Virus record (IMG/VR): IMGVR_UViG_3300021978_000001
Span: 256,001-320,000 of that record
DNA: 64,000 nucleotides
Strand: one strand, 5' to 3'
DNA from: a virus
Taxonomy: Duplodnaviria > Caudoviricetes
The stretch's first letter is position 1. The number at the start of each line of letters is the position of its first letter. Position numbers and translations under genes: made by a program. The notes under the pieces were generated by a model that made no database searches, was not told the origin of the DNA, and saw nothing but the letters and a program-made list of their open reading frames with translations. Positions 1 through 64,000 of this stretch are shown here, piece by piece.

Positions 1-278
1 TCCTCATCAGAAGGGGAGTGCAAATACAGCTCTGCGTGAATCTCCTCATCATCATCCTCTGCTGCATCACCAGAATCGACATACGCGTAGGGCAAGGCAA
101 AGAAGCCCGTGCGCGTCGGGCGATCACGCGCGATGCGCACGAGTCGAAAATCTCCCTTGCGAAGGCTGATACACGCACAGCCCAGCTCGGGAGGCAAGGG
201 GATCTGCAAGATGAGCGGAGTCTTCACTTGACCTGTCTTGGGGTCAACCTGGCTCCGCGCGCGTTCGCGTTGTAGCAT
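1..278 (-). CDS. hypothetical protein, partial (runs off window start)
   Basis: Manual translation from ATG at 278 (MLQRERARSQVDPKTGQVKTPLILQ...) stays open to base 1; same strand as neighbouring genes. Confidence 0.5.
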   Translation of the reverse strand, partial: MLQRERARSQVDPKTGQVKTPLILQIPLPPELGCACISLRKGDFRLVRIARDRPTRTGFFALPYAYVDSGDAAEDDDEEIHAELYLHSPSDE

Positions 279-295
279 ACGTGTCAAACAAGACA

Positions 296-796
296 TTACG
301 TTTCCTCCTTGCGTGGGGCCTCTTCCTCATCCTCTGTGGTGAGCAACGCCTGAAACTCATCAGGTTGATTGGGAAGCTGCTCACCTCGCAACCAATCCAG
401 GATACGCATATACCAGGGCGGCTCCGAGGCTTCGAGAACCCAGGTCAACGTTGCGAGATCGGGCGCGTTCTCTTCGAGCCACGACTCATCCTGGATAAAA
501 GCCTCGAAGCGCTCCAGCACCTCATCACGTGTGTGTTTTGCCTTGTAAAAAGGACAGGCACGCGCGTTCTCGACCGTATCACAGAGATTCCCCGGCCAGT
601 TTTGTATATCCTGAGCACCCAACATACAGAAACGCGCTCCCGCACCCGCACTCAAGACGCCTTCACGTTCTTCCGGCTCCTTGTAATTGTACTGGCAGTT
701 GCAAGGCGCCTTGCGTAAATGCTCTCGGAGCATCTCAGCCCGCAGTTCATAACGAACCCGGCGATACCTTCGATGAATTTCTGTCTCCTGGCGCAT
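296..796 (-). CDS. hypothetical protein (Cys-containing, acidic tail)
   Basis: 166 aa ORF tightly packed in the leftward operon. Confidence 0.7.
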   Translation of the reverse strand: MRQETEIHRRYRRVRYELRAEMLREHLRKAPCNCQYNYKEPEEREGVLSAGAGARFCMLGAQDIQNWPGNLCDTVENARACPFYKAKHTRDEVLERFEAFIQDESWLEENAPDLATLTWVLEASEPPWYMRILDWLRGEQLPNQPDEFQALLTTEDEEEAPRKEET

Positions 797-797
797 G

Positions 798-1439
798 CTA
801 CTCCTTGATGTGCTCTAGCACGAGACTCCCGTCTGTGCCCATTCTACCCTTGTACGCATGTGTCGCATGCTCAAGAAAACCCTCGTTGTGTGTAACCAAC
901 AAGACATGAACCCCCAGGCGTTCACACAAGCGCCTCAAGAACTCCCCACAAGTGTCCACATATTCGACACTGAGAGCGGCCAGGGACTCATCGAGGAAAA
1001 GGTATCGTGCCTGCTTTGCCTTGAGCAACACCAGCAAGCGCAACAACAAGCTCTCGATCGAAGCAACACCACCCCCAAACGATTCCAGGGGCGCACCAGC
1101 GCGTCCACCTTGCTCGGTCAAGAACTCGACGTGAACCTTGCCACGCTTCTGGGTAACTTCAATGCGAAAGGTTAAATCCTGGTCATAATAAATCGCCTGG
1201 AGCCCCTCGGTTACGAGCTTCGAGAAGTTCTCTGCGTAGTCATGCACGTGACGTTCGATCAGGTGCTTGAACAGTTCGCTTACTTGCTTGAGAACCTCCA
1301 GCTCTTCATCGAGATCGACCAGCTCTTGCTGCAACTCTGCTTCACGAGACAACAGATTAGCGTGCCTCTCTTCCAGGCGATGCGCCTGTTGCGTGAGAGC
1401 ACCCATGCGCGTCTCGAAGCGTTCAGATAAGGACGTCAT
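798..1439 (-). CDS. Rad50/SbcC-like ABC ATPase, C-terminal half
   Basis: Short coiled coil, then signature SFGGG, Walker B LFLDES, D-loop LAAL, H-loop LLVTHN; no Walker A. Confidence 0.85.
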   Translation of the reverse strand: MTSLSERFETRMGALTQQAHRLEERHANLLSREAELQQELVDLDEELEVLKQVSELFKHLIERHVHDYAENFSKLVTEGLQAIYYDQDLTFRIEVTQKRGKVHVEFLTEQGGRAGAPLESFGGGVASIESLLLRLLVLLKAKQARYLFLDESLAALSVEYVDTCGEFLRRLCERLGVHVLLVTHNEGFLEHATHAYKGRMGTDGSLVLEHIKE

Positions 1440-2605
1440 GCCAACCTCAAGCTCATCAGGGTCGTGAGGTTACACGAGAGATCTTCATCGCGCTGGTGGA
1501 ATTTGGCGTAAACAGGACCTCCCGTGTTCACTCCGACAGTGACCTCCCCAGAACCAAACTTGGACACCGCGAGGTTGAGCCATTCGATGTTCACGATCAC
1601 ACGCAAGGGGGTCCCCGGGTTGGAGACGCGCTCACGCTCCAGCACCATATCCACCGTACAAGTCTGCTGATCCGATACATCCTTAACCGCCAGCGTAAGC
1701 GTCCCCTCGCCCGCCTCGTGCATTGCCCCGAGGCTCAGAGTCAACTCCTGGTCTGTAGCTGCACGCACGGCGTTGAGAGCACCTAGCGCTTGCTTGAGCG
1801 CAGACAGATCGAAGCGCCAGATCTCTTCCTCATCGACCTCGGACCGCAACCCTGGAATTGACGCGGGTGTGAACTGAGGGATCGCAAACCCAAACATCGA
1901 ACCATCATCCCCATGCAAGAGATAGAAACTCCCGGTCGTCTCACACCGAAAGCGCTCGACAGAGGACATCCCCAGAAACTTGATGACCTTGGGAAGCTCC
2001 ACCTTTCCGACCTTGAATACGTCATCGCCTACCTCATAACCTTCGACATCCTTGACGTCGTAGATCGAGATCACGTGCGTATCCGAAGCAAAGAAGCGGT
2101 CGGTCTTGAACTCCGCGATCTGAAACTGGTTCGCAGCTTCATTGTTCGAGGTCTCCTTACCAATAGCTGTCCGCACGAAGCCAAGCCCCTTGGTAAAAGG
2201 CTCGACAGGTCCCGACACCAGCAAGGAAGCACCCTTCTGTTGCTCAGTGAAGTCAGGGAACGCCTCCACATCGAAGGAGGCCAGGAACGCCTTGGCGTCC
2301 TCACACGTCAGGTGCACACCATCATCGAGCGCTTCGATCTCGACGAGTTCCCCCTCGATGTTCGAGAGCCACCCGCTCAAGCGCGCTGCCTCGACTGCAA
2401 ACTTGCCCGAACCATGGATCGCTTCCGCGCCCACGGGCACACATGAGATAAAGATGTTGTCCGTGGTGAGCAAGCGCAGCTCCGACTGATCCAACACACG
2501 CTCGACAAGTACACAGGATGTAATCTGCCCCGCATCCTTGGACACCGCGAGCTTCGAGATCCCCAATGCCTGTTCGAGCAAGTCTTTGTTTATCGTGATA
2601 CGCAT
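1436..2605 (-). CDS. dnaN: DNA polymerase III beta sliding clamp
   Basis: 389 aa; N-terminus MRITINKDLLEQAL and C-terminal NIEWLNLAVSKFGSGEVTV...LMSLRL match the beta-clamp pattern. Confidence 0.8.
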   Translation of the reverse strand: MRITINKDLLEQALGISKLAVSKDAGQITSCVLVERVLDQSELRLLTTDNIFISCVPVGAEAIHGSGKFAVEAARLSGWLSNIEGELVEIEALDDGVHLTCEDAKAFLASFDVEAFPDFTEQQKGASLLVSGPVEPFTKGLGFVRTAIGKETSNNEAANQFQIAEFKTDRFFASDTHVISIYDVKDVEGYEVGDDVFKVGKVELPKVIKFLGMSSVERFRCETTGSFYLLHGDDGSMFGFAIPQFTPASIPGLRSEVDEEEIWRFDLSALKQALGALNAVRAATDQELTLSLGAMHEAGEGTLTLAVKDVSDQQTCTVDMVLERERVSNPGTPLRVIVNIEWLNLAVSKFGSGEVTVGVNTGGPVYAKFHQRDEDLSCNLTTLMSLRLA

Positions 2606-2608
2606 GCC

Positions 2609-2887
2609 TTACCCCTCGTAACGACCGAGCTGGTCTTCCATCTCTTCCAGGGCTTCCTCGAAGAGCGCCACTTCAGCGTTAAGGGCACGTTTCTTCTCTG
2701 CGAGGAGGTCGGAGAGATCTTTCAGCTCCCAACCATGCTCGCGCGCTTCGTCACGAAGACGACGCAACTCCTCTTGAGATGAGTTGAAGGTCGCGACCTT
2801 CTCCGCTCTCGTTGTCACAAGCGATTCACGCTTTTTACGCAGGGCAGAGATCTTGGCCTCCAACTCCTCTTTACTCAGGTCACTCAT
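2609..2887 (-). CDS. small coiled-coil protein
   Basis: 92 aa, almost entirely heptad-like E/K/L-rich helix. Confidence 0.8.
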   Translation of the reverse strand: MSDLSKEELEAKISALRKKRESLVTTRAEKVATFNSSQEELRRLRDEAREHGWELKDLSDLLAEKKRALNAEVALFEEALEEMEDQLGRYEG

Positions 2888-2955
2888 CTTCCATCACCTC
2901 GTGATCAGGGTCTTATTCGTGGTTCGTAGTGTGTTCGTAGGTCATATAAGCCGTC

Positions 2956-3870
2956 TCAATCCTCGACGACCTTACCCCCAAAGCCAATGAATGCTTCGTC
3001 TGTCTCTGTCTCGGGAACAACCTCGACGCCATTCTCGATCTTGTTCCAACGACGCTTGGCGCGTTTCTTGGTCAAGATGGCCTGGCGCTCGGGGCACATG
3101 TTCTCGAACTCGCAGTATTTGCAAGCCGAGCCCGAGGGTGTCGCGCGGAACCAGGTACGTTGGATCTTGGTGAAGGTATCCTGCACCTTGACACGCAACG
3201 CCGCGAGACGCTCGGGCGTCGGTTCGATCCAATCGAACGCGCGCTCACCTTCATCCGCAAAGTGGTAGAAGAAGAACCCGAGCTTGTCGGGTATCTTACC
3301 ATGCATGATCGAAAAAGCCAGTGCGTAGAACAGAAGTTGCTCTTCGTCCACATACTTTTCACGATGCTTGCTGGCCTTGCCGTCGATCAGCAGCAAGGTC
3401 CCATCCGCCTTACGGATCACGAAATCCACGCGCCCGAACATGAAGAAATTCTTCTCCAGGTGCGCTCGCACCGTTACTTCAGAGCGCGCGTAAGGCCCGA
3501 GCAAGCCGTGATCTTTGATGCCCTGGAGTACGCGAGGCACCATCTCCTCGCACATACCCAGGAGATCTTCCATCGTGTACGGGCAGGTCACGTCATCGAA
3601 GTTGACGTACTCGTTGTCCAGGTACTCGTAGAAATACTTGGGCACAAGATCCATGAGCGCCGACGATGTATCCGCCCCCTTACGCCACAGCTCGACGTTG
3701 TAGAAGTCTTCGTACACGCGTTGTACGACAGACCCGACCACAGCATTGTGCCTCGAATCAGGCACAGGAGGATCTTTCTTATCCACCTTGCGCCAACGAT
3801 AATGTTGAGGACACTCGTTGTAGAGCTTGTAGCTCGAATAGGAGAGCCAGTATTCTTTCCGCGCGCTCAT
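2956..3870 (-). CDS. PD-(D/E)XK nuclease, RecB/AddB/Cas4-like with probable Fe-S Cys set
   Basis: LSYSS...ECP, GRVDF...IDGK, QLLFYALA, C-terminal CKYCEFENMC. Confidence 0.85.
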   Translation of the reverse strand: MSARKEYWLSYSSYKLYNECPQHYRWRKVDKKDPPVPDSRHNAVVGSVVQRVYEDFYNVELWRKGADTSSALMDLVPKYFYEYLDNEYVNFDDVTCPYTMEDLLGMCEEMVPRVLQGIKDHGLLGPYARSEVTVRAHLEKNFFMFGRVDFVIRKADGTLLLIDGKASKHREKYVDEEQLLFYALAFSIMHGKIPDKLGFFFYHFADEGERAFDWIEPTPERLAALRVKVQDTFTKIQRTWFRATPSGSACKYCEFENMCPERQAILTKKRAKRRWNKIENGVEVVPETETDEAFIGFGGKVVED

Positions 3871-3886
3871 GCTTACCTCATATGGA

Positions 3887-4903
3887 CTAGGGCGTCGCTT
3901 TATCCAAATAGCGCAACGCTTTTTCTCGTACCTTCACCTCGAAGCCTTTCATGGCCTCGACGGTGGACCGCATATCGGACTCTTCCATGTCCACGGTCTG
4001 TGCAGCGAGCTGGTCGAGGAAATGCTCGATGTTTCGCTGCTCCTCTTGCAACTGTTCGTGCGTCACGAGGTCGAACACCTCATTCGCGGGTCGCACCTGT
4101 AGTGGGATAGCTTCGGTGATGAGCTTGACCTCACCTGTAGCCGGATCTTTTGTGATCTGGAGCCAGCCCACGCGAGGGGTCCGTTCGAGATTGTCATCCG
4201 TCAAGCTACCGCGCGTCATGGACCCAAGGTTGTAGAAGACCTTTCCTCGAACTTCCTCGATGCCCTGGTCGATATGCCAATGTCCAAATATCATGGCATC
4301 CGGTGAACACTCCGCCAGCTCGTGGTAAGACTGGACCTTCTCCTTGCCAAACCACTGCCCCCCTTCGAGAGAGGCAAACGTGTGTGCGCAAACAATCAAG
4401 ATGTCCTCGTCTCCACGCTCGATGTCCCACTCCTCGACCTCGAACTTGACCTTGTAGGGCAACCCCACCACGCGCACGTTGAGCGCTGAGTGTGGACCCG
4501 CGCCCATGCCTCCGCCTTCGGTGACCGTGAAGGTGTGATCTGTCATGCGCTCGAAGACACCTGTAGAAAAAAGCACCCCGAGCGGTTGTTGGTGAATGTA
4601 GTCCACGTTGGCATAAGGGAAATCATGGTTACCCGGATTACAATACACCGGACAGGGGTAGGTGCGGTGGAGATCTGCGACCCTGCGCACGAGTAGGTGG
4701 GAGTTGCGGCTGGCTGACTTGTTATGAAAGAAGTCGCCATTGTCGAGAATTGCATAGGCTTCACGCTCCCTGGCGATGTCCGAGATCTGCTTGAGCTTGT
4801 CGATGCAGGTCTGCGTGTAGTCATCACACCGGGACGCAGGCGCGCGATCACTGATATGAACATCCGTGCGAATCACAAAGCCCATCTTGATAAGACCACT
4901 CAT
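3887..4903 (-). CDS. Mre11/SbcD-like metallophosphoesterase nuclease
   Basis: TDVH, DNGDFFH, GNHD, GHWH motifs; adjacent to Rad50-like gene. Confidence 0.9.
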   Translation of the reverse strand: MSGLIKMGFVIRTDVHISDRAPASRCDDYTQTCIDKLKQISDIAREREAYAILDNGDFFHNKSASRNSHLLVRRVADLHRTYPCPVYCNPGNHDFPYANVDYIHQQPLGVLFSTGVFERMTDHTFTVTEGGGMGAGPHSALNVRVVGLPYKVKFEVEEWDIERGDEDILIVCAHTFASLEGGQWFGKEKVQSYHELAECSPDAMIFGHWHIDQGIEEVRGKVFYNLGSMTRGSLTDDNLERTPRVGWLQITKDPATGEVKLITEAIPLQVRPANEVFDLVTHEQLQEEQRNIEHFLDQLAAQTVDMEESDMRSTVEAMKGFEVKVREKALRYLDKATP

Positions 4904-6117
4904 GCTGCACCTGCCTTCATACTACGCTCACAGGTGGGACACACGCCTGCCTCATGCAAGAGATCGTGCAGTTCGGTATCGAGGCGCTCGATACGTTCAT
5001 CGAGGTCTGTCCGCGCATCCTGACAAGACTTCATGCATGACAGGGCGCGAGTCAAACGCTGTTGAAACCCCGAAAGCATCGCCACCTCTTCTTGCAAGGT
5101 TTCAACCGAGAGTACAGGCACTTCGAGCGTTTCCACCCCCTGGTAGGCTTTCACGAGTTGAAGCGAACGACGAGCGCGCGCGAAAAGCGACTGGGCATGA
5201 GCATACTCGGATAACATCTCCTGGAGCTTATCCTCTCCTGCGGGAGCCACCACATCAGCAACCCCCTGAAGAGCCTCCACGCGCCTCGTACAACGATCGC
5301 GCTCCTGAATAAGGGTCTCCAATCGCCTGATCTCCCCGAGCGCCTCTGTGTAGCTTTCCAGGGGCTCAGGCGAAGGGACTTCGATGTCTGCCACACCATC
5401 ATAGCGCGACACCACCTGGTGATGCCTGTTGTAGTTATCGACCAATCGCTCGACCGATACAATCTCACGCTCCAGGGAGAGCGCTTTACTCCAACGGTCC
5501 CGTACTTCCTGATACTGTCTCATATCTTCTTCGTAGGTCTCAAAGACTGCTTTCTTGGCTTGAACATCCGCGAGGTCTTTCGTGCGCACCTTTTTCGTCG
5601 CCTTGGCAGAGCGACGATCGGAGTCACACGACCGAAGCGCATCCTGCACCGTGGTAAGCCGTTCCACATCCGAGATGGCTTCCGCAGCAACAGAACCCTG
5701 CGCATCTAACAGGAATAGGGGATCGAATTGATCCGCCACCTGTACCGAGAGCTTCTGATCACGACCGACTTCCAGAGGGAAAAACCCCGCCTGCGCCACA
5801 TGCTCGGGGGCTCCGCGACCCACGCTCCGAAGTTCCTCCCCGTTGACATCGTAATCGTTGTAGCTGCCGCCCTTGCGCCAGGTAAGATCTAACGCCCCAC
5901 GTCCCTGGGAAGCAGGAACCTCAAGATGCACCTCGCAATGAGTAATGTCGTCACCTTCGCGCACAAAGGTATCGCCCTCCAGATTTCCCAGGGCGCCTGA
6001 CACCGCGCGAATCACCGCTGACTTCCCGATGTTGGACTTTCCTACCAGGACCGTGAGCCCCTCGATCTCCAACTCCGCGTGTGCGATGGATTGAAAGTTT
6101 GTGATCTCGACCTTCAT
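4900..6117 (-). CDS. Rad50/SbcC-like ABC ATPase, N-terminal half ending in zinc hook
   Basis: ITNFQS, Walker A GKSNIGKS, Q-loop, coiled coil, terminal CPTC; no signature or Walker B. Confidence 0.85.
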   Translation of the reverse strand: MKVEITNFQSIAHAELEIEGLTVLVGKSNIGKSAVIRAVSGALGNLEGDTFVREGDDITHCEVHLEVPASQGRGALDLTWRKGGSYNDYDVNGEELRSVGRGAPEHVAQAGFFPLEVGRDQKLSVQVADQFDPLFLLDAQGSVAAEAISDVERLTTVQDALRSCDSDRRSAKATKKVRTKDLADVQAKKAVFETYEEDMRQYQEVRDRWSKALSLEREIVSVERLVDNYNRHHQVVSRYDGVADIEVPSPEPLESYTEALGEIRRLETLIQERDRCTRRVEALQGVADVVAPAGEDKLQEMLSEYAHAQSLFARARRSLQLVKAYQGVETLEVPVLSVETLQEEVAMLSGFQQRLTRALSCMKSCQDARTDLDERIERLDTELHDLLHEAGVCPTCERSMKAGAA

Positions 6118-6152
6118 ACCTTAACCCTCACGTACTTCGTATTCATACGACA

Positions 6153-6176
6153 CGAGGCGGGACATCGCCCGCCTCG
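6153..6176. terminator. GC-rich hairpin downstream of recA
   Basis: cgaggcggg-acatcg-cccgcctcg, 9 bp stem; no clear U-tract. Confidence 0.4.
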
Positions 6177-6206
6177 ATCAAGCGCCTCGCTTCACACAAG
6201 CAGCGC

Positions 6207-7370
6207 TCACTCGTCGTCTTCGTAATCGTCTTCGTAGTCTTCCCCGTACTCCTCGTCCAACTCCTCGAAATCAGCGTCTTCCATCGTGAGCCCCTCGGAA
6301 CCCGTTTCGTTCCTGAGCTGCATCAAGAGGTGGTAGTAGTGCTCCTCGTTCTCGACCAAGTACGTGCGCAGCGCTTCCTTGCCCTGGTGCGATTGCTCTT
6401 CTCCCGAGGCGTCCACGAACTTGTACCATGCGCCAGACTTTTTGATGATCTTGCGCGCCTCACAGATGTCCATGATCGAACGCACCGAGTCGATACCTTC
6501 ACCGAAACGAATCACCATATCGGCGCTGTGATTGAAGTGCGAAGACACCTTGGTCTTGGTGATGGTTGCGCGCGTGATCCTCGCGACGGCCTGCTTCTCC
6601 TTTTTACGCGTCAGGTCATTCACAAACCCCGTGTCATACTCGTATCGCAAGGGCTTGAGGCTAATGCGCAGCGAAGAGTAGAACTTGAGCGCGACACCAC
6701 CCGAGGTATCTTCGTTGGGGCCTGGATCATACTTACTGGTCTTGATGCGGCTGCGAAGCTGGTTGAGGTAGATGATCGACGTGCCCGTGCGCTTGAGCAC
6801 AGGCACCAGACGACGCAAGAAGTTGGACTGCAAGCGCGCGAGCAGACCAATCTGTCCCGACTCGGACATCTGCCTCTCGTGGAGGTTCTCGGGGACCATG
6901 GCGCTCACCGAATCGACGATGATCAAATCGACCCCGGCTTCTGCGAGCGCGGAGATGATCTCAGCACCCTCCTCCCAGGTGGCGGGCATGTAGAGGTCCC
7001 ACTTATCCTCTGAGTAGTCGATCCCAAGGTTCTGCGCGTAAGCGTAATCGAGCGCGTTCTCATAGTCGAGGAAGCAGACCGTGCCTCCCGCCAACTGAGC
7101 CTGCACCGCGACTTCCAGGGCCACCGTGGTCTTACCCGAGGAGTACGGACCATAAATCTCGATGATACGACCCTTGGGGATACCAGGACACTGACGCTCC
7201 CCTCCATTGACGCGGTTACCCCCGATGAGGTGATCGAGGATAGGTGAACCCGTCGAGATACAATCATGCACCGGGGCCTTGGTAGGGTCCAGGACATGGC
7301 GGTTGTTCTTCATATCGACGGCCTTGTTTTTCTTCAGGGCCGCGCGTGCCTTTTCAAGCGTGCTGCTCAT
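6207..7370 (-). CDS. recA: RecA recombinase
   Basis: Walker A GPYSSGKTT, IIVDSVSAM, NQLRSRI, GGVALKFYSSLRI, KKSGAWY; acidic tail. Confidence 0.97.
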   Translation of the reverse strand: MSSTLEKARAALKKNKAVDMKNNRHVLDPTKAPVHDCISTGSPILDHLIGGNRVNGGERQCPGIPKGRIIEIYGPYSSGKTTVALEVAVQAQLAGGTVCFLDYENALDYAYAQNLGIDYSEDKWDLYMPATWEEGAEIISALAEAGVDLIIVDSVSAMVPENLHERQMSESGQIGLLARLQSNFLRRLVPVLKRTGTSIIYLNQLRSRIKTSKYDPGPNEDTSGGVALKFYSSLRISLKPLRYEYDTGFVNDLTRKKEKQAVARITRATITKTKVSSHFNHSADMVIRFGEGIDSVRSIMDICEARKIIKKSGAWYKFVDASGEEQSHQGKEALRTYLVENEEHYYHLLMQLRNETGSEGLTMEDADFEELDEEYGEDYEDDYEDDE

Positions 7371-8105
7371 TCAGTGCTCCTGTTCGTCCGATTCGTCGGC
7401 TTCGTTGTTTTCGTCGTTGTTTTCGTCAGCGTTCTCGTAGAGCGAATCATACTGCGCAGAGGGATAATCAATGTACTTGCCGTCTTCGCCTTCATTGAAG
7501 ATGTACCCCTCGAAGCGTTCCTTGCCCGTCTTACGTGACACGGTGTTCTTGGTGTACATGTCCTGCTCGTAATCCAGGAGATCGTCCTCCGAGATGTGCC
7601 CACGGATAAGTAGCGCGAAGCGTGAGGCCATAAAGCCACAGATGCCTGCATCAGCCACATTGTTGTTGAAACGGCCTTCGTAATCGAAGATCTCCAGGAA
7701 GAGGTCCTTCATGTCTTGCTTGGACATCTTCCCCTTCTCACCCAGGCGGCGCCTGGCATAGGCTTTGAGTTGGGAAGGCAGGTACAACACAAAAGGAAGC
7801 CTCGCATCCAGCAAGACTTCCCAAATATCCATATACAGAGCATACAAGCCCAGCGAATAACTGGCGCTGAAAGGAGGGTGTTCGATGCCCACGAAGTCTA
7901 TCCCAGTACCCTCGTGGTGTTCGGCTTGAATGAGCGCAGCGAGGCTTTCTCGCAGACTCTTGTAACGCCATGGCATCGGGGTTCGCTTGTTGGTCTTGAA
8001 GGTACCGTGCTTCAAATGAGTAGCGCGATCCCCATCACCCTCGATCGTATCGAGGAGTACCCAACCAAATCCCGTCAATGACGGGTCCAAACCCAGAATA
8101 CGCAT
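7371..8105 (-). CDS. ruvC: RuvC-like Holliday junction resolvase
   Basis: MRILGLDPSLTGFGW, GIEHP, NVADA catalytic motifs. Confidence 0.8.
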   Translation of the reverse strand: MRILGLDPSLTGFGWVLLDTIEGDGDRATHLKHGTFKTNKRTPMPWRYKSLRESLAALIQAEHHEGTGIDFVGIEHPPFSASYSLGLYALYMDIWEVLLDARLPFVLYLPSQLKAYARRRLGEKGKMSKQDMKDLFLEIFDYEGRFNNNVADAGICGFMASRFALLIRGHISEDDLLDYEQDMYTKNTVSRKTGKERFEGYIFNEGEDGKYIDYPSAQYDSLYENADENNDENNEADESDEQEH

Positions 8106-8227
8106 GCCATTCTCCCTACCTTATCGTAACCGTAGTCGAATACGGCGCTGGGCTCACAAGAGAACGCTTGCAAGGCCAGCGCCGGGCTCGACCGCCCGGA
8201 GTTGTGATCAAAGACCACAGAGTCTCA

Positions 8228-8893
8228 TCAACCCAACGTGCTCATGAGCCCGTCAAAGTCGAGGTCATCATCATCCGAGGATACAACCTCGACAGGCTGA
8301 CCCATGGCCGCCTTGATCTCGTCGATCGAGACTTCGCGAGCCAGGTTGATGTCACCGTGATCAGCGACCGCCTTCAAGACCGCTGCGCGCATGTCAGGGT
8401 CGCGACGCCACAGAGCTTCACCCGAGCATGCAGTGAACGTGAGCTTCTGATACTGCTCGCCGTTGCAGTTCACCTTCAGGTCATGCATGGTGAGAGGGAA
8501 CTCTTCGTTGATGGCCGCGAGGTCCTCGAACTTCGAGGAACCGAACTGCCACTCCATGATCTCGTATTCGAGAGGAGGCTGGGGCTTCCCGCTGCGGTCC
8601 GTGCGGTACTTGAGCACGTAGGTCCCGAGACGAATCTTGGGAGCGCCGAACTTCTGGGTCGTGTACTCACCCTGGGGCTTGATGTACCCGAGCCCGGGGG
8701 CGTAGTGGCAACGAACCTTCGCGAACTTGGGAGTGGCATTTTCTCCCAACTCGTACTCGCCGGTCTCAGGGTTCTTGTAAAACCAGATGAGCGCGATGCG
8801 GTCCGTCTGGTTTTCCTTGCCCTTGTAGCGCTCAAGGCGTCCGTTGTTGAGGACTTCCTTATCGCCGCGACCAAATCCAATGAAATCTGACAT
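8228..8893 (-). CDS. probable phage single-stranded DNA-binding protein
   Basis: Aromatic beta-rich body, acidic-hydrophobic tail SSDDDDLDFDGLMSTLG, next to recA/ruvC; strong SD (aaggag). Confidence 0.6.
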   Translation of the reverse strand: MSDFIGFGRGDKEVLNNGRLERYKGKENQTDRIALIWFYKNPETGEYELGENATPKFAKVRCHYAPGLGYIKPQGEYTTQKFGAPKIRLGTYVLKYRTDRSGKPQPPLEYEIMEWQFGSSKFEDLAAINEEFPLTMHDLKVNCNGEQYQKLTFTACSGEALWRRDPDMRAAVLKAVADHGDINLAREVSIDEIKAAMGQPVEVVSSDDDDLDFDGLMSTLG

Positions 8894-8894
8894 A

Positions 8895-9035
8895 GTACGT
8901 CTCCTTTTGAGAACGTGGGTGAGCTGGAGGCATAAGGACCTCTCGTCTGGATGCGGTCCGGCTCACAGTTTGTTGATCCCCATACGCCTAATGCGTGAGA
9001 TGGGGCGAAACGCCACCGAGGTCCTCCGGTGGTAG
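8895..9035 (-). promoter_or_regulatory. structured 5' leader of the SSB-like gene
   Basis: Stems 9013-9018/9027-9032, 8978-8987/8993-9005, 8919-8924/8961-8966, 8936-8940/8955-8959; alternative 8 bp pairing 8935-8942 with 9018-9025. Confidence 0.45.
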
Positions 9036-9095
9036 AGGTACACTTTTATTTAACTTCTTCGACTTACAAAACCTGCTCATCCCTGCATGGTTGCT

Positions 9096-9161
9096 TGTGA
9101 TCCAGGGGCTATAGCCTTATGTGATCTGAACAACCTTACAGTGTGATCTTGAGCTGTGATC
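9096..9161. repeat. four direct TGTGATC repeats
   Basis: Copies at 9096, 9120, 9142, 9155 (another at 9508). Confidence 0.6.
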
Positions 9162-9402
9162 ACTCGTCCTCGCATGCCTCACAAGACATGGGCGTGGGCA
9201 TCTGCGAGGTGATCTCTTGCGTGGCAGCCTCGCCCTTACTGACGCTCAGAAGCTCTGCGCGGATAGCCTTGGCGTGGTCTTTCGACAATGCCTGAAGCGC
9301 TTTCCTCGCACGAACAGCCGCCGCCTTGTTGCCTGCATAGCCTTTGATGATGTCATCTTCAGCAGCTCGCAATTCCGTGATCATTTTTTCGTAAGAGTTC
9401 AT
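9160..9402 (-). CDS. histone H1-like Hc1-family nucleoid protein
   Basis: GNKAAAVRARKALQAL resembles the Hc1 core GNKAAAQRVR. Confidence 0.7.
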   Translation of the reverse strand: MNSYEKMITELRAAEDDIIKGYAGNKAAAVRARKALQALSKDHAKAIRAELLSVSKGEAATQEITSQMPTPMSCEACEDE

Positions 9403-9437
9403 GGGGTCTCCTTAGCGGATAACCTGCACCCCCGAAG

Positions 9438-9467
9438 GGTATACCGTATTGAAAGGGACCTCGTAAA
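9438..9467 (-). promoter_or_regulatory. promoter for Hc1-like gene
   Basis: TTTACG-18-TATACC. Confidence 0.5.
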
Positions 9468-9474
9468 AAGTACC

Positions 9475-9503
9475 TTGACATACCGTAGAGGGCAGGTTAC
9501 CAT
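9475..9503 (+). promoter_or_regulatory. sigma70-like promoter pointing antisense to 9563..10516
   Basis: TTGACA-17-TACCAT. Confidence 0.45.
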
Positions 9504-9562
9504 AAAGTGTGATCTGGGGTTTCTTCCACAGACCGGGTTCGATGGTACAAGTAACTTCAGGT

Positions 9563-10516
9563 TCAACTCAAGTCACGTAGTACCTGGGCAAAATCCATAT
9601 CAGTGATCTGACTCGCTCGGAACAGTTCTTCCTCGGGGTCAAGGTCGTCCCTCTTCGGTTCAATCGAAGAGGTGGGTACGGTCGATACTTGAGTGCGACG
9701 TGACCGCATAGCGATCCCACCATCACTTGTATCATCCTCACCCTGGAATGTCAACGTATCTTGCGAAGAATCAACCTCACCAGTGGTCGTATCACGATCA
9801 CTTTGATCAGGTGCTTGACCAGAAGGGACATTAGAAGACTCGGGGAAAAGTGCGGCGAGGTCAAGGTCATCTTCCTCTTTTTTGCGAGCCGCTTTCTTCT
9901 GCGCCTCGATCACCTCGAAAGGCGTCTGTGTTTCCGACTTCGCGTTCTCCTGAGAGAGCGCCTCTACCAGCGATTCAGGCTCGGGGAAGACATCATCCCC
10001 CTTGTGGTGCTTGACAGGCTTATCCGAAATGTCATCGCCCCACTGGTTGCCCGTCTCGATCTCCGCCTTGATCAAGTCACGCTGCAAGCGAATGGCAGAC
10101 ATGACCTCGCGAAGCTCGCGACACTTGTCATCAATGACGAGCAACACCGCCTTGGCGTCTTGAAGCTGGTTATCGAGCAGGTTAATGGCCGCCTGATCCT
10201 CACGCAAGCGATAATCTGCGGCAGCTTCCCGGTCCACCCGAGAGAGGTTACGCATGGCGATGATGTCTTCATCATTGGCGAGGAGGTCATTACGGTTGAG
10301 ATCGTACTCCGCTTGAGCAACGCGCAGTTGCGCTGACACCTGACGAATGTAGCGCTGGCATTCACGTTGGTACTTCTGCGCCTCGTTGGTGTAGTTGCGA
10401 CACAGGCCCACCTTGTTGTTGAGCCATGCCGGACCCATGGACAAGGGGTCCTCGTCCAGGTCAATGCGCATATCTTCGAGGCGCGCAAACACCTCGTCGA
10501 TTCGGGAATCGTTCAT
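9563..10516 (-). CDS. coiled-coil protein with acidic disordered tail (possibly UvsY-like)
   Basis: 317 aa, helical N-terminal ~155 aa; recombination gene context. Confidence 0.7.
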   Translation of the reverse strand: MNDSRIDEVFARLEDMRIDLDEDPLSMGPAWLNNKVGLCRNYTNEAQKYQRECQRYIRQVSAQLRVAQAEYDLNRNDLLANDEDIIAMRNLSRVDREAAADYRLREDQAAINLLDNQLQDAKAVLLVIDDKCRELREVMSAIRLQRDLIKAEIETGNQWGDDISDKPVKHHKGDDVFPEPESLVEALSQENAKSETQTPFEVIEAQKKAARKKEEDDLDLAALFPESSNVPSGQAPDQSDRDTTTGEVDSSQDTLTFQGEDDTSDGGIAMRSRRTQVSTVPTSSIEPKRDDLDPEEELFRASQITDMDFAQVLRDLS

Positions 10517-10595
10517 ACATCACCTCTTCGTCTGTAATCGTTGGGGTCCGCGAAGGACCGCGTAACCATGAGAGTAAGCCAACCAGATCACAGAG

Positions 10596-11234
10596 TCAAG
10601 TAATACCGAGCTGACGGTGCCATTTTGCCAGATGAACCGCATACCGCACGCTCGCAGCCCGGTCATCGAGGTCCTTCCTGGTGGACCCATCATAATCCAA
10701 CGCTCGCCGGAGCAACTCGTGAATTGGCAAGCGCACCTTGAACACAGGCAACAGGCAACGCTCGCTAATCGTAAGCAAAGCCGCCCAACGATGGTGACCA
10801 TCGAGGATGTAGTTCTCACCCGAGACAATCACAGGGGTCTCGATAAGGAAAGCGCCCTCACCTTTGCGTGCGCTATCCACCATCCCCTGGACCTTCTCCG
10901 CATTCAACTCACCCTGCGTCGCGCGAAGATTTCCAACAGGCATCACACCTGTGGTCACGCGAATACCCTCTTCGAGCAACGTCCCGAGGAAACCCGGGAT
11001 TTGATCCGCTTCGAGTTGCGGCATCTTATCACGCGAAAGGCCAAGGTTGTGCTGACACAGCCCCGTCTCATCACACCAGTTCTGTGCTGCGAGCTTTCGA
11101 GCCAAAGCAGCGACGCGATGCCTGGACCCCTGAAGGCGCAAACCAGCAACCTCCGGGGTAGCCAGGTCTTGCCGCGCTCGTTCAATCTGTGCATGAAGAT
11201 ATGACATCGACGCCTCCATAAGTGAATGTCCCAT
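10596..11234 (-). CDS. ParB/Srx-like N-terminal domain protein
   Basis: PVIVSGENYILDGHHRWAAL motif. Confidence 0.75.
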   Translation of the reverse strand: MGHSLMEASMSYLHAQIERARQDLATPEVAGLRLQGSRHRVAALARKLAAQNWCDETGLCQHNLGLSRDKMPQLEADQIPGFLGTLLEEGIRVTTGVMPVGNLRATQGELNAEKVQGMVDSARKGEGAFLIETPVIVSGENYILDGHHRWAALLTISERCLLPVFKVRLPIHELLRRALDYDGSTRKDLDDRAASVRYAVHLAKWHRQLGIT

Positions 11235-11254
11235 AGAGGCAACGCATCAACGCA

Positions 11255-14200
11255 TTAATCATCACCCTCATCCATCAGGAGAGCGCGCACACGTTGGTCG
11301 AAGTGCGTATTACGACGTGTCACCTCGTTGTTGTGGACCGCGCGCTCCACTGCGCCCCACTCGCCCAACATGATCACCTTACTCTTGGCGCGCGTAATTG
11401 CCGTGTAGAACAAGTTGCGCTGAAGTTGAAAACCGTAAGAAGGCACGAAAGGCAAAATCACGTAGTCGAACTCAGACCCTTGCGAGTTCCAACCCGAACA
11501 TCCGTTCTGCAAGAAGCGATGACCATCAGGTACCTCCACACACATGGGAGTAAACCTGACCGGCTCCAAAGCCTCCACCCGAACGTGAAGCCAGGCAAGG
11601 CGCTCGATCAACCAGGGAGGTGCCTCGTCTCCCAGGACGGAGACCAGATTCTCTACCACCCCACGAGACCAATATCCTCGTTGCTTGCCATTCCCGCGCA
11701 TGCTTGCAGAGGAGAACGCCGAACGGTGATGTGCCCAAAGCCACTCCACTTCATCTGCGGAGATTGGCACCACCACCCGACGCGTTGCAGGCCATTCTAC
11801 ATTAGCCAGGCGCGCTCGTTTGAACTCAGAGGGAAAAGACACCTGCTGCGCGAACTGCTGACACGCCTCGCTATAGAGGTACAATGCGGGAAGGCGATCG
11901 GGATAATCTTTTCGCGAGGACGCCATACCCATCCGAAGTAGCATCGTCTGCACTGTATCCAACATGCGAGCGTTCTTCTGAGTCAGACAGATATGATCGA
12001 ACACACCTTCCTTGAGGTGAACAGAAGCATCCGCGAACAAACCTCGCAAAAAGGCTTGTTGGACCTGCAATGAAGACTGAAGGACGCAAGGCGGGATGTC
12101 TTTGCTATGGGGCGCCAAACCCCCCAACGACCGCAACCAGCGCGAAAGAAACGTGGAGCTTACCTCCCATCCCTTGGTCCCATGAGTCTCGATCTCGACC
12201 GGATCGACGCCGAAGAACTCACGCATCAACTCCGAAGACCTTTCGACCACATCATCATGCCGCTTGACCAAGCGCACACCTCGATCATGCACACAACCAT
12301 CCGCGACAAGAAGCCCCAACAACTCCCCGAAAGACTTGCTCATCTGAGAAGGCGTTGAATACACACGCTCACGCACATCACCCGCATCAGGCTCAGGCAG
12401 GCCCGCTTCATACTGAGGAGACACAACCTCCCCCAAGCGATAACGCAAGAAATCACCTTTACGAATATCCGATGCTTCTTTTCTCGCGTAAGCCGTCCCG
12501 TCCCATACATCCAAGCCATGCTCGGGGGTCACTGTAACGTGGTAACCCCCCTCGGACACCACACGAAACCCTTCCCGTTCGGGGAGTTCAATCTTATTGC
12601 AATACTCCTTCACCCCTTCGGGCGTCGCAATCATGCCTACGCGCGGGATGTCCGCAATCTGCATGAGGCCATGGGGCGTTTCAACCCAGGTATCAGGAGA
12701 TACGCATTTGTGAATTGTTATGCAAAAAGCCAACTTGAGCATCTTGTGCGTTTCTTTATATCCGATAGGAATCACCTTCGTGTGGCGATCTCGGATGCGC
12801 ACCTTCACCTCCTTGTTCGAGGTGTCGATGTCTACGATAGTGCCTTGTTCGCCATTATACACACCAAGATCGTAATCGTTCGCCATCACGATCACACGAT
12901 CCCCCACACGCCACGACACCCCACGCCCGACCGACACAGCTTTCTGCCCCTTGTCAGGATTGAGCACGTTGCGGATCTCCTCGTTGAGCGAAGTTACACC
13001 GAGAGTACCCGCCCATCTCGGAGACAAGACCTGAAAAGTCACGCCACGGTCCGCCTTCTCCTGGATACGCTGCACCAGGGTCTTGATATGCTCGACCACC
13101 TTACGCTCAGACGCCACAGACACGAACTGAAAGTCCTTGTAGCCTCGTCGTGGCTCCTGGCCCTGGTTGATGCTATGCGCGGCGAGTACAATCCCAGACG
13201 CCTCCTCCTGGCGGAAGATCTGCGTCAGATTCACCCTGGGGATCACCTGCGATCGAATCATATCATGCAACACGTTCCCTGCGCCAACACTGGGGAGCTG
13301 CGCGTGATCACCGACACACACGAGCACTGCGCCTTCTTTGAGCGAACCGAGTAAGTGGTACAGCAAGCTCTGATCGACCATCGAAAACTCATCCACGAGC
13401 ACCGCGTCCGCTTGTAGCGGATTGTTCGGGCCATGCATCCACTCCGTACCCCGGTATCCCAGCGCACGGTGAATCGTTGAAGCCGAGTGCCCCACCACAC
13501 TGGAGAGGCGTTTGGCCGCGATTCCCGTAGGAGACATCAGCTCCACGCGCAAGTTCTGCTCCTTGAATAGCTTGACGATAGCCTTGGAAATTGTAGTGTT
13601 GTGACTGATAAAACCTCCCGACAGAAACTCATGATCGCCAGGTACATGAAAATCATACACCTGACCTTGACCGCGCTCACATGAGGCCACCTTATCGTAG
13701 AAGAATTTCGGATCTGCGAACGCCTGAAGCTCGGCATAAACCGGCAAGTCTTCATGGCCAAACGACAACAACCTATCCAACAAGGCCCGAGAGGGTTGAC
13801 GGCGGCCCGTAGCACTACGGTAGAACAGATTGTAATCTCTACCCTTGGAAGGGCGCACTGCTTGCATGTACCGCTTCAATACAGGAGCGATGCCATAAAG
13901 AAGATGCATATTGGTGTTCGAGTCCAACGAACGCTCAGGTAACGACGTGAAGTGGAAACCTACCTCGTCACGAAAGCGATCATAATCCTCCCCCGAGATA
14001 AACAAGCGCCAAGAGCCTCCCGAGCGGGGATGACACGTCGCCACGATGCCCAGGGAGAGGAGAAGCATCTGCACCTGACGCACAAGGGTTTCCGACATCG
14101 AACCGTACTCGATAGTGTACCTATCTTCTGACACCGCACCATCGCCCTCAAAAAGCGCAGAAAGAAAGGCACACACACTCGACCTGGACGAACGAAGAAT

Positions 14201-15940
14201 ACACTCAGGAACCCTCTGCTCCGCGCTAAGAACTTGCGCGACACCTTGCGCGTGGCACCAATGATCCAAGCGCACTGAATGCACACGCACTCTCACATCA
14301 CAACCATAACGCTTATCGAAGGTCCGAGACGTGCGCAGAGCGAAGACCTCTTCGATGGCGGCTTCCACATAGGACAAAACCTGCTCTTCGTGAGCCGTAA
14401 TGGAGAGTGAGCGTTCTTCACAAAGATAGCCCTCAGAAACCACATAACCAAGCAAGCGCGCGAGTTGCTTCGTCATACGCGTAGGTCGAACCATATCAGA
14501 CGCGCGAGCAGTCACATCTGGCGAAGGATAATCGAGCAATGCCGTCGCATCGTCTCCAAAGCTATAAGAAGAACCACGCACCAATACAACAACATCTTCG
14601 GGACTCAACTCGTCCAAACGACGCCATGCGTGTTGACCCTCCTCGACAACACGTACCGGGTGCTCAGGCGTACCCTCCAGGACAAAGCCACACGAAGTCT
14701 CGATCTTGATTGTATCCGAGACCCCCCCATTATAGATATACGCAGCTTTACGCACGCCGCACGACGTATCGACAGCAACATCGAGGTCATAGGTCTCCTG
14801 GGGCAGTAAATGATCAGGCGCAAGGCTATCAATACGAGCAAAGCCCCATGGTCCTGACACAAGCGTATCTCCCACCACACACTTGCCAGTTCCAGGCAAG
14901 CCCGTCACCAACACCACCGGATGCTCTGCGACCGCCGCGACCGCTTCCCGTTGTTGTTCTGACAAGCTAATGCCCTGGACGCGTTCGTACTCGGAGAGAA
15001 ACGCCTCCATATCCACAGAAGACAAGGGGGAGGGAGCTTCAAGCAACGTCGCGAGGCGCTCTGCCGCCACCGTCTCCGCGTGATAAGCATGGGACAGGTA
15101 AAGCCTCGACCCATCCACCACCACGCGATCACGATTACGCAAATCCGCGACAGCCATCGCGAGGTCATTCATTTCGAGCGCGCGCCCGAAGCCATCGAGA
15201 CCTTCCTGGTGAATGCACCGCCCGAGTTGTTCCTGAAGTTGAGGCAAGGTCAAATACAGATGCCCCTCTGATTGAGACGCGCGCTCAAGCACATATTCGA
15301 TCATCCCCGCGAGCCTTGCATGAGCATCTGGAGCGAGCCCGAGCCCTAACCCGAGGCGATCGGCAAGAACAAAGCCCGCGCCATCGAGTTCCATGAGAGC
15401 GTAAGGATTGGCGCGAAGACGATCCATGGTCGTGGCGCCCCAGGTTTGATACGCCTTTGTTACGAGCGTCTTCGGGAGACCGATGCGCAACAAGTCCACC
15501 GCAATCTGGCGATACTCTCGTTGCTCATTCCAAGCCTGAATCAACTCCTCGCGTGCGCGTTTGCTCAAGCGCTCGACCGTCTCCAGGCGCTCCGGCTCGT
15601 GATCGAGCACATACACCGTATCAGCACCAAAGGCTTCGACCAGGCGACGCGAGAGCACTGGACCAATATGCTTGACGTGCCCCTGGAGATACTCAGCAAG
15701 ACCCTCGACGCTCTCAGGCACAGGGATAGACAAAGCGGTAGCGTTGAATGTCGGCCCCCACTTCGTCTGCTCCCATTGCCCTTCCAACCGAACGAACTGC
15801 CCGGGCGTAGGCTTATCCATCACAAACGTCCCCTTGACCTTCTTGGGGCGCCCGTCAGATGCATCATCAACCGTGAAGATGTAGAAGGCCGAATCCTGAT
15901 CGACATAGATCAGCTTGCCTACGGTCCCTGCCAGTTCCAT
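11255..15940 (-). CDS. recD2: RecD2-like SF1B helicase with two inteins (about 726 aa after splicing)
   Basis: N-terminal OB/HhH region, GLPGTGK|TT, VLVDEFSM, GDHAQLPSV, TQIFRQ, TIHK|SQGSE, YTAITRAK. Confidence 0.93.
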   Translation of the reverse strand: MELAGTVGKLIYVDQDSAFYIFTVDDASDGRPKKVKGTFVMDKPTPGQFVRLEGQWEQTKWGPTFNATALSIPVPESVEGLAEYLQGHVKHIGPVLSRRLVEAFGADTVYVLDHEPERLETVERLSKRAREELIQAWNEQREYRQIAVDLLRIGLPKTLVTKAYQTWGATTMDRLRANPYALMELDGAGFVLADRLGLGLGLAPDAHARLAGMIEYVLERASQSEGHLYLTLPQLQEQLGRCIHQEGLDGFGRALEMNDLAMAVADLRNRDRVVVDGSRLYLSHAYHAETVAAERLATLLEAPSPLSSVDMEAFLSEYERVQGISLSEQQREAVAAVAEHPVVLVTGLPGTGKCVVGDTLVSGPWGFARIDSLAPDHLLPQETYDLDVAVDTSCGVRKAAYIYNGGVSDTIKIETSCGFVLEGTPEHPVRVVEEGQHAWRRLDELSPEDVVVLVRGSSYSFGDDATALLDYPSPDVTARASDMVRPTRMTKQLARLLGYVVSEGYLCEERSLSITAHEEQVLSYVEAAIEEVFALRTSRTFDKRYGCDVRVRVHSVRLDHWCHAQGVAQVLSAEQRVPECILRSSRSSVCAFLSALFEGDGAVSEDRYTIEYGSMSETLVRQVQMLLLSLGIVATCHPRSGGSWRLFISGEDYDRFRDEVGFHFTSLPERSLDSNTNMHLLYGIAPVLKRYMQAVRPSKGRDYNLFYRSATGRRQPSRALLDRLLSFGHEDLPVYAELQAFADPKFFYDKVASCERGQGQVYDFHVPGDHEFLSGGFISHNTTISKAIVKLFKEQNLRVELMSPTGIAAKRLSSVVGHSASTIHRALGYRGTEWMHGPNNPLQADAVLVDEFSMVDQSLLYHLLGSLKEGAVLVCVGDHAQLPSVGAGNVLHDMIRSQVIPRVNLTQIFRQEEASGIVLAAHSINQGQEPRRGYKDFQFVSVASERKVVEHIKTLVQRIQEKADRGVTFQVLSPRWAGTLGVTSLNEEIRNVLNPDKGQKAVSVGRGVSWRVGDRVIVMANDYDLGVYNGEQGTIVDIDTSNKEVKVRIRDRHTKVIPIGYKETHKMLKLAFCITIHKCVSPDTWVETPHGLMQIADIPRVGMIATPEGVKEYCNKIELPEREGFRVVSEGGYHVTVTPEHGLDVWDGTAYARKEASDIRKGDFLRYRLGEVVSPQYEAGLPEPDAGDVRERVYSTPSQMSKSFGELLGLLVADGCVHDRGVRLVKRHDDVVERSSELMREFFGVDPVEIETHGTKGWEVSSTFLSRWLRSLGGLAPHSKDIPPCVLQSSLQVQQAFLRGLFADASVHLKEGVFDHICLTQKNARMLDTVQTMLLRMGMASSRKDYPDRLPALYLYSEACQQFAQQVSFPSEFKRARLANVEWPATRRVVVPISADEVEWLWAHHRSAFSSASMRGNGKQRGYWSRGVVENLVSVLGDEAPPWLIERLAWLHVRVEALEPVRFTPMCVEVPDGHRFLQNGCSGWNSQGSEFDYVILPFVPSYGFQLQRNLFYTAITRAKSKVIMLGEWGAVERAVHNNEVTRRNTHFDQRVRALLMDEGDD
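11486..12706 (-). mobile_element. intein 2 with LAGLIDADG-type domain (407 aa) in the TIHK|SQG helicase motif
   Basis: Begins CVSPDT after TIHK, ends GCSGWN before S; LGLLVADG and degenerate RGLFADAS motifs. Confidence 0.9.
13598..14881 (-). mobile_element. intein 1 with LAGLIDADG homing endonuclease (428 aa) in Walker A
   Basis: Begins CVVGDT after GTGK, ends GFISHN before T; LGYVVSEG and SALFEGDG motifs. Confidence 0.92.
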
Positions 15941-15943
15941 GCG

Positions 15944-16708
15944 TTACTCCTGTTCTTCGTATTCGTTTTCTTCGTGTTCATCAGCACCCCAAGCCAACAA
16001 GACTCGCGCAAACTTCCCGAGTCTTGTTGTCGTCGCGCGGTCATTAAAGCTGGCGACCAATCCCTCGACCTCATATAAGGTCAAGCCATGAAGCTGATCC
16101 CTGTAGGCACACCAGACTTCCTCGACCATGGGAGGAGATAGAGGCCCACCGAAAGCAGGGACACCCAGGCCCGCAGACTTCAACCACCACAGCATCTCAT
16201 AGCGACTATCCGCCTCGAAGCTGCTTTGTTGCGCCACAAAGATAAGGTCTCGACAGGAGGCAGCCGATGCGCGCTCTTCGAGGAGCAACAGACGTCTGGC
16301 CGCTTCCAATGCAGTCTCACCCGGCCTCATGTGCTTCCAAAACGTGTGCTTCGAGAGCTGCACGCTACCTTCTACCGTGCCCGTAAACATCTCCGCGACT
16401 GTCTCCAGCTCCCGAACCACGCCGCGCACCAACACTGCGTTCGGTAACACATCATGATAAGCGGCCTCACTGGAGGGCTTACGATCTTCCTGGTCTACCC
16501 ACCTGATCTGGAGCTGCGCTCTCTTGAGCGAACCTTCCTCATAGGTTAGACACAGGAGAAGACCCCTCGGGGCTTCCTCCCAACACAAGGGAGATGTGTA
16601 TTCAGGTAGACGGTATCCATGTCCTTCGAGGGTCTTCACCGCCTGGTCTGCCCAAGATAAAAAACCCTCGGGAGATAAGGCCCGAGGGTTTCCAGTGTGA
16701 ATGCTCAT
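15944..16708 (-). CDS. hypothetical protein
   Basis: Start reassigned to ATG 16708 behind the SD aaggag and a promoter. Confidence 0.75.
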   Translation of the reverse strand: MSIHTGNPRALSPEGFLSWADQAVKTLEGHGYRLPEYTSPLCWEEAPRGLLLCLTYEEGSLKRAQLQIRWVDQEDRKPSSEAAYHDVLPNAVLVRGVVRELETVAEMFTGTVEGSVQLSKHTFWKHMRPGETALEAARRLLLLEERASAASCRDLIFVAQQSSFEADSRYEMLWWLKSAGLGVPAFGGPLSPPMVEEVWCAYRDQLHGLTLYEVEGLVASFNDRATTTRLGKFARVLLAWGADEHEENEYEEQE

Positions 16709-16740
16709 GTTTCTCTCCTTTGGGTAACCCAGGAGAGTGT

Positions 16741-16769
16741 AATATACTGGAACGAAGACGTCCAGTAAA
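16741..16769 (-). promoter_or_regulatory. promoter for 16708 gene and recD2
   Basis: TTTACT-17-TATATT. Confidence 0.55.
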
Positions 16770-16770
16770 A

Positions 16771-18015
16771 TCAACGCCTGTAATCAGGATCACGAGCCAG
16801 TTCGAGCACGCGAGACAGCATCTTCTGAAGCTCGCGAGCCTCCGTGCGGAGCTTACGCACCGCAACATCGAAAGAGATACGCATATCCTCGAAATCGCTG
16901 TACACCGCCTGAATAGCGAGCATCGCACGAAGGAAATCACGACGCACCGAAGAGACGAGTTCATCTGACCGGCTCAAGCGGCCAAAGATCTTGTCAAGCG
17001 CTCCCATGGCTTCATCGACATACCCCGCCTGGATACGCGAGTACAAGCCTTCCGAGTCCTGCACGAAGTCATTGATAAAGCCCGTCGTGTCTTCCACAAG
17101 GTCCTTGAGGACACGTTGGTAGGTCGCACTGTTGGCGACGCGAGAAACCATGTTACGCTTGAAGTTGACGACACCCTCAATCCATCCGTAATCCCCACCA
17201 TCGACGAAGATGCTCTTGATGTACTTGGCGTAGGGGCGCAACGCATGCTTGATCTCTTCCCGAAGACCCGCATAAGGATCTTCGTAATCGTCATACCCGC
17301 CGAAGTCATCGTCCTCGAAGTCATCATCCCAGTTATCATCATTGTCAGGACGACTCTCGTGACTCTCTTGACGGAAATCGAAGATCACGTTCCCATCCTC
17401 ACGGTTGATCTGCACCGTGTTGTCGCGGCTATACTCACGACCTCGGGAGATCTTGCGCAAGATCGCCTCGACCTCTGCGTAAACATCCACAGTAAGCTCG
17501 GGCTTTGGCGCGGGCTTTGGAGTAGGGGTAGGCTTCGGGGTAGGCTTCGGCGCAGGTTTTGGCGCGGGCTTGCTCGGGCGTTGCGCCGGATGCGTAAAGT
17601 CATACTCGGCATGAAGCGTCTGAGAGACAGTCTCCCATACTGTCGAGAGATTCCTGAGCTTGACCTTGATCGGGCGTTGACGCCCGGGAGTCATGTACAA
17701 CTCCCAGCCACGATCGAGATGCCCTGCGATGCTCAAGGACATCATCACGCGGTTCCCATCCCCATCCTTGGTCACCAGGTTGCCCATCCATTCGAGCGGC
17801 ATACCCGGCTCATCCATAAAGCCCGTGCGCGTGACCTGCACGCGATGCGGCAACAAGCGATTGAGCCACTTCTCGATGTCTGTCATGGCTGCATCAAGAC
17901 GTTCCATGTCACGCGACATACGCACCGCCATCTTGCGCAGCACTCGACCGAGATGAGGTCGAAGCTCCGGTGTGACGTTACCGAGACGAATGAGTTGCTG
18001 TTTAAGGTCTGTCAT
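16771..18015 (-). CDS. multidomain hypothetical protein with Pro/Lys linker and acidic patch; candidate virion protein
   Basis: 414 aa; N-terminal LKQQLIRLG..PELRPHL, PKPAPKPTPKP linker, internal SRVA. Confidence 0.75.
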   Translation of the reverse strand: MTDLKQQLIRLGNVTPELRPHLGRVLRKMAVRMSRDMERLDAAMTDIEKWLNRLLPHRVQVTRTGFMDEPGMPLEWMGNLVTKDGDGNRVMMSLSIAGHLDRGWELYMTPGRQRPIKVKLRNLSTVWETVSQTLHAEYDFTHPAQRPSKPAPKPAPKPTPKPTPTPKPAPKPELTVDVYAEVEAILRKISRGREYSRDNTVQINREDGNVIFDFRQESHESRPDNDDNWDDDFEDDDFGGYDDYEDPYAGLREEIKHALRPYAKYIKSIFVDGGDYGWIEGVVNFKRNMVSRVANSATYQRVLKDLVEDTTGFINDFVQDSEGLYSRIQAGYVDEAMGALDKIFGRLSRSDELVSSVRRDFLRAMLAIQAVYSDFEDMRISFDVAVRKLRTEARELQKMLSRVLELARDPDYRR

Positions 18016-18215
18016 GTCTTTTGATGCTCCAATTCGCGGAGATAATGCGCCGCCTGTTCCAAATCGACACAGGTCAAGCGAACGTGCTTGTTCTTGTAAG
18101 GCTGCAACAGCTCATCGAGAGGGACCGACTTGCCTTCGATCTCCAGAAACCAACGTCCCTTGCGGTTACGACGCAGGACCCCTTCCTTGAGCACAGACAG
18201 ATCTTCCACATTCAT
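18012..18215 (-). CDS. hypothetical protein
   Basis: 67 aa, overlaps the next start, has SD. Confidence 0.65.
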   Translation of the reverse strand: MNVEDLSVLKEGVLRRNRKGRWFLEIEGKSVPLDELLQPYKNKHVRLTCVDLEQAAHYLRELEHQKT

Positions 18216-18226
18216 ACGACACTCCC

Positions 18227-18538
18227 TTACTCGGACCCGCGCAAGCAGGTCTCATGACCGTAACACTGCCCCTGGTGGGCAGCCTCTTCCCGCGCCTTGA
18301 TGACGCTCTTGTAATGACGACACTCCTGCGACTTGGGGTCTTTCTCACAAGAGACACGACCCTCTGTCTGATACCAGATGTCACACGAATGCGTATAGCG
18401 ATGTGGACATTTCTGAGTATGTGCAGAGGTCATACAAGCGCCAGTCCAAATGACCAGGCTCGCGGCCATCAATGCTTCACGTATCACCATGTTCACATCC
18501 AAAGAAAAGAGGGTTGCCATGGCATAGCGCCACAACAA
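18227..18538 (-). CDS. small Cys-rich protein with hydrophobic N-terminal segment (possibly secreted/lipoprotein)
   Basis: ALMAASLVIWTGAC followed by several Cys; start uncertain. Confidence 0.55.
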   Translation of the reverse strand: MLWRYAMATLFSLDVNMVIREALMAASLVIWTGACMTSAHTQKCPHRYTHSCDIWYQTEGRVSCEKDPKSQECRHYKSVIKAREEAAHQGQCYGHETCLRGSE

Positions 18539-18569
18539 CCCACTCAGATAAAGGGATTATAGAGCGGAA

Positions 18570-21326
18570 TCAGCCGCAACCGCTATGCCCACAATCGAGA
18601 CACGTCGAGCACCCCGACTGATACACGACGTTGGTCGAGGCGCACGATGGGCAGGACGCGCCAACAGCCTTGGCGCCGTCCTCGATATGCTCGGAGAGGA
18701 ACTTGCGCACTGCCGTGAGGGTGGTCGAGATGTAATCCCCGTCGATGTCCGTGATCGCTGCCACAATCTGAGGCATCCCGATTGCATGACGCAAGGCCAT
18801 AGAGATGATCTTCCCGAGCTTCACGTGATACGCATCCGCATGAATCTTCTCTACTTGCGAAAGCACGAGGTCGTGATCCACGCCCTGGCGCAACAAGAGC
18901 TTCGTCACTTCACGAAACGCGCGATTCATCGTGACGTACTCCCCCTTGGAGTAATCGTTCGAGTGAATCCAGAACGCGATGGGGTTGATCGAATCACACG
19001 GAAGGTAGCTCAGGTGGAAGTAGAACTTCGAGCCCTCGCGCTTGACCTGGTGCGTCGGGCCATTGTTAAAGGCGTCAGGGAGCTTGACCTCGCGAATGAT
19101 CACGCCCTCTTCCGTGATAGCTGCGGTCTCTGGCGTGCACCCGGCATGAATCAATGAAGCCGCCAGGTCACCATACGTCGGAATAAACGCATCCTCCTCT
19201 CCCACCGTCGCAGAAGACTCGACCGCAAGCACCGCTTCCATCGTCCCCGCACGATACGTGGTAAACCCGTTGAGACCACGCTGCCAAGCATTGAGGTAGA
19301 GACCTTTGAAATCCTCGTAAGGATAATCGTTGGGCAAGTTCGCGGTCTTCGACACCGACTGGTTAAGGTGCTCCTGTACCACCGCCTGAACATCCACGTG
19401 CGTCTGGACAGGAAGATCCTGCGCCGTCACGAGGTAGGGCGCTTCATTTTGAATGTCCTCGGGGTAGTGCTCCAATACCCAACCGTAGCCATAATCACGC
19501 ACAGGCTCGATAAAACAAAGGCCCCTGTTGTGTGGCTCGTAGTACCACGTGCGACCCTTGTATTCACCACGCCACGCAGTCGCATCCCCTACCTCGATCT
19601 CATCGAGGTAGCTCTTGACGTTATCCTGGTTCAAACCTTCGGGCCACTTGTCCGTGATCACCGTGCGCTCATAGCCATGCGAGAAAACAGGCTCGATCCC
19701 ATTGCTCACCATATCACAGATCACGCTGGAGTTTCCGAGCGGCGGGTTCGTGGTGGTCTTGAGGTTGCGCACGCCATGCTGCTCCATAAGCGCACGAACA
19801 TCCGCATCAAGATCTGCAAACTCGGTATACCAGGGCGTCTGGAAAAACGCTTCACGATCAAACGCGGGCGCAGGGCCACGCTCTTGCGCAAGCAACGCAG
19901 AGGACTTCCAGGTGAGATTCTCCTTGAGACGATTGATGCGCTTGACAAAAGCGAGAGAATCTTCACTGCCGTAAGTGAGACCGAGCATATAGTGCGCAGA
20001 TCCCAGCCCATTGACACCCATGCCGTACTGACGCACGTTTTCGAGCGCCCACTGGTACTCAGGCAGAGGAACGTTTCCAATGTCGTTGACGTTTTCGAGC
20101 ATGCGCGCGAACGTTTGGATGTCCTGCGCATAGAGATCCCAATCGAAGGTGCGATCAGCTCGCACGTACCTCGGGAGATTGAGCGACCCCAACAAGCACA
20201 CGGTGGTCGTGTAAGGGTTTCCACCAATCTCACCGCAGGGGTTGGTCGCGTTGTTGCGCCCCATATACACGATCGGATTCGCACGATTCATGTTCCCTTC
20301 AAAGAGAACCCCCGGCTCATTGCGCGTGTACGTCGAGGACATGATCAACTCGTAGAGGTCACGCGCGACCACGCGCTTGTAGGTCACGCCCTCGAAATGC
20401 AAATCGTACATTTCATCTGCGATCACCGCTTCCATAAACGCGTCATCCACAACCACGCTCATGTTGAACTTCGTCAGGCGACCCTTGGTCTGCTTGGCGC
20501 GGACGAACTCCTCGATGTCCGGGTGCCACACGCTCAAGCAACCCATCTGCGCGCCCTTGCGAGGCATCGCCTTCTCCAGCTCATCGAACATGCGCTCGCT
20601 TTGCGGGAGATGGTTGGTGATCGTATCCACATAACCATCCGTGTCGCCACGCACGATCATGTCCGCGACCTTATCCCAGACTTCCATGTACGCGATCACG
20701 CCGGGGTGACGCACACCCGTTCCCTTGATGAGAGAACCACGCGGACGGATGAAGTCGAAGTTGACCCCATACCCGCCCTCGTTCGCGAGCGTCTTCGCCT
20801 GCGCCGCCAAGCCCACCATGATGTTGAGCAAGTCATCCGCAGTATCCGAAGCCCCAGAAAGTGTCACTGGGATCTCGTGCAAACCATCAGGAGTGCGCTT
20901 TGTGTAGGAGACCTCCGCACCCTTGACACCCCCCTGGATGAAACAGTTGAGAAGAGTCGCGCCCTTGAACGCCGTTCCTGCATTCGCCGTGATCCGACCC
21001 CCGGTCGTAGCCTTCAAACCGATAGCACGCCACAGCACGCCTTGGGGATCGAGATACCAATCCTCGGGTACGCCATCATTTGCCCGGTACATCTCCATCT
21101 GCTGGAGCGCATCGACACCATCCGCCAGGCGCTCGAACTGCACCAGGACTTTCAAGAAGCGGTCACCCCACTCCGTGATCTGCTCATCAGAAGCACCATA
21201 CTTCGCTTCGACTTCCGCGAGCGCGAACGCTACACGCTTGAACGTCTCCAGGGACGTTTCACCATCATACTGGTATTTCGTTGCCCAGTTCTCGCGGGCA
21301 AGGGAGGTGGAAAAAATCATCGTCAC
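18570..21326 (-). CDS. nrdJ: class II (B12-dependent) ribonucleotide reductase
   Basis: GGRITANAG, TLLNCF, EGGYG, RKGAQM, TNPCGEI, PPLGNSS, GFTTYRAG, C-terminal CPSC...CLDC ribbon; no beta subunit nearby. Confidence 0.92.
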   Translation of the reverse strand: MTMIFSTSLARENWATKYQYDGETSLETFKRVAFALAEVEAKYGASDEQITEWGDRFLKVLVQFERLADGVDALQQMEMYRANDGVPEDWYLDPQGVLWRAIGLKATTGGRITANAGTAFKGATLLNCFIQGGVKGAEVSYTKRTPDGLHEIPVTLSGASDTADDLLNIMVGLAAQAKTLANEGGYGVNFDFIRPRGSLIKGTGVRHPGVIAYMEVWDKVADMIVRGDTDGYVDTITNHLPQSERMFDELEKAMPRKGAQMGCLSVWHPDIEEFVRAKQTKGRLTKFNMSVVVDDAFMEAVIADEMYDLHFEGVTYKRVVARDLYELIMSSTYTRNEPGVLFEGNMNRANPIVYMGRNNATNPCGEIGGNPYTTTVCLLGSLNLPRYVRADRTFDWDLYAQDIQTFARMLENVNDIGNVPLPEYQWALENVRQYGMGVNGLGSAHYMLGLTYGSEDSLAFVKRINRLKENLTWKSSALLAQERGPAPAFDREAFFQTPWYTEFADLDADVRALMEQHGVRNLKTTTNPPLGNSSVICDMVSNGIEPVFSHGYERTVITDKWPEGLNQDNVKSYLDEIEVGDATAWRGEYKGRTWYYEPHNRGLCFIEPVRDYGYGWVLEHYPEDIQNEAPYLVTAQDLPVQTHVDVQAVVQEHLNQSVSKTANLPNDYPYEDFKGLYLNAWQRGLNGFTTYRAGTMEAVLAVESSATVGEEDAFIPTYGDLAASLIHAGCTPETAAITEEGVIIREVKLPDAFNNGPTHQVKREGSKFYFHLSYLPCDSINPIAFWIHSNDYSKGEYVTMNRAFREVTKLLLRQGVDHDLVLSQVEKIHADAYHVKLGKIISMALRHAIGMPQIVAAITDIDGDYISTTLTAVRKFLSEHIEDGAKAVGASCPSCASTNVVYQSGCSTCLDCGHSGCG

Positions 21327-22289
21327 TTATCCTCGGGTTTCGGTTTGGTCTTGGTACATGAAAAGGTGAAGGCGCTGATCAGCGGGGCCTCCTGTTTTGG
21401 CCGCCGCTTCGATCTCACACAGCTCGATGTAAGCCTTACGCAAGCTCACGACATCCCAAGCTGCTCCTTGCGAGGTCAACGTCTCCCAGGTCTTTCCCTT
21501 GACTCCCAACATCTTCGAGATCTCACCATCGCTCATCCCGACCTTGTGCGCCGAGACATATGTCAAGAGCTGCTGACAGCGCTTGAGCAATAGCGTGATC
21601 ACGGGCAACAACGCCCACGCATCTTTGGTTTGATGCAAGTACAAGGTGAGCATGCGATCCGCTTGAACGCTCTTGCGCGCTGCCCAGGCATCTACAATCA
21701 GCCAGGGCTTCAAACTTTCATGCTGCACCAACAAGCGCGTCAAGTCTGACGCCTCGATAACCTTGCGTTTATCCATCAGAACAAACGCCTTGGTCAATTC
21801 ACTCGTCAAGGCATAGGGGTCCTCCCCCACGTTCTGGACCAACGCTTGCGCCAGGTGTATCGCGAGGTCATACCCCTGATTCCTGGCCCAAAGCACGACC
21901 CAATCCGAGATCTCCCATGGTTTGGGCGCCGGGAAGGTCTCCTGCTCATTGAACTGAAGACCTCGATACCAGGACGCCACACGACCAGAAGAGACCAACA
22001 CGAGGACCGTATCCGTCAAGCCGCCTTTCTCACAATACTTCTGCAACATCGTTTGGTAAGCGCCCTGGAGCTTGTTCGCCTCCCAGAGCACGATAAGCCT
22101 TGGAGGCGAGAACAAGGGGACCGCGAATAAGGCTCCCTGGATTTCCGCCGCCTGTGTGGGCGTGAAGTCAAGCCGTGTGTGATCAGGGAGAAAGCGCTCC
22201 GCTCGATCGACCTCCGCCTTGACATCGAAGTCAAAACCATCGAGACGCACGATGGCCGGGCAATGTTTCCAAGCCACGGTCATCGACAC
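21327..22289 (-). CDS. holA: DNA polymerase III delta-like clamp loader subunit
   Basis: PLFSPPRLIVL, VGEDPYALTSELTK; adjacent to delta'. Confidence 0.7.
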   Translation of the reverse strand: MSMTVAWKHCPAIVRLDGFDFDVKAEVDRAERFLPDHTRLDFTPTQAAEIQGALFAVPLFSPPRLIVLWEANKLQGAYQTMLQKYCEKGGLTDTVLVLVSSGRVASWYRGLQFNEQETFPAPKPWEISDWVVLWARNQGYDLAIHLAQALVQNVGEDPYALTSELTKAFVLMDKRKVIEASDLTRLLVQHESLKPWLIVDAWAARKSVQADRMLTLYLHQTKDAWALLPVITLLLKRCQQLLTYVSAHKVGMSDGEISKMLGVKGKTWETLTSQGAAWDVVSLRKAYIELCEIEAAAKTGGPADQRLHLFMYQDQTETRG

Positions 22290-23293
22290 CTCTCCTTGAT
22301 CTTCAACAATTCACTTACCACATGATGCTCGTGTGCGAGCGACAGGTGCGCGCGCTCGGACAATACACGAGACTTAGAAGCAATATCGAAGACACGAGAC
22401 CCCAGAGCAGCGACCGCTTGCATCCCGACCGCTCCCAGCATCTCCTGAGCGCGTTCTACCCCCGATGCAGCCGCCACAAGTTCACACAGTGTTTCCTCCA
22501 GGAGATCAATCAACTGCGTCGGTGTGACTTCCTTGGCGAGCGCGTTCATGACCCACATCACCAGATTCCAATCAGGGACACGAGGCATCCGAGACAACAT
22601 CTCCAGAAGATCACCGCGAAGACGATTGCCATGCTTGACATGAAACACGACCTGGGTAGGTAAACCGCGAGCAAAGTACACGAGCGTTTCGACCGCGCTC
22701 TCAGGAGGACGCTGGCCAAACTCCTCTTCGACAATAACGGGAATCAACTCACGCATAACTGCATCTTCGAGGCGACCCACGTACAAGGTGTGACAACGCG
22801 AGCGTACTGTCTGAGGCAAACCCATGTTACACCCTTCATCGAGGGTCAGCACAAAACGTGCGCAAGGAGGAGGCTCTTCGAGAGTCTTGAGCAAAGCATC
22901 AGCGCCTTGCTCGGAAAGCTCCTCGACATGAGGCAGCATCAACACGCGATAGGGGGCCTTGAGCGGCGCGCGGTAGGCTTCTGCGAGCACAGCACGGACA
23001 TCTCCGATAGCTGGGGAAGCCAGGACATGATAGTCGAGTTGATTCCCTACTTCGATGCGCGTTTGAATCTGCGAGGCTTCTACACTGGTAGAAGCACCCT
23101 TGGACGTGCTCATCAAATGAGACACCCACCATTCACCAAGCTCGCGCTTACCTACCCCACCAGGACCTTCCAGAAGCAAGGCTTTCGGGGGATTCGCGAG
23201 CATACGCAACATCTGGCTGCGTAGCCTGGCATGGCTTTGGTGTGGAGTCGTCATGAGAGGTAAACCGTATTCGTGATCGCCATGGTACAGCAC
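22280..23293 (-). CDS. holB: DNA polymerase III delta'-like clamp loader subunit
   Basis: GPGGVGK, ADALLKTLEEPP, TVRSRC (SRC motif). Confidence 0.85.
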   Translation of the reverse strand: MLYHGDHEYGLPLMTTPHQSHARLRSQMLRMLANPPKALLLEGPGGVGKRELGEWWVSHLMSTSKGASTSVEASQIQTRIEVGNQLDYHVLASPAIGDVRAVLAEAYRAPLKAPYRVLMLPHVEELSEQGADALLKTLEEPPPCARFVLTLDEGCNMGLPQTVRSRCHTLYVGRLEDAVMRELIPVIVEEEFGQRPPESAVETLVYFARGLPTQVVFHVKHGNRLRGDLLEMLSRMPRVPDWNLVMWVMNALAKEVTPTQLIDLLEETLCELVAAASGVERAQEMLGAVGMQAVAALGSRVFDIASKSRVLSERAHLSLAHEHHVVSELLKIKERCR

Positions 23294-23332
23294 TCACTGT
23301 GCCCCAGATCACGGCATTCTGTCAAGGCGAAA

Positions 23333-23377
23333 AGAAAGACCCCTCGATGCCTGGGAAAAGCATCGAGGGGTCTTTCT
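23333..23377 (-). terminator. intrinsic terminator
   Basis: 18 bp perfect inverted repeat 23333-23350/23360-23377, U-rich on minus strand. Confidence 0.8.
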
Positions 23378-23395
23378 CATGAAGAGAGCGCCAGC

Positions 23396-23599
23396 TCAGA
23401 AATTACAAGCACCACCCGTCGAGACTGCCCAGGTATAGTTGCACTTCACGCAACGATACTGGCGAACACCCTGCGTGTTGGGCGCGCTCATGATGATTGC
23501 TCGAACGCTGTCGCACTGACCGCTCGTGCGAAGGTCACTGCCACGACGGCAAGCCATGTTCACTTCGGGGTGCTTCTCTGTAGGCTTTGAATCAGACAT
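23396..23599 (-). CDS. small zinc-ribbon protein
   Basis: C...C and YRCVKCNYTW; start moved to ATG 23599. Confidence 0.65.
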   Translation of the reverse strand: MSDSKPTEKHPEVNMACRRGSDLRTSGQCDSVRAIIMSAPNTQGVRQYRCVKCNYTWAVSTGGACNF

Positions 23600-23621
23600 C
23601 TTGGATCTTCCTTTGTTTGGG

Positions 23622-24350
23622 TTACTGTACCATCTTCGCGAGAAACGCATCGCAGGCTTGCTCGGCAATCTCCGCACTATCCATAGCGCCATCATATTCG
23701 AGGCGCTCCAGGACTTCACCTCCAGGAGTCGAGATCGTCACGACCACCATCACTGAATCCAAATCACAAGCGTCGATACCGTATTGCAAACGATACCGTG
23801 TACGGTCTGACTTGCGCGTGGTCTCTGCCCAGTGATTCGCGTCACTAACTTTGTGCGCGGTCAACTCGGGGACCTTCCTCAAGATCTTCTGTGAGATGCG
23901 CGCGAGCGACGAGCAGTAGTCCGTCAAGGTCTCGAACAGGGATTCGCTCGCCTGTTTGTTCCGCGACGCTACACGCGTATCCCCTTGAGTAACAAGAGAA
24001 GCGACACGCGCCGCGTTCAGGAGATCCCCTTCCAGGGAAGGGAGGAGCGGGGCGAGGTGCTTGAGTTCTGCTTCGAGCTGGCGAATGCTCGACATATCAA
24101 GAGGCTTCATGGTCGTCTCGGGTGCTCGTGCGGCCTTGATGGATGTATAGTCTATGGAAAAGATCTGTGAAGGCCCATCACCGTCAAAGGTGAAATCCTG
24201 GGGGATGTCCTCACCCAGGTTATTGATCGAGAAATCACGTGTGCAACCCACGTGCCCGCACCATTCGAGCGCACGAAGCAACGGCTCAAGGTCATCCCTT
24301 GCAGCCTCGTTACACACGACCGTGATCTTGTAGTGCTTCTCATCAGACAT
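23622..24350 (-). CDS. hypothetical protein
   Basis: 242 aa; internal RVASLVTQGDTRVASRNKQA. Confidence 0.7.
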   Translation of the reverse strand: MSDEKHYKITVVCNEAARDDLEPLLRALEWCGHVGCTRDFSINNLGEDIPQDFTFDGDGPSQIFSIDYTSIKAARAPETTMKPLDMSSIRQLEAELKHLAPLLPSLEGDLLNAARVASLVTQGDTRVASRNKQASESLFETLTDYCSSLARISQKILRKVPELTAHKVSDANHWAETTRKSDRTRYRLQYGIDACDLDSVMVVVTISTPGGEVLERLEYDGAMDSAEIAEQACDAFLAKMVQ

Positions 24351-24394
24351 TCGAGCCTCTCATAGAATCTCCACAGCACCAGGCTACCAAAGGA

Positions 24395-24637
24395 TTAATC
24401 GCCTCCCGGTAGCACCACGTTATCCGTAGGCTTCAAAATCAACCACGCCTGGTGACCCTTGTTCGAGGTGAAGACATGCACCGTATCTTGCACCAGGAAC
24501 GCACCTCGTATCGCACCCTTGCTCGGTTCCACGAAATCGAGCCATAAAGTCTCATCCTTACGCGGGAGCACCTTGAGGCCCACACGTAGAGGGCCGTCCC
24601 ATGCCTGTGGACAGAACATCTGTACAGAAAGCATCAC
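24395..24637 (-). CDS. hypothetical protein
   Basis: 80 aa, overlapping-stop coupling. Confidence 0.6.
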   Translation of the reverse strand: MMLSVQMFCPQAWDGPLRVGLKVLPRKDETLWLDFVEPSKGAIRGAFLVQDTVHVFTSNKGHQAWLILKPTDNVVLPGGD

Positions 24638-25206
24638 GTCTCCTCTCGCAACTCAGCAGTCAGCTCGGACACCACGACCCAGGAACGCAACACGTCCATA
24701 AGGTCATCCTGGACTCGCGAAGTCACCGTGCCGCACAACTCAAGTTCGCGCGGATCACCCGGGGTATCTTTTGGCGTGAAGATGTACTGCTGAGAGGAGG
24801 TCATGCGCAAGTACATCGTCATGTCTTTGTGATCGAGAGTAGGAAAGAACGTCTCCACATACCTCGAATCAGCTTTGAACCATGTGTGGAGGTCTGATAC
24901 GCGTTGAACATCATACTCGAAACGCAAGACGCAACGCCTCATGGCTAGATGATGCAGTACAAAATACTCACCAACCACAAGCTCGAACCTGTACAGGTCT
25001 CCGACCGTACCAGAGGCCGATCGAGGGTAGGTAGGATACTCGGGGACCCTCTTGGCGCGCCTCGCAGTCTCGTGACGAGACTTCATGTACCACGCAAGGA
25101 GGTCACCAGGATCTCGGAAATCAAACTCCTTGAGTTGACCCCGTGGTTGGGCTGTCTTCTCATCCGCCAGGACCGCATAAAACATCGCGTCGAGATGCTC
25201 GCTCAT
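24634..25206 (-). CDS. hypothetical protein
   Basis: ATG 25206 behind SD ggagg. Confidence 0.7.
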   Translation of the reverse strand: MSEHLDAMFYAVLADEKTAQPRGQLKEFDFRDPGDLLAWYMKSRHETARRAKRVPEYPTYPRSASGTVGDLYRFELVVGEYFVLHHLAMRRCVLRFEYDVQRVSDLHTWFKADSRYVETFFPTLDHKDMTMYLRMTSSQQYIFTPKDTPGDPRELELCGTVTSRVQDDLMDVLRSWVVVSELTAELREET

Positions 25207-25237
25207 ATTTACCTCCATAACTCCCAAGACCAAACTC

Positions 25238-26896
25238 TCATTCTTCCTCGCTGCTCACATCCTCGGAGTCATCGATACCCAAATCGACTGCGACCGAACT
25301 CAGCGTGTTGCCGTCAGGGGCCTGCACTGAAACGCGATCCTGCGCGAGCATCTGTTCCTCGTTTTCCATCTCCTCAAGCATCGCGACAGCTACCTGCATC
25401 TCTTGGTCAATTTCATCCGCATCCACTTCTTCCGACCCTTCAGGTCGAGCCACCCCGAGCCGTTCCTCCAGCTCTTGGATAATCTCACCGGGAAGAGTCT
25501 CTGTCTCCTCTGCCTCTTCGGAGCGTGCGCGGTCTTCCCTCACAGACGACACAGGCGAGGTCTCCCACAAGCCCTCAAGGTCCTCGATGTCCTGGTCAGC
25601 GAGGTTAAACAAGGTGTCGATGCTCTCGGTGCCCGGATTATCGAGATCAATCTCATCCTCCAGGCCCTCTTCCTCTCGATCCGCAGCATCCGCAAGCGAC
25701 TCGTAATCCAGGAGATCACCTTCGGGCTCGCATTGCTCCAGGGGCTTGATGTAGGTCAGGATACGCAGCTCCTCATCGGTCGCTGCTTCCAAGAGATGGC
25801 GACGAATCTGTGCACCCTCTTCCCTCAAGTCAGAAGAGGGGTCTCGACCAATGAAGGTTTGACGCAGCTCTTGAGGGCTCATGTCCGGGTTCGCTTTTGC
25901 ATGATCCTCATAAGAGTACGAGACCTGGTTATTCTCGGTCACGTACTCGCTGTAGTTCCCCTGCAAGAGATCGAGCGCGCGTTCGATGTCCTCATACCCG
26001 AGGCGCGTGAGCACCTGACGGTACATCTCTTCCTTGTCGCTCTCTTCGATGCTATCTCCAGGTGTCATTGCCTGCAACAACCCTTGCCCTGCGGATTCCT
26101 CCACAGAGTAGCGAGATACCGCAGGACGCACCGTCCTCTGACTAACCGAAGAGTCGATCAAGGCAGAAAACACGGGATCACGCAAGGCCATGATATAACT
26201 CTTCACGCGGTCGATCGTTTCCACATCGAGGTACCCACGGAAGCTCGACTCCACATGTTGGAAGGAAAAAAGATCCATCTGAGCCGCTGTCAAATCGTTG
26301 CTCAAGCATTGCAAGAGACGACGCATGGTCTGTTCGGCGTGCTCCTTGAAGATCTTCATCCTTGGCCGCCACACATAGGAATCGTCTCGAATCGCGTCCC
26401 TCTTCACAGAGGTCTTGCGCGTCTTACTCATGCGCTTGAGCTGCTCGCTGTAGTCCTTGTAATCCGAGGGCAACGTCAGAAGCAGAAGGACATACGAATA
26501 GGCTTCGTGGAAGTTGTGATTCGAGATCACCCTCAAGACCATCGTGATCATGTCGTGAGACGTTTCTGGAGCCTTGAAACGACTGCGCGCTTCTCTCACC
26601 GCTCCACAAAACATGTGCTCTGACCACACATCCACGAAACCACCGTTGCCATGGTCCAACGCTTCCTCCAACTCCCCGTCATCCACATTGGCCGCCAGGA
26701 CCCAAGCCGCGATGTACATCCTCAAGATGTTGTGAGGCTCCAGCTTCGCATAAGCCAGAGGATTGAAACGTGAACCGACACGTTCCATCACAAGACGGTT
26801 GATTCGTTGCAGGTCCAGCGCCCCGTCAGGGAGGCCGTTCACCTGGAATCGACGGGAGAATACGGGATCATTAGGGTTCAAGTCGTCACGCTGCAT
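25238..26896 (-). CDS. large helical hypothetical protein with long acidic C-terminus
   Basis: 552 aa, no recognised motif. Confidence 0.8.
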   Translation of the reverse strand: MQRDDLNPNDPVFSRRFQVNGLPDGALDLQRINRLVMERVGSRFNPLAYAKLEPHNILRMYIAAWVLAANVDDGELEEALDHGNGGFVDVWSEHMFCGAVREARSRFKAPETSHDMITMVLRVISNHNFHEAYSYVLLLLTLPSDYKDYSEQLKRMSKTRKTSVKRDAIRDDSYVWRPRMKIFKEHAEQTMRRLLQCLSNDLTAAQMDLFSFQHVESSFRGYLDVETIDRVKSYIMALRDPVFSALIDSSVSQRTVRPAVSRYSVEESAGQGLLQAMTPGDSIEESDKEEMYRQVLTRLGYEDIERALDLLQGNYSEYVTENNQVSYSYEDHAKANPDMSPQELRQTFIGRDPSSDLREEGAQIRRHLLEAATDEELRILTYIKPLEQCEPEGDLLDYESLADAADREEEGLEDEIDLDNPGTESIDTLFNLADQDIEDLEGLWETSPVSSVREDRARSEEAEETETLPGEIIQELEERLGVARPEGSEEVDADEIDQEMQVAVAMLEEMENEEQMLAQDRVSVQAPDGNTLSSVAVDLGIDDSEDVSSEEE

Positions 26897-26933
26897 GGCA
26901 CGCCTCTCTGTTCAAGGTCAGGCTGTTCAAGGA

Positions 26934-27194
26934 TTATTCGTGGATGACAAGCTGGACGTTCTTTCCCTGCTTGCATCCAAGCGCATAGAAAAGGGTCTGC
27001 ATGCTCTCAAGGATGCAACCCTTGCGTCCGATGATCTTTCCCCGATCATCGGGAACCACGTCAATCGAGTACACCACAGAACGCCCTTTCTTGATCACGT
27101 GAATATCCACGTATTCAGGGTACTCCACCAGGGACTTGACCATATCGGTCAAGAGGGGCTTGATCGGGGTCGGCTTGGGTTCTTCATACAACAT
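26934..27194 (-). CDS. KhpA-like single KH-domain RNA-binding protein
   Basis: MVKSLVEYPEYV, DRGKIIGRKG (GxxG loop); ATG 27194 behind caggag. Confidence 0.85.
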   Translation of the reverse strand: MLYEEPKPTPIKPLLTDMVKSLVEYPEYVDIHVIKKGRSVVYSIDVVPDDRGKIIGRKGCILESMQTLFYALGCKQGKNVQLVIHE

Positions 27195-27518
27195 GATGTC
27201 TCTCCTGTTCTTTTGCTTCCATAACTCCAGAATACCACACAAGAAAGCCGGTAGCTTCCCCATGTACCCTATCCTTACGCAAAAGAACGGGGGAGTGTTC
27301 GATATTGGATGCAACCCTTCCGTTCCAACCTCCATCTCTTTTCAAAATGGACGCGGTATAGAGAGCTTTCGGTCAAGATTCCAGATCACGTTCCGAGTCC
27401 TATCCCAGGTCATCCTTTTTCCCGGATGACCCCTACAGACACAACCCGTTCAAGAGAAGAGAGTCCTCTCGAACCTCTTCCCGAACAATGAACCCGATCA
27501 AGCTCGCTCACATACTCT

Positions 27519-27556
27519 CAGTTCCCTGTTTCCAGTTCCCTGTTTCCAGTTCCCTG
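27519..27556. repeat. tandem 14 bp repeat, 2.7 copies
   Basis: CAGTTCCCTGTTTC x2 + CAGTTCCCTG. Confidence 0.9.
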
Positions 27557-27806
27557 ACGTGATCACGAGCCCTCAAGCTCTCTCATCCCCCTTACTGGTC
27601 TACCTGAACTCCTCTTGGATCACCCCTTCAAGGATCACCCCCAGATAAAGCCCATCAAGCTCCTTATACGCGCGTGAGCGCGTATATCTCCCTATGCGTG
27701 CTTGAAGGGGCACCTTTAAACCCTCTGGTGACTTACGGAGACCAGTTCCCGTGTGGGGGGAGGCTTTCAGATCCTCCGCTTTAAACCCGAGCTAAAGCTG
27801 CCAAAG

Positions 27807-27884
27807 CTGATGCTTCTGCTGCTGATGCTACTGCATCTGCTGCTACTGCATTTGCTACTGCTGCTACTGCTTCTGTTTTTACTA
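27807..27884. repeat. degenerate CTG/CTA trinucleotide array
   Basis: 26 triplets, 24 with central T on the + strand. Confidence 0.85.
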
Positions 27885-28930
27885 TGGTTTTTCTTTTCTC
27901 GATCATACGAGGAAAGAAGATCAAGGAACTTACTGGGGTAAGTTCCGTCATAGAACATATACTCTTCTCTCTCTGTAGAAGAGAGAAGAACAAGAAGTTC
28001 AAGAAAGAGTCTTTGAGTAAAGACTCTTTGACTGAAGCTCTGTTCTTGAAGATCAGAATCGGGAAGAGAGAGGGAAGAGGCTTGAAAGGTGTTGGAGGGG
28101 GTAGGGAGGTGTGATTGGATACCCGAGCCCTTCACAGAAAGGCTCTCAAACGTCACAGGAGCGACGGAGAGCCTCTTGAGGGGTTTGATGTGGGTATCGA
28201 GTCGCATTTTATCTTCCTTGCCTTCTACGTGCCTTCCAGGGGCCTTCTAAATCTTCCAGTTCTCTTACGTCAGATCTTCTGTGTTCTATGTGGTCTCCCG
28301 ACCGCCCTGGTTACTCTGTGAACACCGTCTCGTCCTTGAGGGCTGTCTTCCCAGATCCCTCAACACGTCCATAAGTCTCTCAGATGTAGCGTTCTCAGCG
28401 ACAAGAAAGGCATCCTGTGTCTGCATGATGCCAAGATCAACCTCATGATCTCTCTCTTGAAAGGTTCCTCGAAAGGATGCCTCAAAAGTTCCTTGCCCTG
28501 TCCAACGTCTCCTCAACCTCCACAGCCGTTATACGAGAAGGGAAGTCTCGGTCCATAAGTGATCTCTCTTGCTCTTGGAGTGCTCCAGGATGCAGGAGAG
28601 AGAACGCACACGTGACCAGGGGGAGTTACCGATAAGGATCGAGGTGCTATACCTCTTGAGAGACTCGGTTCCTCGTATCGAGCTTTTTTGTTTAAAGAGG
28701 GGAGACAGCAACCCCTCGCACGGCTTCTCTCAATGCTCCTGAAAAGACCTCCACGTTCTTTTGTGAGAACGTGGAGAGGTGTGCCTTTTCAAGCCTTCAC
28801 CGTCCTCGCGGTTCATACCCCGCGACGAAAAAGAGTATGACTCCCCCGAGAGAGGGAGTCAAGCTCTTGTCAAGAGAAAAAAGTAGAATACCGAAAAAAG
28901 GGGAGGATCTTGGTTGTCCTGTAAGGGGGT

Positions 28931-29629
28931 TCAGGACTCGAATGAGAGGGAGGCGAGCTGGTCTTGGAGGTTGATGTAATCCTGCTCGACAAAGGACAGG
29001 TCAGGTTCCTGTGGGGTGTCGATTCGAGCGGCCAGTGCTTGGAGGACCTTGAACCTTGTTGCGCCGCAGGCTTCCTTGAAGATGCATGTTTTGGTGCATT
29101 CAGAGTTGGTCTCGTCGAGAAACCCGAAGCAACCCTTGACCAGCTTCAGGTCTTGAGGAGTCATCCCCCTTGCAGGCTTCGGGTCTCCTACCATGAAGTC
29201 GAAGGGGAGTGTATCAGGCACCAGGGGCTCGGGCTCGGGCTCGGGCTTTGCAACGGGTTTGGATACAGCCTTGGGTTTCGGTGCAGGGGTTGCTTTGGGT
29301 TTCGGTGCAGGCTTAGGGGGCTTGAGGCTGCCCGAAGGGAGCAAGCTGATTCCCACGCGGGTGAGTTGTCGAATCAACCTCTTCCTGGCGCTTCCGTTGT
29401 GGATGGAAGGGGTCGAGGTGATGGAAGCAACGTTCCCCTCTTGCAAATCCTGGAACAACGTCACCGCATCTTGAGCCAGGTACCGAAGGTCATCGGGTTG
29501 AGTCTCCACGGTGACGTGGGCCGTGATAACACCATCCTTGGTGAGCTTGGCGAGCTGTTCATGCGTGAGCCCGGTCAAACTCACAACCTCTTGTGGTTCG
29601 AGGTAGGCGTTCTTCTTGTACATTCTCAT
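28931..29629 (-). CDS. MerR-like HTH protein with Pro/Lys linker and C-terminal Cys cluster
   Basis: YLEPQEVVSLTGLTHEQLAKLTKDGVI; GCFG...ECTKTC...C; start moved to 29629. Confidence 0.65.
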   Translation of the reverse strand: MRMYKKNAYLEPQEVVSLTGLTHEQLAKLTKDGVITAHVTVETQPDDLRYLAQDAVTLFQDLQEGNVASITSTPSIHNGSARKRLIRQLTRVGISLLPSGSLKPPKPAPKPKATPAPKPKAVSKPVAKPEPEPEPLVPDTLPFDFMVGDPKPARGMTPQDLKLVKGCFGFLDETNSECTKTCIFKEACGATRFKVLQALAARIDTPQEPDLSFVEQDYINLQDQLASLSFES

Positions 29630-29674
29630 CGTTGAGTCTCCCTTGTCTTGTGTGTTCGTTCGCGTACCTGGCCT

Positions 29675-29703
29675 TTTATACCACAAGGCAGCATGAGTGT
29701 AAA
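29675..29703 (-). promoter_or_regulatory. conserved phage promoter P1
   Basis: TTTACA-N12-TGTGG-TATAAA. Confidence 0.75.
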
Positions 29704-29710
29704 GCCATCC

Positions 29711-31849
29711 TCATCGAGACAACCTTTGCTTGAGGCGTTGGTGAATCCAACCGTTGACCTCTTTGGCGAACTGCTCCAGGCGGTGGACGCGGATGTAGGC
29801 TTCCTTGGGCAGGAAGTCCAGGCAGATGGTCTCGGTGCCCTGGAAGCCCACGAAGAGCACATCCATATCTTCTCGGGTCAGGTCCTCGTACATGTTGCGC
29901 ATGATGGGGTGAGGATGGAGGTTTGTTTGTTTGCTGTGGTTGCCATCCGTGATGACAATGAGCATCTTCCGTTCTTCTTTACGGGTCTTGAGGCGCTTGG
30001 CGCCTTCCCAGAAGCCGTCCATAAGAGGTGTCCCACCATTTGGTTTGCTCTGGATAAGTTTTGTCAGAGTCAGCAGGTCGTTGGGTTCGTCGAAGTCATG
30101 GAAGACCGGAAAGCTCACCGACCCGAAGCGCGTGAACTGGTCACGCAGTCCTTGTTGCGTTGCTCTGATACCCTTGCTGGAGTCGTATGCGTTTTCTTCT
30201 CGGGCCGCTTGTTCTTCTGCGTAGTATTGCATCGAGGTTCCTTCCTGGAAACCGATGGCGCTCCACTTGACTCCGAGGTCTCCGAGGACCTCGGAGAACG
30301 CCATCATCAGCAAGTGTGGGTTGCCTCTACACATGGAGCCTGAGAGGTCCAGGACGATCTGGACGGCGGTGTTTTCGGCGCGGCGGTGCGTTTTCTTCTC
30401 GAAAGGTTTGGGTATGCGTTGTGTCGCCACGTTGACCAGCGTTCGATTCGATATTTTCCTACCACGCTTGAGGTTACGGAGCGTGCGCGTCTTGCGTTGT
30501 CCTCGCAGCAACAGCGCGAGTTGTGACTTGATAGCGGCCACATAAGGCTTGATTTTCGCCTGGGCTGCTTGGACATCGGGGATAAGGTTTGCTTTCTTTG
30601 CCGGGACAGGGAAACGGTCACGCGAGGTGGTGTAGGGGCGCGGACGCTTTAGGTTATTGTCCAGACCATCCTGGGCTCGCTTGACCAGGGCATCCGAAGG
30701 TTGCATGGCTTTCGTGGAGTTTGCGGTCGAGATGCCCCAGGTGAAATCCAGGTTCTTGGCAGGAGCCTCCGAATCATCTGAGGCTTTCTGTGGGCTCTCA
30801 GAATCGCCTGTAGCGTCTTCATCCTTATCCTGACCCTCGCCACCGCTTGGAGAGCCTTCAGAGGCTTCCTGTACATCCTCAGAGGTGTCACTTTGCCCTT
30901 GCCCTTGCCCTTGTTCGCCCTTCTCGGGCTTTTTGGTGCTTGAGTCACCGTTTGCGTCCTGGTTGTCTTGCTGGCGGTGCTCGCCTTTCTTCCCTTGTGA
31001 GGGAGCTTCTCCCTTTCCAGAACCTTGCTGTTTCTGCTGCTGCTGTTCTTTTTGCTCTTCGATAGCATTGTGGAGCTTGCCCAGGGTGCGGAGCGCGAGC
31101 GCCAGGGTGTCATAGGAGTCCCTTGCCTTGTCGGAGTCTGCAATCTCTTGTGCGAGGTTGTAGTCGGTCCACGCCTTCGCGTATTCGTCGTATTCATCGA
31201 GAGGAGCACGGTCTGTCCATTCTTCGATGATGTCACGCAGGTAGCACGTGATGTGGTCAATCTCTCGGAATTGGTCACGTTGCTCCAACTCCCACACGTC
31301 TTCGTGCGTGCGGCACAGGAGCTTGCGCGCGCCAGCCCACTCCTGGATACCGTAACGTTCGATCATGGCATCTTCGTAGATGTTCCAGAGCGAGGCGAAC
31401 AGGGAGTATTTGTAGCTGTAGCGCAACCCGGGAGTCCAGCACTGGTCGAGGATGGCTTTGAGCCTTGTCATGTCCACAGAATCCCCACGGACCGTGTAGA
31501 GGCTGTGCAGGGCCTCATGGATGATGCCTCCATCAAGGATAGCGAGGTACTCACGCGTGACTCTTGGGGGTGTCATCCCGATGACGATGGTCTTGGTCTT
31601 CGAGATGTTGATGCTCGCGTTTGGCCAGTACATCACAAGCTCTTGCATGGTCGGGGCAACGAGCTTCGTGTGGTAGTTCAAGATGTATTGCATGAAGGTG
31701 TGCAAGGGGAAGTCGCTCGCGTTGTAGTACCTGCGACCCTTGCTGATAATTTTCGTGTCATGGTCCGCCTTATCGAGTAGCATGCGCGTGATGGCACCGT
31801 GCCCGCTCTCGATCCACGTCCCTTGAATCACGTCTTCCTTGTGTGCCAT
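29711..31849 (-). CDS. HExxH metallopeptidase-like / VWA protein (phage CobT-like MoxR partner)
   Basis: IHEALH and NIYED; Q/G/S/D-rich linker; MIDAS VLDLSGSM, GGTP, VITDG. Confidence 0.85.
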   Translation of the reverse strand: MAHKEDVIQGTWIESGHGAITRMLLDKADHDTKIISKGRRYYNASDFPLHTFMQYILNYHTKLVAPTMQELVMYWPNASINISKTKTIVIGMTPPRVTREYLAILDGGIIHEALHSLYTVRGDSVDMTRLKAILDQCWTPGLRYSYKYSLFASLWNIYEDAMIERYGIQEWAGARKLLCRTHEDVWELEQRDQFREIDHITCYLRDIIEEWTDRAPLDEYDEYAKAWTDYNLAQEIADSDKARDSYDTLALALRTLGKLHNAIEEQKEQQQQKQQGSGKGEAPSQGKKGEHRQQDNQDANGDSSTKKPEKGEQGQGQGQSDTSEDVQEASEGSPSGGEGQDKDEDATGDSESPQKASDDSEAPAKNLDFTWGISTANSTKAMQPSDALVKRAQDGLDNNLKRPRPYTTSRDRFPVPAKKANLIPDVQAAQAKIKPYVAAIKSQLALLLRGQRKTRTLRNLKRGRKISNRTLVNVATQRIPKPFEKKTHRRAENTAVQIVLDLSGSMCRGNPHLLMMAFSEVLGDLGVKWSAIGFQEGTSMQYYAEEQAAREENAYDSSKGIRATQQGLRDQFTRFGSVSFPVFHDFDEPNDLLTLTKLIQSKPNGGTPLMDGFWEGAKRLKTRKEERKMLIVITDGNHSKQTNLHPHPIMRNMYEDLTREDMDVLFVGFQGTETICLDFLPKEAYIRVHRLEQFAKEVNGWIHQRLKQRLSR

Positions 31850-31902
31850 GGCTTATCTCCGTGTCTCTTGCTCTTCAAGCTGTCGTACTGTCGTCAGATT
31901 CC

Positions 31903-31931
31903 TTGTTACCACAAAACAAACACAGTGTAAA
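31903..31931 (-). promoter_or_regulatory. conserved phage promoter P2
   Basis: TTTACA-N12-TGTGG-TAACAA. Confidence 0.75.
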
Positions 31932-31996
31932 AGGAAAAGGTTTTGAGAAGAGTCTCAAAACCTTTTCACTTGCTACTTGCCACTTGCTATCAGGGG

Positions 31997-33202
31997 TCAG
32001 CTCGGGAGCGTCACGCCCATGACGCGACGCAGGATGCTTTCACGTTCGTGTGGTGCGTAGCGATCCATCCAGTCTTCGGCGGTGATGGTCAGGTGCTCTG
32101 TGCGGTATCGCCCCTCTTCGCGACACATGATGTGGATGCCACGCAACCAGTCTTCGCAGCGTCGGTGCGAGAAGTTGATGGGGAGGTGCTCGGTCTCTGC
32201 CATTTCGCGAAGCTGCGTGCAGACTTTCATGACCAGCTTGAAGGGTTCTGTCGAGAACTTGGCGAGTTCGGGGAACTTGTCCAGGAGGATCTTCTCCTCT
32301 TCCTTCGGAGTCATGTAGGGGTATTCGATGAACACGTTGAAGCGGTCGAGGATAGCATCATCCATCATCTGCACGGAATCATACGTGCCTGCATCATCGC
32401 CACGTCCGCGCGAGTTTGCGGTCGCCACGATGAGCGTATCCGGGTGCATGGTGATGTCATCGCCAAGCTCCTGGACGTAAACCTTGCGCGCGTTACGGTC
32501 GAGCGCGTGTCGAAACAGCTCGTGGTACGTCGAGGGCGCGCGGTCAATGTCATCGACCAGGATAACGACGCCACGACGCACACCATCCTTCCCCACGTGT
32601 CCTTCGAGCGCCTTGAGGAGCTTACCAGGGACGAACGTGGTGATGTTTTGCTTGGTCTCGGGGTCAATTACAATCTCGCGCTGTCCGAGGAAGGTCGCAG
32701 GGTCGAGGTCTTCACGCATTTCGACGTGCAGGAACTCGCGGTTGGTCCGGTGTGCAATCTCGCGCACCACGGTGGTCTTGCCTGTCCCCGCTGCGCCATA
32801 GATGAAGGGTTGCATCTTGTACTTGATTCCACGCGCGATACGCATAGCAGCAGCGCCAGCCTTGCCTTGTGTGGGGAAGCAATACCCTGGTGTGCCGTGC
32901 GCGGGACGCAGGAGAACATCACGGTTGACGTTTTCTGCGGGAATGAGCACGTCTCCGACCTTTGCATAGCCTTTTTGCGAGAGGGGAGCCTTGCGCTTGA
33001 CATCGAGCGCGTAGAAGGCTTCCCACACGTCAGGAGCGAACAGGTTGGTGTTCGCTCCGTGGCTTTCGAGATAGGCGGGGAGGTCTTCACGATCTATCTC
33101 ATCGAGCACACTGATACAGGTTTTGCCTGTATTGCCGTTGACGGCCAGGTCATTCTTGAAGTGGATGCGTGACCCGGTGGAGGTCTTGATGCGTCGTCCC
33201 AT
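31997..33202 (-). CDS. MoxR-type AAA+ ATPase (CobS/CbbQ-like)
   Basis: GAAGTGKT, VDDIDRA, VATANSRG, DAILDRF, SHRR. Confidence 0.9.
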   Translation of the reverse strand: MGRRIKTSTGSRIHFKNDLAVNGNTGKTCISVLDEIDREDLPAYLESHGANTNLFAPDVWEAFYALDVKRKAPLSQKGYAKVGDVLIPAENVNRDVLLRPAHGTPGYCFPTQGKAGAAAMRIARGIKYKMQPFIYGAAGTGKTTVVREIAHRTNREFLHVEMREDLDPATFLGQREIVIDPETKQNITTFVPGKLLKALEGHVGKDGVRRGVVILVDDIDRAPSTYHELFRHALDRNARKVYVQELGDDITMHPDTLIVATANSRGRGDDAGTYDSVQMMDDAILDRFNVFIEYPYMTPKEEEKILLDKFPELAKFSTEPFKLVMKVCTQLREMAETEHLPINFSHRRCEDWLRGIHIMCREEGRYRTEHLTITAEDWMDRYAPHERESILRRVMGVTLPS

Positions 33203-33247
33203 GATGTAACCTCATGTTGGTTGGTGTCGTCAATGTCGTACCAACAC

Positions 33248-33276
33248 GTGTTACCATAAAGAGCACCTAGCGTAAA
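33248..33276 (-). promoter_or_regulatory. conserved phage promoter P3
   Basis: TTTACG-N12-TATGG-TAACAC. Confidence 0.75.
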
Positions 33277-33282
33277 ACAAAA

Positions 33283-33337
33283 AACCCGCCAACCTTGGGG
33301 ACCTGGAGGGAGAGCCAGGACACCGAGGCGGCGGGTT
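33283..33337 (-). terminator. long interrupted hairpin terminator
   Basis: aacccgcc/ggcgggtt, ccttgg/ccgagg, cctgg/ccagg stems followed by a T-tract on the minus strand. Confidence 0.7.
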
Positions 33338-33358
33338 CGGGCCGAACCACGTTTGTGA

Positions 33359-34351
33359 TCAGCGCATCTGGAGGTCCTGGAGGACCGATTCGATCTCGGG
33401 GTACATGCCGACCAGGATCTTGCGCAGGTTCTTGAGGCGGTTGTTAAACTTCACCTTGTTGGAGTTGCGCGTGTTGGTGTCGAGAGGTTCATCGAAACCG
33501 AGCGCTTGCCACAGGGGCATGCGTCCGCGTTGGCCTGTCTTGGGGTCCATCGCGTTGATCGTCACTTCGAGCAGTTCATTGGCGGTAGCAGCGGGATCTT
33601 GCATGTAGGCGTCGAAGATGTGTGCGTAGTCGTCATCACGCTTCTGCAACTTGTCTTGGATACGACGCACAAGGTCAGTCAAGACTGGGTTGCGGCGAGA
33701 CATGCTCATCCAGTTGCCCATCATGTCCTTCGTGATCCCGTCGAGCGTGAAGAGGCTCTCGAAGAGGCGCCCTTTGCCTGCGGCTTCGGGGTCTGCGTCG
33801 CCGCTATCGAAACCACTGTCCGGGTTCACGCGCACCATCTCGGTACGAAGCATGTTGTATGCTTTGTTTTGCGTGAACTTTCCGAGCGTGGCTTCCATAC
33901 GCGCCTTGTCATAACCTTCGCGCGCCCACGCTTCGATCTCTCCCAGGATATTGTTGCGCCAGTCCCCCGTTTCACGGATGGTGTTCACGCGCTTGCCTGC
34001 GAGCATGTCGGTAAACAGTTCAGCAACGAAGTCTTCCTGATCCATGGATTTGGGGACGTACTTGCGCGAGTTACGCACGATCACCTTCCCCCAATCGACC
34101 TTGGGTACGGGAGGGAGCCCATCCGCCTGGAGGCGGCGGTCAATGCCTTCTCGCTGAATCAGCGAGTTGATGGCTTGAGTCAGATCACGCGCTGAATAGG
34201 CGCGAATGTTGCGCGAGGCGCGACGTTCGATGTGCGCGGTGTCATGGAAGATACGCGCCATCGCAACAATCGCACGAAACTCCAGGGGGGTTGCGGATGC
34301 GTAAATGCTGCGTTGAGCGCTGCGCAGGTAACTTGCGAGGCGGTTGCTCAT
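33359..34351 (-). CDS. divergent sigma70-family-like protein with N-terminal extension
   Basis: RKYVPKSMDQEDFVAELF and ATLGKFTQNKAYNMLR resemble region 2; C-terminal QALGF...VKFNNRLKNLRKIL resembles region 4. Confidence 0.5.
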   Translation of the reverse strand: MSNRLASYLRSAQRSIYASATPLEFRAIVAMARIFHDTAHIERRASRNIRAYSARDLTQAINSLIQREGIDRRLQADGLPPVPKVDWGKVIVRNSRKYVPKSMDQEDFVAELFTDMLAGKRVNTIRETGDWRNNILGEIEAWAREGYDKARMEATLGKFTQNKAYNMLRTEMVRVNPDSGFDSGDADPEAAGKGRLFESLFTLDGITKDMMGNWMSMSRRNPVLTDLVRRIQDKLQKRDDDYAHIFDAYMQDPAATANELLEVTINAMDPKTGQRGRMPLWQALGFDEPLDTNTRNSNKVKFNNRLKNLRKILVGMYPEIESVLQDLQMR

Positions 34352-34375
34352 GGGTAAGCTCCAGGGTGTGTAGGT

Positions 34376-35083
34376 TCAATCGGCGGGGAGCCAATCGCGG
34401 GTCAGAGGGATACGTGCGTCGAGTTCGATGTGTCCGTGATCAATCGCGTAGATGAAGTCATTGAACCAGGCACAATAGCGGTCGATGCGTGTGGCGCCAT
34501 ACGCGATCAGGCGCCATGGGTTGTTGTCCGTCTTCCGTACTGAACCTGCGTTGTATGCCGAACAAATCAACACGGGATCACGCCCATACCGTTCGGTCTG
34601 GTGCGCCATGTATGCAGCACCCAACAGGATCGAGTAGAAAGAATCGAACAGGAGCGCGCGGTTGACCATGCCGGGATCGAGCAGGTAGTATTTCCTCGCC
34701 ATGCTTCGTGCGGTGGAGATCAACGTTTGCATCAATCCAGGAGATACACGATGTGGGGTCTGCTCGTCCGAGATATAACCTGGCTCTTCGCGCACCGATT
34801 GGGGGTCGTAATGTCCGTTCGAGAGGCGCCTGGCTTCGATCGGGATCATCGCGACGATCACGTCCGCAGGGACGTTCAGTTCGGCACAGGCATATTGGAT
34901 GTCCTCGCCAAAGTCCTCCCACAGTGTCATGACCGTGGTAGGTGTACCCTTGGTGCGGAAGTATCCCCGATCACGGGTTTCGATTCCCGTATCGGTGATG
35001 CGCCACTCCCTACCGCCATATCTGCTGTGCCATTCGTGCATCGTGAGTCTCGTGGGGTTTTTGTTTCTATAACCCATGTTCAA
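34376..35083 (-). CDS. SLT-family lytic transglycosylase
   Basis: MIPIEA (catalytic Glu), SPGLMQ, GAAYM, AYNAG; exact start uncertain. Confidence 0.85.
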   Translation of the reverse strand: MNMGYRNKNPTRLTMHEWHSRYGGREWRITDTGIETRDRGYFRTKGTPTTVMTLWEDFGEDIQYACAELNVPADVIVAMIPIEARRLSNGHYDPQSVREEPGYISDEQTPHRVSPGLMQTLISTARSMARKYYLLDPGMVNRALLFDSFYSILLGAAYMAHQTERYGRDPVLICSAYNAGSVRKTDNNPWRLIAYGATRIDRYCAWFNDFIYAIDHGHIELDARIPLTRDWLPAD

Positions 35084-35120
35084 AGACGGTACCTATAAGC
35101 ACAATATCGGAGGGTAGACG

Positions 35121-35543
35121 ATGCACAACCTGGAACAGAACGACTCTTCTTTTGACACATACATCACTCTTGAGGAAGCACTCGCGCTCGCGCCCGAGCG
35201 GTTCGTGAACTCTCACCAGGTGCTCTTCTGGATACGAGATACGCTGATCAGGGATACACCCTTTCGTTACGCGGATGTATATCAGCTCGTGCGTGATCTG
35301 GACGAGCTGGCATCTGGAGGGTTCGAGTGGAGCGGGCATACCTTGCGCAAGACACTCTCCTGGTTCAAGAGGTCCGGGCATATCAAGGTGATGGATGACT
35401 ACCACAAAGACCCTTCACAGCATGTGTACATCTGGACTTTGTACTACCAAAGACGCCTGGATCACGTGAGATCACGGAAAAACCAGGTAGGCGATAGGGC
35501 GCATAGAGCCTGGAGAAGCGCGCTGTCGGGAGAGAAATCTTGA
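35121..35543 (+). CDS. hypothetical protein (possible winged helix)
   Basis: 140 aa behind SD ggagg. Confidence 0.7.
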   Translation: MHNLEQNDSSFDTYITLEEALALAPERFVNSHQVLFWIRDTLIRDTPFRYADVYQLVRDLDELASGGFEWSGHTLRKTLSWFKRSGHIKVMDDYHKDPSQHVYIWTLYYQRRLDHVRSRKNQVGDRAHRAWRSALSGEKS

Positions 35544-35551
35544 AGAAAGTT

Positions 35552-35580
35552 TTTACGCCCCTCATACCTTGTGGTATCGG
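35552..35580 (+). promoter_or_regulatory. conserved phage promoter P4
   Basis: TTTACG-N12-TGTGG-TATCGG, followed by TAAGTGTACGGAACGA. Confidence 0.8.
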
Positions 35581-35637
35581 TAAGTGTACGGAACGAGAGA
35601 CGACAACAACCCGGCACGAAACAATATGAGGGACATC

Positions 35638-35958
35638 ATGACGAACCTTACCGCTACCGCTACCGATTGCACCAAAGTCAACTACTACTTCTCCTCCAAC
35701 AAGGGCCGCTACTCGTGGGAATGCGCCTGCGGCGAACTTCACCGCACCGCGCAGAGCGCGGTCAAGTGCTCCAAATGTCGCCAGTACGTGGCGGACGCCC
35801 CCCGCACCGCGACTCACGTCCTCTTCGGCGTGACGCTCTCCGCAGAGATGGTCCGCTACGGTCACGCTCTCATGGAAGAGCCTGTCCAGGTCTTCGCCTC
35901 GGAAGAGGCGTTCCGCGCGGCTCAGAAGAACGCCCACACCAACCAGCGCTTCGCCTGA
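35638..35958 (+). CDS. small zinc-finger protein
   Basis: CACG...CSKC; ATG 35638 behind gaggga. Confidence 0.75.
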   Translation: MTNLTATATDCTKVNYYFSSNKGRYSWECACGELHRTAQSAVKCSKCRQYVADAPRTATHVLFGVTLSAEMVRYGHALMEEPVQVFASEEAFRAAQKNAHTNQRFA

Positions 35959-36012
35959 ACGGCGGCGCTCCGCCCGAGCTTTCCACTCACGCTTTGATAC
36001 GAGGATAAGACC

Positions 36013-36300
36013 ATGACGGATTTTCAGACCACGCAAGAACTCGCCACGAAACTCTACAAAGCTGCCTCCTCGAACGTCCAACAGCGCGCGACGCGCTACT
36101 ACAAGGCGCACAAGGTCGAAGACCTCGAATTGAGCGAGGGCGTCTTGACCGCCAAGGTTCGCGGCCAGGAGTTGTACGAGGTGTCTGTGGACTTCAACAC
36201 GCGTAAGAGGCGCTGTACGTGCCCGGCCCATAAGTACCAGCGTGGTCAAGCCTGCAAGCACGTCCTCGCTGCACTCAAGCCCTTTCAGGAGGCGAACTGA
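36013..36300 (+). CDS. SWIM zinc-finger protein
   Basis: YEVSV...CTCPAH...CKHVLA. Confidence 0.85.
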   Translation: MTDFQTTQELATKLYKAASSNVQQRATRYYKAHKVEDLELSEGVLTAKVRGQELYEVSVDFNTRKRRCTCPAHKYQRGQACKHVLAALKPFQEAN

Positions 36301-36757
36301 GGTAGTCTTCTGCTAGAGAGCGAAGACGAGCCTTGAGCTGATTCACTTGGTAAAGGGTCATGTCCATACACTCGCAGATCTCGCTGCGAGTGTAGCCCAT
36401 GGCGAGCAAGACATAGACACGGCGCGGTTCGATGTCGTCGAGGTCCAGGGTCTCGCGCAGGTAGGTTTTGAAGGTGCGACCCTGGCCCTTGTGTGTGTGG
36501 AAGGTGTCTTGCAAAACATCTTCTGCTTCGGTGCGTTTCTGCGCGCCGTAGTAGCGCATGCGTGTCACCCACACGGAACGGCACACGCGATTGACGAATG
36601 CTGCGACCTCTCCGCGCTTGGGATCATACAGATGCTTGACCTCGACCAGACGCACCCAGATGTCTTGTGCCATGTCCTCGGGTTCCGAGTCCTTGGCGAG
36701 CCAGGATCGCATGGTTTGCGTGATCACGTCATGTTGTGCGGTGAGGTCGAGCATCAT
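36275..36757 (-). CDS. minimal ECF-type sigma factor
   Basis: EDMAQDIWVRL...YDPKRG (region 2); GYTRSEICECMDMTLYQVNQLKARLR (region 4). Confidence 0.8.
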   Translation of the reverse strand: MMLDLTAQHDVITQTMRSWLAKDSEPEDMAQDIWVRLVEVKHLYDPKRGEVAAFVNRVCRSVWVTRMRYYGAQKRTEAEDVLQDTFHTHKGQGRTFKTYLRETLDLDDIEPRRVYVLLAMGYTRSEICECMDMTLYQVNQLKARLRSLAEDYLSSPPERA

Positions 36758-37257
36758 TCCACATTAGCCAGGTTCACGCAGGATGCTTTGCAGCGGTCCT
36801 CATTGCAGCTTTCGATACGAACCATCACGTCCATGTCTTGAACGTAGAACACACGACGATCCGGGTGGTTGGCCATGTCCAGGCGTCCGGTGAAGCGGCG
36901 CTCTTCTCCAAGCCTGTAACCCACATAGAGTGCATTGCCATCTTGCTTGTGGATGTCGATTTGAATCGCATCATCACAAGGCAAGGGTGCTTCGGTGCCT
37001 GTGATCTCGAAGCGTTCGAGCTTGGGGAAACTCGTCAGGCATCCATTGAGTGTGTCGGTCTTGTCGATGAGCGCTTCTTCGACTTCCGAGACATGCTTCT
37101 GACATGCAGCCAGGTCTTGACTCAAGTCGGGTCCTGCATCTGCCGTTGTTCCCTGATCAGCGCATGTGTCTGGACAGGAAAGGTCAGGCGTGTCTGGTGT
37201 GGTAGGTCGGCAAGCGCTCAGGCTCAGTAGCAGCGTGATCAGCAGTAGGTGCTTCAT
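36754..37257 (-). CDS. putative lipoprotein
   Basis: MKHLLLITLLLSLSA-C lipobox; start moved to 37257. Confidence 0.8.
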   Translation of the reverse strand: MKHLLLITLLLSLSACRPTTPDTPDLSCPDTCADQGTTADAGPDLSQDLAACQKHVSEVEEALIDKTDTLNGCLTSFPKLERFEITGTEAPLPCDDAIQIDIHKQDGNALYVGYRLGEERRFTGRLDMANHPDRRVFYVQDMDVMVRIESCNEDRCKASCVNLANVE

Positions 37258-37273
37258 GGTTCTCTCTTTGGTG

Positions 37274-37702
37274 TTAAAGGTCATACTTTGTACGTGTGGC
37301 GTCCCAGTACCATTGTTCACGAAGATCCTCGCCTATCACAGCGTAGACGCGGTTTAGATAATGCCTCATATCGTGAGGATCGTCAAGATCCAGGGGGCCA
37401 AACACCGCGCCGATCACCTGGACTTCGTTGGCATTCCAGTTCTCTGTGTAGCGGTAGTCCCTGGTGCGTCTCGTGCCGTCGAGCTTGATGGTGTAGCCAT
37501 ACCATGTCTCGATCTCGACAAAGGTCCTGGTGGGTGACCAGAGACCCAATACGAGATCCATGGTGCAAATGGAAGCGGTTCGTGGCCCGAACATGGTTTG
37601 CGCGCGCACCGCGACCACGAGATCGCCATGCAGGTAGCGTGAGCAAGGTACAATAAGAGGCATGGTCCCGGATCTCTCAAGTGAAGGGTCATGCACTTCC
37701 AC
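37274..37702 (-). CDS. hypothetical protein
   Basis: 142 aa in leftward operon; start uncertain. Confidence 0.6.
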   Translation of the reverse strand: MEVHDPSLERSGTMPLIVPCSRYLHGDLVVAVRAQTMFGPRTASICTMDLVLGLWSPTRTFVEIETWYGYTIKLDGTRRTRDYRYTENWNANEVQVIGAVFGPLDLDDPHDMRHYLNRVYAVIGEDLREQWYWDATRTKYDL

Positions 37703-37726
37703 ACAGAGACCAGGTTTTATCGAAAC

Positions 37727-38110
37727 TTAATTGCTTGTGAGGTACAACCGCGCCAGCAGATAGACGAGACCCGGCTCGATCTCAGGCAGCGTTCCTTCGC
37801 CTGTATAGAGAAAGAGCGCGCCACCATCACGCTTGAAGTGATGCTTGAGCTGGCGGCCTTTCTGGAGACCCCCTTGTATGGTCTTGCGCAAGGTTTCCTT
37901 GGTTTCGACGACCCACACACCGTGTTCGCTTTTCGGGATAGAGATCGCGATGCGCGTGGGATGTACTTCAGCAAGCTCTCCGCAAATCACGGTGGCTTTA
38001 TTGAGTATCATGGTATCCCGTAGCAAGTAGACAGGTTGACCCACCTCGATCTTCCTGCCATGCGTGATACGCTTGAAGTTGAAGTGGTAAGGGAGGTAGT
38101 TGATGAGCAT
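37727..38110 (-). CDS. hypothetical protein
   Basis: 127 aa, SD gagg. Confidence 0.65.
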   Translation of the reverse strand: MLINYLPYHFNFKRITHGRKIEVGQPVYLLRDTMILNKATVICGELAEVHPTRIAISIPKSEHGVWVVETKETLRKTIQGGLQKGRQLKHHFKRDGGALFLYTGEGTLPEIEPGLVYLLARLYLTSN

Positions 38111-38478
38111 AACATGGCCTCGGGTAGTGCAGGTGGGGTGAGGAAGAGCTGTTGATGGTTGAGCGGCAGCGCGATGGTTTCGAGGATCATGCGTTGAAAA
38201 CGCTCATCTGTCAGGATGAGATCGAGGATCGTTACATCTGCTGCGGTAAAGCATAACATCCTCATCGTGCGGACATCTGCCCAGTGTAGATACTTTATCC
38301 TGTGCTTCGTGACGAGTCCCAGCCAGGAGTCATCATGGTTGCAATACGCGGTCATCCATTGCGCCCCCTTTCGAGGGTCTGCATATACGAACGCCACGAG
38401 CATCCCATGCTTCGGAACATCTTCAGCGCTTCGCGTGATGATGACGCTTTCCAGATAGTGAAACGCATTGATGAGCAT
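38008..38478 (-). CDS. hypothetical protein
   Basis: ATG 38478 lies downstream of P5; 3' end overlaps the next gene by about 100 nt. Confidence 0.55.
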   Translation of the reverse strand: MLINAFHYLESVIITRSAEDVPKHGMLVAFVYADPRKGAQWMTAYCNHDDSWLGLVTKHRIKYLHWADVRTMRMLCFTAADVTILDLILTDERFQRMILETIALPLNHQQLFLTPPALPEAMLCSSTTSLTTSTSSVSRMAGRSRWVNLSTCYGIP

Positions 38479-38534
38479 GCACAAGCCCTTGAGTAATAGC
38501 CTTGTATTTTGGTCCCTTCGATACACTTCTCTCT

Positions 38535-38563
38535 TTAGTACCACAAGGAAGCACTCATGTCAA
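38535..38563 (-). promoter_or_regulatory. conserved phage promoter P5
   Basis: TTGACA-N12-TGTGG-TACTAA; overlaps the ATG of the divergent gene. Confidence 0.7.
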
Positions 38564-39138
38564 AAGTATCCCAAGCAAAGGTCGAAGAAATCCTGTCTGC
38601 AATCCAGGAAGCCAACCCCGAGTTCAAGTTCGTGGGTCGTGATCAGGAAGGATGGCATCGTCTGGATTGGCAGCTCTGGACGGTGTGGGTGGGATTGAAG
38701 ATCATGGGGCTCTTTAACCCCACGTTTGTCAAGCGTTGGAATGAACGCTACGTGGCGGTGACCTCGCGGCATATGCTGTTCCCCACAAAGCCCACAGACT
38801 TTTCTGATTTCCATCGCTACGTGACCTTGAGGCACGAGTACATCCATATCCGTGACCGGCAAAAACATCCCCTGTGGTTCCCGTTCAGCTATGTGATGGT
38901 GCTCCCCCTGGTATGGACCATGCGTTCCCACTGGGAGCTTCGAGGGTATACCGCGAACATGGTGGTCGAGTTCGAGGAACGTGGTCATGTCAGCGATGCG
39001 ACGCTCGACCATATCGAGAAGCAGTTTACGACAGACCGCTACCTGTGGATGTGGCCTTTCAAGAAGAGAGTGCGCGCTTGCCTCGAAGACTTGCGCCAGA
39101 AGGTCCTGTCTGGAGAGATCAGCGGACTTTATTTCTAA
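38557..39138 (+). CDS. HExxH zinc-metallopeptidase-like protein
   Basis: TLRHEYIH followed by WELRGY. Confidence 0.65.
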   Translation: MSKVSQAKVEEILSAIQEANPEFKFVGRDQEGWHRLDWQLWTVWVGLKIMGLFNPTFVKRWNERYVAVTSRHMLFPTKPTDFSDFHRYVTLRHEYIHIRDRQKHPLWFPFSYVMVLPLVWTMRSHWELRGYTANMVVEFEERGHVSDATLDHIEKQFTTDRYLWMWPFKKRVRACLEDLRQKVLSGEISGLYF

Positions 39139-39151
39139 AGCGCGGAATATC

Positions 39152-39180
39152 TTGACTTCTTGCGAGGCTTAGGGTACCAC
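39152..39180 (+). promoter_or_regulatory. conserved phage promoter P6 (Ro60)
   Basis: TTGACT-N12-TAGGG-TACCAC. Confidence 0.65.
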
Positions 39181-39188
39181 TGCACGCA

Positions 39189-39242
39189 ATGCAAACGACG
39201 TTACCTTGTTCGTGGTTGTCACGAGCTGCTGATCGTTTGCAT
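39189..39242 (+). ncRNA. structured RNA element in the Ro60 5' leader
   Basis: 10 bp perfect stem 39189-39198/39233-39242 enclosing a 7 bp hairpin 39208-39214/39220-39226. Confidence 0.4.
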
Positions 39243-39264
39243 CCACACGAGTAGAGGTATCCTT

Positions 39265-40911
39265 ATGGATTATGGGAAGTATCTGGCGGACCGCAACAAC
39301 ACGCCACAGACGGAAGCGATCCCTGGCCGTGAAGCGGACATGGCCAAGAACAACGCGGGCGGGGTATCGTTTACGATTACGCCTTGGCAACAGCTCAACC
39401 GTTTCCTGATTCTCGGGAGCGAGGGTGGTTCGTACTACGCGACTGAGCGCACCATGACGCTCGACAACATCAAGTGTCTCCAGGAGTGCTTGAAGCTCGA
39501 TGGTGAGCGCGTCGTGCGTGAGGCTGTCGAGATCTCCAAGTCGGGACGCGCGGTCAAGAACGATGCTGCGATCTTCGCGCTGGCGATGGCCCTCAACCAT
39601 CGCGGCAAGGGGTACCAGTCGGGGCAGGACGCAGAAGTGGTGGTGCGCCGCGCTGCGCGTGAGGCGGTCCCTGAAGTGTGCCGCACGGGTACGCACCTCT
39701 TCCAGCTCGCGCAGTTCCTCAAGCCTTTCGGGACCTGGAGCAACGCGCAGCGTCGCGCCTTCGATAGCTGGTACCACGAGAAGTCGGAAGAGAACCTGGC
39801 TTACCAGCTCATCAAGTACCAGCAGCGCAACGGCTGGACGCACCGTGACATCTTGCGTCGTGCGCACACGGCACCTCGCAGCGAGACGCAAAATGCGCTC
39901 TTCCACTGGGCAGTGAAGGGTTGGGATGACATCGGCTCTGAGCCGCACCCCGATCCCGTCCTGTGCCGCGTGTGGGCGTTCGAGAAGGCCAAGCGTTCCG
40001 AGAGCGTCGCAGAGGTGGTCGAGTTGATCGACACTTACAACCTTCCGCGCGAGTGCATCCCTACCCAGATGCTCAATGACACCAAGATCTGGGAAGCGCT
40101 CTTGCAGAAGATGCCCATGACGGCGTTGATCCGTAACCTCGGGAAGATGTCGAGCCTCGGGATGTTGACGAACACGAATGAGAACACCAAGCTCATCGTC
40201 AACCGTCTCAACGATGAGGAGCGTCTCAAGCGTGCGCGCATTCACCCCATGAACGTGCTCAACGCGCTCAAGACGTACTCCTCGGGGCGCGGCTTCCGTG
40301 GCTCGAACACGTGGAACGTCGTGCCCAAGATCCTGGATGCGCTTGATGATGCGTTCTACAAGTCGTTTGACTTCGTGGAGCCCACGGGCAAGCGCATCTT
40401 GATCGGCGTGGATATTTCGGCGTCGATGACGATGAGCAAGGTGGCGGGTATGGCTGCGTTGACGCCTCGTGAGGCTGAAGCGGCGATGGCCATGACCATC
40501 ATGCGCACCGAGGAGAACTGGGAGGCGATGGCGTTCAGCACGAAGTTCACGCCGATGAAGCTCTCTCCCAAGCAGCGTCTCGATGATGTCTTGCGTGAGA
40601 TCGGCAGCTACCGTCATGGGGGCACGGATTGTTCGCTTCCCTTCACGTGGGCCAAGCAGAACAAGCGAGAGTTCGATGCCTTCATCGTGATGACGGACAA
40701 CGAGACCTATGCAGGGCGTCCTCACCCTTCGCAGGCGCTCAAGCAGTATCGCAAGGCGACGGGCATCCCTGCCCGTTCGGCGGTGCTCGCGTTCACTGCG
40801 ACGCGGTTCTCGATCGCGGACCCCGAGGATGCGGGCATGCTCGACATCACGGGATGTGACTCACAGGTGCCTCAACTCTTGAGCGCGTTCTTCCGTGGTG
40901 ACATGGGCTGA
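39265..40911 (+). CDS. Ro60/Rsr-like TROVE-VWA RNA-binding protein
   Basis: NNAGG, LNRFLILGSEGGSYY, KYQQRNGWTHRDILR, MTALIRNLG, IHP, GVDISASM, GGTDC, TDNET; start moved to 39265. Confidence 0.95.
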   Translation: MDYGKYLADRNNTPQTEAIPGREADMAKNNAGGVSFTITPWQQLNRFLILGSEGGSYYATERTMTLDNIKCLQECLKLDGERVVREAVEISKSGRAVKNDAAIFALAMALNHRGKGYQSGQDAEVVVRRAAREAVPEVCRTGTHLFQLAQFLKPFGTWSNAQRRAFDSWYHEKSEENLAYQLIKYQQRNGWTHRDILRRAHTAPRSETQNALFHWAVKGWDDIGSEPHPDPVLCRVWAFEKAKRSESVAEVVELIDTYNLPRECIPTQMLNDTKIWEALLQKMPMTALIRNLGKMSSLGMLTNTNENTKLIVNRLNDEERLKRARIHPMNVLNALKTYSSGRGFRGSNTWNVVPKILDALDDAFYKSFDFVEPTGKRILIGVDISASMTMSKVAGMAALTPREAEAAMAMTIMRTEENWEAMAFSTKFTPMKLSPKQRLDDVLREIGSYRHGGTDCSLPFTWAKQNKREFDAFIVMTDNETYAGRPHPSQALKQYRKATGIPARSAVLAFTATRFSIADPEDAGMLDITGCDSQVPQLLSAFFRGDMG

Positions 40912-40935
40912 TCGTTTTCCGAGAGTCGAGACCAC

Positions 40936-40975
40936 ACAGGGGTCTGGTATTTCCTAGCGAATACCAGACCCCTGT
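40936..40975. terminator. 16 bp perfect hairpin after Ro60
   Basis: acaggggtctggtatt / aataccagacccctgt; weak U-tract. Confidence 0.65.
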
Positions 40976-41048
40976 TGCGTTCATGGCGCCTATAAGCTAA
41001 GGTGATCACGGGCTTACTGACGAAAACGTATAACGAAGAGAGTCCCTT

Positions 41049-41678
41049 ATGCTGTTGAACTACTTCAAGTATCACAACATCCCCAAGTTGCCGGGGTTTC
41101 AAACCATTGACCCGCCTCGCAACAATGGCACGGGTCTTCGACTTACGTGTGAAGGGTATGAGGTTGAAGTGACTGTGGAGGTCGAGCGTGGAGAACCTGT
41201 TTTCCAGGGTGTTGTGCGTATGGACAATTACAACCTCGCGCTCTTTGACCGTGAGTTCATAAGCCCGGACCGTCGATGGGGACGCAATAAAGTCTTGCTG
41301 TGGTCTGGGATCTTGGAGACGAAGAACACAAAAGATGGGTTGGTCGAGGCATACACGAAAGCCTATGCTGCCCCTTTCCTGGCACTTCGTCAGAAGCTCA
41401 TGAAGGGTTGTGGACCGCGTGCGCCTTACGACCAATCTACCTGGCTCGAAGGTGCAAATTACACCACGAAGCGTCTCGATACGATACGCTTGCATGTAGG
41501 CTTTACTGTGTGGGGATGTCCTCTCCTCGCAGGCATTGACCCGCGCCGTTCCGACTTCTATGTTCGGGGACGCACGCATGAGGGTGAAGTCATCGAGGAG
41601 CGTTTCGATACCCCTTCGCTCGCTCTACAAGCGGTACAGCGCATGTTTCGTGATCATCGCATGGAAGGTCAGTTATGA
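41049..41678 (+). CDS. hypothetical protein
   Basis: 209 aa, first of a coupled four-gene run. Confidence 0.7.
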   Translation: MLLNYFKYHNIPKLPGFQTIDPPRNNGTGLRLTCEGYEVEVTVEVERGEPVFQGVVRMDNYNLALFDREFISPDRRWGRNKVLLWSGILETKNTKDGLVEAYTKAYAAPFLALRQKLMKGCGPRAPYDQSTWLEGANYTTKRLDTIRLHVGFTVWGCPLLAGIDPRRSDFYVRGRTHEGEVIEERFDTPSLALQAVQRMFRDHRMEGQL

Positions 41679-42130
41679 TTCAATCACTGTGGTACCTCGA
41701 TCGTCTGTTGTACCATGCACCACAGGGCCTACAACAGGTCGTGCGTGATCTGCGTGAGGTGCCGATCAAAATCTACGGCATGGACAAGAAGACTGTACAA
41801 TGGTGCCTGGGTATCTTGCTGAAGCCTGGAGAGCTAGGCCACGAACCTTCTCCCACAGATACCGATGGGCTCGTGCGTTTAAGATTTCAGTTGACGGCTT
41901 CTGCGGTGATTGGCGGGCACGTTGAATACTGGTGGTTCGATTGTCTCTGGAATATGTATCACGATGACGTCTCCTATTTGGTACAAGAGCCCTCTCAACA
42001 AAAGGTCTCTCGCGTCTCCGAGGCAGCATGGTTGATCAAGTTCAAGGAAGTGAAAGCGCGTCAAGTCCGTCGAGAGCAAGGGGATCTGAGTAGGGTGGAA
42101 GCCTTACTCAAAACTATTTGTGTGGAGTAA
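41675..42130 (+). CDS. hypothetical protein
   Basis: 151 aa, ATGA overlap. Confidence 0.7.
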   Translation: MIQSLWYLDRLLYHAPQGLQQVVRDLREVPIKIYGMDKKTVQWCLGILLKPGELGHEPSPTDTDGLVRLRFQLTASAVIGGHVEYWWFDCLWNMYHDDVSYLVQEPSQQKVSRVSEAAWLIKFKEVKARQVRREQGDLSRVEALLKTICVE

Positions 42131-42132
42131 AC

Positions 42133-42840
42133 ATGCTCGAAAACAGCTTTCAGGGTAACATACACCAGTGGGTGCCCATGGCGGCATGGGAGGGGCTCAC
42201 AGTTTCCAATACTGTGGATCGTGTGCATTCTTACCACTGGCGCTACTTCGTGCCGATACAGCATTCTCCTCCAGCCTTTATCATGCTGGACAAACAAGGC
42301 ATCTCTTCACCCGTGATGCTCTCGGTGCATCTTGGCGCCTATGTCATGTTCTCTCAATCTGTAGACGGCGCTACCCACTTGTGGGATCTGATCGAGCGTT
42401 TGCGCGACGCCATGACTGACGCACAGGATTTGAGGCACGTGGAGATCGAAGGTTGGGCTGAGACCTTCACCTCATGCACCGTCGAGGAGAAAGAAGCGAC
42501 CGAGCCTACGTCGGCTCTTCATGCCGCAGGTCCGTACCCAGATAATGTTGTCCGCGTCCAACGTCGGCCAGATCATGAGGCGATCAGTCAGTGGCTTTCC
42601 GAGACGCTTACGCGATACTTTCGCCATGAGCTGCTCGGGCGACCGCTCAATGATGACAGCATGGTTGGTGAGCTTCAGCGCATCCTCACGTCAGCTTTTG
42701 TGGCCAAGGGATACCCTGGCGCTCGGGTGGACATCCAGGACGAGACCGTGGATGCGGAGCGTCGCCTGGAAGTCATCGTGTACCCGAATCGTTACATGAC
42801 TGGTGGCGAGATAACCATGCAGATGGTTTTGGGTCAATGA
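42133..42840 (+). CDS. hypothetical protein
   Basis: ATG 42133 behind ggag. Confidence 0.7.
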   Translation: MLENSFQGNIHQWVPMAAWEGLTVSNTVDRVHSYHWRYFVPIQHSPPAFIMLDKQGISSPVMLSVHLGAYVMFSQSVDGATHLWDLIERLRDAMTDAQDLRHVEIEGWAETFTSCTVEEKEATEPTSALHAAGPYPDNVVRVQRRPDHEAISQWLSETLTRYFRHELLGRPLNDDSMVGELQRILTSAFVAKGYPGARVDIQDETVDAERRLEVIVYPNRYMTGGEITMQMVLGQ

Positions 42841-43316
42841 TTATCAACGCGTTCATTCTCGAAGCAGAAGATTTCCTGGAGTGGTGTAGCATCCCACCAG
42901 GCTTGTATCACCACGGAACCTACAGTTGGAGTGGTTTGGATCTTCGTGTGCGCTTTAACGCTTTGCCGGAAGAAAAGGGCTATCGGATACAACTGGAGCC
43001 CGTGGGATCGAACAGGCGTTCCTCAACGCATACGTTCGCGTCCCTGCATGCGGCGCGTCACTTTCTGGCAGATGCTTTGAAGCGCCTTTCCGGGGGCAAG
43101 GACCCCGTGGAAGCAGTCTTGAACGCGCATCGCAGACGTGATGATCAGGGACATCTCGATCAGTTTTGGGGGCAACTCGCCAGGGGAGGCAGTTCGGGGA
43201 GCGGGCTTATGCAGCAGACTCGGGAAGGAGGGTTCATGCAGCAAATCCAACGCATGCGTGATCAGGAGAACGCACGGTTCATGTCTGTCGTGGATCGCAT
43301 CTTCGACGAGGATTAG
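42837..43316 (+). CDS. hypothetical protein
   Basis: 159 aa, ATGA overlap. Confidence 0.7.
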   Translation: MIINAFILEAEDFLEWCSIPPGLYHHGTYSWSGLDLRVRFNALPEEKGYRIQLEPVGSNRRSSTHTFASLHAARHFLADALKRLSGGKDPVEAVLNAHRRRDDQGHLDQFWGQLARGGSSGSGLMQQTREGGFMQQIQRMRDQENARFMSVVDRIFDED

Positions 43317-43603
43317 TTCAAGCAGGTTGTGCTTTGCGCGAAGTACAACGTTGCAAGCTCCACCTGGAAAGGGTCTTGAGACGTGAGCAGGGGGCCACAG
43401 AGCTTGTCTGTGTGCTTACAGAGGCGTTGGTACTCTTCGGGGGTCAACGCCTCTTCTGCATGCGTCAGGATTTGCATCAGATACAGGTGCGTGGCTTGAG
43501 CGTCGAGGATGCTTTGAGGCATGAAATCCACGCGCTGCGCGATACGGAAAAAAGTCTTGATTTGCGCCATGTAAGCGGGCAATAAGAAGGTCTGAGTCTG
43601 CAT
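43313..43603 (-). CDS. hypothetical protein
   Basis: 96 aa filling the gap, convergent. Confidence 0.55.
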   Translation of the reverse strand: MQTQTFLLPAYMAQIKTFFRIAQRVDFMPQSILDAQATHLYLMQILTHAEEALTPEEYQRLCKHTDKLCGPLLTSQDPFQVELATLYFAQSTTCLN

Positions 43604-43632
43604 GTCGGGTGTCCTTGATTTGAAGAGAGTTC

Positions 43633-43661
43633 TTAACGGCCAGGTCTTGTTGTGGTATCAA
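43633..43661 (+). promoter_or_regulatory. conserved phage promoter P7
   Basis: TTAACG-N12-TGTGG-TATCAA, then CAAGTGTACG. Confidence 0.7.
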
Positions 43662-43711
43662 CAAGTGTACGACAAAGAATGTACCACAACTCCAAAGAAA
43701 GGAAAAAGACC

Positions 43712-44353
43712 ATGGGCATGCTATTTCACATTTACAAGGCCACAGACAAACATCCGGTGGTGGTCCTGGAGACCGCTACGCAACGCGAGAAGGATGATTT
43801 CTTTTCTCAAGACCCTCCCGAAGGGGTCGAACGTATCGGGGGGTGGTCAAGTCAGTACAACCCCAATGGCATCGAGAATATCCTGGAGCGGTCTATTGGC
43901 AAGACGATGAGAGAGTACATCGGTTACGAGGAAGGCAGGGAGTGGTACTCGGTGAACTGGAGACGTTTCGCAGAAACCCTGCAAAACTACATCGACCTCC
44001 TGGCCTTGCATGTGGTCGAGACGGACGGACGTGATGTGATGACTGTCGCGGTCCCCGAGAGCGCTCAGGTATCTGGAGAGCGTGAAGCCTTGGATACATT
44101 CGAGACCACGAACATCGAACAGGGTCGAAGTTACATCTCCTCGAATGCCATTTACACGCATGGCATGGATGTTTTGGGGGTGATGCTCAGTATGGAAGAT
44201 GGCGTGCCTCAGTTGCACATTCATCACCGGCGCCATGATTGGAGACTTCAGATCCACAAGCTGGAGAAGATCCTCAAACAAGTGGAAGAGGTGAGAGACT
44301 CGCACGACCCTGGAGATTACGCGTTGCGTATCTTGCACGTGAGCTTGCTCTGA
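43712..44353 (+). CDS. hypothetical protein
   Basis: ATG 43712 behind aagga. Confidence 0.7.
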   Translation: MGMLFHIYKATDKHPVVVLETATQREKDDFFSQDPPEGVERIGGWSSQYNPNGIENILERSIGKTMREYIGYEEGREWYSVNWRRFAETLQNYIDLLALHVVETDGRDVMTVAVPESAQVSGEREALDTFETTNIEQGRSYISSNAIYTHGMDVLGVMLSMEDGVPQLHIHHRRHDWRLQIHKLEKILKQVEEVRDSHDPGDYALRILHVSLL

Positions 44354-44410
44354 TAGCCTTGTATGGTGTACAAGTAGAGGGGAATCGCTTGACGCATACG
44401 GAGGCGTACC

Positions 44411-44845
44411 ATGTCCTTTGATCTGAACCCTTACATCAACTCACTCCCACAACGCCCCCTGCGCGGGGTGGCCCCCGAGATCGGGGAAACGGTCTGGGTG
44501 CGTATCCCGGGCCGTCGTCTCGTGTATGAATGCGAAGTCCTGGCTTATCGGGGCAACTCTATTCGCATGCAAAAGGTTGACGGTTCGATCCTGTTTGTGG
44601 ACCCCTCTTCCTGGGTCGTGTTATCCCGTCAGTGGCTCTCTGAGTTCCTCGGAATAGAAATCGAGGCGCCACCCAAGGTGTCGAGCGAACGCTTTACTCA
44701 AGACCTCACAGACGGTATCACGACGACTGCTACAGGGGTCGTGGGGAAAACTGTGGCACAGGATGAAGAACTCTTCGAGGACGTGAGCCTCGGCTCGGTG
44801 ACGAGCACGAAGCAGCTTCATTTCGATGATGATGACTTCGCTTGA
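44411..44845 (+). CDS. hypothetical protein (SH3-like N-terminus, acidic tail)
   Basis: GETVWVRIPG...CEVLAY; SD ggagg. Confidence 0.7.
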   Translation: MSFDLNPYINSLPQRPLRGVAPEIGETVWVRIPGRRLVYECEVLAYRGNSIRMQKVDGSILFVDPSSWVVLSRQWLSEFLGIEIEAPPKVSSERFTQDLTDGITTTATGVVGKTVAQDEELFEDVSLGSVTSTKQLHFDDDDFA

Positions 44846-44874
44846 TACCCTGACGTCTTGTATAGTGTAAAGAA

Positions 44875-44908
44875 AAAGCCCCTTACCTCTTGCCAGGTAC
44901 GGGGCTTT
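44875..44908 (+). terminator. hairpin terminator
   Basis: aaagcccc/ggggcttt with inner tacct/aggta. Confidence 0.55.
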
Positions 44909-44954
44909 GGTGTATCCTCTCCGGTCAAGGGTAGCTTTCACCGGAGAGGAGTAT

Positions 44955-46151
44955 ATGCATTACAGTATGTTGGTCGTGTTGCCGAGAGAGCAGTGGATGT
45001 TCTGTGAAAACCCTGATCTCGAATGGGATAGGGTCATTCATACGATGCTCGAAACCATGTTCGAGCCTTATCGTGAGAAATACTCAGAGGGGAGGGACCC
45101 CACGGACCCCCGTGTGAAGTTTACGCCTTGTGTGGAATCCAACCTGTCCTACAGATTGTACGGCACTGGGGAGTGTAACGAAGAAGAGCCTTTCTCGTGG
45201 GAGATCCCTTTTGTGGATGCGTTCGCTGCCTGGGAGCGTTCGGCGCGTGCGGGCGCCTCGCCCAGGGAGTACACGTTGTGTCAGTCTCTTATTCAATCGA
45301 AGTACCCTTCGTTCCCTGTGGAGAACATGACAGCGTGGGATTTTATCGCGTATCGCAATGACTATGATTGGCATGAACCGTGTGAGGAGCACCCCGAGGG
45401 CGCCTGGGGCTACTGGAGTAACCCGGAAGGATATTGGGATTGGTGGGTGATTGGTGGACGCTATTCGATGCAACTACCGACCAAGCCGAACGCGGTGTTC
45501 ACGAGTGAGACAAGTTCGGTTGCTTTGCGTCGTGATGTGGATCATTGCGCTATTGTAGAGCGGTGCGTGAGTTGGCAGAGCCAGTGCCTCGATGGCATGA
45601 AGCCTCATACATTGGACAGTCCTTATCATGTCCCCGATACGTTTGATGACACCTTGAACACGCTTGGGATTCCTGCGGTGAATCAGGCGAGGTGGGACAG
45701 GGCAAAGGAGTTGCACCAGTTACGGGAGAGCCTGAGCGTGCTTCGCATGTTGCTGTCCCATGTGCAGAATTACGCCGATGCACATGAGGTGACGATTGAC
45801 GAGCTGGATGCGCAGGTGTTTCCGTCTCTCACCGCTTTTCGCTCACATGTCGAGAAGGTTCGCCACTTGATCGACGGTGAGATGGATGACAGGTATGAGA
45901 AGGTAGCGCTCTTGTCGGAGGAATACCGCAAGCCTTTCCCTGACCTCTACTACAACAAGCCTACCCTCGATGACCTCGGGCGTGCGGAACACACCTGGTA
46001 CTATGATTTTTCATCCTATGGCGTCCTCGATTCCGAGGGGTGGCATACCTGGGAAGAGAGCGAACCACGAGAGAAGCGCGACGCCCTTCTCTCCGCACTC
46101 CTCGAAGGTGACCCCTACGATCTGTTGGTGTTGGTCGATTTTCACACTTAA
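44955..46151 (+). CDS. conserved phage hypothetical protein
   Basis: YWSNPEGYWDWWVIGGRYS motif recalled from phage orphan proteins; ATG 44955. Confidence 0.75.
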   Translation: MHYSMLVVLPREQWMFCENPDLEWDRVIHTMLETMFEPYREKYSEGRDPTDPRVKFTPCVESNLSYRLYGTGECNEEEPFSWEIPFVDAFAAWERSARAGASPREYTLCQSLIQSKYPSFPVENMTAWDFIAYRNDYDWHEPCEEHPEGAWGYWSNPEGYWDWWVIGGRYSMQLPTKPNAVFTSETSSVALRRDVDHCAIVERCVSWQSQCLDGMKPHTLDSPYHVPDTFDDTLNTLGIPAVNQARWDRAKELHQLRESLSVLRMLLSHVQNYADAHEVTIDELDAQVFPSLTAFRSHVEKVRHLIDGEMDDRYEKVALLSEEYRKPFPDLYYNKPTLDDLGRAEHTWYYDFSSYGVLDSEGWHTWEESEPREKRDALLSALLEGDPYDLLVLVDFHT

Positions 46152-46155
46152 TTTT

Positions 46156-46184
46156 TTTACGCCTTCAAGTTCATGTGGTACCTT
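46156..46184 (+). promoter_or_regulatory. conserved phage promoter P8
   Basis: TTTACG-N12-TGTGG-TACCTT. Confidence 0.7.
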
Positions 46185-46238
46185 CTTCTTGCAAGTGAAG
46201 AGAACAGCACAACCGCACGAAACCCCAGAGGATGTAAG

Positions 46239-46544
46239 ATGCATTTATTCAAACGTAACACGAGGACCAAGCGCATGCACACGGTGAGAGAGATCGAGGG
46301 CTGCGTTGTCGTTTGCGAACGTGTCAATGAACGCACGATGTACACCGTGTGGGAGCCTGGCAGCAGGGCAACACATTTTCAAACGCGTGTCGATGTGGAG
46401 GGGTCTGGGATGCTCGGTAGATTGGATGCGCGGCGTTATGCGCGCGCAGATGACGAACTCCATGCGTTGTGTCACGATTTGATTCAGCGCGCTTTCCCTG
46501 CGACTCAGACGGCCAGCAAGGTCAGGGGCGCACTCTACCTGTGA
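46239..46544 (+). CDS. hypothetical protein
   Basis: ATG 46239 behind gagga. Confidence 0.65.
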   Translation: MHLFKRNTRTKRMHTVREIEGCVVVCERVNERTMYTVWEPGSRATHFQTRVDVEGSGMLGRLDARRYARADDELHALCHDLIQRAFPATQTASKVRGALYL

Positions 46545-46553
46545 GGCATCCTG

Positions 46554-46904
46554 ATGGATAAGCCAAGCCTGCAACGATACACCACCCTTCTCGACGAACT
46601 GCGATTGCGCCAAGAAGCGGGGCAAGAGCGCGTCAAGATCCGCGCGGATGAACTGGAGCTGCTTCTGACTTCCGCGCGAGAGATGCACATGCTCGTGCGC
46701 GAGATCGAGTTGGAGTTGTGGGCGAGCGTCCTCAATCGGGGATCACAAGAGCTGTCCGGCAAGGCTGGGGATATGCTCGATCGCATTCAGATGACCATGG
46801 GGCCTTTGCTCACCCTCTTCGAGGATCTCTCCAACGTCGAGGAGAGCTTGATGTCCACCACAGGCATTGGTGGCGGCGTTTCCGTGTACTCACCGGAAGA
46901 ATAA
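46554..46904 (+). CDS. hypothetical helical protein
   Basis: 116 aa, SD gagg. Confidence 0.7.
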   Translation: MDKPSLQRYTTLLDELRLRQEAGQERVKIRADELELLLTSAREMHMLVREIELELWASVLNRGSQELSGKAGDMLDRIQMTMGPLLTLFEDLSNVEESLMSTTGIGGGVSVYSPEE

Positions 46905-46906
46905 TC

Positions 46907-46935
46907 TTTACGCTTTACTCACCTTGGGGTATCAA
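46907..46935 (+). promoter_or_regulatory. conserved phage promoter P9
   Basis: TTTACG-N12-TGGGG-TATCAA. Confidence 0.7.
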
Positions 46936-46958
46936 TACCCAGACAAGGAGGCGAAGCG

Positions 46959-47228
46959 ATGAAACTCAACAAAACAGAACAACAGCTCCTCGATGAGCTT
47001 CGTGGCCGCGAGAGTGTGCAAGTGCTCGCGCTGGAGTGGTGGGGTACGTCCAAGGGTTCCCAGGGCAAGCGCATGGAAAAGGCTGCTCGTGCGCTCGTGT
47101 CAAAAGGCTTGGCGCGTGTCCTCGAAGAATACCCGAAGCATACCTGGACTGACAGAGGCGCACGAGGGCGTTGCTCGCATTACATGGAATGGGGATGCCG
47201 TCTGGAAGCGGTGGAGGTGGAGTCGTGA
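46959..47228 (+). CDS. hypothetical protein
   Basis: 89 aa, SD aaggagg. Confidence 0.75.
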   Translation: MKLNKTEQQLLDELRGRESVQVLALEWWGTSKGSQGKRMEKAARALVSKGLARVLEEYPKHTWTDRGARGRCSHYMEWGCRLEAVEVES

Positions 47229-47737
47229 TCAGCTATCGCATGAGTCAGATTGGAGAAGCGCTACCGCAGACGCATAGCTACCACGGCCCCTCTTGTGGGT
47301 ACAACATCTTTACAGGTGAACCTGATCCCTGGGAGGTATCCGAAGGCGCGCAGGTCTGGCGTGTAGCCTGGAACATTGCAGAATGTGCTCTGGGCTTCGA
47401 GATGGATGGCACCTATGGTCCAGGGGACGGGTACATGCATATCCTCATCATCGAATCCGACTACATCCACCCGACCCAACCGTGGGATTGCGTCAAGCCT
47501 GATGATGTCCAGGCATTGTACAGCGTGCCGACCGTTGCCTTTGTCGAATACGTCGAACATCTCTTGAGCGCAGCGGGTGTTATGCGCGATGAACCGGAGA
47601 ACTGTACGGCATACCTGGAAGAGCACGAGGACGTGCTTGCGTCCTGGTTGCACCAACATATGGTACCTGTGCCCGTGCGCTGGGTCGATACGTTGACGAA
47701 AGCCGCAGGAGCAGCGCAGATCAGGGTCCTTCCCTGA
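47225..47737 (+). CDS. hypothetical protein
   Basis: GTG overlapping the upstream stop, behind ggagg. Confidence 0.65.
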   Translation: MISYRMSQIGEALPQTHSYHGPSCGYNIFTGEPDPWEVSEGAQVWRVAWNIAECALGFEMDGTYGPGDGYMHILIIESDYIHPTQPWDCVKPDDVQALYSVPTVAFVEYVEHLLSAAGVMRDEPENCTAYLEEHEDVLASWLHQHMVPVPVRWVDTLTKAAGAAQIRVLP

Positions 47738-47754
47738 AAAAATCGCACTTTGCT

Positions 47755-47783
47755 TTTACGCCCCCTGCACCTTATGGTAACAA
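47755..47783 (+). promoter_or_regulatory. conserved phage promoter P10
   Basis: TTTACG-N12-TATGG-TAACAA, then TAGGTGTACG. Confidence 0.8.
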
Positions 47784-47828
47784 TAGGTGTACGAACAAGA
47801 CGACAACACAAAAGGCAAGGTGAGAGAC

Positions 47829-48644
47829 ATGACGAATTTCAAGAAAGATCAGCAAGTACGTTTCGGACGCAATAACGGACAACAAACGCTCGGCGTGATC
47901 GTGAAGGTGAATCGCACCACGGTCAAGGTGCGCCAACTCGAAGCGCGCGGTGTTCACAAGAACCACCCTATCGGGTCGGTCTGGAAAGTACCAAAGAGCC
48001 TGTGTACGCCTGTGGAGGCGGTGGAGAGCGCCAAAGCGGTCACCTCCAAGCCCACGATCAAGAGCACCCGCGTGGTCAAGAGCCGCAAGGATGTGGCCCT
48101 GGAGAGTCAGGAAAAGCTCGTCAATGCTTGTGACTTGAAGACGGTCCCAGGCTACCTCAAGGATTCGGCGCGCTACCTCGATGGCCATAGCCTCGACCGC
48201 TTCGGTCGCGAGATGGATTCCAGGCGCCAGAAGCTCTATGATGCAGAGCGTTTCGTGGACAAGGGAGACAGCTTCAAGACCATCGCGCAGTGTCAGCGCT
48301 ACATCGACCGCCTCACGAGCCTCCAGTGGTTCGTCCGTCGCTTCGGCAAGATGAACGTGAAGGTCGAAGCGACACAAGGCTTCCGCAAGTCCTACTGTCG
48401 CGGCAAAGGCGATGGCGCGTTGATTCGCATCCTCCCTGTCCACCAGAACCAACGCATCCTGATTCACGAACTCACCCATGCCCTGGTCCCCGCACCGCAC
48501 GCCAGTCACGGTCGCCTCTTCTGTCGAATCTACGCGGAGCTTGTACGCTTCGAGCTTGGAGAGGCAGCGTACAAAGACCTCATCGCGGAGTACCGCAAGC
48601 AGAACGTCAAGTACACCCCTCACAGGGAGCTTCAAGTCAAATGA
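47829..48644 (+). CDS. SH3-like domain fused to SprT-like HExxH metallopeptidase
   Basis: GVIVKVNRTTVKV...WKVP; ILIHELTH...HGRLF. Confidence 0.75.
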   Translation: MTNFKKDQQVRFGRNNGQQTLGVIVKVNRTTVKVRQLEARGVHKNHPIGSVWKVPKSLCTPVEAVESAKAVTSKPTIKSTRVVKSRKDVALESQEKLVNACDLKTVPGYLKDSARYLDGHSLDRFGREMDSRRQKLYDAERFVDKGDSFKTIAQCQRYIDRLTSLQWFVRRFGKMNVKVEATQGFRKSYCRGKGDGALIRILPVHQNQRILIHELTHALVPAPHASHGRLFCRIYAELVRFELGEAAYKDLIAEYRKQNVKYTPHRELQVK

Positions 48645-48970
48645 TTCGAGCACTTTACCAGAAGTTGCGCTGTAAGTGTGGAGAGCATGCTTACAGCGCT
48701 TTTTGCAATGTCCTGGCTTTCCCGGGCGTCCAGGTGCGCGTGTGCGCGCATTGTGGGCTTCATAACGCTCAACTCAATTTCGGAAGCGCTGGAGGCTACT
48801 GGCGAGATGAGGAGATTGATATGTTGGAGATATACGAACTCAAGTGCTGGTTGATGTCTGGCTCGGAGCGTGATAGCTTTACACCCGAAGAATGGGAAGA
48901 TGCGTGCGCCATCCTTCGAGTGATGCACTCACGTTACAAGACACGCCAGAGACTTCGAGAGCTACCGTGA
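48641..48970 (+). CDS. hypothetical zinc-binding protein
   Basis: ATG 48641 overlap; CKCG...CAHCG. Confidence 0.65.
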   Translation: MIRALYQKLRCKCGEHAYSAFCNVLAFPGVQVRVCAHCGLHNAQLNFGSAGGYWRDEEIDMLEIYELKCWLMSGSERDSFTPEEWEDACAILRVMHSRYKTRQRLRELP

Positions 48971-49695
48971 GCCTTGACACGAGCCGTGTACTGATTTTGG
49001 GAGACATTCACGCAGATTGGGAGACCGCCAACATCCTCCTCGACCATATCCCGCGCACCGAGTATGACGAGATCATTCAGGTCGGGGATATGGGTGCCTG
49101 GATCGGTTACATCGCGCCCTGGATGCGTTCATTCGATTGTCGCACGCGTTGGGTCGATGGGAATCACGAACATCATCCCAGGATCTTGAAGCGTGATCAG
49201 CACTTCGGGGAGACGGCAGATACCCACTGGGTGCCGATGTGGCAAGCGTTCTTCGAGCAATGGGAGTACAAACCTCGGGGACACATCGAAGAGGGCATCC
49301 TGTTCATTGGTGGCGCGCGCTCCATTGATAAGCACGTGCGTATCAAAGGGCGGGACTGGTTCCCCGAGGAAAACATCCTGGCATCTCAACGCGAGTTCAT
49401 TCGATCCAACATCGCAGCTTACGGACCCGAGAACATCCACACGGTGATCGCGCATGATTGCCCCGAGTCCTTTCCCGTGCTCGATGCTGTGATCGCGCGC
49501 AATGGCGGCGCGGTGCTGGGCTATGATCCTAACCGTCCTTTCCTCCAGGAGATCTTCGAGGAAGTCAAACCCGAGCGCTGGTACTTCGGGCACTACCATA
49601 TCCCCTGGAAAGCCACGGTCAAAGGATGCGAAGCGCGTTGCGTATCGCTGGTGAATGACTGGGATTATGCCATCGTGGAGTTACCATGCTCGTGA
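48967..49695 (+). CDS. calcineurin-like metallophosphoesterase
   Basis: GDIH, QVGDMG, DGNHE, AHDCP, FGHYH. Confidence 0.9.
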   Translation: MSLDTSRVLILGDIHADWETANILLDHIPRTEYDEIIQVGDMGAWIGYIAPWMRSFDCRTRWVDGNHEHHPRILKRDQHFGETADTHWVPMWQAFFEQWEYKPRGHIEEGILFIGGARSIDKHVRIKGRDWFPEENILASQREFIRSNIAAYGPENIHTVIAHDCPESFPVLDAVIARNGGAVLGYDPNRPFLQEIFEEVKPERWYFGHYHIPWKATVKGCEARCVSLVNDWDYAIVELPCS

Positions 49696-50048
49696 ATCTC
49701 TTCCAACCCGTAGACTTCGAGCACGCGGTCGCGCTTCTGACCTTGCGTTTCGAGCAACTCGGGCACCTCGACGCCTTTCGTGAGATGTCACGTTCCGAGG
49801 CGATCGGTCATTCAGGTGGACGCACGATTCGTAATCTGTGGGGTCTCTGGCGCGACGGTAGCCCGTTGCGTGATCAAATGGTCGCGCAGTTCAAGCTCAC
49901 GCATGCGGATGACTTGAGCTTGCTTATTTTCGGTGCGTGCTGGGATGATGCTCAAGGGGTCCCCAGGCAGACCGAGCAAGACGTGCAAACCTGCGTCGAG
50001 CATTGGAAGACCATGGGCGTACCCCTGGAAGATTACTATCTTGTATAG
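49686..50048 (+). CDS. DUF6794-like protein
   Basis: GRTIRNLWGLW...HADDLS. Confidence 0.6.
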   Translation: MLVNLFQPVDFEHAVALLTLRFEQLGHLDAFREMSRSEAIGHSGGRTIRNLWGLWRDGSPLRDQMVAQFKLTHADDLSLLIFGACWDDAQGVPRQTEQDVQTCVEHWKTMGVPLEDYYLV

Positions 50049-50725
50049 ACGGCGTGGCCACTTTCCATGACTTCGGCCTCTGGCGCCGTGCTTGTGATCC
50101 AGGCGTGATACAAAGCTGACGCTCGCGCGCGCTGACGTGAACCTCCTTGCGGGGATTCTCCTGCACCCACAGCTTCCATATCTTCTTGTGAATACATGCC
50201 TGTTTTGCGCACGTGGTACTGATTGTGGTGTCTCGGGGCACTGTAGGCAGGCTTGCTCGCGGCGTCATCGAAACACGTTGCGATGCTGTACAAGTCACGG
50301 TGAGTTACGGGGATCTCCCAATGGCTCGTTTGATGTTCGTGATCCATACGCTTGACGTACACCAGGAAGGCTTGCCCTATCTCCCAGCCGATCGTGATCA
50401 CTCGTTCGGGATCACGGGTGTTTACCAACTCGATAGAGTCCCTGAGCGTACCCAGTTCTTCGAGACCCGGTATCGTGCGTCCGAACGCACCATTGAGGGG
50501 TTCCTTGGGCTGGAAGAATGCGTGTACGAAAAGCCAACGTAACTCAGGCAAGGCGCTGGGCTCGATCTCGAACCGTTCCTCGACCCGGGCCTTTCCCAGG
50601 TGGTTATATTGCAGATGAAAGCAAGGCCCCTGGCCGTTATCACATATACGCCACGACATGCCGCCATTATTGACGTGGAGGTAACATCCCCCTTCCTGGC
50701 TTCCCGCGTTCACTTTCGATTCCAT
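50036..50725 (-). CDS. hypothetical protein
   Basis: ATG 50725 behind aaggag. Confidence 0.65.
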   Translation of the reverse strand: MESKVNAGSQEGGCYLHVNNGGMSWRICDNGQGPCFHLQYNHLGKARVEERFEIEPSALPELRWLFVHAFFQPKEPLNGAFGRTIPGLEELGTLRDSIELVNTRDPERVITIGWEIGQAFLVYVKRMDHEHQTSHWEIPVTHRDLYSIATCFDDAASKPAYSAPRHHNQYHVRKTGMYSQEDMEAVGAGESPQGGSRQRARASALYHAWITSTAPEAEVMESGHAVYTR

Positions 50726-50752
50726 GTCTGCTCCTTTTTTTCTGTCATTACT

Positions 50753-50781
50753 TTTACGGTCCCGCTCTCTTATGGTATAAG
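50753..50781 (+). promoter_or_regulatory. conserved phage promoter P11
   Basis: TTTACG-N12-TATGG-TATAAG. Confidence 0.8.
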
Positions 50782-50814
50782 ACCCTTGAGTCATTGTAGC
50801 ATGGAGGTTTTGGT

Positions 50815-52197
50815 ATGGCAAAGAAACGACGCAAGATGATGATGACGCCCGAGCGCTTTCGTGTGCTCTTTGGTAGAGCGCTCTCCCGTAGTATGGAGAT
50901 GTGCTTGCGCGCAGATCATCCCATGGACCCGGAGGCGCTCCAGGTGATGGCGGTGACCTCGTTGGTGCCCGCTCTGGAGGGCGCTAACCTGTATCCCACG
51001 ACCCTCTGGGGGAGTGAGTATGGTGACGTGATCAAGGAAGAGGTGCGCGCGTGGCTTCATATGATGTCTTACCCCATGGGTGAGGATGAGCTTCGCCTGG
51101 ATGAGCCCTTCGAGGGCTACGCCACGGGGCTCGAATGGGCAGCACACACGCTCGTGCTCAATGACCTGACGCGTCCCGAATGGATGCCACAACATGAGAG
51201 CGGTAGCGAAGTCGCGCGTGCATCGAATGTGATGTTTCTCGTGGGGCAGCTTATTTTTTTCGTGTCTGTGGCCATCGAACTCGCATGCTCCCTGGTGTAT
51301 CCGGGCGTGCGACGCCAGACGCCTGGACTCAAAGAAGAGGCGTTGCACTTCCTGACGTGTTGTCAAGCGCGCTTCATGGCTTCGCCTCAACTCTTGCTGT
51401 CACTGAGCGATGATCCTCTCGTCAGGCTCGCGTGCACGATGAACATGCCTATCGAGTCGATGGGGGATGTGGACGGCGCGACCGAGCGTTCTCTCATCAA
51501 GACCATCACAGGATTGATGGATACAGGCAACAATGCGTTCTGCTTCGACGCTGAGACCACGGATGTGTTCAAGCAGACCGATGTCATGGGCTTGCCTCTC
51601 GAAGACATCAAGATGCCGTACAGCTCGTTTCAAATCCATACGCCGGATGATGAGGTGTTCTTCTCGTGTTATGACCTCCCTGATGGGGCGAGCATCTGGC
51701 AAGTGCATGTTTTTGACAAGAGCTGTGTGACCTTGCGTTGGCTCCCCGAGTACAAGACGCTCGGGGACGCGTGGGAGGCGTTGATTCCTATCTATGGGCA
51801 GATGAACCTTGATGAAGAGGTTTCGGAGCCCGCGCTGCGCGCCATGCATCTTATCGTGAACCTTGCTCTCTACTTGACTACAACGGCCCCTGTGGTCAAA
51901 ACTAAGGGTAGGGTGTCGCGCAAGACATCGCGGGGAGCTTCGACCTCACGTCGCAAAGGACGCGAGGAGCTGGTCACCCTGACTTCACTCAAGCGAAGCG
52001 TCGAGCCTGTTGTGGCTTACGCCAGCGGAGTGAACCGAGGAACACCCAACGCGCACTGGGTGCGAGGACACTGGCGCGCGCAGCCTGTAGGCAAGCGTGG
52101 TTCGGGCCAGACCAAGCGCATCTGGATTCAACCCTACTTGCGAGGTGAAGGGGATCTCCCTGAGACGCGTAAGTACACCGACGTCAAAGAGGCATGA
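50815..52197 (+). CDS. phage hypothetical protein with C-terminal HWVRGHWR motif
   Basis: PNAHWVRGHWRAQP...RIWIQPYLRG basic tail. Confidence 0.8.
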   Translation: MAKKRRKMMMTPERFRVLFGRALSRSMEMCLRADHPMDPEALQVMAVTSLVPALEGANLYPTTLWGSEYGDVIKEEVRAWLHMMSYPMGEDELRLDEPFEGYATGLEWAAHTLVLNDLTRPEWMPQHESGSEVARASNVMFLVGQLIFFVSVAIELACSLVYPGVRRQTPGLKEEALHFLTCCQARFMASPQLLLSLSDDPLVRLACTMNMPIESMGDVDGATERSLIKTITGLMDTGNNAFCFDAETTDVFKQTDVMGLPLEDIKMPYSSFQIHTPDDEVFFSCYDLPDGASIWQVHVFDKSCVTLRWLPEYKTLGDAWEALIPIYGQMNLDEEVSEPALRAMHLIVNLALYLTTTAPVVKTKGRVSRKTSRGASTSRRKGREELVTLTSLKRSVEPVVAYASGVNRGTPNAHWVRGHWRAQPVGKRGSGQTKRIWIQPYLRGEGDLPETRKYTDVKEA

Positions 52198-52210
52198 CGC
52201 AGGAGACATC

Positions 52211-52573
52211 ATGGTCGAGCAACTGGAATTGGAGCTGGAGATCTGCGAGGAAGAGCTAGACCTCGACTTCAACGCGCTCACTGCTTCTCTGAACGCGTCA
52301 GGTGTTCAAGTGGTAGGACAAGCTCCCTGTCGTTACGCGACCGTGCTTGTCGAGGTCCACTTTGAGTTTCACACTCCGGCGCCCGGTCAAGTCCGGTGCG
52401 TCGTGCTCGATTTGCAACGCGAGGGTGCCTCTTTATTGGCGCTCGGAAGTTGGAATGCGTGGGGCTTTTCAGACGTGGTGGCGTTGCCCTGGCTCAACGC
52501 ATGGGGCCAGCTTTTCGACTTGCAACGTGAGGAGATTCGCGCGCGTGTCCAGGATCACTACCTGTCTTGCTAA
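52211..52573 (+). CDS. hypothetical protein
   Basis: ATG 52211 behind aggag. Confidence 0.65.
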   Translation: MVEQLELELEICEEELDLDFNALTASLNASGVQVVGQAPCRYATVLVEVHFEFHTPAPGQVRCVVLDLQREGASLLALGSWNAWGFSDVVALPWLNAWGQLFDLQREEIRARVQDHYLSC

Positions 52574-52579
52574 GTAGGT

Positions 52580-53173
52580 TCAGATCTCGAAGCGACCACC
52601 GAGCGCCTCTGCTTTCAACGCGAGTCGATCCATGAGACGAAGGTTGTTTGCCAGGTAAGAGGTGCTCATGCGTCCGTTGCTGTGCGAGATACGGCACCGG
52701 ACGTGTTCGTGCTGAGAAGCCCACTTCAAGAAATCATCGAAGCGTGGAGGTTCCTGGAAGGTCTTGATGTGGGGGTGTCTCGATTGTCTTCCGTAGATCT
52801 CCAACGCTGTGATATGCAGGTAGGGTCGGTCGAGCGTGATCGCACACTTCGCGCGCCATTCTCTCCCATGCATTTCGCCCGAGATCGAACTGCGCATAGC
52901 CAGACGCTCTACAAGCTCCTCTGCGGTCTCTGTAGGCGCCGTCGTGCATTGCCACACCCCTTTCCCTCGCGTCCACATTTCGCGGCTCTCGAAGTCTTCC
53001 AGGGCGCCCTCGCTCCCATCCTCGAATGGAAACGTGAACCCGTCGAGAATGGTCGTGTCAGAGGGCCAGGGATAGCCTTGCTTCCCCACCACATAGGCTG
53101 ATCGGCTGCGGTGATCACGCGGTGTGTGTCGAGCCAGGTAACGTTGTGCGACTGTGCGAGCTATCTTGTTCAC
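52580..53173 (-). CDS. hypothetical protein with N-terminal KIARTVAQRY motif
   Basis: GTG behind ggagg; upstream GTTTATAGAG. Confidence 0.7.
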   Translation of the reverse strand: MNKIARTVAQRYLARHTPRDHRSRSAYVVGKQGYPWPSDTTILDGFTFPFEDGSEGALEDFESREMWTRGKGVWQCTTAPTETAEELVERLAMRSSISGEMHGREWRAKCAITLDRPYLHITALEIYGRQSRHPHIKTFQEPPRFDDFLKWASQHEHVRCRISHSNGRMSTSYLANNLRLMDRLALKAEALGGRFEI

Positions 53174-53214
53174 GGGTACCTCCTGACTTACAGGGCTCTA
53201 TAAACGAATTAGTC

Positions 53215-53243
53215 TTGACGCCTTGCCTATAGTGTAGTACCAA
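53215..53243 (+). promoter_or_regulatory. conserved phage promoter P12
   Basis: TTGACG-N12-TGTAG-TACCAA. Confidence 0.65.
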
Positions 53244-53279
53244 GAGGAGAGCTGACCCTTAAACTGATGGAGGCTTATC

Positions 53280-53762
53280 ATGGGCATGGCAGCATATCGT
53301 AGATTATACACACCCCCGAACTGGGAACTCGAAGAGGGCACGCCTGAACAGCGTGAGTTGCGAGACAAGGCCAGGGCCTTGGGGTTGGATCTCAAAGGGC
53401 TCAAACCCCTCAAGGGTGCGCTTTGGGCCTATTCCAATAACACCTTGTCGCTTGGCTCGAACAAGTACCCCTTCTATGTGTCCAAGCATCAAGAGAAGCG
53501 CCCCGAGCCCTTTCGCGCGTTGGGGTACACCATGTGGGAGACGGAAGAACGCTACACGTTTTACGATGATGGGGAGACGCTCAGGAGCTTGAGCGAGTCC
53601 TTCCCTGGCCATCTTTTCATCCTGGAGACGCTCGACGAAGAGGGTGGACGCTACGTGGTGTATGCGCGTGACGGTCAAAGCGAAGTCGTGGCTGTGGAGA
53701 TGGCTTTCCCCTCGTCCACGCTTTGTGATACGATTGACCGGGCCTGGAAGCCCAGTCTTTAG
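53280..53762 (+). CDS. hypothetical protein, paralog of 53799..54284
   Basis: YTPPNW...TPEQREL...LGLDL shared with the next gene. Confidence 0.75.
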   Translation: MGMAAYRRLYTPPNWELEEGTPEQRELRDKARALGLDLKGLKPLKGALWAYSNNTLSLGSNKYPFYVSKHQEKRPEPFRALGYTMWETEERYTFYDDGETLRSLSESFPGHLFILETLDEEGGRYVVYARDGQSEVVAVEMAFPSSTLCDTIDRAWKPSL

Positions 53763-53798
53763 GTGTTATCAACGTCTTGTTTCGTATAAGGAGCGCTC

Positions 53799-54284
53799 AT
53801 GGGATACTACAGTCACTTTACGTTCTACATGCCCCCGGGTTGGGAGCCCGTCATGCTCACGCCTGAACAGCGTCAGTTGGCGCAAGAAGCGAAACGTCTC
53901 GGGCTCGACCTCGCGCATGACGAGGCGATCGGCGGGGAGCTTTGGAGTTTTGACCCGGCGGAAGAAGTTTTCCGCTTCGGAGGGTACGAGTTCTGGGAAC
54001 ATCGTCGGGGCTTTGATGAGAAGCTCAAGGCGCAAGGTTGGAGGTGTTGGTCTGCTGATGAACGGTTCAAGTTCTATCAGCACAAGAAAGCCTTCCTGGA
54101 GATGTCCAGGCACTACCGGGACCAGCTCATCATCGAAGAGGCGCTCACCGAAGAAAGCGGACGCTTCGTCAATTACTACTACAACGGGACGTGTGAGAGC
54201 TTCGTCGTCAAGATGACCTATCCTGTGCCTGAAAAGCTGGGCGTCGAGGGGGTTAACCTGGTGCCCTGGGAACCGTACAGGTGA
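53799..54284 (+). CDS. hypothetical protein, paralog of 53280..53762
   Basis: YMPPGW...TPEQRQL...LGLDL. Confidence 0.75.
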   Translation: MGYYSHFTFYMPPGWEPVMLTPEQRQLAQEAKRLGLDLAHDEAIGGELWSFDPAEEVFRFGGYEFWEHRRGFDEKLKAQGWRCWSADERFKFYQHKKAFLEMSRHYRDQLIIEEALTEESGRFVNYYYNGTCESFVVKMTYPVPEKLGVEGVNLVPWEPYR

Positions 54285-54324
54285 CAAGAGTCACGGGTAC
54301 GAGACTCAAGATAACGAGAAGACC

Positions 54325-54495
54325 ATGATCTTGTACATATGTATCGGAGGCATCTGCTGTGTAGGCATCGCGCTCGCGACGCTCATTGCGTATGACCTGG
54401 GCAACAAGAAAGGTTATGCGGCAGGATATAGCCGTGGACTCGACCATGCGCAGGTCATCGCGAGCGCCATGACGCGAGCGCGGGATAACAAGTGA
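54325..54495 (+). CDS. small membrane protein (56 aa, not in ORF track)
   Basis: Manual translation MILYICIGSICCVGIALATLIAYDLGNKKGYAAGY... Confidence 0.6.
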   Translation: MILYICIGGICCVGIALATLIAYDLGNKKGYAAGYSRGLDHAQVIASAMTRARDNK

Positions 54496-54701
54496 CTCCG
54501 GGGATTTCGGAAATGCTCATACACATCTTCGTACTTGTGGTGCTATGTGTTTGGGCTATGACGCTGTGGCGCGCCTACCGCTGGGGCTACAGGAAAGGGC
54601 GGATCGAACAACAAGACCGTGAGCTAAGACGGCGCAAGAGAGAACTCGAACGCTTGATTGACATGGTGCAACGTTTTCTTGTGACAGGAGAAGAGGAATG
54701 A
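54492..54701 (+). CDS. small membrane protein with coiled-coil tail
   Basis: IFVLVVLCVWAMTLW; start may be ATG 54513. Confidence 0.6.
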   Translation: MTPGISEMLIHIFVLVVLCVWAMTLWRAYRWGYRKGRIEQQDRELRRRKRELERLIDMVQRFLVTGEEE

Positions 54702-55027
54702 CAGATATACTCGTGCGTGTCCCGAAAAGAGAGGTCGAGCACTTCTGGGAACCGATTGGACCTGACCGTGTGGCATGGTGGACGCTTTCGCGCGCCCCCA
54801 AGGATTGCGGTGTGGGAGATACGATTTGGTTTCAGATCGAGGATGAGGTGGTCGCCAGCGCCAAGGTGACGTTCGTGGATACGGAAGAGCGGGAGTGTGA
54901 CTCCACAGGTCGCGCGTGGAACGGTGTGCACCTGGGCTGGGAGGGTGGCACCTTGAAAAAGCTCGATAAGCCGCGCACAGGTGAGAAGCTCACGCGCGGC
55001 TTCATGTACTACAACACGGACAAGTGA
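54698..55027 (+). CDS. PUA-fold (ASCH/EVE-like) domain protein
   Basis: GDTIWF...VVASAKV...RGFMY pattern. Confidence 0.55.
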   Translation: MTDILVRVPKREVEHFWEPIGPDRVAWWTLSRAPKDCGVGDTIWFQIEDEVVASAKVTFVDTEERECDSTGRAWNGVHLGWEGGTLKKLDKPRTGEKLTRGFMYYNTDK

Positions 55028-55212
55028 TGCACAGTTTCATTGCCCTGGATTGGATCGCCATAGGCTTTCTTGTTGCCGCCACGCTACAGATCTCGAACAG
55101 CGTGAGACTCATCGCAAAAGCGCTCGGCATCTCGGAGACCTTACATAGGCTCACGTATGATCGTGAGCGCGAGCACTTGAGTCTCACAGACGGCACAGAC
55201 GGTACACCGTAA
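55024..55212 (+). CDS. small membrane protein
   Basis: FIALDWIAIGFLVAATL. Confidence 0.55.
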   Translation: MMHSFIALDWIAIGFLVAATLQISNSVRLIAKALGISETLHRLTYDREREHLSLTDGTDGTP

Positions 55213-55223
55213 GGAGAAGCTCG

Positions 55224-55430
55224 ATGGAACTAATACTGCTTATCATCACCCTCACGGGTGCTATCACCGTCATCATGTTTGTCGTGCTCGTGGTCGCGCT
55301 GATTCGCGCGATGCTCACGGCTAACATCGAGTTTGCCCCTCCCTCAGAAGGGGAGGTTGCGCGCGCTCGCGCGTTGGAAGAGAAGCGCCGCAAGTTTCAA
55401 GAGGGGTCTGGTATCTCGGATGGCTCGTGA
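55224..55430 (+). CDS. small membrane protein
   Basis: Long hydrophobic N-terminus; SD aaggag. Confidence 0.65.
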   Translation: MELILLIITLTGAITVIMFVVLVVALIRAMLTANIEFAPPSEGEVARARALEEKRRKFQEGSGISDGS

Positions 55431-55750
55431 GAGTATCCGGGATGCACGACGCTGACATCCAGGTAGCCACCACCGCCATGGTAGTGGATGCCCCAGGCTC
55501 TTCGACCGTGTGGTTTTAGCTCGGGACCGTCGAGCCACACAGACTCATCCTGCAACGCATCCTTGAATGCCTCTACAAGCTCCGTAGGGCTCGATGCCTC
55601 TTCGGTCCAGGCCATGGCGAGGAAATCAGCGTCCTTCCCGAGAGAGCCGTGCAGCGCGAGCGCATAACCGTGTTGACGCGCCACGTAGATCAAGCGCGCG
55701 TACATCCACACGTAGGTGGGAGAGTTGGCCTTGGGTTTCTTCTCGGTCAC
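55397..55750 (-). CDS. minimal nucleotidyltransferase-like protein
   Basis: ALHGSLGKDADF resembles the GS...DxD motif. Confidence 0.55.
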   Translation of the reverse strand: MTEKKPKANSPTYVWMYARLIYVARQHGYALALHGSLGKDADFLAMAWTEEASSPTELVEAFKDALQDESVWLDGPELKPHGRRAWGIHYHGGGGYLDVSVVHPGYSHEPSEIPDPS

Positions 55751-55777
55751 GCTGAACTCCTATACTGCACGCTCGGG

Positions 55778-56344
55778 TCAATCGTTCAAGTGACGTGTCA
55801 GCCTGAGCAGGTGTGCGATGGGTTTTGTGATCAGATCTGCACGACGCGCCATGCGGTTGATCCGGTTGCTCTCCTGGGGAGAGAGTTTGTATTGTACCTT
55901 GATTGGCACTTCCAGGTCACGCTCCATTGTTCCTACGTGAGATGCCACGCTGACATCCATTGTGATGGTCCCCTCATAGGTGAGCAGATCACGCCCGATC
56001 TGGCGCGTGTTCAGCTTGAGCCTCACGGGTGTCCTCGGGTAGTAGAACTCACCCTCCATCATCTCTTCGAGCGCGTCCAGGGTATCTCCAGGGAAGCTGC
56101 GGTCCACACGCGTGTAGGATTCGAGCGCCTGTTGCATGATCCTTTTCGCGGCGGGGATGTCCACCTTGACGCTCAGGTTGCCTTTTGCTTCCCAGACCTC
56201 GGGCGCGCCATTGGTAAGGATGCGCGTGATCGTCGGTGGGATTCTCGGGGAGGTCTTGAGGTTGAGATCACGTTCGAGCACGACCCCAAAGAGCCTGACA
56301 GGGGCCTCTGCTTCAGTGACGTCTATGGTAAGGATATACTGCAT
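55778..56344 (-). CDS. hypothetical protein
   Basis: ATG 56344 just after the upstream stop, behind gagg. Confidence 0.7.
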   Translation of the reverse strand: MQYILTIDVTEAEAPVRLFGVVLERDLNLKTSPRIPPTITRILTNGAPEVWEAKGNLSVKVDIPAAKRIMQQALESYTRVDRSFPGDTLDALEEMMEGEFYYPRTPVRLKLNTRQIGRDLLTYEGTITMDVSVASHVGTMERDLEVPIKVQYKLSPQESNRINRMARRADLITKPIAHLLRLTRHLND

Positions 56345-56349
56345 GAGGC

Positions 56350-57255
56350 TTACCTCGCTTGCTTGAGGAGCCAGGACCACCAGGCTTTCGCGCCGCGTGA
56401 TCCAGGTCCCACAGTGATGTAACTGTAGTCCTCATCGTTTTCTGCTTCGAGGAGATGGGGCTCTCGTGTGAGGATGTTTTTGAGATAGGGCAACAGCTCG
56501 TTCACGCGCATCTCTTCGAGGCTCTGGTAGAGCTTCTTGAGAACGCGTTGCTTCTGCTTGCGGTCAAGGTTCTTGCCCATGCTCTTGAACAGCTTGGTGT
56601 CGGATTGAGACAGGTATGCGTTCAAGGGCGCGCGTCCCTCGAAGATGCCGTCCAGGTTGAAGCTGTCGATGGCCAGGACTTCCGGGGCATAAAACAGGAT
56701 GTCATTCAACGAACCTCGCCCCACCCGCGCGAACTTGAGCTGTTCTTCGATGGCCAGGATCAGGGCACGGTGAGCCGAGCTTACTGCCTGGCTGATCATG
56801 GCACTGATTTCGTAGTCCGTGCTGATGTACTCTTGCCTGGACCCAGGGCCTCCTCGGAAATGCAAGGCCCCTTCCTTTTCATCGAGGAAGTGGGTGATCT
56901 CGTGTACCAGTCTTGACGCGATGCTCGGATCACGTGGCGTGTCCGGGTCTTCGAGCTGCTCGGGCTTGATCTTGATGTGGATCTTGTTCTGGCCGATCTC
57001 GTAATACCCTTGACTCGGGCGGTCGAGCTTGGTCCTGAATTGAATGATCAGGTACGTGTGGTCAGGGAACTCGGGTAAGACCTTCTCGACACGTAGAGTG
57101 ATCTGCACCAGTTTCTCCCCACGAAAGCGTCGGGTTGCCCAAGGTTGCTTGAGCAAGTACGCGTAGAGTAGCCGCGCTTTCCGTTGCCTTTCGCGTGCAG
57201 GTGCGCCTGCTCGACGTTCTAGGCAGTAAAAGGCAGCGACACGTTTATATAGCAT
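56350..57255 (-). CDS. HExxH metallopeptidase-like protein with N-terminal KRVAAFY motif
   Basis: RLVHEITHFLD...DYEISA; ATG 57255 behind gagg. Confidence 0.7.
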   Translation of the reverse strand: MLYKRVAAFYCLERRAGAPARERQRKARLLYAYLLKQPWATRRFRGEKLVQITLRVEKVLPEFPDHTYLIIQFRTKLDRPSQGYYEIGQNKIHIKIKPEQLEDPDTPRDPSIASRLVHEITHFLDEKEGALHFRGGPGSRQEYISTDYEISAMISQAVSSAHRALILAIEEQLKFARVGRGSLNDILFYAPEVLAIDSFNLDGIFEGRAPLNAYLSQSDTKLFKSMGKNLDRKQKQRVLKKLYQSLEEMRVNELLPYLKNILTREPHLLEAENDEDYSYITVGPGSRGAKAWWSWLLKQAR

Positions 57256-57301
57256 GATGGCCTCACAGGTTAGCTTCCAGAGATCATGCTGTATAAACCG
57301 A

Positions 57302-57661
57302 TCATTCCTCCACAGGGAGCACCGGGTTGATCTGCTCACCGCCCGAACCTTCACCACTCACGTTTTTGCATTCCTTGCACCAGGATTGCCAGTATGCCTT
57401 GCCGCGCTTTTTCATCACGCGCACACCAAAGTGTAGCATCAAGGCATCGGTGCCTTGCGCTTCGAGCATGCAGTTCGGGCACGCGTGCGTCATGGTTTCC
57501 CACAGGTCCAGTGCCATGACCTCTTCGAGCGCTTGCTCTTGTGGAATCTTGAAGCGGTTTGCGAGCGCGTTCGCGAACGTGTCTGCCTTGTCTTTGGTGA
57601 CGTTGACGTGACTGTGGAGCCACTTGGTGGCCCATACGATGCGGTCTTGCTTCGTGCTCAT
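57302..57661 (-). CDS. zinc-finger protein, paralog of 60941..61351
   Basis: CPNC...HFGVR...QSWCKEC. Confidence 0.8.
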   Translation of the reverse strand: MSTKQDRIVWATKWLHSHVNVTKDKADTFANALANRFKIPQEQALEEVMALDLWETMTHACPNCMLEAQGTDALMLHFGVRVMKKRGKAYWQSWCKECKNVSGEGSGGEQINPVLPVEE

Positions 57662-57707
57662 GTTATCCTCCTACTTCCATAACCAGGGGGTCGTCAATAC
57701 TCCACTC

Positions 57708-57737
57708 CTTTTACCACAAGGGTAGGCTAGGTGTAAA
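57708..57737 (-). promoter_or_regulatory. conserved phage promoter P13
   Basis: TTTACA-N13-TGTGG-TAAAAG. Confidence 0.65.
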
Positions 57738-57915
57738 GTAAAACTGTAAAAATAAGCAGTACAGTGGGGGTTGGTTTCGTGGCGAGGCTTTGTATCTCTA
57801 CTTTGATATACTCTGACATTTATGTCACTGTTTTGCATACAAGCCTTGAGCACGGCACAGATACCGAGGTGTAGAAAGCGAAACAGGTCTTAAAGTCTTT
57901 TAGAAGGCTTTTCTT

Positions 57916-57944
57916 TTTACACATAACCTGTCTTATGGTAACAG
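57916..57944 (+). promoter_or_regulatory. conserved phage promoter P14
   Basis: TTTACA-N12-TATGG-TAACAG. Confidence 0.8.
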
Positions 57945-58009
57945 TAATCGTAACTAGCCAGCACGACACGACACGATACACCACAGTACGGAAGACAAGG
58001 AAGGACATC

Positions 58010-58396
58010 ATGACGGAAGCAATCTATGTTGGTACGACCCCCGCAGGCGTCATCTGGAATTGGTACGGTAGAGGGGAGTTGGAGACGATGCGCGAACGCT
58101 TCGAGGTGGTGTGTCGCCAACAGCGCGCCGCCAAGCTCGTAGGCCGCGTGATCATGCACCGATGCTTCAACAAGCATCGCCGTGGTGTGGTTGTGGCGCG
58201 CTCGAAGGACGGGCACGAGGTGCTCGTGAAGATGAACATCTCGATGTACAACGGAAAGTACCGTGAGACACGGTACTTTGTTGCTGCCACCGACGATCCC
58301 AGGTGGTTGCAGTACCAGGGTGTGGTTTTCAACGTGGAAATGCTTCGTTCCTACAAGGAAGGCGAGCTTCCCCTGAAGTGGCAAGACCGCTTGTGA
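58010..58396 (+). CDS. hypothetical protein
   Basis: ATG 58010 behind aaggaagga. Confidence 0.75.
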   Translation: MTEAIYVGTTPAGVIWNWYGRGELETMRERFEVVCRQQRAAKLVGRVIMHRCFNKHRRGVVVARSKDGHEVLVKMNISMYNGKYRETRYFVAATDDPRWLQYQGVVFNVEMLRSYKEGELPLKWQDRL

Positions 58397-58436
58397 GCCT
58401 CTACGTGTCCTCTCGAAGAAAAGACCTCACTTTCCT

Positions 58437-58465
58437 TTTACGGTAGTGGGGTCTTCTGGTATCAG
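58437..58465 (+). promoter_or_regulatory. conserved phage promoter P15, embedded in a hairpin
   Basis: TTTACG-N12-TCTGG-TATCAG; aagacctcact/agtggggtctt stem encloses the -35. Confidence 0.75.
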
Positions 58466-58509
58466 TAAGTGTACGGTACGAGATACGACAACGAGACGAG
58501 AGGGATACC

Positions 58510-58989
58510 ATGCAAGACTATGATTACGACATGCCCGAGATTATCCGCAGCTCCAAGCATACCGCACGCAAGGACCACACAGACAAGTGTGAGTGCTGCA
58601 AGGGCCGCATCCTCAAGGGCCAGACGTACACCCTCGAAGTCGGGCTTGACATCCACGGGGATTTCTTCACCTCGAAAACCCACGTCGGGCGTTGCCACCT
58701 GCGCTACTGGGGCATCACTGAGGGCGAGGTGCTCGGTGAGGTTCGCAGCGCAGAAGCCAAGCCCTACATCACCGAGTACACCCGCAGCGACCTTCGCGAG
58801 AAGGCGGAAGCGGTCGAAGACCCCGAGCGTCGTGCCAGCCTCAAGGCACGCATCGCCAAAATCAAAACGGTCTGGGAATGTCCACACACAGGGTGTATGA
58901 TGTACGATGACCGCACGCCGGTGGACCCTGAGAGGTTCAAGAAGGCTGTGGAACGTATGCGCGCTCAGGACGCCGCGATGGGCTGGTGA
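58510..58989 (+). CDS. Cys/His-rich hypothetical protein
   Basis: HT..CECC...HVGRC; SD gaggga. Confidence 0.75.
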   Translation: MQDYDYDMPEIIRSSKHTARKDHTDKCECCKGRILKGQTYTLEVGLDIHGDFFTSKTHVGRCHLRYWGITEGEVLGEVRSAEAKPYITEYTRSDLREKAEAVEDPERRASLKARIAKIKTVWECPHTGCMMYDDRTPVDPERFKKAVERMRAQDAAMGW

Positions 58990-59047
58990 ACCTGTCCACA
59001 CATAGGCGAGATGCTTCGAGCGCGCTTTTCATAAGGGAGGTGCGCTC

Positions 59048-59476
59048 GTGATCGTTGGAACCAAATCATGCAACTGGACTTTAAACCATAACCGGCTCGA
59101 ACTCGGGAGAGACGCAGACAATGTGCGCCGCTCACTCGATTTCCCGGCGAGTTTGATCACGACAGTGCCCGTGGTCGAAACGTCGATCCGTCTCACGGAC
59201 AAGGGCGTGGTGTGGTCTCAGGGGCACATGGTCCTGACCATGCGTTGGGGCGGTGCGCTCTCGAACAAGCTCTTGATGTGCTTGCAGGATGAGGGCGAGG
59301 TGTTCAAGGTGCGCAACGGTAAGATTCATGGGAGGTGGTCGTTTACGATCATCCGTGGCCGTCAACTTCAAATCATCCCCGTGAAGGCTTCGGTTACCTA
59401 TACCGAGTGCGAGCCTTACCGAGACAGCCTCATTCAGTGGTACAAGGATAACTATAACGCGGAGGAGACAGAATGA
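59048..59476 (+). CDS. hypothetical protein, paralog of 59473..59916
   Basis: MIVGTKSCNW...CEPYRDSL. Confidence 0.75.
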   Translation: MIVGTKSCNWTLNHNRLELGRDADNVRRSLDFPASLITTVPVVETSIRLTDKGVVWSQGHMVLTMRWGGALSNKLLMCLQDEGEVFKVRNGKIHGRWSFTIIRGRQLQIIPVKASVTYTECEPYRDSLIQWYKDNYNAEETE

Positions 59477-59916
59477 TTGTAGGAACAAAGGCATGTAGCT
59501 GGAAGCTCGATAGGTGGTCCCACCTTGGCAAGCGATGGCGCAAGGATGGGTTCGATGCGGTTAATTTCATGGATTCGAGGCTCACGGCGATCCCTATCAT
59601 CCAGGGGTCGGTGACGTTCCTGGACGCGCGCCCCTGGATGAAATTCAATGATGGACATGATGACTGGACGATCCCTGTGCAAGATTCTTTCTGCAATGAC
59701 GTCCTGGCCGCGCTGTGTTCGAGCAAGGGCGATTACACCTTACGCTCAGGCGCCGTACACGGGCTGTGGGGGCTTCGCAAGAACGGAACCGTAATCGTGC
59801 TCACCCTCCCGCATCTTATCCCTGGTAGCGTGGACTGGGAGCCTTGCGCGCCCTACCGAGAAACGCTCTGCACGTTCCTCGAAAACCACGGCGCTGATAC
59901 GCGGATCACAAAATAG
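59473..59916 (+). CDS. hypothetical protein, paralog of 59048..59476
   Basis: MIVGTKACSW...CAPYRETL. Confidence 0.75.
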   Translation: MIVGTKACSWKLDRWSHLGKRWRKDGFDAVNFMDSRLTAIPIIQGSVTFLDARPWMKFNDGHDDWTIPVQDSFCNDVLAALCSSKGDYTLRSGAVHGLWGLRKNGTVIVLTLPHLIPGSVDWEPCAPYRETLCTFLENHGADTRITK

Positions 59917-59929
59917 TTGTGAGAAAGTT

Positions 59930-59958
59930 TTTACGCCCCCTAATCCTTGAGGTATCGG
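59930..59958 (+). promoter_or_regulatory. conserved phage promoter P16
   Basis: TTTACG-N12-TGAGG-TATCGG, then TAAGTGTACGGAACGA. Confidence 0.8.
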
Positions 59959-59999
59959 TAAGTGTACGGAACGACAACACAGACTGATACGACACGAGA

Positions 60000-60407
60000 G
60001 TGACGACCGCAGATACCTACCCACGCCGCTACTCCGCAAAGTACGAAGAAACCAAGGGCTTGAGCAACAAAGAGCTTGCAAAGCTCGTCCGCAAGGACAT
60101 CAAGGCTGCGATCAAGGCAGGCGATCTCCCCAAGATCAAGACCAGCGTGCGCAGCAGGTCGGGCGCGATTGATTGTGAGATTAAGGAAGTCCCCTTCGAT
60201 GTCTTCAGGTACCCTACCGAAGACGAGGTGAAGTGGGAGAACCGCAACCCCAAGTGGCGCAACGTCATGACGGACGAAGCCAAGCGCGTCAGGAACTTCG
60301 TCGAAGCCTTGCGTAACGCTTACAACTTCAACGGCTCGGATGCGCAGAGAGATTACTTTGACCTGCGTTACTACGGGGGCACGCAGTACAGCACGGGCCT
60401 CAAGTGA
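60000..60407 (+). CDS. stand-alone LPD29-like domain protein
   Basis: KTSVRSRSGAIDCEI...AYNFNGSDAQRDYFDLRYY. Confidence 0.65.
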   Translation: MTTADTYPRRYSAKYEETKGLSNKELAKLVRKDIKAAIKAGDLPKIKTSVRSRSGAIDCEIKEVPFDVFRYPTEDEVKWENRNPKWRNVMTDEAKRVRNFVEALRNAYNFNGSDAQRDYFDLRYYGGTQYSTGLK

Positions 60408-60434
60408 CCCTTGCCTGGGTCTCCTGAACCCTGT

Positions 60435-60474
60435 ATCCTCGTGAGGGAACCTGAACCCCTCGCGAGGATTTTTT
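60435..60474 (+). terminator. intrinsic terminator
   Basis: 13 bp stem with one G-U pair, plus T-run. Confidence 0.75.
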
Positions 60475-60726
60475 ATGGGCAAGAAGAACCGACGCAAGAA
60501 ACACAACAAGTATGCCGAGCACTCCAAGACAAGCCACTGGACGCGCAACCCGCGCGGGTCTCGTGCTTCGGATTGTACCAAGAAGGGGCGCTATCCCACG
60601 CACAGGATCGCTCAGGAGCGTATCCAACGCTACCGTGACAAGAAGGGGGTCGAGCTGACCACCTACCATTGTCATGTGTGCCAGGGTTGGCACCTGACCA
60701 GTGCCAAGAATCAGCCCCAGGAGTAG
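60475..60726 (+). CDS. small basic zinc-binding phage protein
   Basis: CTKKGRY...YHCHVCQGWHLTS. Confidence 0.7.
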   Translation: MGKKNRRKKHNKYAEHSKTSHWTRNPRGSRASDCTKKGRYPTHRIAQERIQRYRDKKGVELTTYHCHVCQGWHLTSAKNQPQE

Positions 60727-60789
60727 CGGCTCAGGTGTGATTTAGCCTGGAGTTGTGAGAAAAGTCTGTTTTCTCGATGCCTTCTTAAC

Positions 60790-60828
60790 CGCATGATCAC
60801 TGCACTTGCAGGAGGTCATGCGTTTTTT
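60790..60828 (+). terminator. intrinsic terminator
   Basis: cgcatga/tcatgcg plus inner ctgca/tgcag, T6. Confidence 0.65.
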
Positions 60829-60851
60829 CGTGCTTTTTTTGTGTGATTGTT

Positions 60852-60880
60852 TTTACGGTCTAGGTACCTTGTGGTATCAG
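60852..60880 (+). promoter_or_regulatory. conserved phage promoter P17
   Basis: TTTACG-N12-TGTGG-TATCAG, then TAAGTGTACGGAACGA. Confidence 0.8.
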
Positions 60881-60940
60881 TAAGTGTACGGAACGAAAGA
60901 CGACAACACACCACGGCACGAAAGATAAGGAAGTGATACC

Positions 60941-61351
60941 ATGACGAAAGCAATCAACGCCGCAGAAGCCAAGCACATCGCAACCCAAGACACTCGCAAA
61001 GATTTCATCGCTTGCTGGACCCACGCGAACCCCACGGACTGCCGAGAGAAGATCTCGACCCTGTATGACATGCTCGTCAAGAACTGGCCCGAGATCACAC
61101 GCGGCGGGCACCGTGGCCAGGTGGGTCGCATGAAGCCCTGGGAGACGATCGTCCACACCTGCCCATGCTGCGGAATGCAGGCACAAGGCTTGGCAGACAT
61201 CAAAGAGCACTTCGGTCTTCGCTACTACAGCGCTCGCGGCAAAACTTACCTCCAGAGCTACTGCCGAACCTGTCGCCGTGAAGGCACCGAGCAAACCGGC
61301 GCCAAGTATGTCCGAATCAACCCCGAGGTCCGCGCTGGCTTCACGAACTGA
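60941..61351 (+). CDS. zinc-finger protein, paralog of 57302..57661
   Basis: CPCC...HFGLR...QSYCRTC. Confidence 0.8.
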   Translation: MTKAINAAEAKHIATQDTRKDFIACWTHANPTDCREKISTLYDMLVKNWPEITRGGHRGQVGRMKPWETIVHTCPCCGMQAQGLADIKEHFGLRYYSARGKTYLQSYCRTCRREGTEQTGAKYVRINPEVRAGFTN

Positions 61352-61372
61352 GCCTAGCGTCCCTTCCTCAAG

Positions 61373-61403
61373 CCTCGCCTCTCTCAGAAGGGCGAGGTTT
61401 TTT
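61373..61403 (+). terminator. intrinsic terminator
   Basis: cctcgcc/ggcgagg plus T6. Confidence 0.75.
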
Positions 61404-61405
61404 CA

Positions 61406-61434
61406 TTTACGGTATATGTGCTTTGTGGTAACAA
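61406..61434 (+). promoter_or_regulatory. conserved phage promoter P18
   Basis: TTTACG-N12-TGTGG-TAACAA. Confidence 0.8.
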
Positions 61435-61484
61435 GAGCTGTACGCTGACGACACACACAGACGACACACACAGAAGAGGATACG

Positions 61485-61832
61485 ATGAAACGATTGACCT
61501 ACACGCTCAAGACCAACCAATACCATGACGACATCATCCTCGATGGTTATCAAGCGTCGGAACACTTCGGGGTCCACAAGAACAACCGAGGGTGGACCCT
61601 CACGCACCTCGCGTCGGGGCAGCGCGTGGCGTTCGGTAAGACGCGCAAGAGCTGCCAGGAGCTTGCGCAAGCGCTCGAACCCTACGTGGTCGAGGCTCAT
61701 GCAAAGGTCGAGGCACAGGGGAGCCTGGAGGCGCTGTTCGATGATAGCGAGCTGCTCAAGACTTTCCAGGACGCGTTCATGACCGAAGAGACGCGCGCGA
61801 TTATCGCCGCGCACAAGAAAGCCAACGGATAA
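61485..61832 (+). CDS. hypothetical protein
   Basis: 115 aa; GWTLTHLASG; SD gagga. Confidence 0.75.
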   Translation: MKRLTYTLKTNQYHDDIILDGYQASEHFGVHKNNRGWTLTHLASGQRVAFGKTRKSCQELAQALEPYVVEAHAKVEAQGSLEALFDDSELLKTFQDAFMTEETRAIIAAHKKANG

Positions 61833-61885
61833 TGCGCAACGCACGCGCAACACGAACACGCGCAACACAAAAGAGGAGTAGACGC

Positions 61886-62203
61886 ATGTACGACAATGAA
61901 ACGCTCGCAGAGGAAGCCAACAACGTGGCGGAGTATGCCGAACTTGGCACGGGCTGGTGGCTCGAAGTCAAGGATACCGAGAACCCCGCTCACGCGCGCG
62001 TAGAGCGCTACCACTACAACCCTGAAACCATGGAGCGCCTCGCTCTTGTCGAGGACTTCCTCGTGGACCGTGCGTACTTTCACGGCAACATGAAACGACT
62101 CCCGGATGGTTGCACGGTCGAGCAGATGGTGCGAGCATGCGCGTTGAGCCATCCCGATGTGATGGGTATCAGTGATGCGCTTCCACGTCGAGCACAGCCA
62201 TGA
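61886..62203 (+). CDS. hypothetical protein
   Basis: ATG 61886 behind gaggag. Confidence 0.7.
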   Translation: MYDNETLAEEANNVAEYAELGTGWWLEVKDTENPAHARVERYHYNPETMERLALVEDFLVDRAYFHGNMKRLPDGCTVEQMVRACALSHPDVMGISDALPRRAQP

Positions 62204-62742
62204 ATCCTCTTCACCCTGTATTGTTTCTGGACGTGGATGGTGTGCTTAACACGCGCACGTACCTGTACGAACAGAAGCTCAAGCTCGATATGCCTGACGC
62301 TCTTCCCGCGCCTCCCTTTTCGCATCGTATCGACTTCGAGATGGACCCTGCGCGTGTGGCTGTGCTCAACCGCATCTTCGACGCTGTGCCGAATCTCCAG
62401 CTCGTGTACTCGACGTTCTGGCGAGGTATCGACAAGGTAGGTGAGGCGGGTATCACGCGCGCGCTGGATAGCCATGGCTTCCGCTACACCGAGCGTTGCA
62501 TCGGTATCACGCCCACGCGCAAGACCGAAGACGGGCGCCCGCAAGAGATCGCGAACTGGTTCGTGGATAACCCGACCTTTTCCGGCTGGGCTATCGTGGT
62601 CGATGATTGCCAGGGGATCGCGGCCTTTGCGGTTCGTTCGGATCGTCCGTTCTTCCCCGTCGTGACCAGCATGGATGCAGGCGGACTTACCGATGCTCAT
62701 GTGGATCGTCTCCTCGAAGACATCAAGGCTTTGTTACCATGA
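62200..62742 (+). CDS. HAD-family phosphatase (HAD_SAK_2, RNA-repair-associated type)
   Basis: LFLDVDGVLN, VYSTFWR, VVDD. Confidence 0.8.
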   Translation: MNPLHPVLFLDVDGVLNTRTYLYEQKLKLDMPDALPAPPFSHRIDFEMDPARVAVLNRIFDAVPNLQLVYSTFWRGIDKVGEAGITRALDSHGFRYTERCIGITPTRKTEDGRPQEIANWFVDNPTFSGWAIVVDDCQGIAAFAVRSDRPFFPVVTSMDAGGLTDAHVDRLLEDIKALLP

Positions 62743-63584
62743 CCGAGTTTCTCCCCCGTTCGCTGTATCATGACCCGCGCTTGTGGTGGTTCATTCTCCC
62801 GGAGGGGAGCCGTTACGAAACCACCCAGGCGCTCGCGGAAACGATTCACCCTGCGCACGTGATCCCGGTATGTCGGGTGCTGGGTCAGAAGGTTCATGTG
62901 CGTCCAGGGTCCTCGCAGTTTATGGACGTGGTGCATCGCGGCGCCCCGGATAGACTCGCAGACCTCGCTACATGGTTCGAGGCGTCACAAAAGACGCGTT
63001 CTTATGAGGTCGAGTATGTCGAGTACAACTTCGAGCTGAACACGATCCTGGTCAGGGAGAGCCAGGAGCAGCTTGACATAAGAAAAATTCGCCTCCTGGG
63101 AGATCCTGACGAGCAGGAGCGGTTCACGTTTAAACATCACAACGGTGACTTTTGGTACGCTGTGAATGGTGATAGCAGTCGCTCCAGGGTGTATTACGTG
63201 TGTTACGAGTCCTACCTCGGTCCCGTGAAGCTGGGCTCTATCAAAGAAGGCCGCACCGATGCCTGGGATGCCGTAGAGGGTGACCCCCTTTATGCAGGGA
63301 TATTCGGGCGCCCACACGACTTCTTGCGTTGTGAGTGTTGCAAGGGCAAGCTCACCTATTACGAGCGCCAGTTCTCGGTGAATCATTGGGTACGGACTTT
63401 CGAGGATCGGGACGCCCCTGGACGCCCCTGGAAACAAAACATGGAGGTCTGGCGCCTACACTGGGCAACGTGCTTGAAGTGTCACCCCTGGCGCGGGAGC
63501 TTGACGTTATGTGGAAACGATGGTATGGAAGGGGCTATCACGCTCGCAGGGTCGGGCAACTTGACACTTATGGAGGACACATGA
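62739..63584 (+). CDS. hypothetical protein with C-terminal CxxC pairs
   Basis: ATG 62739 overlap; CECC and CLKC. Confidence 0.7.
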   Translation: MTEFLPRSLYHDPRLWWFILPEGSRYETTQALAETIHPAHVIPVCRVLGQKVHVRPGSSQFMDVVHRGAPDRLADLATWFEASQKTRSYEVEYVEYNFELNTILVRESQEQLDIRKIRLLGDPDEQERFTFKHHNGDFWYAVNGDSSRSRVYYVCYESYLGPVKLGSIKEGRTDAWDAVEGDPLYAGIFGRPHDFLRCECCKGKLTYYERQFSVNHWVRTFEDRDAPGRPWKQNMEVWRLHWATCLKCHPWRGSLTLCGNDGMEGAITLAGSGNLTLMEDT

Positions 63585-63979
63585 CGGGCTTGGCGATACT
63601 TGTGGGGCACTTGGTTGGGGATTACTTGTGGCAAAACGATTGGATGGCCAATCGAAAGGTCTACAAGAAGGATGATCCCTTGACACACTCACGGCTTCCC
63701 TGTCTCGTGCATGTGTTCCTCTACACGTTGGCAACAGCCCTGGCGGTAGAAGTGACCAACGCACTGCTGGGCAACGAAGCATGGCCCTGGTGGGCGTGGG
63801 CGATCATCGCGGGGACGCACTATCCCATGGATCGCTATCGGCTCGCCGCGCGGTATATGGACTTCGCAGGGCAACGCAAGTTCAGGGAAAACCTCGGGCC
63901 TTGGTCTCTCTTCATCGTGGATAATTCGATCCACATCGTGACATCATGGGCGGTCGCCCTCGCTGCCCTGGCATCTTGA
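63581..63979 (+). CDS. DUF3307-like membrane protein
   Basis: GHLVGDYLWQNDWMA...HVFLY...THYPMD...DNSIH. Confidence 0.75.
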   Translation: MTGLAILVGHLVGDYLWQNDWMANRKVYKKDDPLTHSRLPCLVHVFLYTLATALAVEVTNALLGNEAWPWWAWAIIAGTHYPMDRYRLAARYMDFAGQRKFRENLGPWSLFIVDNSIHIVTSWAVALAALAS

Positions 63980-64000
63980 GGTTCCGATGCCCTTGATCAA

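Follow-up and report, generated by a model that had tools for sequence, protein, structure and literature searches.

Organization of the locus

The window analyzed here is a stretch of 64,000 nucleotides (positions 256,001 to 320,000 of IMG/VR record IMGVR_UViG_3300021978_000001) from a phage genome that is complete, with 437,490 bp and terminal repeats. Its minus strand carries, in order, RuvC, RecA, a Rad50 N-half, Mre11, a Cas4-like nuclease, a small protein termed s, a sliding clamp, a Rad50 C-half and a Cys-rich ORF:

7371..8105, minus strand: RuvC-like Holliday-junction resolvase, which heads the conserved gene string (phrog_159, E 2e-18)
6207..7370, minus strand: RecA/UvsX-type recombinase, directly upstream of the N-half (RecA, E 5e-52; phrog_97)
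4900..6117, minus strand: Rad50/SbcC N-half, 405 aa (AAA_23/AAA_15; phrog_16465, E 1e-16)
3887..4903, minus strand: Mre11/SbcD-type nuclease, 338 aa (Metallophos, E 4e-15; phrog_100, SbcD-like; TIGR00619 sbcd, E 7e-5)
2956..3870, minus strand: PD-(D/E)XK / Cas4-like nuclease, 304 aa, with C-terminal cysteines (PDDEXK_1, E 1e-23; cas4, E 2e-6)
2609..2887, minus strand: small helical protein s, 92 aa, candidate third piece of the split Rad50
1436..2605, minus strand: beta sliding clamp homologue, 389 aa (phrog_947, E 2e-19; dnaN TIGR00663, E 7.5e-9)
798..1439, minus strand: Rad50/SbcC C-half, 213 aa (phrog_15167, E 3e-19)
296..796, minus strand: conserved Cys-containing ORF of the "o" family, 166 aa, following the C-half

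The start of Mre11 overlaps the stop of the N-half by 4 nt, as does the start of the C-half the stop of the clamp. The two halves are 3461 nt apart, and the gap holds Mre11, the PD-(D/E)XK/Cas4-like nuclease, s and the clamp homologue, just as the first-pass annotation had described nuclease and clamp genes interleaved with a divided Rad50. The string RuvC-RecA-N-Mre11-nuclease-s-clamp-C is kept in 45 contigs, and the pairing of N-half and Mre11 is conserved across viral loci. The PD-(D/E)XK nuclease keeps its position in 62 loci, and in 64 the C-half is followed by an "o" homologue; the "o" ORF of the window has no match in Pfam, PHROG or NCBIfam.

The N-half carries the head lobe, a modular arm and the hook

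Rad50/SbcC is normally one chain, whose antiparallel coil folds back at the hook. The N-half has an N-lobe with the Walker A motif GKSNIGKS at residue 26 and the Q-loop at Q130, followed by an arm that leads to a CPTC hook at residues 393-396, and the stop codon comes nine residues on. Walker A, Q130 and the hook cysteines C393 and C396 show no variation among 57 homologues. Residues 156-401 align to positions 218-446 of the 878 positions of archaeal Rad50 NF003034 (E 7e-8), and structure comparison showed that the head fold resembles the N-terminal chains of Rad50/SMC heads, with VIA Z values of 10-12 and an rmsd of 2.6-3.9 Å over 120-130 residues against Rad50/SMC/RecF N-lobes. A Mre11/SbcD partner, as expected of a Rad50, is encoded alongside. 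The chain does not fold back into an intramolecular antiparallel coiled coil, the N-half ending just past the hook.

The arm had been read as one outgoing coil of ~200 aa. AlphaFold2 predicts instead four helices (141-238, 253-283, 295-324 and 338-390) with Pro-containing loops between them, and profile comparison identified three arm segments as sequence repeats; the arm is a string of ~44-aa helix-loop repeats, not one coil. The arms of relatives have two to five Pro-containing loops, and the distance from Walker A to the hook is mostly near 320, 364 or 408 residues, in steps of ~44. In 103 of 104 distinct N-half relatives a CxxC lies inside the last 70 residues, in 102 of them within 25 residues of the C-terminal end, and at least two extra Cys/His residues directly follow it in 66. 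A CxxC at the tip of the arm is expected of a Rad50 zinc hook, and here it is a predicted zinc site.

One way to complete such an arm is a second N-half, with two arms running parallel and in register, one zinc held by the C-terminal CxxC motifs, and s placed elsewhere or capping the tip. In-register pairing tolerates the variable number of modules seen in the distance classes, whereas a fixed-length antiparallel partner does not; the hook sits at the chain end in nearly all sequences (102/104); and the AlphaFold2 model of the N-half has a pTM of only 0.40, so intrachain packing is not confidently predicted, despite high confidence for its helices. However, homodimerization leaves both the conservation of s and its place beside the N-half unexplained, and in the 66 of 104 relatives with further Cys/His residues the zinc site could be formed within one chain. 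We consider it possible, but doubtful.

The C-half carries the complementary lobe of the ABC head

The C-half consists of an 80-residue N-terminal helix and an ABC C-lobe with signature (FGGG at 121), Walker B (LFLDE at 147-151), D-loop and H-loop (TH at 183-184), so that the full C-lobe set stands on a separate polypeptide. FGGG, DE and TH are invariant among 24 homologues. In the AlphaFold2 model (pLDDT 92) the N-terminal helix spans residues 4-83, the last ~30 of which pack on the lobe; by this estimate only ~50 residues form a free helix, which bears out the earlier remark that the coil of this half is short. Profile search against the PDB found SMC and Rad50 heads (E 6e-6 and 7e-3), and Foldseek matched 9a9j_B, 1f2t_B and 5dac_B at E about 2e-7; the fold resembles the C-terminal chains 5h66_B, 9a9j_B, 1f2t_B, 1ii8_B and 3qkr_B. 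Stand-alone C-halves form a large family, with 2888 cluster representatives at E<=1e-10 and 4538 at E<=1e-3; the best 150 of the 4538 are all 135-324 aa long. The complementary motif sets, each invariant in its own family, support one split Rad50.

ABC heads and hooked arms also occur in defence proteins, and the halves might belong to an SMC-like defence system (Lamassu LmuB-like, MADS mad3-like or Gabija/OLD-like) in place of a recombination-type Mre11-Rad50. Among PADLOC profiles, LmuB matches both halves (E 3e-9 for the N-half, E 5e-4 for the C-half) and mad3 the C-half (E 1.5e-11). However, these matches cover only the shared ABC/SMC head and hook. Mre11 adjoins, the phage has no SbcC-like genes besides the halves, and they sit in the core string kept in 45 contigs, here within a complete phage genome. 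Among the surrounding genes no effector-type (LmuA/LmuC) neighbour was found, and the context is a phage recombination/replication operon. SbcCD is carried by nearly all jumbo phages (PMC7824862). Altogether, we judge a defence role to be very improbable.

The split is a widespread natural layout

A search for the same division in related genomes found the cut in 57 viral IMG/VR contigs, one bacterial chromosome and four phage lineages that are cultured or catalogued. Searches with either half lead to one set of five phage records, from four different phages, each of which encodes the halves as separate genes. The spacing between the halves ranges from 3.5 kb to about 200 kb. The proposal that Rad50/SbcC is encoded here as separate N and C genes, cut after the hook, is thus borne out by the ORFs, by motifs found where they had been placed and by the conservation of the cut.

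An artefact of sequencing or assembly, or a recently broken pseudogene, would also place two parts of Rad50 in separate frames. We found no evidence in support of this reading, and its probability is practically negligible: the halves are separated by four full genes, neither half is damaged and their catalytic motifs are invariant, and the same cut recurs in cultured phages, in a finished bacterial chromosome and in dozens of independently assembled sequences, at identities of 25-68%. The split is not an artefact, because the genome is complete (437 kb) and holds no SbcC-like gene other than the two halves, because the cut recurs and because the C-half family is large. The layout goes far beyond chance or assembly error and is widespread; our literature search found no description of a Rad50 split after the zinc hook.

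Protein s, a conserved predicted helical hairpin that adjoins the N-half or Mre11 in three rearranged lineages

Protein s comprises a helix of ~46 aa, a G-aromatic/aliphatic-(D/E)-(P) turn, a second helix of ~34 aa and a nearly invariant C-terminal E-x-x-L-x-x-Y/F, and its ESM Atlas model is a helical hairpin. One match per locus was found in 66 loci. Its length is 84-99 aa, and 53 distinct sequences align without gaps except for one 6-aa insert in the turn. The product of 2609-2887 shares the length, the helix-turn-helix shape, the C-terminal motif and the place within the split-Rad50 module. An HMM built from the clade of the window alone finds gp7 of Bacillus phage 0305phi8-36 (E 3e-11), s98 of Humisphaera borealis (E 9e-6) and gp180 of Tunturi_5 (E 2.5e-3), all at Z=5000. 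Gp245 of Microbacterium phage Magritte is a weak match (E 0.07, or 2e-5 with a wider model), whose assignment rests on position and shape.

Comparison with hhalign aligned helix 1 and the turn of s with the hook-proximal helix and GVCP of the N-half (probability 91.5%, E 8.5e-7), against 20.7% for the reversed profile and at most 31% for twenty column shuffles; the arm units U0-U3 reached at most 5%. The profile of s resembles the hook-proximal helix with a cysteine-less hook turn. It also matches the N-terminal helix of the C-half (91.8%), and its PDB matches are generic coiled coils; the likeness to arm pieces could reflect coiled-coil periodicity.

The position of s was examined in three rearranged lineages, where it adjoins the N-half or Mre11; the C-half is found at another place in two of them, and the clamp in two or more. 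In 0305phi8-36, s directly follows an Mre11-N fusion, with the clamp 23 kb and the PD-(D/E)XK gene 35 kb away. In Tunturi_5, it directly follows the N-half; the C-half and an annotated clamp are 107 kb away, and a PDDEXK_1 search of the genome gave no match. The H. borealis chromosome has the order N-Mre11-s, with the C-half 197 kb away. The N-half of Magritte has no CxxC and lies 33 kb from s, whose neighbours there are the PD-(D/E)XK nuclease and the clamp.

These positions bear on whether s is an accessory, for example an adaptor, of the sliding clamp or the Cas4-like nuclease, its place by Rad50 being mere operon order. It always follows the PD-(D/E)XK gene in the clade of the window and in Magritte, and it precedes the clamp gene, directly in nearly all loci of that clade and with one gene in between in Magritte. 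Its nearly invariant C-terminal motif presumably resembles clamp-binding peptides, which offers a lead only; however, its three residues are spaced as on a helix (i, i+3, i+6), and it may be just the end of helix 2. Moreover, no clamp or PD-(D/E)XK gene is near s in 0305phi8-36 and H. borealis, Tunturi_5 keeps s by the N-half in a genome with no PDDEXK_1 match, and in loci L071 and L072 the stretch from s to the C-half lacks a clamp gene. An accessory role is unlikely, and s is likely a conserved third piece of the split Rad50.

The first-pass annotation had suggested a tripartite Rad50 in which the 92-aa protein supplies the missing return strand. Its constant membership in the module, its arm-like profile and its persistence beside N-half or Mre11 speak for the tripartite part. 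It is not the return strand of the whole arm, since its length is fixed while the arm varies by whole modules. It could serve as return strand only for a constant, probably hook-proximal, part, and most of the arm is left with no known partner even when s is counted.

Proposed assembly of the split Mre11-Rad50 complex

We propose, with a probability of roughly 0.7, that this naturally divided Rad50, cut behind the zinc hook, forms with Mre11 a working SbcCD-type complex for the processing of DNA ends, and that the 92-aa protein is its dedicated partner. From the N-half would come the lobe with Walker A and Q-loop as well as the complete outgoing arm with the CPTC hook at its end, and from the C-half the signature/Walker B/H-loop lobe plus about 50 residues of free helix. 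The two would join non-covalently into one ABC head, while the C-half helix would pair, in antiparallel orientation, with the initial stretch of the N-half arm, forming the arm base on which Mre11 may dock. Beyond the base, the arm would have no return strand from its own chain and consist of the ~44-residue modules, whose number varies among relatives. Protein s would most likely bind near the hook, where the arm is constant, as a helical hairpin that resembles the hook but lacks its cysteines, and would there supply a local return helix. We infer this assembly, including the docking site of s and any stoichiometry, from the genes, motifs, single-chain folds, conservation and synteny described above.

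More tentatively, the complex might represent a distinct plan of SMC-like arm: a single modular outgoing strand that runs to the hook and finds its partners on other chains, with the short C-half helix at the base, a hook-derived hairpin lacking cysteines at the tip and perhaps the sister arm in the middle. We judge this less likely than not; if true, an intramolecular folded-back coiled coil would not be obligatory for Rad50 function.

How a signal travels from the arm and hook of Rad50 to the ATPase head and Mre11 is still debated. To our knowledge, the arm of every studied Rad50 is an intramolecular antiparallel coiled coil, and therefore the roles of its two strands are inseparable. Here a large natural family, from huge phages and some bacteria, places the strands on different proteins and sets arm length in whole modules, and a small hook-like protein may replace the return strand at the tip. 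With few recombinant proteins, this family makes it directly testable which of the two strands is required, whether two folded-back coils have to be joined by the hook, and what effect arm length has. The split is carried by the cultured phages 0305phi8-36, Tunturi_5 and Magritte. The assignment also matters for annotation, the halves now being labelled 'exonuclease', 'ATPase', 'chromosome segregation ATPase' or 'hypothetical'.

Comparison with known systems

Canonical Mre11-Rad50/SbcCD (T4 gp47-gp46, E. coli SbcCD, P. furiosus) shares with the split form the ABC head motifs including the D-loop, the helical arm with a CxxC zinc hook, the adjacent Mre11/SbcD phosphoesterase and the recombination/replication setting by RecA/UvsX and the clamp; in T4, gene 45 likewise adjoins 46/47. 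They differ in that the split chain stops 3-25 residues past the hook, the C-lobe is a separate protein of 200-235 aa, and a same-chain return strand is absent beyond about 50 residues. In addition, the arm is built of countable ~44-aa helix-loop repeats, and a conserved helical protein of ~90 aa goes with the split form; the small T4 ORFs 46.1 and 46.2 are unrelated to s.

In a study of Mre11-Rad50 fusions, one P-loop NTPase segment 'was not observed' in 0305phi8-36 gp8 (PMC3175470, Yoshida et al. 2011), and the searched passages of that paper do not report gp5 as the missing segment. Gp8 is Mre11 fused to an N-half of the split family, and gp5, three genes downstream with the s homologue gp7 between, is a stand-alone C-half; the ATPase segment is missing from the fusion because gp5 encodes it separately. 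In the window, Mre11 is a gene of its own.

The best structural matches of the halves are the N- and C-terminal chains of two-chain heads in the PDB (1F2T/1F2U, 1II8, 3QKR; SMC 5H66), which we take to be engineered laboratory constructs that assemble into an active ATP-binding head. In those constructs the arm and hook are deleted, whereas the phage cut is natural and keeps the outgoing arm and hook on the N-chain. Lamassu LmuB and RloC likewise combine an ABC head with a coiled-coil arm and CxxC hook, with weak profile matches. As far as known, both are single chains in defence or tRNase contexts, whereas the phage has an Mre11 partner, a core operon and a split chain.

Gene organization of the split Rad50 module

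The window covers bases 256,001-320,000 of a 437,490-bp virus record that bears direct terminal repeats and has a completeness rating of 100%. A tightly packed run of genes occupies 296-8105 on the minus strand, from a RuvC-like resolvase to a Cys-containing ORF (termed o) that follows the gene for the C-terminal half of Rad50/SbcC.

Genes of the split Rad50 module in the window
7371-8105, minus, RuvC-like resolvase, 244 aa
6207-7370, minus, RecA/UvsX, 387 aa
4900-6117, minus, Rad50 N-half, 405 aa
3887-4903, minus, Mre11/SbcD, 338 aa
2956-3870, minus, PD-(D/E)XK / Cas4-like nuclease, 304 aa
2609-2887, minus, helical protein s, 92 aa
1436-2605, minus, beta-clamp homologue, 389 aa
798-1439, minus, Rad50 C-half, 213 aa
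296-796, minus, Cys-containing ORF o, 166 aa

The stop of the N-half overlaps the start of Mre11 by 4 nt, as does the stop of the clamp with the start of the C-half, which suggests translational coupling at both junctions. Members of family o (130-280 aa, Cys-containing) lie nearly always 3' of the C-half gene, with downstream homologues in 64 loci (e.g. L003:10638-11138); in Tunturiibacter phage Tunturi_5 the homologue is 1.75 kb downstream. The family has no match in Pfam, PHROG or NCBIfam, and may be an additional partner of the split-Rad50 module.

The two halves correspond to the two lobes of a Rad50 head

In the N-half, Walker A lies at residue 26, the Q-loop glutamine is residue 130 and a CPTC hook spans 393-396, with the stop 9 residues after CPTC, and the C-half contains the signature FGGG, Walker B LFLDE and the H-loop TH. 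None of these motif residues varies across the 57 N-half and 24 C-half homologues aligned. Single-chain AlphaFold2 models of both are confident (N-half, pLDDT 84.5; C-half, 92.2). The structures closest to the two models are the N-terminal and C-terminal chains, respectively, of Rad50 and SMC heads (PDB 1F2T/1F2U, 1II8, 3QKR, 5H66, 9A9J), heads engineered as two chains that come together in assembly. The C-half has a single helix at residues 4-83; judged against known Rad50 heads, its last ~30 residues are estimated to sit on the lobe, so that ~50 would remain free to pair with the beginning of the arm on the N-half. We strongly infer that the two halves reassemble into one Rad50.

At the hook, the protein of the window (C-terminus at 4900-4941) and 24 other relatives have no further His or Cys beyond CxxC. 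In 66 of the 104 distinct N-half relatives, at least two extra His/Cys lie within ~20 residues after CxxC (e.g. CPxC...HxH and CPFCG..HE..SC; L012:10001-11368, L053, L065). Together with CxxC they possibly provide four zinc ligands on one chain, which makes it a question whether two chains share the hook in every lineage.

The split is conserved among phages and in one bacterial chromosome

The first-pass annotation, which read Rad50 as split between two or even three genes, is borne out for two: separate halves are found in four distinct phages, 57 IMG/VR contigs and one bacterial chromosome. The order RuvC-RecA-N-Mre11-nuclease-s-clamp-C-o recurs in these 57 contigs, with the exact string at 45 loci. 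Searching by tblastn with either half retrieved the same five phage records (four distinct phages, Bacillus phage 0305phi8-36 accounting for two of the records), each of which encodes the halves as separate genes. Gene order in a 485-kb uncultured phage is that of the window; the halves lie apart in Microbacterium phage Magritte and are 107 kb from each other in Tunturi_5. In the finished chromosome of Humisphaera borealis, N-Mre11-s occupies one site and a lone C-half lies 197 kb off. IMG/VR single-sequence scans with the N-halves of 0305phi8-36 and Tunturi_5 returned 0305phi8-36 itself or nothing.

In an exhaustive profile search, the C-half family comprised 4538 cluster representatives at E<=1e-3, of which 2888 remained at E<=1e-10 and 229 at E<=1e-30; the lengths of the 150 best matches among the 4538 all lie between 135 and 324 aa. 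N-half homologues at full coverage span 308-466 aa, CxxC is present in 103 of 104 distinct N-half C-termini, and the chain ends at most 25 residues from CxxC in 102 of them. The ESM Atlas holds viral N-half clusters with 62-398 members, in addition to Mre11-N fusion clusters with 73 and 360. A second, full-length SbcC was not found in the complete genome, where phrog_77 (SbcC) matches only the N-half and the C-half. Conservation of the split in phage records and viral contigs rules out an assembly artefact or a pseudogene, and the split is old.

Several loci deviate in gene length or content. ORFs about twice the usual length encode Mre11 in L033 (700 aa) and L037 (688 aa), the N-half in L063 (706 aa) and the C-half in L065, L066 and L068 (328-440 aa); they could represent inserted elements such as inteins, fusions, or over-long calls by a simple ORF finder. 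The few longer C-half matches (P0092, P0187 and P0107) are probably not fusions of s to either half, for their low-complexity Arg/Ser/Pro tails resemble miscalled frames; fused forms may occur elsewhere. The H. borealis Mre11 homologue beside the N-half (L085:9322-10986) has a Pro-rich N-terminal extension of ~250 residues that is probably disordered. In the 485-kb relative, RecA and the N-half are separated by a thymidylate synthase gene (L002:3589-4620), and the N-half and Mre11 by ~2.8 kb of cargo that includes a vWA-like ORF and a Cys-rich HNH-like ORF (L002, 5968-8806). Such insertions fall in the N/Mre11 or Mre11/nuclease gaps and are rare within nuclease-s-clamp-C.

The N-half arm is modular

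The outgoing stretch of ~200 aa had been taken for one coil, a description that does not hold: AlphaFold2 shows four helices (141-238, 253-283, 295-324 and 338-390), parted by loops of the type Y/L-x-G-V-x-x-h-x-h-P. Profile-profile comparison revealed that the three middle arm units are mutual repeats (probability ~96%, E ~1e-9), to which the last unit is related at a probability of 82-89%. Relatives differ by whole units, with the distance from Walker A to the hook mainly near 320, 364 and 408 residues, and have 2 to 5 Pro-containing loops. In profile comparison, the arm aligns to positions 218-446 (of 878) of archaeal Rad50, a span that closes at the hook. The N-half model has a pTM of only 0.40 and thus commits to no packing of the distal arm helices; in fold searches on the modeled arm only 141-246 was readable, as one straight helix.

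The profile of protein s resembles the hook-proximal arm

The HMM of family s finds exactly one match per locus in 66 loci. The proteins are 84-99 aa long, and 53 distinct sequences align gaplessly but for one 6-aa insert at the turn. Each comprises a ~46-aa helix, a G-x-(D/E)-(P) turn and a ~34-aa helix, and ends in a nearly invariant E-x-x-L-x-x-Y/F; the ESM Atlas model is a helical hairpin. Known families (Pfam, PHROGs, NCBIfam, PADLOC, PDB) gave only generic coiled-coil matches, tblastn recovered only s itself, and the matches of 5 of 10 family s members to phrog_77, at E 0.03-0.14, are not evidence. No similarity was found to T4 gp46.1, 46.2, 45.2 and 47.1.

Alignment by hhalign matched helix 1 and the turn of s to the hook-proximal helix and G-V-C-P of the N-half over 45 columns (probability 91.5%, E 8.5e-7), placing G-x-D-P of s opposite G-V-C-P of the hook. 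Controls scored 20.7% for reversed s, at most 31% for twenty column shuffles (median ~0.15%) and at most 5% for arm units U0-U3 against s. Helix 1 also matched the N-terminal helix of the C-half at 91.8%, a score that coiled-coil periodicity can inflate. We read these two matches as a sign that s may derive from Rad50 arm sequence, with the same caution on periodicity and with the PDB matches being generic. On our reading of the boundaries, helices 1 (~46 aa) and 2 (~34 aa) fit, in reversed order, the two final helices of the N-half (53 and 30 aa), as required of an antiparallel partner at the arm tip.

An HMM built from the window's clade alone (Z=5000) detected s in distant lineages: 0305phi8-36 gp7 (E 3e-11), a 98-aa protein of H. 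borealis (E 9e-6) and Tunturi_5 gp180 (E 2.5e-3).

Neighborhood of s across lineages
0305phi8-36: Mre11-N fusion, s, gp6, C-half; clamp 23 kb off, PD-(D/E)XK 35 kb off
Tunturi_5: N-half then s; C-half and annotated clamp 107 kb off, no PDDEXK_1 match in the genome
H. borealis: N, Mre11, s; C-half 197 kb off
L071 and L072: s then C-half, with no clamp gene in between
Magritte: nuclease, s, one gene, clamp; hookless N-half 33 kb off

Overall, s travels with the split Rad50, mostly with the N-half and Mre11, the sole exception being Magritte. The N-half homologue of Magritte (gene 155, 350 aa; L011:4989-6041) lacks CxxC in the 70 C-terminal residues and so is a hookless member. Magritte gene 247 (L077:7006-8244) matches the sliding-clamp phrog_947 (E 1e-33), and the label "ASCE ATPase" it carries is probably wrong. 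In the window's clade and in Magritte, the genes next to s would also suit a role as adaptor of the clamp or the nuclease, a live alternative that the arrangement in 0305phi8-36, Tunturi_5 and H. borealis weakens.

Of the tripartite Rad50 proposed earlier, with the 92-aa protein as its return strand, the split and a dedicated third small protein are supported, whereas the length arithmetic is not. Because s is fixed in size and the arm changes by ~44-aa modules (length correlation 0.14-0.21), s could span no more than a constant portion of the arm. Among the aligned sequences, s and the hook-proximal helix do not covary in length, since s has no indels. The variable middle of the arm could instead pair in parallel, in register, with the sister arm; as this would tolerate any number of modules, we consider such pairing the leading rival or complement. 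The middle could also have no partner at all, or be bound by multiple copies of s. That the 92-aa protein docks on the split Rad50 is a reasonable hypothesis.

Comparison with known systems

No description of a natural Rad50/SbcC split was found in the literature searched. In Yoshida et al. 2011 (PMC3175470), 0305phi8-36 gp8 is listed as an Mre11-Rad50 fusion with one P-loop segment unobserved; the missing segment is gp5. Iyer et al. 2021 (PMC7824862) describe SbcCD as near-universal among jumbo phages; where they speak of splits, the subject is RNA polymerase, the alpha subunit of DNA polymerase III or the grouping of phages, and not SbcC. The split Rad50 is a real and conserved feature, a variant of a known machine that the searched literature does not describe. 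In phage T4 (L084, 31.9-36.4 kb), the clamp gene 45 likewise lies near genes 46 and 47, so the clamp-Rad50-Mre11 neighborhood seems to be an old trait of phage replication/recombination modules and not peculiar to the split form.
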